A DNA stretch of 64,000 nucleotides, from the NCBI GenBank assembly GCA_963514005.1, contig OY740803.1, forward strand, positions 28,396,001 through 28,460,000. Direction: 5' to 3'. Both the position numbers and the translations under genes were made by a program. Origin of the DNA: Raja brachyura. Lineage: Eukaryota. The first letter of the stretch is position 1; every line of letters begins with the position of its first letter. This document shows, piece after piece, positions 1 through 64,000 of this stretch. The notes below the pieces were generated by a model, which was not told the origin of the DNA, did no database searches, and saw nothing but the letters and a program-made list of their open reading frames with translations.

Positions 1-269
1 TACTACGGACAATTTTCAAAGTATCATTGCAATTTGTCTTGTTGTGGCTCCTGCTAGTAGTTTATTAGAATATTACATGGTTATCTGAATCTCAGAACTC
101 AGAGTCCAGACAAAACAAGTGAGAACAGCAAATGGCTGAACAGAAAATTCTCAGTGAATTGGCACATTGTGATTTAGAACAGTAGGAGAATGCTGTAAGA
201 ACACTGGGTCAAGTGATATCCATCAACGTTTCAGGCCAGGACTGAAATGGAAATATAGCAGTACGTAGA

Positions 270-862
270 AAATCAGTTGGAAATATGGGCGGAGAAATGG
301 CAAATTAAGTTTAATTGAACAAATGGGAGGATTTGCATTTTGGGAGGTCAAATGCAAGAGGAAGGTTTACAGTAAATGACAGACTCCCTGGGAACATTTG
401 ATGTACAGATGGATCTTTAGGTGCAAGTCCATATCAACCTGAAAATGGCAAAACATGGATTGGCAGATGATGAATACATACAGCATGCTTGCCTTCTTCG
501 GACGTGACATTAAATATGAACAATGCGAGTCATATTGCAGTTGTATAACATTTTCAGTTTGACCATGTTTGGAGTATTGTCTGCAGTTCTGGTCATCAAT
601 TCACAGGAAAGATGTGACGGCTTTGGAGGAATGTAGAAGAGGTTTGCTAGGATGCTGCCAGTGAATATTTACTATAAGGAGAGGTTGGACAAACTTGAAT
701 TATTTTTGCTGATGGATCAGAGGCCTGACCTGATAGAAGTGTATAAAATTTAGAGGACTACATAGGGTAGATGGAGTGCCTGGAAAGCGCTGTCAGAGGT
801 GGTGATAGAAGTAGATATAGCAACGTTGAAGGTGCTTGTAGTCAGACAATGCACAAGCAGGG
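270..862 (+). mobile_element. Old degenerate CR1-type LINE 3' fragment
   Basis: Decayed WAEKWQ..F, LHFGRSN and LEYCLQFWS..RKD motifs of CR1 ORF2, with stops and frameshifts. Confidence 0.8.
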
Positions 863-1547
863 TAGAAACATAGAAATTAGGTGCAGGAGTAGGCCATTCG
901 GCCCTTCGAGCCTGCACCGCCATTCAATATGATCATGGCTGATCATCCAACTCAGTATCCTGTACCAGCCTTCTCTCCATACCCTCTGATCCCCTTAGCC
1001 ACAAGGGCCCCATCTAACTCCCTCTTAAATATAGCCAATGAACTGGCCTCAACTACCCTCTGTGGCAGAGAGTTCCAGAGACCCATCACTCTATGTGTGA
1101 AAAAAGTCCTTCTCATCTCGGTCCTAAAGGATTTCCCCCTTATCCTTAAGCTGTGACCCCTTGTCCTGGACCTCCCCAACATCGGGAATAATCTTCCTGC
1201 ATCTAGCCTGTCCAACCCCTTAAGAATTCTATACATTTCTATAAGATCCCCTCTCAATCTCCTAAATTCTAGAGAGTATAAACCGAGTCTACCCAGTCTT
1301 TCTTCATAAGACAGTCCTGATATCCCAGGAATCAGTCTGGTGAACCTTCTCTGCACTCCCTCTATGGCAATAATGTCCTTCCTCAGATTTGGAGACCAGA
1401 ACTGTACGCAGTACTCCAGGTGTGGTCTCACCAAGACCCTATACAACTGAAGTAGAACCTCCCTGCTCGTATACTCAAATCCTTTTGCTATGAAAGCTAA
1501 CATACCATTCGCTTTCTTCACTGCCTGCTGTACCTGCATGCCTACTC
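863..1547 (-). mobile_element. Young 5'-truncated CR1/HER1-type LINE nested in an older CR1
   Basis: Open ORF 952-1539 with LYRVLVRPHLEYCVQFWSP and GLYSLEFRRLRGDLIE; 3'UTR ending in TTTCTATGTTTCTA. Confidence 0.93.
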
Positions 1548-1554
1548 TATGAAT

Positions 1555-2005
1555 AAGTCATAGAGTTATCGGCCATAGAGTCATAGGCCATTCAGTTTTC
1601 TGTCGTGGAGATATCAGTATTAGAATGTTAGGTCATAGAATCATAGAGACATGGATCATAGTCAAAGGTCAGATAGTCATAGTTCATAGAGTCAAAGGTC
1701 AGAGAGACAATTGTTAGTACAGATGTCAGAGGTTATGGGGAGAAGGCAGGGGAATGGGGTTAGGAGGGAGAAATAGATCAGCCATGATTGAATGGCGGAG
1801 TAGACTTGATGGGCCGAATGGCCTAATTCTCCTCTTCCTTATGACATGACCTTATGGTCATAGAGTAATAGATCATAGAAATATGGATCATTGAGTGAAA
1901 GATCATAGTGAAAATGGCCATGGAGACAATGGTCATACAGATATATACAGTATCATCATCGTGGATCATAGTCAACGATCACAAATGACAGATCATTGAT
2001 TCATA
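1555..2005. repeat. Degenerate (TCATAGAG)-like minisatellite with an embedded CR1 3' end (~1716-1850)
   Basis: Many tcatagag/gtcatag/gatcatag units. Confidence 0.7.
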
Positions 2006-2029
2006 CAGCAGATAATCTGGCCCTCTGGC

Positions 2030-2140
2030 GTGGGGGAGAGAGAGAGAGAGAGAGAGAGAGGAGGGGAGAGACGGAGAGAGAGAAAGAGGGGGGAGAGACA
2101 GAGAGGGGGAGAGAGAGGGGAGGGGGAGAGAGAGAAGGAG
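2030..2140. repeat. (GA)n purine low-complexity tract
   Basis: Directly visible. Confidence 0.9.
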
Positions 2141-4085
2141 AATAGGGCTATGGACCGTGCGATTTGTTAGATTGGTATCATGATCTGCATCAATGTGGTT
2201 GGCTGAAGGTCCTGTTCCTATATGGGGGGGGGGGGATAGACATTGATAGGCTGTAACTAGATGGGAAGGGGATGATGGTTAACTGGAGTGTAGGCAGGCA
2301 AGAGGCTGCTGGGTGATGGGAGGGCCCAGATGCGGAGGGGATGATGGAACCTGGTGAGGGGTGGGGGAAGGATGACCAAGAAAGAGAAGGAACCTAGGAG
2401 TGTGTGTGTTGGTGGAGAGTACTTGGGGCATGCGTTAACTGACATTAAAATATTCGATGTTCATATTGGGTTGTTAAGCTACCTGAGCAGAATGGATGTT
2501 CTTACAATTTTGTGTAGCAATGGGGAAGGTTGAGTTCTTTCAACATTCTGTTTCCATTTTCAATTCCTATACCTGTTTTCATATTGATTGTTGTTGATGC
2601 TTTTTGTGAAATAAACAACTGTACAAGAATGAAAAGTGTCTGAAGAAAAGAATTGGAGTCAAAGCAAGGATACACTGGTTAGTTCCACTTTAAGGCTAAG
2701 ATAAATTTTGGTATTAAAGTAGACTTCAATCTGTTTCACAAATTTGTAACAAGTGCTGAGTTATTCCATGCCTGTAGGGAGCATTAGTTGCATACGTGTT
2801 CTGTCTCTGGGTTCGATGGATAGAGCCTGATCCTGTGTGTGGTGTTAGATTTGCGTTCGGTTCAAGGCATGAAGTAATATGAATGTAGTTGGCAAAATTA
2901 AATGTGGGCTTTGCAGCTGACGAATGAGGTAGACATTGTTTCATCAAATTATACATTGCCGCACGTCTTTAAATTCATCTGATCAGTACATCATTGATGG
3001 GCTGCCAACCATGCATATTTATCTGTTAATGGTTCAGTAAGTGACATTGAAACTGGATCAATTTGCTAACATGAAGATAATGATTCTCTACAAACGATAC
3101 CTCTTAATATTTTTCAAATTAACATTTATATCTTGCTTTGGCCCCGTGGCTTCTTTTTACTTGTGATATTTATTTTGCATAACTTTATTAGAAATTATAC
3201 TGCTTGCCTGACTTAAAAAATCTCTAATTGTGGTGTTGGAAAACCTGGTGTTATTCCAGTGACTATCCATTGAGCCTCTGTCATTTGTACTGTGTACAAT
3301 TGGCCCATAGGTGGCACTATTTGTTATTGGTGAGATGTTTGGTTTCGCTTAAAACATTGTGGAGATTTTTTGAGTATTTATTTTACAACACAAATGGTGG
3401 ATTTAGTATTTAACTAATGTGTTGAAGCTTAAAGGTATTAAATAGTATTAAAACTAATGGTAATGGGGAAAAACTACAAAGTGTAAGTCTACATCCTGTG
3501 ATCTGTGCTGAAAAATCATTCTGGGGCAAAGCTTTATATAGTTTTCTTGATATTACCACTTTGTATTCCCAGCATATTACATGGCAATAGTAATGTCCTT
3601 GTAAGCAGCAGACTGAAGACTGATTGCATTGGGTCATAAGATCAGAAAGCAAAGACATGTTTCCAATATGTAGTTAATTTCCAAGTAACATGTCTCAACC
3701 ATGAGCAATGTAAATAATATATCTGACCTGCACTCCACAGACATTCCCAATTTTACAATTTCAAAGATGGAAGAGTTATGAACAAAGGGACTTTGTAGTT
3801 CACCATCCTCAAGGAACTGGGAACGTATAATAGAAGCCAAAGTAGAAGCAGTTCTGGGATATAACATTCTGCAACTCACATTATGGGGGGTCTTCAGATG
3901 ATTTTGTTCCTGTATCTAAGGTTATCAATCTCAATTGTGTCCAAGTAGCAATTACTGTCAGTGGCAAGGGCACACAAACAAAGATGAGATCCCTGTTCTG
4001 CTGTTTCACACTTTCCCTGCATAGTGCAGTAGAGATGAGTGAAAGGCAATGCAACTATGGACTGATGGTGTGCTTGTTGTTCTAG

Positions 4086-4180
4086 TTCTGCAGAGGGAGC
4101 ACCAATATGGTTTGACAAGTATTCTAACGGATTGTTGCTGGCTCAGAAAGTGATGGCCTGTTTCATTGTTCTACACACAG
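4086..4180 (+). CDS. TMEM94: TMEM94 coding exon (4th from last)
   Basis: tctag|...|gtaatc. Encodes (S)SAEGAPIWFDKYSNGLLLAQKVMACFIVLHT, resembling human APAWFEDFANGLLSAQKLTAALIVLHT. Phase joins the next exon. Confidence 0.88.
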
Positions 4181-5029
4181 GTAATCATCAGCTTGCTTCT
4201 AGAGTCAATGACTGCTCGGAATTATTGTGATTATCAGAGGCGTTCCTGCTACTCATCTAATGTCACCTTGTTTTTCCACCTGGGAGCTATATAGCTTGTA
4301 AAACTGCACAACTCAACTTTCTGGGTGATTAAAAGGCAAGGCCAAGCAATGTTTGCATGCTCGAGTAATCCATGCAAACAAAACATTCACAATTAAAAAA
4401 TTGAGTTAAATTGCAAGATGAATTGTCAATCCTTTGAAGATCTTGGTAGTTGAAAACTGTCTCGTCAATCAGTGTAAATGGAGGTGGTGACACTAAATTC
4501 CATTTAGACTTGATCAAAACTGTCTATGTGTCTCATTGCTTGTATGTTTAGTATTCAATGCCTTTAATTAAATATTGGCCTAACATATTTCAGATGATGT
4601 GGCTGGTAATGCAGTTGCCGTACAGCTCCTGCCAACTGGATTTAATCTCAACCTCCAGTGTTGTCTGTACAAGGTTTGCCCTATGACACTGGGTTTCCCT
4701 GGGTGCTCACGTTTAATCACACGTGCTAAAGACTGCAGACTGGTACAGAAGAATGTAGCAGCAAACCATCAGGCCTCTCTAGCCAGCCCCCCCCCCCCAT
4801 TCATGACTGCTCTTTGCTTGCCTCAATCCTCTTCTGTGCCAGTTCACCAATTACCCTCAATTACTCGATCTTTTAAATATTTATCTATTGCCATCTTAAA
4901 TATATGTGATGGGTGCCATCATCACCTTGCGGCAGGGAATTCCAGACATTGAATGCCCTCTGAGATAAATGTTTTATACACCTCAACTATAAATGGCTGG
5001 CCCTTGTAACAATATCCTCTTATTCATAA

Positions 5030-5368
5030 TGGGCCTGTCCCACTACGCGACTTTTTCGGCGACTGCTGGTACCCATCACAGGCTGTCATAGGTTGCTGAT
5101 AATTTTGAACATGTTGAAAATCCAGCGGCGACCAGAACAAGGTACGACTCTTTGGGCGACTACTCACGACCATACAGGCTTCACCCCGCGACATGTCGCC
5201 AGGGTGTCGCCTATATGGTCGTGAGTAGTCTCCTCAGTCGCCCAAAGAGTCGCAAATTCTTTCTGGACGCCGTTGGATTTTCAACATGTTGAAAAATTTC
5301 AGCGACCTACAATGACCTATGACGGGTGCCGGCAGTTGCCGAAAAGTCGTGTAAATGGGGCAGGCCCA
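5030..5368. mobile_element. Almost fully palindromic MITE, TAA duplication (PIF/Harbinger-like)
   Basis: TAA-TGGGCCTGTCCCACT ... AAATGGGGCAGGCCCA-TAA; arms complementary over most of the length; interrupts a CR1 fragment. Confidence 0.85.
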
Positions 5369-5769
5369 TAACTCTTCCACCATTGAAAGCATCTCTACAT
5401 GTACCCTGTCGTCCATTTAGGATCTTGCATGCTTAAATAAGGTCACCCCTCATTCTCCCAAACTCCAAGGTGACCTGAAACATTGACCATAACCATTCCA
5501 TTTCCCCAACAGTTGTCACTCTTTCTTCCCCCTTCCCCCTCCAGCCAGAGTCCAGAGTTTCCCCCTTAAGATGGTTTGTTTTTCATTTGTTATCTGAGTT
5601 GTCTGTAATGTGGCTCGGAACATAACTGATGTCAAAACCAAATTACAGCAACTGAGTGTCAGCTGGAAGCTAATAATTCATCCAAATACAGAAAAGTGCA
5701 GCCATTACTGCTCGAAGACTGCCCCACCTTGTCAATGGCTGGAGTTTCAAAAGATAGACAAAGTGTGAG

Positions 5770-5838
5770 TTGTGTAACGTCTGACTTATGCAAGGATCCA
5801 CAGGACTTAACCCTTATGTAAGTCGGGGAGCGTCTGTA
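5770..5838. mobile_element. Tc1/mariner (Tigger-like) right end fragment
   Basis: cttatgtaagtcggggagcgtctg-TA terminus. Left end not resolved. Confidence 0.4.
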
Positions 5839-6354
5839 CTTGCAGCCACAACATGATGTAAATAAAATACAATTTTAACCAGTTATCAAAACTGCTTGTT
5901 CATTAGGCAATGTATGATTATCAAATGTTCCTTTTCGTCAGCACAAATTCCTGCAAAAACTGCAGTCATTTCTGTTGTTTTGGAATCAATATAACCGTAT
6001 GCCAACAGCAGAAAAACAAATCTGCTGGTGGAACCCAGTGGGTTAGGTAGCATCTGTGGCAAGATTCGAATTGAGACCCTTCATTGTGCCAACTTTATTA
6101 AGTCGTAATTCCCCTCTACCTTCTTCATAGTAGGTAACATGTTTGAGCAAATTGCTCTGTGCTTGATGCCTTTTATCAAGCTCGGATTGTGTGGTGCATG
6201 CTCCCTTCTAATCTCCACCCGAGCACTAGACTGTGTTGTATCTCTGTAACTTGGATGCACTTCACAGGGTCCCTCGTCTTTTCCTGTCCAGAATCTTGTG
6301 CTGCAGCAGGCTGTCTCAACTAGGGCCTTGTGGAAGAACAGTCAACACCATTTG

Positions 6355-6702
6355 GGCTGCATTGTGGTGTAGTTGGTAGAGCAGCTGCTTCTCAGCACGA
6401 GAGACCCAGGTTTAATTCTTGCCTTGGAATGGAATGCTGTCTGTGTGGAGTGTGCACATTCTCCCTGTAATCAGACTTTTCCTTCTGGTGCTCTGGTTTC
6501 CTCCTACATCAGAAAGATGGGTGGATTGATAGTTTTCTTGGTCACTGTTAAGTGTCCTAATGCTAGTGGTAGAATCAGGGTGGAGATGAAGAGAATATGG
6601 GAATAAAAAGACAAGATCAATATAGGATTATTTTAAATAACTGGTTGATGGTCAGTGTGGGCTAAAGGGCCTGGTTCCAGCTATATCTCGCTATCACTCT
6701 AA
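6355..6702 (+). mobile_element. tRNA-derived V-SINE (HE1-like) with CR1-type tail
   Basis: A/B-box-like head, gtctgtgtggagtgtgcacattctccc V-domain, gggctaaagggcctg tail. Confidence 0.75.
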
Positions 6703-6851
6703 ACCATGGGCTACCCCGAGATTTAACAAAGCAAATTCACTGTGGAGAAACTAGGTTCCTTTTTGCACAAGATGTTATTTAAGTGTACTTCTATCTTTAC
6801 TCGGGTACAAATATAGTGCACTAATATGTTGGTTTCAAATTTGTTTTGCAG

Positions 6852-6945
6852 TTTGCATTTCCATCAGCCATGTTCACTGGTCCAAAACCCTGTGGAGGAA
6901 AAGTCCATTCAGTAACCTATGGTGGTGTCTCACTTTACCTGTAGT
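6852..6945 (+). CDS. TMEM94: TMEM94 coding exon
   Basis: ttttgcag|...|gtaagt. Encodes VCISISHVHWSKTLWRKSPFSNLWWCLTLPV, resembling human VFISITHVHRTKPLWRKSPLTNLWW. Confidence 0.93.
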
Positions 6946-7921
6946 GTAAGTATCGCCAGAGGAGAGCACTTTACACATTGAACATGCACCTCAGGTGAGA
7001 TGCGTAATGATGATACCCCTTTCCGTGTTCCATTTAGTACTTCTAGATGACATCTGGAGCAAGGTAAAGCTCCCTGTGTTCTGACCGTAATTCTGCCTTC
7101 ACAACTCGTAACCATTCTCCTTGAAAATGTATCTATTTGCATTCTTTGCAATTTTCTTTAACTAATAAGAAATAAAAAGCAAGTAGTGTTAAATTATTCA
7201 CTGCTCTGGGGATAAATGACTAAGCTTATTTCCCTTTTGTTTCTTTTGCATTTCACATAATATAATTCAATTTTTTTTTAAAACGGAATGTTAAGATTTG
7301 GGATGCTTCCAACTACGTGAGGATATTTAGGATGATATGCAATTTGAAATAATCGAGAATTCAATTTACCAGATTTTTTTGGCAGCATTTGGGCTGAAGG
7401 CCCTGTTCCCGTGGTGTATAGGTTCATGACTCTGTAACTCTGAGATCACGTCTTGGCCCTGAAAACAGTTAAAAGTCTTAAAAAAGCAGTTTGTGGGAGA
7501 AATATTGAGTCCATGGATGGAGGTTATTAAGCTATAAAATGAGTTGTTAAGATGGTTTTCAACTTTTGGGGGGGTGTAAAACCAGAGGCTATCAATGTGG
7601 GAATGGTTACTAATTGTAACTTGGGAGACATTGTTTACCGTTGAAAACTTAATGGTAGAAATTTAAGTAGAATATTGATATTGATTTATCTGCCACATGT
7701 GCTGAGATGCAGTGAAAAACTTTGTTTTTATAGAAAGGAATACAAGGACATGTAAATGAAGTTAGATGAAACAGATGTAAGACTGTATAGCAAAATGACA
7801 GAGCTGTTTGCAAATTTTCAGGCAACGTACAACCATGCAAGTATCACCCTGCCAAAAGGTTCATGACTCAGGATTTGCGTACCTGAATTGTACTTGAACC
7901 AATTTCCTTTGTGATCTCTAG

Positions 7922-8092
7922 GCTGGTGAGCCAAATTGTATTGGTGCTGGTGGATTTAAAGCTGTGGAGAAATATGGACACCCAGTTGACCTTTGACCTG
8001 CAGGACATCCCACTGATCTCTTGGCTCCTTGGTTTACTGTCTCTCATTCTCGTGGTATTTATCAACGAAGTGGTCAAACTACATGAAATAAG
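7922..8092 (+). CDS. TMEM94: TMEM94 penultimate coding exon
   Basis: ctctag|...|gtaagt. Encodes LVSQIVLVLVDLKLWRNMDTQLTFDLQDIPLISWLLGLLSLILVVFINEVVKLHEIR. Confidence 0.95.
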
Positions 8093-8450
8093 GTAAGTGC
8101 ATCGGTTTACAAGGATCAGAAATAACAGTTGCCCTGGAGATTGTCAGCTTACAGCCAAAGTCCTCCCACAAGAAGTTGAGAACATTCTTGCTACTTGAAG
8201 TATTGGTAAGCTTAACAATGATAATTTAATTTCGAATATCAATAATTGCAGCTGGTGAATCTGTATGTGAAAAATAAGTGAAAAAATAATTCTGATAAAA
8301 AATTGTCATAAAATACAGATTGAAAATCTTACTGGATCCTTGGGATTATTCACGGGACGTTGCATGGTGTAGGGCTCTATTCTCATCTGTCTCATCGTAT
8401 GGAAAGTTGGACTGTTTTGGATAAATCCCATTCCCAATTCTAGTTGATAA

Positions 8451-9030
8451 GTAGACTAAAGTGCTGGAGAAACCCAGTGGGTGCGACAGCATCTATGGAG
8501 CGAAGGAAATAGGCAACGTTTCGGGCTGAAACCCTTCTTCAGACTGATGTAGGGTGGAGGGAGCGGGAAGAAGAAAGGAAGAGGAGGAGCCAGAGGATTG
8601 AAAGAGAGCTGAAAAGGGGAGGAGGCAGCAATAAGGGCTACCGGAAATTGGAGAAGTCAACATTCAGGCTGCTGGGGTATAAACTGCCCAAGCAAAATAT
8701 GAGGTGCTGCTCCTCCAATTTCCGGTGGTGCTCACTTTGGCCATGGAGGAGGCCCAGGACAGAAAGGTCGGAATGGGAGGGGGAGTTGAAGTGCTGAGCC
8801 ACCGGGAGATCAGGTTGGTTAATGCGGACCGAGCGGAGGTGTTCGGCGAAACGATCGCCAAGCCTACGCTTGGTCTCGCCGATACCCCCACCCTACGTCA
8901 GTCTGAAGAAGGGTTTTGGCCCGAAATGTTGCCCATTTCCTTCGCTCCATAGATGCTGCTGCTCCCGCTGAGTTTCTCCAGCACTTTTGTCTACCTTCGA
9001 TTTTCCAGCATCTGCAGTTCCTCTTAAACA
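8451..9030 (-). mobile_element. 5'-truncated Penelope-like element with GIY-YIG endonuclease C-terminus and inverted pseudo-LTRs
   Basis: Open frame 8883 to 8638 encodes IGETKRRLGDRFAEHLRSVRINQPDLPVAQHFNSPSHSDLSVLGLLHGQSEHHRKLEEQHLIFCLGSLYPSSLNVDFSNFR*. Inverted terminal repeats. Flanking direct repeat TCTAGTTGATAAGTA at 8439-8453 and 9031-9045. Confidence 0.88.
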
Positions 9031-9479
9031 TCTAGTTGATAAGTAACCACTTTGCTTCCACTTCCAACTTTCCGATATCACATTGCTGCAGTGTCTTGGG
9101 CTAACTCCTCATCTACAAGTTATTGCTGTGACCTGGGTCTTTTCTACAGGGCCAGAATGCTCTAATGTTTATGGCTGGCTGCCTGCCTGATCCATTTCCT
9201 GTAAAATCCTTCTCTCCGTACATCTTTTTGGCTGCACAGTCATTCCTTTGATCCCCGTCTCTTGGTGCTCTGCTTGTTCCTTGTGAAGCTTGGATTGAAT
9301 TTCTGCCCAGCAAAATGGTTAGGCTGCAGATTCTTGATTGAAACTTCAATTTTGTGTCTTCTCATTGCTGAATTTACTTCTCCTTTCATTCTTCCGACCG
9401 TGGTAATGTCCTGCAATTTGGGCCTTTACATTCTTTTCACGGCTTATTTCCTCACTGCGCAGAAGCACATCACTGGTTC

Positions 9480-9735
9480 AGGAACAGCTTCTTCCCTGCA
9501 GCCATCAGGCTATTAAACACAACAATAAATAAGCTCTGAACTACAACATACTATTATTATTATTATTGCACTATATTTGTTTATTTATTGTGTATGTGTG
9601 CATGTGAATATGTACACACTGAACTTTTTTTCCTCACGTTATGTACTGTGTTTACATATTCTGTTGTGCTGCAGCAAGTAAGAATTTCATTCTCCTATCT
9701 GGGACACATGACAATAAAACACTCTTGACTCTCTA
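9480..9735 (+). mobile_element. Non-LTR retrotransposon 3' tail (Rex1/Babar-like); a similar tail lies at ~10240-10375
   Basis: aacagcttcttccctgcagccatcaggctatta (NSFFPAAIRLL) ... acaataaaacactcttgactc. Confidence 0.6.
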
Positions 9736-9822
9736 GATTTTGTTCTCCTTATTTGTTTTATAGACCTCGATATTTTACTGAATAATGTACGTACTGATAA
9801 GGTTGAAGGTACAAGTAAAATG

Positions 9823-10195
9823 NNNNNNNNNNNNNNNNNNNNNNNNNNNNNNNNNNNNNNNNNNNNNNNNNNNNNNNNNNNNNNNNNNNNNNNNNNNNNN
9901 NNNNNNNNNNNNNNNNNNNNNNNNNNNNNNNNNNNNNNNNNNNNNNNNNNNNNNNNNNNNNNNNNNNNNNNNNNNNNNNNNNNNNNNNNNNNNNNNNNNN
10001 NNNNNNNNNNNNNNNNNNNNNNNNNNNNNNNNNNNNNNNNNNNNNNNNNNNNNNNNNNNNNNNNNNNNNNNNNNNNNNNNNNNNNNNNNNNNNNNNNNNN
10101 NNNNNNNNNNNNNNNNNNNNNNNNNNNNNNNNNNNNNNNNNNNNNNNNNNNNNNNNNNNNNNNNNNNNNNNNNNNNNNNNNNNNNNNNNNNNNNN
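9823..10195. other. Assembly gap (373 N)
   Basis: Run of N. Confidence 1.
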
Positions 10196-10766
10196 GTATG
10201 TATATGCGTGTGTGTATGTATGTGTGTGTGTATATATATCACACACACACGGAGATGTTTTTTCCTCTCGTTTATAATATTGTTTAGTGTACTCTTACAT
10301 ATTCTGTTCTGCAGCAAGTAAGAATTTAATTGTTCTATCTGGGACTCATGACAATAAAACACTCTTGACTCTTGTATGCTTCATTTCCTTTCATTTAATT
10401 AATCTGTTAGACACTGGTTAGGTGTTCTCGGAATCGGTGCCTCAGTCTCAGATGTGTGCTCTTTAACCACAGTTTTTTAGGATGGCCAAAATTGAGATTT
10501 ACGTCTGCAGTCAAGTAATTAAAATTATGTGATGGAGATATTAGTGACTAATATGAGTAATGATTAATTTGAGTAAAGTGATTTCACCCCTCAGTTTAAG
10601 AATTTGGCGTTAGTTAATAGATCTGTAAATAAAAGAACATTATCAGGTAAAGTAACCATGAAGCTTTCAGAGTATCATAACAATATAACTATTTTACTTG
10701 CATCCATTGGGCATAATGCACTTCACTAATTCAGCACTAAATGAGCATGTCTTCCTGTCTCTTTAG

Positions 10767-10839
10767 AGTACGAGACCGTTACCAGAAGAGGCAAAAGCTG
10801 CAGTTTGAAACCAAGCTAGGAATGAATTCTCCGTTCTGA
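10767..10839 (+). CDS. TMEM94: TMEM94 last coding exon to TGA
   Basis: ctttag| then VRDRYQKRQKLQFETKLGMNSPF*, the recognisable TMEM94 C-terminus. Confidence 0.97.
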
Positions 10840-22700: not shown

Positions 22701-24611
22701 AGCGAGAGACACTTAAATATGAGGGCAGATCGGTGCCATTCTCTCGGGCATTATAAAGGGAAGGATGAAAAGGGGTTGTGTGAGGAGAACACCTGAGTGA
22801 ATCTAGGAGGTGAGCATATGGCTATTTCAGGAAAGCACACCAGGCCAGGGAGAAAATCTGCATTAATGCCTGCAGTCACTCGAAGCAGCAAAACTATTTG
22901 GTGAGGAGAATGCTGTCGTGGATCTTGCAGCAGCAGAATGTTCAAAGGTTTTCGAGAAGAAAGAATGAAAAGTTTGAAAGGATGAGACAAATTTATCTCC
23001 CAGCAAATGGCATTGCCAATCACAGGCCACAGAAAGCAACAATGACCTGTGTGTTTACACAGCAAGTGCCAAACCTCTGCAACTGTAAGCTAGAGAGAAC
23101 CAAACCTGAACAGGAATGTTCAAAATAAATTATTGATTTAAACCTATTTGGTGCTGCAATAAATCATATGTGCTTGGGTCAAGATCGGACTTCCCCGAGA
23201 CTTGGCCGTTGCAAGACGGCGACTCTATGCGTGCTGTACCTGAAGAGGATCTATTGTACTCGTGTATGGTATGATCTGAATGGGTAGCATGCAGAACAAG
23301 CATTTCACGTCATCTCTGCGCAACGTGGCTACACGTAAACTAAACTAAACAATGCCAAAGTGGAATGTTGGGGGATTTGGTTGAGTACACGCGCTGGAAA
23401 TCATTCAAAGCCAAGTTCCCACATGGACACTGATGCGCAGAAGGCTTCACCCACGAGGAATTGGTCGCTATTCTGCACTTATAGCCAACAGCAGGTTTGG
23501 ATTCCCAAACTGCATGGAATTCGATCGTAAGGTTCAGCCCAAACGTGATGACTTCCGCAGTCTGTGGGAACTACAGCAGCTTGCATTTATATTGCACCAA
23601 GAGTGAAGTGAAGTAAACCCTCAAGGCACTGCACAAGTGTGTGGGACCTGAAATCCTGGTGGCACATTTGGTTGGCACCAACTCTCAGATGAGTTGCTCT
23701 GAGTTCTGCAGCTTTACCTTTTGCCTGAATAATGATAGGAATTATAATGACCTACATTTGTCTTTTGTGCACCTGGAAACAATAAACATCCTTGCTTTTT
23801 TACAATTCGACATTATAGTGTTAAGCTTGGGTGGTGATACAGGTAGTGTCCTCTTTGTAAGTGCTGCCTTGTAAGTGGACCACCAGTCATCTTTGAAGCT
23901 TGCAGACATAGACTGCAGATGCTGGAATCAAGGAATTCAACGAGACAGGCAGCGTATGTGGAAGGAATGGACAGACAATGTTTCGGGTCAGGACATTCTT
24001 CAGACTGATGGAAACATTTCGGGTCGGGTTTTTACCTAAGGAGCTCGTGACTGCCTGTGAAACTCAGCACTCGAAGATTGACCCATTCTAATCAACGGGT
24101 ATTTTTACATTGAGTGCAATTATGAATCTCCAACGACAGTAGTTTGTAGATCTTTGTCCAGTGCAACTGATCTAGAACCTTCTCTTCCGTCAGCCGAGCC
24201 AGGTCGACATATTGTGCTTTAACTCATTTAAGTGCTCATTGCAGGGTCAGTTGAAGCCGACAGTGTGGGAAATATCTATACACGTTTTATAAAAATAAAA
24301 GGAATAAAATGCAGTGTCTTCTGATGCCCGTGGTTAGTGTTCATAGTACTTGGTTAAAAGCTGCCAGCATTTTGCCATGATAGCAGCTGCAGAGAATTCA
24401 GCCTGAAGCCAACCTTTGGGGAGGTTCACCCTCAGCCAAGCCCTGGGAATCAAATGCAGCATAAGTCTATCAGTGTCCATTCCTGCCTCGAACATGGGCT
24501 TCCCAGTGGATGTTCCCTGGGCACATCCAGCCCGCGGCAGTGCAGAACTCTCTGCTGGGACTGATGGCCTCACTGTAGAAAGGAAAGGGTCAGCTTGCAG
24601 AAGCACTCTGG

Positions 24612-24705
24612 TCAGTCTAACATAGCGTCCAGTTGATCAGCGAGGTCATCAAACATGCTTCCGATGTCATCCAGGATGTTGCCGGCAGACTTCGTGGAAT
24701 TGGAG
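24612..24705 (-). CDS. CASKIN2: CASKIN2 last coding exon (C-terminal LD-like helix) to TGA
   Basis: ttcccccag| then [30 protein letters not shown], the Caskin C-terminal signature. Phase 2 matches the upstream exon. Confidence 0.95.
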
Positions 24706-24849
24706 CTGGGGGAAGCAAAGGCAGAGGAAGCAATGAGGGAGGCCCAAATGTCTGCTAGAGCAATGTAAAGAGTTGGTAGAAACCCTCGGGGACCTCCACT
24801 AGGGCCAGAATACCAGCCAAGGTGACGGGGCAGGGGTGGATGCTGAGAT

Positions 24850-25115
24850 AGCATCGTAGAGCAAGGGAAAAAGCCCTTTGGCCCACTGTGTCTACACTGA
24901 CTCATCGTACTTTCGTCCCAATCTCCCTGGACTCTACCACTCACTTTCCCACCCGGGACCAATTTATAGTGACCAATTATTTATCGCCCACATCCTTGAG
25001 ATGTGGGAGGAAACTGGCGCACCGCGAGGAAACCCACAGGGTGAACATGCAAACTCCACACAGCTAGCTCTGGAGGTCCGGGCTGAAGCTGGGTTCTGGC
25101 AGTTGTGAGCTGTGG
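24850..25115 (-). mobile_element. V-SINE, diverged
   Basis: gtgggaggaaactgg...gaacatgcaaactccacacag. Confidence 0.7.
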
Positions 25116-25689
25116 TCCATCCCTTCCTCTGGCAGTGTTGTACAAGTCCAAATGCCCCAAAACAATAGTCACCGATAAACCCAATAGCTGCTTGAGGAGA
25201 AAGGTCGGCACCTCGTGAGTAAGGCCATCTCACCGCTACTTTGACCCCATGTCCTCAGTTGCAATACCGTTCCCATGAAGCTTAACGTGAGCTGGGTGAA
25301 CGTCATCTCCTCTCAGTTCTCGACACATTCCTGCCTCCCCCACCTGGCAGCAAAACTTTCTAAATATCACCACTCTGCTATTTCTGTTTAAGATGTCCAG
25401 CATTCACCCCCTGCTCTCCTGTAACGTCAGATAATTATTCTGCACTCATATCTTTCCTGGGCCATCATTTTTTTTTCCTGAACATTCTTTCACCTGGAAG
25501 CACCCCCACCTCCCTCTACCTGTCACTGAATTCCTTCTGCTCCCATTTAGTTCATCATAGACCCTCCCATTCCTGGGCATAAGGTCCTTGTCCTCAACCA
25601 AACTCAGGTTCTCATGTCACAGATGTTGCCTGGCTGGAAGTATCTCCAGCACATATAGCGTTTTCGGTTATGAAAATCTTTATTTGAGT

Positions 25690-26725
25690 TTACAACCAGC
25701 TGTCTGAATGCAGGGGAAGAGGAAGCTGTGGCATAGTTAAATCATCAAAAAGTCTTTGAGAAGATCCCGAACAAAAGATTAGCATACAAAATCAGGGGTT
25801 ATTATATTTGCATGGCTTGACGATTGGTTATGGGACAGAAATATTCAGAAAATACAGTTCACTTTCAAGACAGCAAGCTATAACAAGAATGTTTCAGCTA
25901 ACTCTCCATGGCTCTTGGCTGTGTGCAATTTGCATCGGTGAGTACACCGTGTACATTATACTCAGGTTTGCGGATGATCCAAAACTAGGTGGGAATGTAA
26001 AATATGAGGCGGATAGAGAGTTTGCAGAGCAAGTGGGTAACAAATTATATACCAAGAGGAGGAAAGTTAGCATTTGTGTTGGAAATAACTATTTATTTAT
26101 TTATTTTTTTAATCTTTTTAATTTGTATGACTGTATGGGAAATAGCATTTCGTTGTCTCTTACTTGAAGGCAATGACAATAAAGTTGAATCAAATCAAAT
26201 AAAAAATAGGAAGACAAAGATGAGATGATTAGTGTTGAGATTTAAAGTTCAGGAAATCCTGGTAGCAGAATCACAAGAAACATGCAGTTAAAGTTAACGT
26301 GCGATTAAAGCAAGCAAACAGGAAATCAAACATTATGAAGCAGATTTCAAAAAAGGATGGGAGTGTTAGGTCAAGGCGGGAGTCCTGCATCAAACTGGGG
26401 CTTGGTGAGACCCTACCTGAAAAACTGGGCTCGTTTTGGTTTCTTTATCTAAGGAAGGATGTACTGTGTTTAGACCTGGAGTGAGTGCAATGAAGGATCA
26501 TTAGAGTGATGAAAGGAGTCTCCTAAGGAGAGATTTGACCGTAACATTTAGCTGACATCTACTTGATGACGTAGGCAATGAATGTTTGTCAGAGGATCAG
26601 CCACTTAGGATGCAGAGGAGGAGACATCTCGTTACCCATTCCCTGGTAGTCTCTACTCTGGAGTGTGGGCACGCAGTTGAGAAAAATGTTCAAGACAGAT
26701 ATTGAAAGACAGTGATAGGGTAAGA
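25690..26725 (+). mobile_element. Highly decayed CR1-type LINE
   Basis: RFADDPKLGG remnant and FW..YLRKD remnant. Confidence 0.6.
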
Positions 26726-26729
26726 GAAT

Positions 26730-27532
26730 CATAGAAACATAGAAAATAGGTGCTGGAATAGGCCATTCAGCCCTTTGAGCCAGCAGCGGCAATCGATATG
26801 ATCATGGCTGATCATCGAAAATCAGCATCCCGTTCCTGCTTTCTCCCCTTATCTCTTGAATCTCTTCTTATTGAGCCCGCACCCAAGATTGGAAGTTGTT
26901 CAGCCAGAGCGGAACACACTTCTCAGCATCTGCATACAATGGTGCCTGTCTTGTCGCTTCTTGTGCGTGGTGGTGGAAAGTTTCGTGGAAACAGGGCCGC
27001 GACATGAATGCTCTTTCCTTGAGTTCCCCCCCCCCCCCCCCCCCCCCCACCTCGTTAGTTCTAAAAGCTAAATATCTCTCTATTGAAAACATCCAGTGAA
27101 TTGGCCTCCATTGCCTTGTGCAGCAGATTCCACAGATTCACAACTTTCTGGGTGAAAAAGGTTTTCCTCATCTCAGTTCTAAATGGCCTACCCCTTATTC
27201 TTACACTGTGAACCCTGGTTCTGGACTTCCCCCAACATCGGGAACATTTTTCCTGTATCTAGCCTGTCCAATTCTTTAAGAATTTTATATGTTTCTACAA
27301 GATTCCCGCCCATCCTAAATTCCAGTGAATATAAGCCCAGTCGACCCATTCTTTCATCATATTTCAGTCCCGCCATCCCGGGAATTAACCTTGTGAACCT
27401 ACGCTGCACTCCCTCAATAGCAAGAATGTCCTTCCTCAAATTAGGAGACCATACCAGCACACAATACATCAGGTGTGGTCTCATCAGGGCCCTGTACAAT
27501 TGCAGAAGGACCTCCTTGCTCCACGACTCCAA
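26730..27532 (-). mobile_element. CR1-type LINE 3' fragment, interrupted at ~26860-27060
   Basis: LYRALMRPHLMYCVLVWSPNLRKD ORF; tail atagaaacatagaaaatagg. Confidence 0.85.
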
Positions 27533-27722
27533 TTAAGTCATACAGGAAGAGCAGAGTATTTATTTGAGAAAGATGTTGAAGGTTGAAGCTAGGATAGTAG
27601 ATCTGCCATGAAGTTACTGATTGATGTAGCAGAATGTGTTTTGCCAGTTTGCCTCCTCTCCCCACTGCAGGATGGATAGCTCAGTGAGAGGTGTATCCGC
27701 GGTGCTCATTGCCACTGGTTAC

Positions 27723-28065
27723 CTTGCTCTGCCACTATCTTCTTGAGTCAGTTTCTGCTCCACGGCATGGAGTGCCGCCTCCAGGCAACTGCTGGTCTGC
27801 TCCAGTCGCTGGTGAGCACGTGCCGCCTGTGGTACCACCATGCCCGCCGTCAGCCTGCTCGTGCCAGCGGCCGAGGCTGTGGGCCCAGAGGCGCCCCCTG
27901 GGCCCGGCAGCTGGGCATGGGATGGGAGCCTTGGTGTGGCGGGGCCCGGACTGCCGACCTGCGGAGACCTGCCGGCTCTGGGACTGCTGAGTTGCAGGCT
28001 TCGCGCTGCGGCAGGCTTAGGGGGGGTGGGCAGACCGGGCAGAGGAGACTGCTTGTGGCAGGCGT
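27723..28065 (-). CDS. CASKIN2: CASKIN2 penultimate coding exon
   Basis: tatttcag|...|gtaacc. Encodes ACHKQSPLP...AHQRLEQTSSCLEAALHAVEQKLTQED, the conserved Caskin coiled segment. Phase 1 to 2. Confidence 0.93.
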
Positions 28066-29239
28066 CTGAAATAAAAAGAGACCAAACAATTAGCAATCTG
28101 CTTCGCACAGTCAGAGTTGTGCAGCATAGAAACAGGCCCATTGGCCCACATGTCTATGATGACCATCGGGCCTACCTGTACGCTTGGCTGTAATAATTCC
28201 CTATCTCTCTATGCTTGCCAATTTAAATATCTGCAAGATGCATGTTTATTGGTATCGTTTCTGCCTCCACCACCTCTCTGACAGTTAATTCTAGATACTA
28301 AATTCTCAATGTGCGAAGCTTTACCCCACAGATCCCCTTACACTTCCTCCCTCTGACCTTAAAACAATGCCCTCTGATTTTGGACATCCTACCATGGGAA
28401 ACAGACACTGACTATCCATGCCTCTCATCATTTCATCTACATCCTTCATATCACCTCAGTCTCCATCGCTCCAGGGAAAAAAAACATTTAATCTCTCCTC
28501 ATAACTCAAGCCTTCGAATTCACAGGCAAATTAGATTAAACAAAGGACTATGTTGGCAAGGGCCCTTTTATAGGCTTCCATCGCATGGAGCAGATCATAG
28601 ATTTGTTTCAAATTATGGTCATTATTACCAAATAGCAAAAATGCCAGCTCGTCCGAATAATACAAGATCTCACAGCAACAAATGACCACTTTGTAGTAAT
28701 AGGATTGGCAGAGAGACATATTAGCCAGAGTTCAGAGAACTCCATTGCACTTCTTCGCCAGGAGAACTCTTGTCGTTGACCCGAGAGCCTTGCTCCATGT
28801 TTCATCAGCAGCCTTGACCCTTCCCCAGTCTCCGAAGAAGAAACTGCAGCGGGTTCTTTGGGCTGTTGGCAGTGGAAGGGTTAACTGCTCAGCCTGACCC
28901 TAAGATCGCCTAAAGCCCAGCAGCTGGTCAGCTTGTTGTCTGTAATGGCAGAGCAGAGCTCCAAACTCCAGGGCAGCTACACGAGGAGACAAACATTGTG
29001 CTATTGGAAGATTAATCAAATGTGAAAGATGCACTTTTGTATTTCCCAGTGCAACGAGATGTCCGCCGCGTACATTATTATTATAGCATGTAACATTATT
29101 ATTATTATAGTATTATTCAAATAATCCACATTAGTGCTACTAATGTATTGGCTTGAGAATACAATACATGTAACTAAAGACATGTACTGATTGTATTATA
29201 TTCCCTGTATAATATTTCTTATGAATAAGATGTTTTGGG

Positions 29240-30920
29240 AAGGGAGGTTGGCCACATCAGTGGTAGGGAAGCTATTGGAGATGATTTTCCACAATAGGAT
29301 TTACTCCTATTTGGAAAAGAATGTGTTAATTTGGGACAGTCAGCATGGCTTTGTACATGGCAAGTCATGTCTTACTAACTTGATCAAGTTATTTCAGGAG
29401 GTGATCGATGAGGGTAAAGCAGTTGTTGTTATCTACATGGTAAGCCATTTGATAAAGTTCCCCATGGTAAACTGATCCAGATTAAGGTGGGGAGAAAATC
29501 TGTTTACCAAGATTAAGAGTAAGGTTCACGGGATATACAGTGACAGGTCGTATGGATTCAGAACTGGCTTACTGACAGAAGACAGAGGGTTGTGGTGGAA
29601 GGACAATATTCAGACTGTGAGATCTGTGCTGGGACCTCTGTTGTTTGTGATATATATAAATGACTTGGACATACTGTTGACGTGGACAGGTTAGTTAGTA
29701 ATTTTGCAGATGACACCAAGATTGCTGAGGTCCTAGATTGTGAGGAAGGTTGTCAAAGTATACAGCAGGATATAGGTCAGCTACAGAAATGGGCAGAGAA
29801 ATGGCAGATGAAGGTTAACTCGAGCAAGTGTGAGCTGTTGCACTTTGAGAGATCAAATGCAAGGGGGGAAATATACAATGAATGGCATGTTCCTTAACAG
29901 CATTGATGTACAGAGGGATCTTGGGGTCCAAGTCCATAACTCCCTTAAAGTGGTAACACAAGTAGAGTAGGAAAGAAGACATATAGTATGCTGGCTTTCA
30001 TAGGATGATGCATTGAATATAAGAGTCAGGAATTTATTATGCAGTTTTATAGGACTTTGGTTAGGCTACATTTGGAGAATTGCATGCAGTTCTGGGTGCC
30101 CCAGTGTCATAGAGTGTGAAAACGGGCCATTCGGCCTAACTTGCCCACACCAGCCAACATGTGCCAGCAACACTAGTCCCACCTGCCCGCATTTGATCCA
30201 TATCCCTCCAAACCTGTCCTATCCATGTACCTGTCTAACTGTTTCTTAAATGTTGGGATAGTCCCAGCCTCAACTACCTCCTCTGGCAGCTTGTTCTATA
30301 AATCCACCACCCTTTGTGTAAAAAAGTTACCCCTTTTTTAAATCTTTTCCCCTTCACCTTGAACCTATGTCCTCTGGTCCTTGATTCACCTACTCTAGGC
30401 AAAAGACTTTGCATCTACCCAATATTTTCCTCTCATGATTTTATACACAACGCGGAAAGGATGTGGAGGCTTTGGAAAGGGCGCAGAGGAGGTTTACCAG
30501 AATGATGCCTGGATTAGAGGGTGGTAGCTACAGGGAGATGAGGACACACTTAGATTGTTTTCTCCGGAACGTCGGTGGTTGTGGGGAGACCTGATAGAAG
30601 TACATAAAATTATGCGAGGCATAGGTAGGGTAGACAGTCAGAACATTTTTCCAAATACTAGTGGGCACAGTTTTAAGGTAAGAGGGGCAAAGTTTTTTAC
30701 ACAGAGGGTAGTGAGACCTGGCGTGTGGTGCTGGGGGTGGTGGTTGCAGCTGATAGGATAGTGGCACTTAAGAGATTTGTGGATAGGCATATGGATGGAT
30801 ATGCAGAGAACGGAGGGATATGGATTACGTGCAGGTAGATACGAATTGTTCTTGGCATCATTTTCTGCACGAATATCGTGGGCTAATGGGCTTGTTATTG
30901 TACCGTACTGTTCTATGCTC
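29240..30920 (+). mobile_element. CR1-type LINE RT/3' fragment with nested opposite-strand CR1 end (~30105-30447)
   Basis: SQHGFVHGKSCLTNLI, VSNFADDTKI, WAEKWQM and GDLIEVHKIMRG motifs with frameshifts. Confidence 0.9.
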
Positions 30921-31078
30921 GAACTTTATTTTTGACAGTTAAAAAAGCCAGATGAAAACATTCACCATTGTTGATCTGGCTTGCAGTTCTAACGTGAATC
31001 AAAATGTGAGTTTGAACCAGCAGATTGCCAGCTCTCCCCCACCCCCCTCCGTACATTTCACAACACTGCTGATGTTAC

Positions 31079-33394
31079 CTGTGGCTGGCCTCCTGTCTGG
31101 GGAATGCCTGTTGGAAGCAGGCACCGAGCCGGTCTGTTTGGGCGTTTGCTGGAGGTAGGGGAGGGCTGGTTTGGGAGACAGTGGGGGTCTGAGCGTCTGC
31201 TTGGTTCCCTTCTCCAAGGACTGGATGCTCCTCTCAATCTCAGCGATCCTGAACTCCACACAGGCGTCATCGTCCAAGTCAGTCTTGAGGTGGGGGCCGG
31301 AGTCCACAATGTGCACGGCCTGGGCCTCTGCGTATCGAGGTCCGCAATGCAGCGGCGATAGCTGCCCCGCTTCGTTCACACCCTCTACCGTCTCCTTCTC
31401 TTTGGCCTTTGGCCGCCGTTTCACCGTGTCGGACTCTGTCAGGTTAAACTCGGGAACCTCCGGTTGCTTGGGGGATGTGTCGGTCATCTCATTTGCCAAC
31501 TGGTCATCGTAGCCTGGCTTATCCTGCACTCCCTCCACGCCAGCCTCAGAGTCCACGCTGGGCTCCACTCGGCTGCCATTGTTTGGCTTTGGCCGTTGCT
31601 TGATGGTCAATATTCCCTCCTCGGCAAAAGGTATACACTCGCTGGAGCTGTTCTGTGACGATGAGGAGACCTCGAGGTTCCCTTTCTCCACTTTGGGCTC
31701 GTCCTCGCCATCCAACTTCTCCTCCTCGCCCTCCACCGTAACTGCAGCCACCGCCACCGCCTCCACGCTGACCGCAGGTTCGCTGATAGTTCGCCACCGG
31801 CCAGCTGAATCTCTGGCTTTCTCCAGCGACCCAGGGGCGGCCTTGCCCGACAGGGACATGCCATGCCAACGCTCTGGGCTCTTGGGAACAGTCCGCTGGC
31901 TCTCCTTCCTCACTTCCGGAATCTCCCTTTTCTCTGGTTTGGAAGGCTTTGGCAAGGCCGAGGGTTTGGCCTGGACTCCAGGAGAGCCAGTCAGTTCCAA
32001 GAGGGCAGCAATGCTCCTCACGTTGCCCTCGATATGATCCCGTTGAACGGGCAACCCTTCTACCAGGTCGGGAGCATTGCAGGGGGCAAAGGTTGGGTTG
32101 CAGACCTTCTCAAACTCAAACTCCTGCTCGTGGGAGCTGGACACGGAGCTCAGGCGCTTGGGGGGAGGGGGCGGAGGTCCCTTTCTCTTCCCACGGATGG
32201 CGAGCGACTGGCTGCGGATGATGTTTTTGTCTATTAGGCACTGGGCTTTGGAGGCCGCGTAGCGCCCCGGGCGCCGGGTGAGGGTGGCGTAGGAGCTGAC
32301 GGGCCCAACATCCAGCTCCTCCTCCTCCTCGGGCTCACCGTCCGACATAGCGTAACGGTTCAGGCTCTGCGACCTCTTCTTTGGCTTGTGGCTGCTGCCG
32401 TTGAGCTCCGTGCCCGGGATGGGATACTGGAGAATGGGCATGGTGGCGGGCAATGGCGCGGGGTCAGGGTGCGGCCCATCCTCCGGCCCGTCTCCGTTGG
32501 TCACACCACACTGGGCGTGCAGGTAGATAAAACCCTGGTTGACCGACACCTGGGCTGTGGGTTTTGGCATTTGAGACAAGAGCTGGGGCCTTGAGACATT
32601 CTGAACTGAGGCCTTGGGGCGTTCCAGCGTGGAGGAGAAGGCAGCAGGTCTACCTTTGATGGGAAGCTGAGGGTAGACCAGGCTCTGGCCTGCCTTCCCT
32701 TTATTTGGAGTATGGGGTGGGGTGAAGTTTGGTGATGAGGGCAGTGGGTACTGTGCCTGCAGTATCTTCACTGTGTTTGATGTGGGCACCCCTTTTTGTG
32801 GGGCAGGCCTCTGGTAGTGGTCTCGCCCGTCCGGCCCATTTCTCTCCTTGTTCGGGCTGCCTCCAATGCTGTTCCCCAAAGCCCTGCCGTTATCCTGGCT
32901 TCGACTGACAAGCTGAATAGGTATGGTGTCCCGAGAGTGGGCAAGGAAGGTGGTCCTCCCGCTGCTGCCGCTGCTGCTGCTGCCGTCCCCGCTGCCCAGG
33001 CTCTCCTGAGACTTGCTGTCTGACCTGGTCCCCCTGAGAACGTTCTCCTGGGAATGGCCAGATCCTCGAGATCGGATGCCGATGCTCTCCTGACTCCGGG
33101 AGATGGCTCCAATCTGCTTCATGACAAGGCTCTCCTGGCAGTTGTAACAAGGGTTGGACATGGCGGACTGCAACTCGTAGCTCAGCTCACTATCCTGGAA
33201 GGTCAGCATCTTGGGGGTGTGTGGAGAATTGCACTCCCCGTTCTCCCCCTGAGAGGGCTCAATGGTGACAATCTCCAAAGCGCTGGGAACCTTGCGCCGC
33301 AGTGTCTCTGTCTTGGCCTCCGCCTCTGCTTGATTTAACGCCTTCTGTACATCCAGGAGCCTCTTCACTGCGATCATCACCTTCTTCTGGTGCC
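31079..33394 (-). CDS. CASKIN2: CASKIN2 large exon (end of SAM2 plus proline-rich region)
   Basis: 2316-nt open exon, ttttgcag|...|gtaaca. Contains HQKKVMIAVKRL, TPKMLTFQDSELS, KKRSQSLNRYAMSDGE, SYATLTRRPGR, KGPPPPPPKRLSS, IPFAEEGILTIKQRPK, FNLTESDTVKRRPK. Confidence 0.96.
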
Positions 33395-33600
33395 CTGCAA
33401 AAATACACAAAGTCACTCAAATAGCAATCTCTTGGCCACCCTTATTCCTTTCCTGGAATTCTGTTTAAGACATACTCGGGTTCCAGACGTGGGCACAGAC
33501 TAGCGGAGGGAGGGGCTGTCAGGAAAGCCGTCGACACCCCTTTTACACAGATCATCTAACGGTGCGCTTCTGACTGCAACGGGTTGGATGCCACTCTTAC

Positions 33601-33739
33601 CCAGCTGTGTGATTCCAATCTCCTGCAGATCCTCCCAGGTGATCTCACTGATGAAGGTGATGCTGTCGTAGCCGTTATCCACCAGTTTCTTGTGGTACTG
33701 AGGCAAGCCGATGGCACTCAGCCACTCAAACAAACCCAC
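33601..33739 (-). CDS. CASKIN2: CASKIN2 exon, SAM2 domain
   Basis: ttgcag|...|gtaaga. Encodes [46 protein letters not shown]. Confidence 0.96.
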
Positions 33740-33984
33740 CTGCAAGACAGAGTAGCAGAGCGTGAGTATGGTGTGGATTATAGATTCCTGATACGCTTAG
33801 TTCAAAGGACTGCTCTCCCCCTGTACAATCCCTCTCTATACTGGGGATCCTTCGATGCATTTTGTGCGTAGTGGTCATTCTTTGCAGGCTAATCCAATCA
33901 CCAAACACTAGCAATGCATATGCCCTTTAGTGTAACTCTTCATTCATGATGCCCACTTATCACAGGCAGATGAATAAATATCAA

Positions 33985-34310
33985 CCGCCGGCTTACAAGA
34001 ATGATTCCAGGAATGAGTGGGTTAGCATACGATGAGCGTTTGACAGCACTGGGTCTCTATTCGCTGGAGTTTAAAAGGTTGAGGGGGGACCTCATTGAAC
34101 TTAAATAATGAAAGGTATAGATAGCGTGGAAAGGATGTTTCCACTGGTAGGAGAGTCTAAGATCAGAGGTCATAGCCTCAGTATTAAAGGGCGCTCTTTT
34201 AGAAAGGAGGTGAGGAGGAAAACTTCTTTAGTCAGAGGATAGTTAATCTGTGGAACTCATTGCCACAGTGGGCTGTGGAGGCCAAGTCAGTGGCTATTTA
34301 TAAGGCAGAG
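33985..34310 (+). mobile_element. CR1-type LINE fragment
   Basis: LGLYSLEFKRLRGDLIE; ctgtggaactcattgccacag. Confidence 0.85.
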
Positions 34311-34663
34311 AACTTGGGCCCTGGTGAGTTGAAGGGACCGTGACACAGCTGTAGACTTAATAATTGACAACCCCCGAGGTTTATTAAAAGTCCGCCTTCG
34401 GTTATTAAGGCTTAAAAACGGAGACACTGAAGATCTCAATGAATTGGACATAGGAACTGTGCATCAGTCCTGGGCTCAGCTCTCTTATTGCTCACTTCTA
34501 CAGCCATGTGGGTGAGGGCAGTACCCTTGCTTTGGGAGGGGGACAGAGAAAATCAGGTTCATAAGCGGGTTGATGCAACAACAAGAGCAAACAGAAAGGT
34601 GAGGAGAGTTGGTGGGGGAAGATGCTAGTAGGGTCCGCTCTGGACACCACAGGGATAACTCAC

Positions 34664-34765
34664 TGGTTTGTAGTCAGGAAGCCACTCCGGAATGCTCAGC
34701 TTGCCAATCTCCGTCGAAATCTTCTTTCTGTGACCAGGTTTCGTCACCCCAATCGCTGTCAGGTC
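34664..34765 (-). CDS. CASKIN2: CASKIN2 exon, SAM1 C-terminal half
   Basis: cacacag|...|gtgagt. Encodes [34 protein letters not shown] (102 nt, phase 0/0). Confidence 0.96.
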
Positions 34766-34994
34766 CTGTGTGTAGGATGGTGGCAATTAGTGTTGATCAC
34801 ATTAGTCAGCTGTGTGCTTTCCAAATCATGGACCAGACCAAGCCATACCCTGGGCTAGGGCAGCAAATGCCATGGCAGGGATTCTTCAGTCAAGCTTGGT
34901 ACTTTATATTGATTTTATGTATATGATAGCAGTGTAACTATCTTCCACTCACTGTATTATTGTCTGGGTAAATTACCATGCTTTTATTGGAAGA

Positions 34995-35302
34995 AACTTT
35001 TACTTTGGACTTTAGAGTTAGAGCACAGCAACAGGCCCTTCGGCCACCGAGACCACGACGACAAGGGCTCACCCCGTACACAAACCTACACACTAGGGTC
35101 AATTTTACAATTTACCGAAGCCAGTTAACCTACAAACCTGCACGTCGTTGGAGTGTGGGAGGAAACCGGAGCACCCGGAGAAAACCCACGTGGTCACAGG
35201 GAGAACGTACAAACTCCGTAGAGACAGCACCCGTAGACAGGATCAAACCCAGGTCTCTGGCGCTGTAAGGCAGCAACTCTACCGTTGTGCCATTGTGCCA
35301 CC
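34995..35302 (-). mobile_element. V-SINE
   Basis: ggagtgtgggaggaaaccggagcacccggagaaaacccacgtggtcacagggagaacgtacaaactcc. Confidence 0.85.
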
Positions 35303-36448
35303 TAAGCTGTCTCTTTTTTTAAATTTTTAAGTAAACTATTTTTTCAGTAAATGAAAACCAAGCCAATTGCTGACACTAGAAATCTGAAATAAAAACAGAA
35401 ATAGTTAAAGGTTTAGGACTGTTTCGTTCTCCATCCCGAATTTTCTGTATTTATTTCTGTTTTCCCAGGAATATGGCTCTGAGGGTTTAAGTCATTCCCT
35501 CCCTTTGATTCATTATGTGGTCAATAAATAGTCGATGTGAATCAATGCCACTGTGATCTGTGGCTCTAATCTATCCCAACCTTTGTCTACCCCAGCTGAA
35601 ATAGCAATGCAGCATACTGTACACTGCTCTAAACACCACACTATATGAATGTGAAGGCACTTGTGAGAGCAAGGAAAATGATTTGTAAGGATCATCTTAC
35701 CCAAAAGGATTACAGCTATCGGGGTTAGACTAAACAGCCTTGGCAAAGAGAAAGGCTGAGGAGAAATTTGACTGGGGTCTTTTAGATTCTGAAAGGGCGA
35801 AAAAGGACATGAGGGGCAATCATGAGGTGAGTTAAGATGGGCAGGACTTGTTATCCCTGGAATGAAGGAGGAATTACTTGGGTGCAAGGATGCCAAGATT
35901 ATGAGAAAAAGGAAAGGGTAGATGGTCAGAAAGCTCATTCCATGGTAGGAGTATCAAAAGCCAGAGTTTTAAGGGGGATCGGAGAGGTATATTATTTGCA
36001 CAGAGAGAGGTTGATAGCTGTAACGCACTGTCAGAAGAAGTGGTGGAGTTAGAAAAAATTATTACGTTTAAGGGACATTTAGACGTACATTTAAACAGGC
36101 ATTGTACGATGCAGTCCATGTGGGCAAATGGGATCAATGTAAATGGACACAAAGTAGGCATGGATGTAGTGTTCTGTATGGCACTGTGGTGTTCCCACAT
36201 GGGAAAAACCATATCCAGGGGCCAGATGTATCCTTATATCTGATGGGGGAATTCAGGAGAGAGCTCCAAAAGAGGTTTAAGTCAAGTTACCACTGGTAAT
36301 CAACAGCACATTCCTTTTAGGTGAAAACTAATGGAAAGACGAGTTGGTAAGTGTCCAGGAAGAACAGTGAAGGGGGCTTACATGGGTCAACGGCCTGTGG
36401 CACCAATTCTGACTGCAGTAAAAATGGAAGAGAGCAGGTTCAAAGTAT

Positions 36449-36584
36449 GTAGGAAGGAGCTGCAGATGCTGGTTTACACCAGACACAAGATAGAAGATAG
36501 ACACAAAATGCTGGAGTAATTCAGTGGGTCAGGCAGCATCAATGGGACAGGCAGCATCTCTGGAGAGAAGGAATGGACCCTTGA
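36449..36584 (-). mobile_element. Penelope pseudo-LTR-derived mini-element with 13-bp duplication
   Basis: AGGTTCAAAGTAT at 36436-36448 and 36585-36597 flanks gtaggaaggagctgcagatgctgg...cacaaaatgctggag. Confidence 0.75.
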
Positions 36585-36977
36585 AGGTTCAAAGTATTTT
36601 GGGTTCATTGAAATTCTAAAAATCTCCACAAGTAACCCCAACAGATACATTTATTTGGAGTGGATCTTATCTAGTTTCTCCACTACCCTTCATCAGCATG
36701 CACCAGAATGTCTTTCCCTCAGCAACATTCTCACTCACAAAGCCATCAGCCGATCAAAGCAGACAAAGAGGAAAGTTCACAGCAGCAGTCACGGTGAGCA
36801 GAAGTAGCCCCTCCAGTGCTGAGAGTCTCTTGCACTCCTCGACCTTGCCTTGCTCTGCCTCATTAGGCCTTTGCCTCTACTCACAAGTTCCCCACCTGTG
36901 GGTCCACTGGGGGGTAGCCTGGGTCACGAGCTTTGTCAGGCAACAGGGTGCTGTTTCCACCGCTCCCTGGTACTCAC

Positions 36978-37088
36978 CTCCGGGGTCATGCGGCTAATGG
37001 TTGGCACGTCGTAACCAGCGTTGATGAAGTTGGCCGTGTAGTGCTGAAGCTGGAATTCACTCAGCCAGTTAAAGATCGCTTCAGCGTC
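36978..37088 (-). CDS. CASKIN2: CASKIN2 exon, SAM1 N-terminal half
   Basis: ctctgcag|...|gtgagt. Encodes [37 protein letters not shown]. Confidence 0.96.
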
Positions 37089-37124
37089 CTGCAGAGAGAA
37101 GGGGCAGTGCCGTCACACCCGATC

Positions 37125-37445
37125 ACTAGTATAAGGATAGCAACTAGTTGCTGCCTCACACTAAGGTTTGATCCTGACTTGGAGGTGAGGAAGTTGCATG
37201 TCTTGCTAATCATGTGCGGGTTTCCTCTGGATGCACCATGTTCCTTCCAGAACCCCAAATTGTGCAGGTTGACTGTTAATTGTCTTTTGTCCATACTGGG
37301 CATGTAAATGATGGAGATGGTGGGGATGTGTGGACAACAAAATGTGTCAGAGCAGCAATAATGTAAAAATGGATGGTTGATGGTTGGTGCAGTCTCCGTG
37401 GGCCAAATGACCCTTTTCCATGCTGTATATCTCTATGATTCTATA
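37125..37445 (+). mobile_element. V-SINE, diverged
   Basis: gaagttgcatgtcttgc..tgcgggtttcctctgg; CR1-type tail ctctatgattcta. Confidence 0.6.
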
Positions 37446-37454
37446 CTCATAGAG

Positions 37455-37685
37455 CAAGGGTTCCCAACCTGGGGTAAATTTACCAGGGGGCAAATTTTGC
37501 CTACCCAGGGAGTACATTTGTTGATTCTGGATTTGTACATATTTTTTCTCATTGACTGACTGTGTTTGGTTCTGGTATACCGGTATCTGTTCATCATTAT
37601 TTGTTCATAAATAAGTGAAATAACATTGTTATGTCCTATTAGAGTTGCCAGGGGTCAACAGGACAAAAAAGGTTGGAACCCCCTG
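37455..37685. mobile_element. hAT (Charlie-like) MITE
   Basis: CAAGGGTTCCCAACCT ... AGGTTGGAACCCCCTG TIRs; flanks tcatagag/ctctggag loosely resemble the NTCTAGAN target. Confidence 0.7.
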
Positions 37686-38434
37686 CTCTGGAGTTCCTTT
37701 GCTGAACTATGCCAAATCTGATTGAATGAAAATAGCTGTTGTTTAATGAAAAACATTTCTCGTACACACAGGATCCCTGAGTGAAACAACTTTCCGCAAA
37801 ATACTACAAATGGTACATGGATAGGAATGACTGAGATGGATATGGGCCAAACACAGGCAAATGGGGCGAGCTTAGGTAGGGCATTTTGGTTGGCATAGAC
37901 AAATTGGGTTGAGGAGCCTGTTTCCGTGCTGTATGACCTAGAGTTTGGAGTTTATCGCAAGTTGTGGAGAGGTTTGCCGTGGCCAGAGTTGCAAAGCCCA
38001 AGCTTGTTGCTTTGGTGCTGAATGAGCTACTGCTAGTCAAGAGCAAAGCACAGCACAACACCTAACCTCAGTGGCTATGGACTGAGAAAGAAAAGAGCCA
38101 TGATCCATGTGTGCTGTTTGGTTAATGGGAGCTCTGCTTGGAAACTAGATGCAGACAGTGATGGGCTCGATTGCAGTGCCTTTTCCCTCAAACACCCTGC
38201 AGGTGTGAGGAAAGCTTGTGAGAGCTCACTGGCCAAGCCCTTAGACAAAGTCTGGTTACTTGTGAATGGGAGATGGTGAATTCAAACCCCAGCAGGAGTT
38301 CGGGCTTGTTGGAACAGAAAGCCGGAGAAGGGCAACTGTGGTTTTCCAACCCAAGTTTTGGATCCAGGGTGGAAAGAACGCCTCAATTATACACATTTGC
38401 AAGCTCCCTCCTTGCGGTTTCTCTCAAGGCTGCT

Positions 38435-38705
38435 GGCACAGCCGATAGAGCTGCTGCCTCACAGTGCCAGAGACCGGGTGTGATCCAGGCCTTGGGCGCT
38501 GTCTGTGTGGAGTTTGCACGTTCTCCCTGTGACCGCGTGGGTGCCCTCTAGGTTCTCCAGTTTCCTCCCACATTCCCCTGTAAATTGCTCCCAGTGCGTA
38601 GAGAGTGGGTACAAGAATGAGATAACATTGAACTAGTGTGAACCAATGAGTGTGAACTCAGTCGGTCAAAAGGCTTGTTTCCACGCTGTATATTTCAATC
38701 CATCA
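38435..38705 (+). mobile_element. V-SINE
   Basis: agagctgctgcctcacagtgccagagacc...gtctgtgtggagtttgcacgttctccctgtgaccgcgtggg. Confidence 0.85.
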
Positions 38706-39164
38706 ATGAATTAATCTTCAACAAATTAATCTTCAATGAATGGTGGTAGATTATTGGGCTTCTTTATATAGCGTGGGTACAAAATTATCAATGACTTTCA
38801 AATATTTTTCTAAGAATGCCAAATGCACTCAGATAGTTCCATAAGCTATAGTAGTGTTCTCGTGTGCCAACCTGCATAGAAAAGCATGTTCATGTTCAGT
38901 TGTATTTATAACCATGTATATTATGTACATGTCTGGACAAGTGTATTTAGAGCCATTGGCCCATTAAAGTCCTCCCCCGTTATCAAGCACCCATTCACTC
39001 CAATCCTACCCAATTCTGCATTTATTCTCTCCACATTCCCATCAACTCCCCTCAAGATTAGCAATCAAAACTTCAAAACCCTAATTCCTTCAAAGCAATC
39101 AAATTCAATCAAAAGGCAATACTGTTTAAAGTCTGAAGTGTTCTGGCTTTCCTGGTTCACTCAC

Positions 39165-39259
39165 CTTGCCCTCCAGAAGTTGGTCGGGGTGAATGAACTG
39201 TTGCGTGTATCCTTGTTCTCCATGCTTGTAGCTGGGGAAGTCTGGCAGTCTCTGCATGC
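39165..39259 (-). CDS. CASKIN2: CASKIN2 exon preceding SAM1
   Basis: gttacag|...|gtgagt. Encodes MQRLPDFPSYKHGEQGYTQQFIHPDQLLEGK, compare human CASKIN2 GEQIFTQDVRPEQLLEGK. Confidence 0.92.
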
Positions 39260-39699
39260 CTGTAACGAGGAGAAACCGGCAGTAAGACCGAGGCACCAGC
39301 CCACGCTGAAACAGCAGTCTCCACGCTACCTGACAGACCACAAATGCAGTTAATTTGGTCGTCTCATTCCAGTTCCAACTGGCACAAGTCCACAGCACGC
39401 AATTGTTCATTGCCTGTCACAAACAGTCCTTTGGGGTTTCTCCTGGAAAAGTTGCGAGCAACACAGAATTACAGTTACGCAGAAGGAGGCACTCTGCAGA
39501 ATGCCAATTATGGAATTCACAATTATATTTAACCTGTGTAATACCATGTCCTGGGAACATTTGCCAGGACAGTGTAGAAAGAAGCTCCACTCTAGTTGAA
39601 GCCAAGCTGTCCCTGCCCTGGGAGCGGGTGACGAGACAGTATAGTTCGAGCTTTGCTCTGTGTTTAACCATTGTAATACCTGTCCTGGGAGTGTGTGGT

Positions 39700-40318
39700 G
39701 GGCCAGCGTAGAGTGAGTGTTGTGCTATGTCTATATTGAGTACAAAAGTTGGGACATCATGATGCAGCTGGACAAACCATGGTGAGACCACACCCGGAGT
39801 ACTGGGTGCTTTCTGGTCTCCCAGCTACAGGAAGGATGCCATTAAGTTGGAAAGGATGCACAAGGGATTCACTGGTAGAATCGGTAGGATGGCAAAGTGT
39901 ACACATTTTAAAAGTATTTAAGAAGAAATTGTAGCCAGCTTCCACCTTAATTTAATTGTTGCCCTCTGCCCAATTATTGAAGTGTAGAAAATCACAAGGG
40001 GCATGGATAAATTGAACTGTTTTTTTTCCCCCCAGGATAGAGGATACTAAAACCAGAGGGCACAGGCTTACAGTGAGAGGGGAGAGGTTTAAGAGGGACC
40101 TCAAGAGAAACCTTTTCACTCTGTATCTCCAATAAGCCAACAGGAGAAGCTTGAGACAAAATGGAGACAATGATGACTTTTAGACGACATTCGGACAGAT
40201 ACATGAATAGGAATTGTTTAGAAGGATACGAGCCAAATGGGATTGGCCCAGAATGGCAACTTGATTGGTGTGGATAAGGTGGGCAGAAGAGCCTCTTTCC
40301 ATGCTGCATAGTTCTATG
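39700..40318 (+). mobile_element. CR1-type LINE 3' fragment
   Basis: MVRPHPEYWV remnant; accagagggcacaggcttacagtgagagggg; ttctatg tail. Confidence 0.8.
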
Positions 40319-40884
40319 GGGGTCTGAAGCTCACGACAGCCTCCAAAGCCCATCCCCTTATCCTGCAGACAGGCCAGGCTCTAATGTACCCATGCCGGAG
40401 GATCGCGGCAGAGCCATCCGCTGAACGGTGGGAACCGGCAGCAGCCAGGTGCCACCTCTCTGTGCCACGCGGTGGGTGATCGGTGTCAGCATTGGGACGG
40501 CCGGCCTAGGGCACCCGACTGGGCCGTTGGCACGCCCTGCCATCCTGCCCACTGCCTGACTATAACCAAAGCCACTTCTCCAAACTGGTGAAAATAAACA
40601 CAGAAAACACTGGAGACAATTTGCAGGTAAGGCAGCATCTGTGGAGGGAAAAACCATTAACATTTCAGATCTATAATCTTTCATCAGAACCTGAATGGTT
40701 TCTCTCGCCATGAGTGTTGCCTGACCTGCTGAGCATTTCCAGCATTGCCTGCTTTTATTTCAGAATTCCAGCAATGATTTTGATCTCCACTTCCCACTGC
40801 TTGTTGGACAATTACCCCCCACATCAGCCGGCTGCCCCTTTTACTGCCATGCGCATACATTACATTGCAGCTGGGAAACGCCTG

Positions 40885-41107
40885 AGAAATGTGGTGGGTG
40901 TATGGAACGAGCTGCCGGAGGAGGTATTTGAGGCAGGTACTATCGCAATATTTATGAAACATTCAGACAGGTACATGGATAGGACAGGTTTAGAGGGATA
41001 TGGGCCAAATGTAGATAGGTGGGACTAGTGTGGATGGGACATGTTGGCCAGTGTGGGCATGTTGGGCTGAAGGGCCTGTTTCCACACTGTAAGAGTATAT
41101 GATTCTA
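40885..41107 (+). mobile_element. CR1-type LINE 3' end
   Basis: VVGVWNELPEEVFEAG; gggctgaagggcctgtttcc tail. Confidence 0.85.
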
Positions 41108-41988
41108 AGTGACTGGTGATCAGAGCGAATGCAACTTTGTTGTATTTAGCCTCAAACTGCAAACACCTCAGCTTCTAACCTGGTTTCTACACTCTATAAA
41201 ATTCTGAGCTGGAGGAGTAAATGTCTCCTCTCAGCCTCTGCAATAAGTGAGCAAGACCAGTATCTTCCCATCAGCTTCTCCCAGACTGACCTCAAGGATG
41301 TTGCATCCAGGAGGGTCCAGAGAGGACGAGCATCCTTGTAGTGGAGCAGCATCTTCCAGAGACCAGGCCAGACCTGCAGTGTCCTAAACTATCAACACTG
41401 CCCACGTTGTAAGGACCAGCAATAAACATTGTATTACTGACCTCTCCTTCCTCTACCACCCCACCAGCACTTCTGTTCTAGTGTGTTTGCCAAGGGATGC
41501 TTTTCACTCACAGGGTGGCTGGAGCCTGGATTTCACTGCCTGAATACGGGATGGGGGCAGGTTATGACATTTATGAAGCATCTCGACAGTCCAAAGCAAT
41601 AGAAGGCTATTTGGTTAAAATGGGCTGGTGAAGGGCAAGGACATTGGGCCGAAGGGCCTGTTTCTGTGCTGCACAACTCTATGACTATTTCACCCTCTAG
41701 CCACTGTGTATAACAAGATAGGATTCTGAACTCTGGTAGTCCACTGTTCACGCTCTTGCTTTGTTCAGGCCAGTCACACTGGTAGTTTAGCCACCTCTCT
41801 CTACAGATCTCACCTCATTTTACAGTTCTATCCCTCATTTTGAAAAAAACATGATGAAAGCACAAACCAGAGGCCAAGGGGCAAAGGTCATAGCTGTTGG
41901 CAACACACAGGCCTGTGCTCGGCCTTGCTCTGATCGGAGTGCGGCCCTTCCTCCCTCAGTGAGACCAGTGTCCGGCTCGGACACTTAC

Positions 41989-42054
41989 CCCTGAGCCTCA
42001 ATGACCGATTCTCTCCAGAGCTCGGTGTGTCAGTGAGCACTGCCTCACACAAGC
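41989..42054 (-). CDS. Candidate 66-nt symmetric (phase 1/1) cassette exon of CASKIN2
   Basis: ggtccccag|GC...AGG G|gtaagt, consensus donor. Open in the needed frame: (G)LCEAVLTDTPSSGENRSLRLR. No homology recognised. Confidence 0.45.
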
Positions 42055-43059
42055 CTGGGGACCAGTGGTGTGGAATGCAAGCCCGTTGTCAAAGGATGGT
42101 CGCTACACTCCCGGCAGCCAAATGGACATTTTATCTCTGAAACATGATCTCTGGGAATTAGCAGCCTCCCCGTCACTGGGAAGTCACAACAGCGTTGCAA
42201 ATCTGGCGGCACTTTAACAAGCCCTTCCTCACTCACTGGACGTTGCACCCACCCCATCAGCAGCAGACGTGTCTGAGACACACGTCTCTCACAGCATGTG
42301 CATTAGCCAGTGGGTGACATGTGCAGGACTGTGCATAAATCGTTCAATTCAAGCAATAGGCTGTATTGTCCATTCCAGTTTGCATGGTGTGGGGTCTGAC
42401 CTCCCACCATACCCCCAGGGCACACTTAGCATCGCTGGGGCGTTTCGGTTGGGCGTTTCGAAGCACAAACTCCCTCACCCAGCTCGGCAGCTATCTCCCC
42501 AGCATCAGCAGCTGAGCTGGTCAAATTGCCTGCATCCCACCAATGCAACCCTCAGCCCCAGGGCCTGAGAAGCAAGCATTTAAAACAAGATACAACAGTT
42601 GCATTCTAAGCGGATGTGGAAAAAGAAAAGACAGAGCATATCAGGAATCAGCGGCTGCATGATTTTGGGTTTCAGGAGAGGGGAACGATGGTGTGAAGAT
42701 GCAAAAATATGACTTTCTGAGTGATGATCAGCCCTCGGGAGTAGAGGGAAGGCAAGTGAACTCTCTGCACCTGTCACACCTCCCACCCAGAGACAAGCCA
42801 TTGCAAGTTGTTGTAAATTAGAGCTGTCAATTTACTAGGCAGTTAAAGGATGAAGGACCTGGGGCAAACAGTGTTTGGAACATGGGGTGGAGCAGCAGAG
42901 TTGCTCGCAGACAACATAACCACGTCTGGCATCCCTGCAGCCCACAGACTGCACACCCTCCCTGTCCCACACTAACCTATCGTGGGTGCACTGCAGATAT
43001 GAGCATCCTGTGAACATGGTTATGGTTCCGACAGGTCAATGCGTACAACTAGCCCAGTG

Positions 43060-43335
43060 AACAAGATGGAAGTGAGGGGAGTTGCGGAAGGGAAGGTTAG
43101 AAAGGGACAGAGGGAGGGAAGGAGGGAAGAATGGAGAAGAGGGAAGGTGAACAACAGGGATGGAAGGAGGAAAGTGAAGCTGGGGAGGGTAAGGGATAGG
43201 TGGAGGAGAGAGGAGGGAATGAGAGGGTTGAAGGAGAGAGAAGATAGAAGTGGAGGAGTGAGTGGAGCGTGGAAAGGAAGAAAGGGAAGAAGAATGCGTG
43301 AGAAGGAGGCGCTAGGGGAGGGAGCGGAAAGTGGA
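43060..43335. repeat. Polypurine (G/A-rich) low-complexity tract
   Basis: Directly visible. Confidence 0.85.
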
Positions 43336-43989
43336 TGCATTTCAAATCATCAATTCACTTCTGAATATCGATGGTGGCTCAGTTAGTAACACTCTTACGC
43401 TGGTTGGAGACTCGGGTCAGAAACCTGAGCTGACATTTCAAGCCGCTGCTCCCTGTGTGGTTCAGCGACTGCACTGCCCAAAGAAGCACCCGGCCAGTCC
43501 TCTACAGCTCTCACATGAGATCGCACTGTGCTACTCAACCCCAACACATTTTGCACACATTGCCCAAGAGGCTCAAATTATTGTCATTACACAAAGTGCT
43601 GCGGTAACTCAGTGGGTCAGGAGACCTCTCTGGAGGACATGGATAGGCAATGTTTTGGATCGGGAGGGACCCTTCTTCAGACCAGTTTCTTGTGTCTCCT
43701 TTTTAAGGCTCAATTTACTGCTCTGGTGACTCACCCCTAACACTATAATTTCCCCCACTCTTGACTACCCACCTGTGGAGGGTCCCTCGCCACCGATCTG
43801 CCTGCAATCCCCGCCCTGACCACCAACTACTGCACCCTAAGCATGTCACCACCATTCCAGGTAGCTGAACTTTTCCCCCGATCCTTCCCATTACCGATTC
43901 TCCCACCATTGCTCGGCAGTAACTCTCAACCTCATCTCCATTCCCCGACACATCCAGTCTCCAGACCCCTGACCATACCCCTGTGTGTG

Positions 43990-44190
43990 GTGTGTCAAAA
44001 GGAACTGCAGATGCTGGTTTATACCGAAGATGTACATACAAAGTACTGGAGCAAATCAGCGGGTCAGGCAGCATCTCTGGAGAAAGAGGATGAGTGACGT
44101 TTCGGGTCGGAACCCTTCTTCAGACTGAAAGTAGAGGGGAGGGAGCTGAAGGCAGCAAAAGGCCAAACCAAACCAGGGCTGGCAACAGAT
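43990..44190 (-). mobile_element. Penelope pseudo-LTR fragment with intact hammerhead core (44096-44123, -)
   Basis: Minus strand reads CTGAAGA-AGGGTTCCGACCC-GAAACGTC. Confidence 0.75.
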
Positions 44191-45256
44191 GATGATTCCC
44201 TAGCCAATAGGTCACCTCCTACTTCTAGTTCCCAACTGTAATGTCTTCCTTAAGACCTTGTTGTGACTAGCACAATGAATACACGTCCAACATCTTGTAG
44301 GAAAGGTTTAATCTGCAATGGTTGAAACTTCCAGAAGGTCACTTGATCTCAATCACGAGGCACAAGTACATTTGCCAGCTTCTGCTTTTGGCCTCAAGGG
44401 GCACTGGCATTTACATTACATATTACATTACATATACATCACATCTCCCCATTCACTTTAATTACATCTCATCTCCCCCTAATATCCATGTAAGGATTTA
44501 CACTAGACTTAATTAAGAGTGCTGCTGTTTTTCACTTTAACTTCAAACTCTAGAAACTCTAACAAAGGGCCTGTCTCGTTGCCTTTTGCTGCGACTGGGA
44601 CACTGGCTCCTGCCAGCTTCTGCTTTCAGTCTGAAGAAGGGTTCTGACCCAAAACATCACCCATCCATTTTCTCCAGAGATGGTGCCTGACCCACTGAGT
44701 TACTCCAGCACCTGGTGTCTACCTGCCTGTGGTGTGCTCTGCAGAGAAGGCCTCTGAGAGAACGCAGCTTGCATGAGGGAACACAACACTTGGGCCTCGG
44801 GTGCTCCACTCTCCCAACCCACCACAGCCCGTTGTCTACTGGCCCAAGCAGGTATCTTTCTATTTCCATGCATTAGACAGTGAAACCTCTCCATGTACCG
44901 AACCCCAGCGGAGAGGTCCCAGTGGGAGGTGTTTGGAATAACCTGAATTAAGGCTTCCGCATCCCCATCTCCATCCAGGACACCGGCACTCCTCCCCAGC
45001 AGACGGTATGTTATGCACGGATGCATGTTATTCTTTGTGCAAGTGTGACATTCACCGTGCATTTGCGTTTGCCTCTTGAATCAGTGTTGAACTGAACCCC
45101 CTGCACAACTCCGTCAGCACCTTGGGGTGCTTCCCCCATTCTGAAGACACTATAGGTTCACTGTTTGTCAGTGTATTTTACAGCATGGTGCACAACGGCC
45201 TTGAAGCAGTCTCTGCCTTTCAGAGATCAGGCTGGTTCACCCAGATTGGCTCTTAC

Positions 45257-45332
45257 CTGCAGACTGGTCGACCTGCTGGCTGGGACCTTCTATACTGATG
45301 CAGGCCTCCGGATCCCCACCAGGGGGCGCTGC
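45257..45332 (-). CDS. CASKIN2: CASKIN2 linker exon
   Basis: ttcatgcag|...|gtaaga. Encodes AAPPGGDPEACISIEGPSQQVDQSA. Phase 0 to 1, required to bridge the flanking exons. Confidence 0.8.
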
Positions 45333-45976
45333 CTGCATGAAAGCAAAGCAAATACAGGTAGATGCATTGCGTCAGTACATTGGTCTCTCTGATCAAAGCA
45401 ACCAGCATATTTTGCCATGTGTGTCTGCACTGTCACCTGTCCTCAGCCCAAACCCTGAATTACACAAAGGAGGAGGGTAGACGGAAAGAAAGGAGCTGCA
45501 GGATGTGAAGTGGAAGAGGGAGGAGGAAGGGAGGGGGAGAGAAGGGGAACAGGGGGGAGGGGGGATGGAGATGAAATAACCGCTGGCTGGTCCAATGACA
45601 AGGCTGGCATTGTCCAACCATGGAAGGGAAGGGGGGGGACTGACAGGGTCCAGTGGCTATTTTCACATTGAATTAAAAAAATGAATTAAAAATGTGTTGG
45701 TCACGTATGTACGCATACAAGGAATTTGCCTCGGTGCCTTGCTCGCAGAAGTATAAAAACACGATATACAGCAGACAATTCAAAAAATAAAACATTATAA
45801 TTTAAACATGTGAAAATAAAGTACCCAGAGTAAAAAGAGGCTGCAGACATTTTGGCTGTTGAGTAGAGCTACTGCTCATGGAAAAAAAGCTATTTTTATG
45901 TCTGGCTGTGGCGGCTTTGATCGCCCAGTCTTAATCACATGCCAGTGTTTTGCTGACGAGCAGCGCACTCCCGTAC

Positions 45977-46095
45977 CTTGCCGTTCTCCCCGCTGTTGCT
46001 GGCAGTCCGTCCATTGGCACTGTCGGTGCTTTGCCCACTGCCGGCGCTGCGAATACTGCCCGCACTCCCTGTGCTGCCCACACTATTCCTGTCAC
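45977..46095 (-). CDS. CASKIN2: CASKIN2 Ser/Gly-rich exon
   Basis: gtttgcag|...|gtacgg. Encodes [40 protein letters not shown], compare human [22 protein letters not shown]. Confidence 0.94.
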
Positions 46096-47519
46096 CTGCA
46101 AACAGAGGGACACACGATGTTGAGGCCGTTTACTTCCGACTAGCCGTAAGCCTTCAGCACTGGCACTCAGATCGGTGGAAAGACATGAAGCAAAACAACA
46201 ATCTACCCACACGACTATTTGTTTCAGTTTGGTGCAATCCCCGGTCCATAGACTTCCTCGCGTAACCAGCCCTGTGGGAGTACTCCAGAGGTCAGAGGTG
46301 CTTTCTGTCAGATGAGTTAAACTGAAGCCTGCTTCCACTGTCTCAGGTGAATGCAGGATGATAAACATTCCTCCACCCAGTAACACAGAACTACAACCCT
46401 ACCCAGTGGAATACTCTGTACACACCTCCACCACCTCTCCTTCACACCTGACTCACACTCTGTATGGCCAAATGTATTGTTCCCCTAAATCTTTGACTTG
46501 CGATCCTATTCTCATCAATATATTGTATTACCTCCTGGGATATCTTCCCGTGTTAAGCGATGCTCTATTCATTGATCTTATCAAGCATTTAAATATGTTC
46601 GCTGTGTAAAACACTGCCTGAACATTCCCTCTTTCCACATATAGAGCTTTTCCAAATTCCTTAAAAACACACGGTGAAGGTTTACTGAAATGAAGACTTC
46701 TCGGATTAATAGTAAGTTTCATTGTTGCAAATGGTTCAACATCAGAGCTCCAGCAGTTACTATGGGAAATAGAGTGTGAGGATGGATGGGAAACAGGCTT
46801 GGTGATGGCACTGGTACCCCATCCTCAAAGACTTGCTTCTTGTACACTCAGGGGGCGGAGAAATACCTCGGCATAAAGGGACACAGATGCAATAGAGACA
46901 TAGCCGGCAAGGTCAGTGGTCCTTTGAATCTTCTGTTCCTAGTCTCCAAATGCCTCGTCCAGTACTCCCCTTTCTCCATACATCCTGCATTGAAATAGAG
47001 ACTGAGGACCTTTTCTTGATTCATTCTTACAGAGTCCACAATTCTATACAAGCCCCCACCTCCATCACAGGTCCCTTCCTTCTCTGAAGAGTTCAGTTTC
47101 CCATGCCGTGGCATCTCATAACCTGTGCGTTTTACCTCACCCTCTGCCTATAGCACTGCAATGTCATTCTTTGTCCTTTTCCTTTGCATTTCTTAAAAAT
47201 AAACTATAGATGACAATTAATGGGAAAGGGGGATTTCAATAGAGGGTGAGCTTTATTTACTTTAGAAGCACAATTGGGATCATTAGACAAGAGCTCAGCG
47301 GGATAGGTAAAGGGAGGGAGCGAGCAGTTAGAGGCAGGTAAAGTAGATCCCACTCCATGACATTAGGGGATTGGGAAGGGTGGGCAGAAGCAAAGACTCA
47401 GTATTCTGCACACTGAACAAGAAGCATTGACTGTGGCAAGACAGTGTTCACAGTTGCTCCAGTACATTAGGAGATGACACGGGAGCAGGGATGAGCAGGT
47501 CAGCAAGCAGAATGCTTAC

Positions 47520-47573
47520 CGAGATCTGGCGGTCTGAGGACCCAGATATCCTCAGCAGGCGCTAAGAAGTGGG
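47520..47573 (-). CDS. CASKIN2: CASKIN2 54-nt exon encoding an ExIWVxR (CASK-interaction-type) motif
   Basis: ctctccacag|...|gtaagc. Encodes (A)HFLAPAEDIWVLRPPDL. Phase 1/1. Lies directly before the GDR-SVGSTGS exon, like EEIWVLRK in Caskin1. Confidence 0.85.
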
Positions 47574-48482
47574 CTGTGGAGAGTAAGAGGTCCATGCCAT
47601 TCCCTACCACAGACAAGAACACCCAATGGGTCTAAGTTTTTACTGCTAATATAAAACAACAACCAAAAGGTCTGAGTGCATCATTAAGAAATCATGCTCT
47701 CCCAATTAGAACAACCACTAACTCAGAACACTAGGCCACTTTCCCAGGTTGTTCAGGAGACCCACATTTAAGCCAAGAACCCATCCTGGAGGTCAGCACT
47801 GAGCAGAAACTCAACTGAATCACCCACATAAATATATCTTGACCGCAAATGCTGGTAAATAACTGGGCATCTGACAGTGAATGACTCACCTCCTGACATC
47901 TACAGCCTTTCTATTACCTACAAGGCACAAGTCAGGAGTGTCATGAATTACCCTTGACTTGCCTGGATAGTGCAGCTCCAACAACTCTGAAGAACTCAAC
48001 ACAAAGCTGCCCACTCGTCATCCTCTACGCCAATCATTCAACCCCTCTGCCATTGGCACACAGTGTCCGCACTGCTGACCATCTACAAAAGGTGGTACAG
48101 TTACATGCCCAGCCTACACTGACAGCGTCTCCCTGATCTCTGACCTTGAACAGCAAGAAGGACAAGTGCAGTCAAGTCAGACTTATTCGTCACGTGCACA
48201 ATAAAGTGCAGTGAAATGGGCCAACATCTCCAACTGCAGTTGCTGGAAAGCAGAAATAAAACAGAAAATGCTCCAAATGCTGAGCAGATGAGGCAAAGAG
48301 AAACGGAGTTAACGTTTCAGGTCGATGACCTTTCTACAGAAGTATGAACAAGGCAGTATGCTCAATGGGCTGAGTGGCCCATTCCTGTTCCCACACTTCT
48401 TCCCATCTTCACAAGCTACTGGAGAGCTATTTAAGAATATGAAATCCTACGGCGCTGGCTCGTGCCTTGGACGTTGGGTTAC

Positions 48483-48692
48483 CTTCAGAAACCTTGCTGT
48501 TGTCGGTGTTGTGACTGGTCCGACTGAAGGCCGGGTATTTGAAGGTGCGATGGGTGGGCAGAGTCTGCGAGTACATCTGCTGGTAGAGCTGCTGCGTCTC
48601 GTCGGTTTGTGAGGTGATCGAGCTGTGCTGGTGTGTCTTGGGGAAGAGCTGGCGCTGGTGAGGAGGCACCGAGGCATGACGAGTCAGGGTGC
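48483..48692 (-). CDS. CASKIN2: CASKIN2 exon after SH3
   Basis: tgtatccag|...|gtaacc. 210 nt, phase 1/1. Encodes GTLTRHASVPPHQRQLFPK...YPAFSRTSHNTDNSKVSE. Confidence 0.8.
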
Positions 48693-49772
48693 CTGGATAC
48701 AAAGAAAGCACACCAGGCAGCCCAATTAGACCATCACTGCTCCACAGTTACAATCGTGCAACTCTATCCTTTCACCACCTGTCCATTCCCCTATCCCCCA
48801 CCAGCCACGGCATTGCTAGGATATGGTTCAGTACATACTAAGCCTTACTACGTGGCCATTCCTCACCAGAGTATTAATCATAGAGAGAGATAGCATAAAA
48901 AAACAAGCCTTTGGCCCACGTCTGAGCCACCCATCAACCACCATTTGCACTAATCCTACCCTAATCCATTTATTCCCCCAATTTTCCTCTCAACAATCCC
49001 TGCCACCATAGATTCTATGACTTGTTTTCTCACAGAAACGTAGAAAATAGGTGCAGGAGGAGGCCATTCGGCCCTTCGGCCATTCATTGTGATCATGGCT
49101 GATCGTCCCCAATCAATAACCCGTGCCTGCCTTCTCCCCATTTCCCTTGATTCCATTAGCCCCTTGGTTCAGTTCAATCTCCTGAGGACATTGAACTGAA
49201 CCAACTCACGTTCCCTTTTCGTGAGTGAGCCGTTTAACCCCTAGTAACCCACAACCCTAATCCTACCTGGACAATGAAATACTGTGGATCACCTCCAGCA
49301 CGACTGTGGACTTGTTTTTCTAATTATGTTTATACATTAATGTCGTGATTTTGCACAGATACTTTCCTTTTATTGTCTTGAAGAATACGTGTGTAAATTG
49401 TGTATAATTTGTGTTGTTGTGTGTTGTCTGAGTCTATGTGCCTGTGCTGCTGCTGCTGCAAGCAACGTTTCCATTGAACCTGTATTGCACAGCACTCGTG
49501 CAGATGACTGGACTTAACTAGACTACATCCTAAAACTTAGTCCCAAATTGATATCCTTACAATGGAAGCAAATTGCATCCTTTTATATCCCCAGCAGGCA
49601 CCGAGTATTGAATTCAGTTCCATTTAACCGACATCACAGTCCCTTTCCACAAGCTTCTACATCAGAATCCAAGGTCTACCCATCTTCCACCTGAATGTGA
49701 TTACATCGCAGGATCCAGAACCCTTGTGTGAGAGTGAATAAAGCTTTCCCCCTGGCTGGCATGAGCACTGAC

Positions 49773-49890
49773 CTGATCGCTTGCTGATCACCTCAACAAT
49801 GGATGGGGGGAAATAGCCGACACAGTCCGTCCCCTTCTGGATGTCGTGAATGTGGCCCTTCCAGCGCCCATCAGCGTGCTGCTCAAGAAC
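49773..49890 (-). CDS. CASKIN2: CASKIN2 exon, SH3 C-terminal half
   Basis: tggcag|...|gtcagt. Encodes [39 protein letters not shown]; KGHIH and FPP-IVEV-SKR are CASKIN2-type rather than CASKIN1-type. Confidence 0.95.
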
Positions 49891-50591
49891 CTGCCACAGG
49901 GAGGGAGAGAGCGACAGACCAAGTCACCGACCGCAGACAGTCAAGGGAGTGCCGGTGGCGCAGAGGAAGGTAGCTGCACTGACTGAGCAGAGCGTAATAA
50001 AGTGAGAGTTTACTACTGTAATTGTCAGACCACAGGAAGCTGCCACTGAATACACAGTCAAGAACTCTCTCTGCCCAAGGGCAGCCTGGAATACACTGGG
50101 ATACAAGAGAAACTGCTGTTAATGCCTTTAATACAGGCACAAGTTTACTACAAATAAATATGAGCTTCACATCAGGTCTGGTGCACCAAAGGATGCTACA
50201 TGCTGTGGAATATGTAGTGAGACTGCTCCTGGCTGTAGTCTAGGCAGGGGCTTGTTATAGCCTATAATATACACAAGGAGCCCTATACGGACACAGTGAG
50301 CCGACTGGTGCCTGTAGTACAGAAAGGGGCCTGCTGCTCTCAGTAATATATAGATAGGGAGATAGGGGGGGGGGGGGGAGGGGGTGTTATTAATAGTAAT
50401 ATACGGAGGGAGCTCAGATTCCCTGTAATACAGGCGGAGGCTTGTTGTTTTGTGCAGTACATGCATGGTGTGTGCTATTTCATATAATACAGACAGGGAA
50501 CTCTGTTATGTACAAAGGGAGCCTGCTATTCTCTGAAATATACCCTGGAGAATTGTTATGATGTGTAGAATACAAAGAGGCATGCACTTTG

Positions 50592-50684
50592 ATGTCTGAA
50601 GAAGGGTCTTGACCCAAAACGTCACCCATTCCTTCTCTCCAGAGATGCTGCCTGTCCTGCTGAGTTACTCTAGCATTTAGTGTC
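50592..50684 (+). mobile_element. Penelope-derived mini-element, hammerhead core mutated (GAAA to AAAA)
   Basis: 11-bp duplication CATGCACTTTG at 50581-50591 and 50685-50695. Confidence 0.75.
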
Positions 50685-50824
50685 CATGCACTTTGGTGTA
50701 TACGTTCAGGTGTGTACAATATGGCACGGTTGCACTGGGGCTGGGATTACACAGAGCCAAGGCTCACAGGTAGGTTTGTGTATAGCCATCCTGTTGCAGG
50801 TCACCCAATGCCAGGGCTGCTCAC

Positions 50825-50919
50825 CGTGATAATATCGCCTGCCCGGATGTTGAGCGAGGTGAGGTCGTGAATATTCCAACAATCCTTCAGGGCTCGGACC
50901 TGGAGAACTCCCGAGGCCT
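50825..50919 (-). CDS. CASKIN2: CASKIN2 exon, SH3 N-terminal half
   Basis: ttccgacag|...|gtgagc. Encodes [32 protein letters not shown]. Confidence 0.95.
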
Positions 50920-51215
50920 CTGTCGGAAAGAGAAAGTCAGATAATGAGAGGAGGCATGAAAGTGTGAGACGCACACCCCCTGGGCACCGACAGCACGGAG
51001 CATCTCACTGGTTGGTGTGGACGGGCTGGCCGCTTGTGATTTGTCTATTACACACTTTAGTCAGTTCTAAGAATCCACGTGGTGCTTTTATAATCATCTG
51101 TAAGAGGCTGTTAATATTCCCACTTCTGCTCCCCAAATCCCACATCACACTCCCAACACTCTAAACGTACTCTTCTCACATGGACATCCCGACATCCCAA
51201 CATCCCACACGTTGA

Positions 51216-51394
51216 GTGTGTGGGAAGGAACTGCAGATGCTGGTTTACACCAAAGATAAGACACAAATGCAGGAGCAACTCAGCGGGACAGGCAGCATCT
51301 CTGGAGAGAAGGAATGGGTGACGTTTCGGGTTGAGACCCTTCTTCAGACTGAGATACTGCCTGTCCCGCTGAGTCACTCCAGCATTTTGCGTCT
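51216..51394. mobile_element. Penelope-derived mini-element, hammerhead core at 51320-51347 (-)
   Basis: Duplication ATCCCACAC(G/A)TTGA at 51202-51215 and 51395-51408. Confidence 0.78.
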
Positions 51395-51554
51395 ATCCCA
51401 CACATTGACGTACGTACACTGCCAACAGTCCCGTGCTCCATCTCAACATCCCCGCAGTTCCCGCATCCTCAGCACTATCTCAAAAGCCCCATCCCCGCAG
51501 TCCCCCGGCAGCGTGCTTGACAAGCCTACAGATCTCCGACCCTCCCCTCTTTAC

Positions 51555-51663
51555 CTCTCAGTAGCTGCTTGATCTCTTTGCTTGCCTGCGAGGTGGTGAA
51601 CTGGTTGACAATGTCCAGGGCTGTCTGGCTGTAGGTGTTCCTGATGCTGACATCAATACCCGC
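51555..51663 (-). CDS. CASKIN2: CASKIN2 exon, last ankyrin repeat
   Basis: tgcacag|...|gtaaag. Encodes [36 protein letters not shown]. Confidence 0.95.
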
Positions 51664-52269
51664 CTGTGCAAGGAATGGGGTGCAGGAGAGTAAAGATGAA
51701 TGACGGGGCAAGGTTTGAACCACTTCAGCCCTCCCTCCAACTCCCTCAGCCATCCCCCCCATCACTCCCCACACGCCCCATGGAACCAACAGAAGCCCTG
51801 TGCTAACCCACTGGCACTAATTCCAATTAATTCCAGATGGAAAAGCATGACATGTAGTGGGGATAGGATGGTGGACGGGATTGAGGACGGTGCTTCTGCC
51901 CAGCCAAAATATTGATCCATTTCTGACAGACACACTCTGCTGAATGGATGGAAAAGTTGGCAGCTGCCCAGCTGCTGGCAAACTGGCCTGGGTTGTTCAA
52001 TGACCCGCTCCTTGTATACGGTCACTGGGCAAGCTGTATGCCCCTCACACCTTACTGCAAGCACAGGGAGGGAGCTGCTACCTCACAGCGCCAGAGTCCC
52101 ATGATAAATCCTGAACCCTGATTCATTGATTGATACTTCATTATCACGTGTGACGTGTCACCGTGAAATTCTTTGTTTTGCATACCATACACAGAGTATG
52201 CAAAGAGTTGCCATGTAAAGGGCATCAACAAAGTGACAGAGGTATGTCCTGGGAACATATCTATGAAGA

Positions 52270-52790
52270 TATATCCTGGGCCCAGCACATCAAAACAATT
52301 ACAAAGTAAGCTATACACTGCCTCTACTTCCTCGTAAGATTGAGGAGATTATTCTATCAAACTTCTACAGGCGTACAGTCGAGAGTATTCTGATTGGTTG
52401 CATCACGGCCTGGTTCAGTGACTCCAATGTCCAAGAACAAAGGAGGCTGCAGAAAGTGGTGGGCATTGCCCGGACCATCATGGGTATAGACCTCCCATAC
52501 TATCGCAGGGATCTACAGGTAGCATCGCCTCACAAAAGCAGCCAAAAACATCGAAGACCCACACCACCTCAGCCACGTGCTAATCTTGTTGCTACCTTCA
52601 GGGAGTAAGTACAGGAGCGTGAGAACCGTTAATTTAAGATTCAAGAGCAGCTTTTCCCCATCAATCATCAGGCTCCACAGTCACACTGCACAATCCTAAC
52701 CACAACACAGCCTCAGCAACTATCTATGGTGGACTTTGTATAGGTTGCACTGTTATGTCTGGTTATCTAATAAACTAAACTAAACTGATT
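52270..52790 (+). mobile_element. Rex1/Babar-like non-LTR retrotransposon 3' fragment
   Basis: LYFL..LRRF / SNFYRRTVESILIGCITAWF / FKSSFSPSIIRL remnants; aataaactaaactaaact tail. Confidence 0.7.
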
Positions 52791-53592
52791 TTACAAGCAG
52801 ATCCTCTGGGGATCACACAGGGGGTTTTGCAGGAAAGTGTTGTGTTCACTATTGCCTTTTCCAATGTTGTAATAGGTGCCACACTTCAAATCTAATTGAC
52901 TGGGGGCAAAGGACATTAAAACCTCTTGATTCATTAATCATTAAAGGTGAGGAAAGAGTGAGAATGGGCACTGAAGGTGTAAGGTAGAGGCACTGGAGGG
53001 AACGATTGGTGTACATGTCCGAGGCACAAGAGATTGCAGATGCTGGAATCTGAAGCAAAGACAGGAGAGTTGATGGAGGAATACAATAGGTCAGGCGGAG
53101 GGAAATGGGCAGTTAATGTTTGGGGTCGAGACCCTTCATCTGAGCTGAAAGAGTAGAGGGGATGGTGCCAGCAAAAAGCGGTAGGGAGGAGGGGTGGGGC
53201 GAAGAGCTGGCAAGCGGTAGGCAGATCCAGGTGAGGAATAGGCAAGTGAGTGCAGGAAAGAAGGCTGAAGAGTGACAAGTAGAGAAGAAAAGGATGCAGA
53301 TTCAGGAATCTGATCGGAATGGAAGAGTGGGACCAAATAAGGAGGGTGGTTGCAGATGTGAACAACTGAGGGACAGGAGGTATGAGGAGTGGGGAAGTAG
53401 ATCGCAGAGTGATCCAAGGACAATGATCCAATGATCTATTGGGAGATGTGGGGCTGGTGTAGGTGAGGGTGATGGAGGCCAATGAACAATTGAAGGCTCC
53501 TCTCTGAGGAACTCAGCTCGGACAGCTGAGTCTGTGGAGCTTGGAGGGCACTGTTGATTTACTTTACCAGAGTTTACCCCACGCAAACTTAC

Positions 53593-53701
53593 ATCGAGCA
53601 GCAATCGGACCACTTCAGTCTTGCCACACAGTGCTGCTTCATGCAATGCGGTCCCTGTTTTAGCCACCCTGTTGGCATCGATCCCAGCCTTGATGAGCAA
53701 C
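53593..53701 (-). CDS. CASKIN2: CASKIN2 exon, ankyrin repeat
   Basis: ctgttccag|...|gtaagt. Encodes [36 protein letters not shown]. Confidence 0.95.
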
Positions 53702-54657
53702 CTGGAACAGAGAGAAGAACGGCAGGGTTAGCCGGGCTCGGGGAGCACGTGTGGAGTTACTCTTCGGAGATTCACCCAGCCCAAGGTGCAGGGGAGCTGA
53801 AGGAGTGGGGTGGAGGGAGTGACTATTGTGAGAGTGGGCAAGGACATGTTGTGGTGAGGAAGCCTCTGACAGTGCGCAAGTTATCTTTGCAGAAAGGGCA
53901 CGAGGGATGACAATGGAAAGTGCGCAATGAAGGAGCTCAGGGAGAGAGCACAGGGTTTCACTGCAGAGCGAGGGTGGGTGGTATCTCAGGCGGAGGACGG
54001 CACAGAAAGCCACAAAGAGCAAACACAGTGCACTGAGCGGTGGGTACAAGGAGGCTCCGTAGCAAGAGGGGCAAGAGGACTCCACCGAGATGGATAAGTG
54101 AATCCCAGAGCGAAGGGATCCTATGCCAAAAGCAAGCAAGGGGATGCCCGCACAAAACAAGATGCATCAGGAATGCACTGAGGAATTCCCATTAACAGCA
54201 TGCACAAGAAGTCGCTGTGGGGAAGAGGAGCAAGGCCCACCACAGGGAGATCGTGTGAAAGTCCCGTGAACTGAATGTATCGTGCTCTGGCGTTGAGGAG
54301 TGCATGGGGATTGCAGTGCGATAATTTGTGAGGTGAGCACAGACCCAGAGGCATTGGCAGAGGCACCATAGAAACATAGAAAATAGGTGCAGGAGTGGGC
54401 CATTCGGCCCTTCGAGGCGGGACTGCCTTTCAATATGATCACGGCTGATCATCCAAAATAAGTACCCCATTCCTGATTTTTTTCCCCCCATAATCCCTCG
54501 ATTCCGTTAGCCCTAAGAGATAAGTCTAACTCTCTCTTGAAAACACTGCTCTCCACTGCAACACTCCACTGCTACATACGGAGGGATAGAGTGAATAGCA
54601 GAGGAAACGGCAGCACTCCCATGCACCAAACTGGCTCACCTCCACAGCTCTCTGGAG

Positions 54658-54975
54658 TTTTAGTTTAGTTTAGTTTTGAGATACAGCGCAAAAAGCAGCC
54701 ACCAAGTCTGCATTGACCAGCGATCCCCGCACCTTAACACAACCCTACACACTCTAGGGACAATTTAACATCATACCAAGCCAATTAACCTACAAACCTG
54801 TACGTCTTTGGGTTGTGGGAGAAAACTGAAGATCTCCGAGAAAACCCCTGCAGGTCACGGGGAGAACGTACAAACTCTGTGCAGACCAGCACCGTAGTCA
54901 GGATCGAACTACGAATAAATTTGACTTTGACTTTGACCCGGGTCTGTGGCACTGTAAGACAGCAACTCTACCTCT
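54658..54975 (-). mobile_element. V-SINE
   Basis: (TTTAG)n tail and reverse V-domain. Confidence 0.8.
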
Positions 54976-55100
54976 ACTGGGAGTGTAGGGTTCACATCCC
55001 CCGTGCAAGGAAAAAAATACTTCTCATCTCCATCTTAAAGACATGACCCATTATTCTAAAATGAAGCCTCCATAGATTCCATACTCAGCAGCCACCTTAT

Positions 55101-55580
55101 CATAGAAACATAGAAATTAGGTGCAGGAGTAGGCCATTCGGCCCTTCGAGCCTGCACCGCCGTTCAATATGATCATGGCTGATCATCCAACTCAGTATCC
55201 CGTACCTGCCTTATCTCCATACTCTCTGATCCCCTTAGCCACAAGGGCCACATCTAACTCCCTCTTAAATATAGCCAATGAACTGGCCTCAACTACCCTC
55301 TGTGGCAGAGAGTTCCAGAGACCCACCACTCTCTGTGTGAAAAAAGTCCTTCTCATCTCGGTCCAAAAGGATTTCCCCCTTATCCTTAAGCTGTGACCCC
55401 TTGTCCTGGACCTCCCCAACATCGGGAACAATCTTCCTGCATCTAGCCTGTCCAACCCCTTAAGAATTTTGTAAGTTTCTATAAGATCCCCTCTCAATCT
55501 CCTAAATTCTAGAGAGTATAAACCGAGTCTATGCAGTCTTTGTTCATAAGACAGTCCTGACATCCCAGGAATCAGTCTGG
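55101..55580 (-). mobile_element. Young CR1/HER1-type LINE 3' fragment, near-identical to 863-1340
   Basis: Same 3'UTR and RLIPGMSGLSY...GLYSLEFRRLRGDLIE frame. Confidence 0.93.
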
Positions 55581-56418
55581 TTCCATCTGCTCCGAAGCCT
55601 GTGCGCAATAATAAATATGTACACCATAAAGTATGAGCACTAACTGTAGATGTGGACGCGATATGTTGATGCTTGGTGCATAATGCATGCAGAGCATTGT
55701 TTACACACAGAGTGCTTTGCTCCACTTACTCTAGATCCACAATGGATCCTCTGCTAATGCGACATGTGGTGACTGAAGGCTGCAAGCTAATTAGCATTCT
55801 CGGTTAGACTAACGCCTCTGTAAAGCTGTGAGTGTCTCACCTCATTACTGTTCAACATCAACATTATAAATCTCATTAAAGCTGCCCTGAAGCTGATAAA
55901 AGCAAGAGCCCCCTTGGCAGTGTTAAAGCCCACTGAGACAGATGGTTAAACACTTCTTTGGTGGTTCATACCTTGCTCTGATTATATATCTGAGCAGATA
56001 AAGTGATTTTTTATCAGCCTCTCCCTGGTTCTGCTCCGCATGGAACATGTACTGGGAATACTGTGCTCGCTGCTTCTGACCAACAAGGAAATGATTCCAA
56101 TAGTTTTTTTAATAGGGCAGCTCTGGGCATCTGAGCACTGAAATGTCCAACCAAATCCCCAGATTTGGCAACCAGGTCACCAAGTAGTCTCAACCATAAC
56201 CAATGCCCACACCTCGGCATCCCTCACTTCCATCCCTGCATCTCCGCATCCCATGCATGCTTCCAGATGACTGAAGTCTGCCCTTCCAGCAGAGCACAAA
56301 ATATCCACGTATGTTATTTCACAGAATAGATACCAGTGCCCTGGCCCTCAGTCAACATGAAAGATATAACCCTATCACTCTCATTCTGAGGTTGTGGGAT
56401 CTTGCTGTGGAAAATTTG

Positions 56419-57444
56419 TAGGTATGTTACAAAACCTACCTTTAGCGGTGCTGCAGTTCTGTCACTGGCCGTGTGCGCGACTTTGGCGCCTTTGGGGGGG
56501 GGGGCGGGGTTATAATGCGATTTTCCTCTTGCCATCTGGAGCTTTATTTTCTCGGAGTGCAAACTTTTTCTAAAGATTCGTTCCGACTGCCAGTAAGTTA
56601 AATTTTGTTTTTTAATCGCCCGACTATTTCAGTGCTGCAGTAAAATTAAAATTAGCTCCTAATGCCGTGAACGCCGACAACGGGGACAGATTTTACGTAG
56701 GGGACAGGTAAATGAAAGTTGTTTATTTTTTCATATAAACTTATTTGTTTAGATGACCTTAATCAACATTTCATGTTGCGAAACGGTGATTTATTCCCCA
56801 TACGAACTGGCAGTATTTTTCCTGCCAATATGGGGTTTAAATTCACCGCAACCGCAACTTTCCAATCCATCGCGTTCCAGAAATTCCCACTCGCAAGCTG
56901 TTTTAAATGGCCATTAATCTACAGGCATTAAACACTAAATTCCTTCAATTTGGCCTATAAATTAATGACAATTAGATTTAAAAATCATGTAATATTGTGA
57001 ATTCTTGTGTGAATGTTATTTGGACACTTAGGCTTTAAAAAAAATGTTAATTTTTTCTTAAGAAATGGATAGATGTTTAGACCTAGTAATTGAATTTTGT
57101 AATTAGCTACAATTGGATAACTAACTAATTATATGCTTTAATTTCAGGTCATCCAAGTAAGATTGTTTCATATTTGTTTCAGAATGTTTCAATAACTTAA
57201 ATCTTAAATTTTTAAGAAAGTTATGGGCTTTTGACTGTCCTCGATCACAACTTTTGTGTTTAGTCAATAGAAAAGCAATAGGAAACAAGTTGCTAATTTC
57301 CGAGTATGAAAATGGCCATAACCTTTTTAATACTGAAGATATGAAAGTGAATTTGGTGTCAAATTAAACTTCTTTTTATGCTTTATCTGATGGGATAAAT
57401 TGCAGACTTGATTTTTAAAACCTCAAACTTTTGTAACATTGCTA
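56419..57444. mobile_element. ~1 kb non-autonomous DNA transposon (possibly hAT) inserted into a Deu-domain SINE
   Basis: TIRs TAGGTATGTTACAAAA and TTTTGTAACATTGCTA; flanks AAATTTG and AAATGTG; AT-rich interior. Confidence 0.7.
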
Positions 57445-58607
57445 AAATGTGCTGATAAGTTTCCTGCATAGCAATGCCAACACACTTTAAATAGTGCCTC
57501 ACTCCCTGTGAAATTATTTTAGATGTCCTCAGCTTGTGAAAGAAAAAGTCTCTTCAATATCCTCCACCACTATGATATCTGTCCACTGAGGAAGTTATTG
57601 GAAGAGTAGTCAGTGGCCGGGGCTATTACTCTGGAAACAGATTAAAACCACGATAGCTAGAGGATGGGGGGTGGGGGGGGGGGTTTGATTCAAGGCATTA
57701 AATAAATATGGATCCAAAGTTTGTCCTAATAATGGATGAAATGACCAGACTCTCATAAAAATCCTTCTGGGTGAATGGATGAGAAAAACACAAGCAGATT
57801 CCGTGAGGCTAAACTCAGACCAATTCCAGCCTCAATGTGGAGAGACTGGATAGGTTGAGGTTGTTTTCTTTGGGACGCAAGAGGCTGAGGGGGAAGAAAG
57901 TGTGGGGTGTAAAATAATGAGGCCTCTGCTAAAGGGTTAAAAGCTTTAGAGCTTTAGAGTCATCATTGGAGAGGTGATGAGGAAAGTTTTCTCACCAGAG
58001 GGTAGTGGGTGACTGGAGCTCAACATCTGCATGGGTGATGAAGGCAGGAACTTTCACGGGTTCACAAAAGGCCCAGACGAGCCCAGGAAAAGAAGGCTTC
58101 GGAGCAAGTGCTGGTGAGTGGGATCAACATAGATTTGAACCTGACGGTCAACACGCCCCTAGAGAGCTGAAGATCTTGTTTCAGTGCTGTGTGACTCCCT
58201 AACTAGAAGAAATTGTCTGGCAAGAGGCCAGGTCTTTGGAAAGTCAGAGGATGCATGAAATGGGGCACCCTGACTGGTAGGAGTCAGGGCCGACAGTTTA
58301 TAATTTAACGGGCTGCTGTCTGGGAAGCTATGCCTAAAGTCCTGTCTGACCACTGGGGAAGATCAGCCTGACAAATGCTAATGCACAAAGGACAACAGCA
58401 GCTGTTATAGGGAGGGCAGTCTCGGCCCCTTCTGCTTCCCCTCCCCCCCCCCAAGGGAAATGGCAATGTGCGCTCAGGGGGTCGAGTATTACAGCGGACT
58501 CCATCCAAGGATTTAGAACCTTGCACTGACAAACTGACCATGAATCAATGGCATCGTGAGTGCAATTTGACAGCAAGATATAAGGTTGACACATCCTTGT
58601 TAGTTAA

Positions 58608-59294
58608 GGGCCTGTCCCACTTACATGTCCTAGGCACGCAAATTCGCAACCTCGTCATCGCGTTGAGACGCACGGGCATCGTATGGCCACGCGGGGCTGG
58701 TCCCACTGAGAAGCGCGGAGGGGTATGTAGTTGTGCGCAACATCGCACGGGGCTCTGAAATTTTTGTAATGAACGGAATCTTTACGTGTCACCGGCCTGT
58801 CGCGTAACTGACGGCCAAAGTGGGACAGGCCCAAGACCCTGGCACGACACAACGTCTCACCTCCAACAGCAGCAGTAGCAGGCAAACGATGTCCGAACTC
58901 GGCCTGGGCCTCACGGCCGTTGCGGACTCGGATCTACTTCTACCCCCACTTCTACTCCCAGAGCGGGGCCAAGAAAATTGAAGATAGACACAAAATGCTG
59001 GAGTAACTCAGCGGGACCGGCAGCATCTCTGGAGAAAAGCAATGGGTGACGTTTCGGGTCAAGACCCTTCTTTCAGACTGAAGAAGTCTCGACACGAAAC
59101 ATCATCCATTCCTTCTCTCCAGAGATGCTGCTGGTCCCGCTGAGTTAATCCAGCATTTTGTGTCCGTCTTCAAATGACGTCACGCACTCCAGACGGCTGT
59201 GCGGGCGAATGAAGTTGCGCAGGACCGTCGTAGCTCAACGCGACCACGAGGCCATGTAATTAGCATGCCAAGGACACGTAAGTATGACAGGGAT
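58608..59294. mobile_element. Composite MITE (GGGCCTGTCCCACTT termini) containing a palindromic Penelope-derived segment (~58980-59172)
   Basis: TTAA-GGGCCTGTCCCACTTAC ... GTAAGTATGACAGGGAT-TTAA; internal inverted end AAGTGGGACAGGCCC at 58818-58832. Confidence 0.65.
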
Positions 59295-60208
59295 TTAACA
59301 CACAAGCAGGTGCACAAGAACATCAATCTACATCCAACCTGAGCTGCGATTCACAGCTTTTGCTGGATTAGTGTAGTTGCAGACTAACTCTGCATCCAAC
59401 CCACACTGTGCCTCCACTGGGAGTATCTGATGGGACATTGCAGAATCTTTAAAGATGCAACGCATTTGAGCTTATTCCAAGCGCAGGCATTGTCCACACT
59501 CATGGAACACTTCATGTGGAGAGACCCTCAGATTAATTTCTCCTAGGAGCCCATGGTCCTAACTCTGGAGGATTTTTGTGGCGCTTCGCACAAAATAATA
59601 AGTCTCACGCAACAGCAATTGTCCATCAGCCTGCCCGGATCACTACGACCACCTTCTACAGTCATATGCATCTGCTGGTTCCAGATCAAGCAACTGGACA
59701 ACATGGTTCAATTACCAAATAGTTGATCAGAAGAGGAAGTTTTAAGGGCCATTTCACAGTTGGGAGGAAAGTAAAGAGATGGAGAAGGTGTGGAGGGGGA
59801 TTGTGGACACCAGGAAAGCTAAGTCAGTAAGTGAGGGAACAGGTGGATGGATGGCACGTGGGAGGTGATTCTGCAAATTCCATATAATTGTAAGGCCTGT
59901 AGTTTGGCCACAGTCAAAACCAACCAGGACTCTCAACCACAGGCGAAGAAGAAAGCTGAGGTGAAAGCCCAGCTACAATTTCATTGAATGGCAGAACAGA
60001 CATGTGGGGTTGAATAGTTCTATTTCTTCTGTTTATAGAGGGACTGTGGCCAACCATATGACCACAACTCACAGGTACTCCAATTCCTCAACCAGCTAAA
60101 CAACTTGAATTGCTTTACTGAGACATCTAGGCCTGGGAGTGACACTGACAAAATGCATCTTATATCAAGGCTAAAAACAGGTTTGCGCGTTAAAATGAAA
60201 GGCAGTAC

Positions 60209-60339
60209 TTGATAATGTCCTTGTGTCCATTCTTTGCAGCCAGATGCAGTGGCGTGGTGAAGTTGGCATCGGCACTGTCTTTGGACTGACCCTCCAGCAA
60301 GGCGACACACATGTTACTATTCAGCAGGAGCTGGGCGAC
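60209..60339 (-). CDS. CASKIN2: CASKIN2 exon, ankyrin repeat (most 5' exon found in the window)
   Basis: ctcctcag|...|gtactg. Encodes [43 protein letters not shown](K). Phase 0 to 2 matches the next exon. Confidence 0.93.
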
Positions 60340-60547
60340 CTGAGGAGTGAGGCAAGGGAGACAAAATCACATCAGAGCCATTGAGAGATTAACAATATCA
60401 ATTGTGGACACAATACCATTCAGACCAAAACCAATACGGACCTGGCTGAATTTCAATATCGAATAAGGCCTTCATGTTAGTCATGAAGCCTGCAGTTAGA
60501 GATGTCAAACCTGGAGGACTAGGAACTCTGGAGGATGTTTGCAACTG

Positions 60548-60885
60548 GTTTAGTTTAGTTTAGAAATACAGTGCAGAAGCAGGGCCTATGGCCCACCGAG
60601 TCTGCACCAACCAGCGATCCCCGCACACTTGCACTATCCTAATCCCCACACACTTGCACTATCCTACACACACTAGGGACAATTTTTTTAAACATCTATA
60701 CCAAGCCAATTAACCTACAAACCTGTACGTCTTTGGAGTGTGGGAGGAAACCAAAGATCCCAGACAAAACCCACGCTGGGTCATGGGGCGTACATACAAA
60801 TTCCGTACAGATAAGTACCCGTAGTCAGGATGGAACCCGGGTCTTTGGTGCTGTGCGGCAGCAAATCTACCGCCTCGCCACCATA
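60548..60885 (-). mobile_element. V-SINE with internal tandem duplication (cacacttgcactatccta x2)
   Basis: (TTTAG)n tail, reverse V-domain and tRNA head. Confidence 0.85.
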
Positions 60886-63639
60886 CCATACCGTGGTTTA
60901 CAGAAGTTTGGTGTTTGATTTATGCCATCATGTTACTGTGACCTCATCACCCGAAGGGGCATGTTCATCCACCCTGAAAGGCTGACCTCTGGGTCTCTGT
61001 TCAACCCTACTCTCCAGGCTCTCCTCAGCATCTCCTTCCCAGCATCTCGGTCCTCCTTTCCAATCATCCCACCTCCTCCAAACCTCTTCTTCAAATACCT
61101 GCCCCTGCATATCTCAACATCACTTTCCCACACTCCATGCTCTGCGATGGTCATGCTCTCATTCTCCTCTCTGGGCCAGACGTTGTGGGTTCAACTTCTC
61201 CCCTGGAGTGGGTGTTCCATTGATAGCACATTTCAGAATAGTCATCAAACTGAAGCCCCATCCGCCCCAAATGTTTGTGGGCATTCAAGGAGTAAGAGGC
61301 ATTTGTTTTCAGGGCTGGGAACAGCATCCCAGCTGACGGCTAAACCAATGTCAATCACTTCACTGGTGCCTGTGCTATTTTACATCAACTGACTGCCATA
61401 TTTCCAACATTATAGAATGACTCGACTTCAACAGCACTTCTCCAGCTGTTGGGGATGCAATGAGATAGTAACATTGAACTAGAAATGCAAGAGTTACATT
61501 GGAAGTCCACTCTGCCTTATGTTGATCTGGACTATGCTCTTCCCAAGCCTGGTTAAAAGGTTAACTGCCCTATTTCCCTGCTCATCCGATAAAACCATCT
61601 GTTTCCTGGTGTTCCCCTGGACAATAAATTAACCCGTGCTGAGAGCCTCTGGGTTATTTAACTGCAGGGCTATCGAGATCCAACTTCAGCTGGTGCCAAA
61701 CACAATTGATCACTACCAGAGATTAGCTGTCAGTGATGTGAGTTTGCCTGATTCTGACCTCCAAAGCCATTGTGCCCAACAATTGGACCTACTAGATTAA
61801 ACATGGTGAACCTTCCCTGCACTCCCTCTAATGTAAGTACATCCGTCTCTGGGTAGAGAGATCAGAACTGTATATATTCCACCAGTGCCCTATTTAATTG
61901 GAGCAAGACGTTTACTCTTGTACACATCTCCTCTGGCATTAAAGGCCAATGTTACAGTCTTCCATCCTGTTGATGAGTCAGGGGTTACTAGTTGCCAAGA
62001 ATATGGCACCAGGTGTGTCTTCTCCAACTCAAAATCCATCCCATTCATGGAGACGAGCAAAATGATTTGTGTTCTGTGACTGCCTGGAATGAGGCCAGGG
62101 TGAATGCATGGTGAATCAGGGTTGTGTGTCCGATGACCCAGCTGCGCACAACCATCCCGCTAACCGACGGCTCAACTCATGCGGAAAACCAGAGGGGATG
62201 GTGCGCTTGGAAGTGCCGGTGGGAGAGCAGAGAGTGGAAATATACAACTTGTATTTCTTGGCAGAAGTAGTTCAACGAACTGCAATACACTGTCAAGGTC
62301 ACTGTGGTTTAAAGCCATGAAATGATAAAAGTCATAGGCTAGTACTGATGGGACCGAATAATTCCCTCTAAGAGACCTCACATTTTCCTTAGTACCATAG
62401 GAGTGTGGCAAACTTTGCAATGTATATTTGCCTTGAATTAGGAATGAATTAGACTGAAACAAACCAAAATGCTGGCAATACTCAGCAGGTCAGGCAGCAT
62501 CTGTGGCAAGAGTAATAACATTAGAAGGGTCTCGGCCCTGAAACATTAACTGTTCTTTCCACAGGTAGCATCTGAACTGCAGAGGGTTTCCACCAATTTC
62601 TGTTTTTCTTTCAGATTTCTGCATTTGACTTTTGATTTTCATGTGTTCTTGTTCCGTGTGACACTCTCGCAGCCAAACAGCCTGTTGCCACATGCAGTCC
62701 AGGCCTCAGGTAAAAACCCCGTCAACTAAAGCTATGGGTCAGCAGATTCAGAGGTCCGCGTTAGCCAGTGCCTAATTGGAGAGCATGAGAGAGAGAAACC
62801 TGTTCCATGACTACACAACAAGTCATGATGTGTGTGTTGAAATGCAATTGGGACAAGAGCAATAGTAAAGGCTAAAGTAATAACTATAGCAAAGGATATT
62901 TTATCAGTTTCCTGCACAACTAATTGCACAGACTGGCAGTACCCCTCATTCCACATACACCCACAAATAATTACACAGCGCAGAATGCATTGAGCTACCA
63001 TATGCACGGCACATATGGTCAATCTGGTTAACATTAGTTTAACTCACTGGAGTCTAATTTAGTCACGAATGACAAGTAAAAAAATGTACAGAATTTCATC
63101 ATATAGTGAAATAAAGTGAGCACGGGGGAAACTGTATAAATCGTGGAAGGATCAGACTTTGACAGCCAAGAATCCATTTGCTCACAACGCGGTCAGACTG
63201 CTCAATAGAACAGGGGCTGTAACCTTTTCTCCTATTAATGGCTTTGGGGATAGCAGGAGTGAGAATGAAAAACACATAGGCAAGGATTTGAAGGGCCAAA
63301 TAACCAAAAAATTGAACAGTCGATTCTTAACAATCCTTATAATAGGAAAAGAAAAGCTGGGGTAACTAAACTCAACAGGCAGCAACTGCACTTCCTTCCT
63401 ACACTTATAATAGCCAACCTGGGTCCTGACATTGCGTTTTTGCATAATAGGTTATTTCTCCAAATGACTTGATGCTCAATTCCTTCCCTGGTTATACATT
63501 TTGCTAGGCCAAGTGGGAGGAGTAATTTTGTTAATGAGCTATGGACTCACCCACACAATGGGCTGGATTGTTGCACCCTGTTCTTGCAAATATACACTGA
63601 TGTCTCCGACACGGTTACACACATTATTTTTTGGTGAAA

Positions 63640-63845
63640 AGAGAATGCACAAATAATGGCACCTATCATGACTTTAGTATTTCCCATATGAATCATAGTC
63701 AATGAATTATTTTTGAAATTGAGTAACCTTGTAATACAAGGCAGCCAATATGCATGAAGCAAGACTCTGTAAAAACAGCAATGTGATAACATCCAGATAA
63801 TCTGTTAAATCAATGTTGGTTGAGGGACATATATTGACCCAGAAT
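63640..63845 (-). mobile_element. Ancient Deu-domain SINE (SacSINE1/AmnSINE1-like) remnant
   Basis: ggcagccaatatgcatgaagcaag...cagcaatgtgataacatccagataatctg...atgttggttgagggacatatattgacccag resembles the reverse Deu domain. Confidence 0.6.
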
Positions 63846-64000
63846 CAAATTATACTATTAATTGGTCTTGAATACATTCAGCACCTGAGGCTCTCTTGGA
63901 TGGAGAAACTCGAAAGATCGTTTAACATATTGTCCAGAGAGTTGGCTGAGATGGGGCAACTGCCCAGCAAGTCTGCCGGTCTTGACACTAGGACACCCAG

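Follow-up and report, generated by a model that had tools for sequence, protein, structure and literature searches.

We consider it quite probable that the CASKIN2 gene of Raja brachyura holds a frame-preserving exon of ~84 nt which arose before the CASKIN1/CASKIN2 duplication, carries a Caskin1-type motif, would switch docking on CASK by splicing, and was lost later in the tetrapod line. The sequence and frame of the exon, the orthology of its gene, its positional homology with an exon of CASKIN1 and its skipping were obtained directly; inclusion in skate, binding to CASK, and the loss with its date we infer. CASK is a synaptic protein on which CASKIN1 docks through the motif, according to the available part of a structural preprint (bioRxiv 10.1101/2022.01.16.476467).

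Gene identity and layout

The features of the window (the whole 64,000-nt stretch that was analysed) are collected in Table 1. To place the gene among the Caskins, we built a maximum-likelihood tree from 37 rows picked for taxon spread and 275 columns taken from the ankyrin, SH3, SAM and tail regions, with the CASK-interaction-domain (CID) exon excluded; the tree is unrooted, having no outgroup and no mammals. The window gene fell with caskin-2 and not with CASKIN1 (21 caskin-2 plus the window gene vs. 15 caskin-1, support 100/100), and in the tree columns it is 98.5% identical to little skate caskin-2 and 71-75% identical to caskin-1. Both SH3 exons scored higher against PDB Caskin-2 2KE9 (63.5 and 40.5 bits) than against Caskin-1 7ATY (42.6 and 34.2 bits). 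A separate CASKIN1 is present in the same genome (contig C21, 92% to little skate caskin-1). These results, together with a TMEM94 exon in the window, bear out the first-pass annotation, which had named the gene CASKIN2 from its linkage to TMEM94 and from its SH3 residues. CASKIN1 as the identity of the window gene was ruled out by the tree.

The TMEM94 exon was identified through PDB; a protein-atlas search with it gave no match. A TSEN54 domain was found on the CASKIN2 contig, ~290 kb beyond the end of the window. TMEM94 and TSEN54 are presumably the neighbours of CASKIN2 in the human gene order. The window gene shows the ANK-SH3-SAM-SAM-Pro-rich-tail layout, and four further 5' exons lie beyond the window end. 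The skate CASKIN2 SH3 (50825-50917, 49774-49887) has Cys at two sites that are Phe and Arg in the solved Caskin-2 SH3. Elsewhere in the window, a 200-residue open frame on the minus strand (955-1557), with similar fragments at other places in the window, resembles the final part of a CR1-type LINE reverse transcriptase.

Table 1. Coordinates of features in the window (position 1 is the first letter of the stretch)
Feature	Position	Strand	Remarks
CID-encoding exon of CASKIN2, probable cassette; longer form, 84 nt (favoured)	47520..47603	-	phase 1/1, TAG acceptor, GTAAGC donor
54-nt form of the first-pass annotation	47520..47573	-	internal in-frame CAG acceptor 47575-47574
CASK-interaction motif EDIWVLR	47533..47553	-	agrees with acidic-x-hydrophobic-W-hydrophobic-x-R consensus
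YGCY cluster, possible splicing-regulator site	47414..47513	-	6 in 100 nt just downstream of donor
Linker exon A, upstream, 210 nt, phase 1/1	48483..48692	-	cassette in relatives
Downstream GDRNS exon	45977..46095	-	directly joined to exon A in RNA-type contig
Two SH3 exons	49771..50918 (~50918-50822, 49887-49771)	-	tblastn
Three ankyrin-repeat exons	51556..60339 (~60339-60208, 53700-53590, 51663-51556)	-	
Three SAM-tandem exons	33599..37088, ends approximate	-	
Large exon, SAM2 end and proline-rich region	31080..33395	-	93% identical to little skate caskin-2
Last coding exon, Caskin tail	24615..24695, 5' end approximate	-	
TMEM94 exon, synteny marker tail to tail with CASKIN2	6839..6946	+	PDB TMEM94 chains, E=5e-10

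Exon structure and motif

A clean 54-nt phase-1/1 exon had been described directly before the GDRNS exon. Its splice sites and frame hold (G/GTAAGC donor, phase 1/1, frame kept between 48692-48483 and 46095-45977); its 5' end is probably off by 30 nt. A second in-frame acceptor (47605-47604) lies 30 nt upstream of the internal CAG site and gives an 84-nt exon, 47603-47520, whose full codons (47601-47521) read NGMDLLLSTAHFLAPAEDIWVLRPPDL (27 codons). The pyrimidine fraction is 0.7 before the internal CAG site vs. 0.6 before the upstream TAG site. All nine cartilaginous-fish records with the exon have the 28-residue form, and the 18-residue (54-nt) form was found in none of these nine nor in other annotated relatives. 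The 27 skate codons are identical to the annotated caskin-2 inserts at 17 (sawfish), 15 (catshark), 14 (basking shark) and 14 (white shark) positions, and the first nine codons, present in the long form only, at 6, 4, 4 and 4 positions, respectively. Because the 28-residue inserts of relatives match, including the part confined to the long form, the exon is more likely 84 nt than 54 nt in length, judging from these alignments, and the 54-nt start would at best be an alternative 3' splice site. Neural microexons measure 51 nt or less, and either form of the skate exon is longer.

The motif of the type ExIWVxR reported on a small exon of its own was recovered as EDIWVLR; the next residue is Pro, against Lys in Caskin1. 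No other match to the loose pattern acidic-x-hydrophobic-W-hydrophobic-x-R/K turned up when all six frames of the window were scanned. A near-identical loose pattern gave 5 off-target matches in 200 kb of another contig, so ~1-2 matches per 64 kb are expected by chance from the pattern alone. The pattern by itself proves little, and the motif is judged real because of its position, splice sites and conservation. No Pfam match was found for the 27-residue exon peptide, and no PDB match among chains of at least 20 residues.

Distribution among vertebrates

The exon with its motif is annotated in 9 of 70 cartilaginous-fish caskin-2 records, from 4 of 22 named species (species counted by hand); the other 18 species have no caskin-2 model containing it, and neither do the five skate records. 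The motif is also found in annotated caskin-2 of sturgeon, paddlefish, gar, bowfin and many teleosts. It was absent from all 196 annotated lobe-finned-fish and tetrapod caskin-2 records in the set (8 coelacanth and lungfish, 5 caecilian, 183 reptile and bird). These tallies refer to long records, with seven fragments of <800 residues excluded and large clusters represented by 15 listed members, and the caskin-2 set holds no mammal, frog, salamander or zebrafish.

The first search gave the strict motif in 4 of its 120 representatives. In a search with the motif region, the best 120 of 150 hits (415 candidates) were 119 ray-finned-fish proteins and the shark query; among the 120 matches listed, 113 have the strict motif and seven have Gln at the first position. 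Such a search selects for the motif, and it speaks for presence and not for prevalence. Among 69 distinct caskin-2 peptides, W, V, L and R are invariant, the residues before W are always D/E and then I/V, and the flanks vary freely. This variation pattern is, as far as the peptides tell, that of a motif under selection. The acidic first position is replaced by Q in six and by K in one of the 69 caskin-2 peptides; it is E in 44/44 caskin-1. Natural variants of the consensus are the Lys that replaces the acidic first residue in sawfish caskin-2 and the Gln found there in seven teleost records. The residue after the motif Arg is N, D, S, Q, K or A in other caskin-2, and Pro occurs there in 0/69 caskin-2 and 0/44 caskin-1 peptides. 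By annotation, the CID exon is not peculiar to skates and is common to most fishes; the fish CASKIN2 exon is already visible in public protein models.

The reported failure of mammalian CASKIN2 to bind CASK probably reflects a later loss, on the evidence of the 196 motif-less records and of the reported absence of the motif in mammals. This agrees with the first-pass annotation, which had placed the loss of CASK binding in CASKIN2 after the duplication. It is possible, though somewhat unlikely, that the exon persists unannotated in early lobe-finned fishes or amphibians and that the loss was later or repeated. Absence from coelacanth, lungfish and amphibian models is no proof of loss, because the intact exon of this skate genome is likewise missed by skate annotation; the sample has only 13 coelacanth, lungfish and caecilian records, and frog and salamander caskin-2 are not among them. 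The 183 negative reptile and bird records, with several isoforms in many species, stand against such persistence.

Splicing of the exon

Caskin-2 isoforms with and without the exon are annotated within one species in sawfish, catshark, basking shark, white shark and sterlet, and likewise in gar, bowfin, two eels, several carps (grass carp) and salmonids (salmon); the annotated isoforms are predicted models. In caskin-1, the motif is present in 103 of 120 records, and the 17 motif-less records comprise 11 clean skips (skates, sharks, gar), five garbled linkers and one axolotl model lacking more. The annotation thus supports a cassette exon in both paralogues, in line with the alternative splicing suggested at first pass.

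The expected inclusion junctions were not found in skate. One RNA-type contig of another skate joins 48483 directly to 46095, which skips the exon, and in a second contig run one end is loose and reads into the GDRNS exon; no transcript with the CID exon appeared in the two RNA-type contig sets of that skate. The same sets were repeat-swamped over the CASKIN1 exon region, with no exon joint visible. The RNA nature of these contigs is guessed, and missing cover over the exon alone proves nothing. Inclusion in skate is likely a minor or tissue-restricted form, judging from contigs and models.

The DNA of a close relative shows one change in 391 nt around the exon vs. 5.4 expected (p=0.03, for an interval chosen after looking). 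The YGCY cluster downstream of the donor, possibly an MBNL-type splicing-regulator site, has p=0.003 when compared with 100-nt tiles across the window (one of ten tests run); YGCY counts are 0-3 after 12 other exons of the gene and 0 after the CASKIN1 CID exon. No enrichment around the CID exon was found for YCAY, TGCATG or branch-point motifs.

The ancestral exon might instead be vestigial in skates, either poorly included or weakened in binding by the change from Lys to Pro, on a road to loss like that of tetrapods. Skipping alone was seen in the two contig sets, none of the five skate models includes the exon, and the Pro is unique among the 113 compared peptides. However, the splice sites, the frame and every consensus position are intact, divergence around the exon is low in the close relative, the residue after the Arg is variable in other caskin-2, and rare forms get dropped from contigs. 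We regard a vestigial exon as doubtful and prefer a functional cassette of restricted use.

Two other variations were observed in the linker. Exon A (~70 codons; ~29018690-29018470 on contig C21 in CASKIN1) is a second frame-preserving cassette of both paralogues, and the annotation has isoforms without it for sharks, lungfish, gar, turtles, crocodiles and birds. Many shark, reptile and bird models come as isoform pairs with and without a single Ala ahead of GDRNS, the pattern expected of a tandem acceptor; the skate GDRNS acceptor (46095-46101) has no second AG.

Predicted docking on CASK

In the available text of the structural preprint, Caskin1 I375 and W376 occupy a CASK pocket formed by V117, H120 and Y121, L378 contacts F111 and R379 contacts H278; the Kd is given as ~1 μM for the extended domain and ~7 μM for a short peptide, and the acidic first residue of the consensus is said to raise affinity (bioRxiv 10.1101/2022.01.16.476467). 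The skate CASKIN2 exon has the same residues as Caskin1 I375, W376, L378 and R379. Over residues ~94-143, the skate CASK exons show no difference from the PDB chain, F111, V117, H120 and Y121 included (numbering mapped by hand); the CASK kinase-domain and L27 exons are on the plus strand of contig C12 (~39016000-39121200). The skate Pro occupies the Caskin1 K380 site, which is outside the consensus; that site falls inside the 371-381 peptide called complete in the available part of the preprint (bioRxiv 10.1101/2022.01.16.476467). We rate it as probable that the skate CASKIN2 peptide binds the CASK CaMK domain, and predict a higher chance of binding for shark and teleost CASKIN2 peptides.

It is improbable that the fish motif has another partner in place of CASK, or that its affinity for CASK is too low to be relevant. 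The first position tolerates Q or K in 7/69 caskin-2 peptides as against E in all caskin-1, and it is there that the acidic residue reportedly adds affinity; yet the invariant positions are the CASK-contacting ones in the part of the preprint at hand (bioRxiv 10.1101/2022.01.16.476467), and the CASK pocket is unchanged in skate.

Probable origin before the duplication

The skate CASKIN1 CID exon (C21:29008910-29008812) is 99 nt long, in phase 1/1, and encodes EEIWVLRK. The exon order in CASKIN1 (last SH3 exon, ~70-codon exon A, 99-nt CID exon, GDRS exon) equals that in CASKIN2. In both skate genes the distance from the motif Arg to the donor is four codons plus one base, and when anchored on the donor, the motif codons of the two align without gaps, with unrelated flanks. 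Since position, phase and motif-donor spacing are common to both paralogues, we infer descent from the pre-duplication gene; the CID exon is likely older than the CASKIN1/CASKIN2 duplication, as these comparisons suggest. The proposal that CASK binding is ancestral to both paralogues is thereby upheld at the level of exon and motif, with the equivalent exon in CASKIN1 and with sharks, sawfish, sturgeon, gar, bowfin and teleosts positive. Independent gain by CASKIN2, through convergence or gene conversion from CASKIN1, is very improbable: short linear motifs arise easily, the consensus is reported in unrelated proteins (bioRxiv 10.1101/2022.01.16.476467, available text) and the Caskin tree is unrooted, but exon position, phase and motif-donor distance are equal in both paralogues next to unrelated flanks, and the motif occurs in CASKIN2 of both cartilaginous and ray-finned fishes.

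Proposed mechanism and implications

In exon-including isoforms, the C-lobe groove of the CASK CaM-kinase domain would receive the Trp together with the hydrophobic residues next to it, as with Caskin1, at a predicted micromolar affinity, and the docked exon-bearing CASKIN2 would compete with Mint1, liprin-alpha and Caskin1 for CASK. When it is skipped, the protein would correspond to the CASK-blind form known from mammals. We predict that fish CASKIN2 turns CASK binding on and off through splicing. The skipped state probably became fixed in the lobe-finned/tetrapod line, before the ancestor of reptiles, birds and mammals at the latest. As a tentative extension, CASK docking may have been a splice option of the ancestral vertebrate Caskin that was kept in both fish paralogues, with the broadly expressed CASKIN2 turning it on in certain tissues by regulated inclusion of the cassette; the mammalian difference between Caskin1 and Caskin2 would then be a frozen splice choice.

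That CASKIN2 has no CID and cannot bind CASK is asserted with no taxonomic limit in the available portions of two sources (PMC4994250; bioRxiv 10.1101/2022.01.16.476467); if our reading is true, this applies to tetrapods only. In that case, a CASK link that is missing in mice and people would play a part in fish models of caskin2 or CASK loss, and the exon would show cleanly how an ancestral splice choice can become a fixed paralogue difference. Both the motif and the family are known, and the advance is one of evolutionary context and not of a new mechanism.

Comparison with known systems

No report of a CID in fish CASKIN2 or of a spliced CID exon was found in the full-text literature (most subscription journals and the supplement of the structure preprint lie outside it), including the available parts of PMC8997851, PMC7736295, PMC12058032 and PMC6856520. 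The terms CID, splice and isoform are not used in the accessible part of PMC12646245, and a term search of bioRxiv 10.1101/2024.03.15.585234 gave nothing. Human CASKIN2 is termed a CASK ligand, with no experiments, in the available text of PMC12731226.

A shark caskin-2 with the exon matches Pfam PF16600 with 56 bits from profile position 1, and the exon-bearing shark, sawfish and sturgeon isoforms pass from position 1-2; a motif-less turtle caskin-2 passes too. The turtle protein reaches the cut-off through the following Ser/Gly-rich exon, and the label is no measure of CASK-binding capacity. Precomputed PF16600 labels, which are also found on motif-less bird and turtle proteins, were rejected as evidence for the CID.

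The closest known system is the Caskin1 CID (PF16600), which like the skate exon sits between SH3 and SAM1 and fits the consensus; the CID exon of skate CASKIN1 itself has the same phase and donor distance. Skate CASKIN2 differs from the Caskin1 CID by Asp for the second Glu, by Pro for Lys and by an unrelated N-terminal flank. In annotation, inclusion is apparently minor in cartilaginous-fish caskin-2 (9/70), whereas the caskin-1 motif is present in 103/120 records. The Trp motifs of Mint1, Tiam1 and liprin-alpha2 are reported to compete for the same CASK C-lobe Trp pocket (bioRxiv 10.1101/2022.01.16.476467; PMC7736295, available parts of both); all three are unrelated proteins, and Mint1 and liprin have extra contact surfaces that the Caskin-type motif reportedly lacks. 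Mammalian CASKIN2 is orthologous to the skate gene by SH3/SAM similarity and by its neighbours. It is reported, in the portions available, to have no CID and not to bind CASK (PMC4994250; bioRxiv 10.1101/2022.01.16.476467); the skipped skate form has an equal CID-less layout, whereas the skate CASKIN2 gene still encodes the motif.
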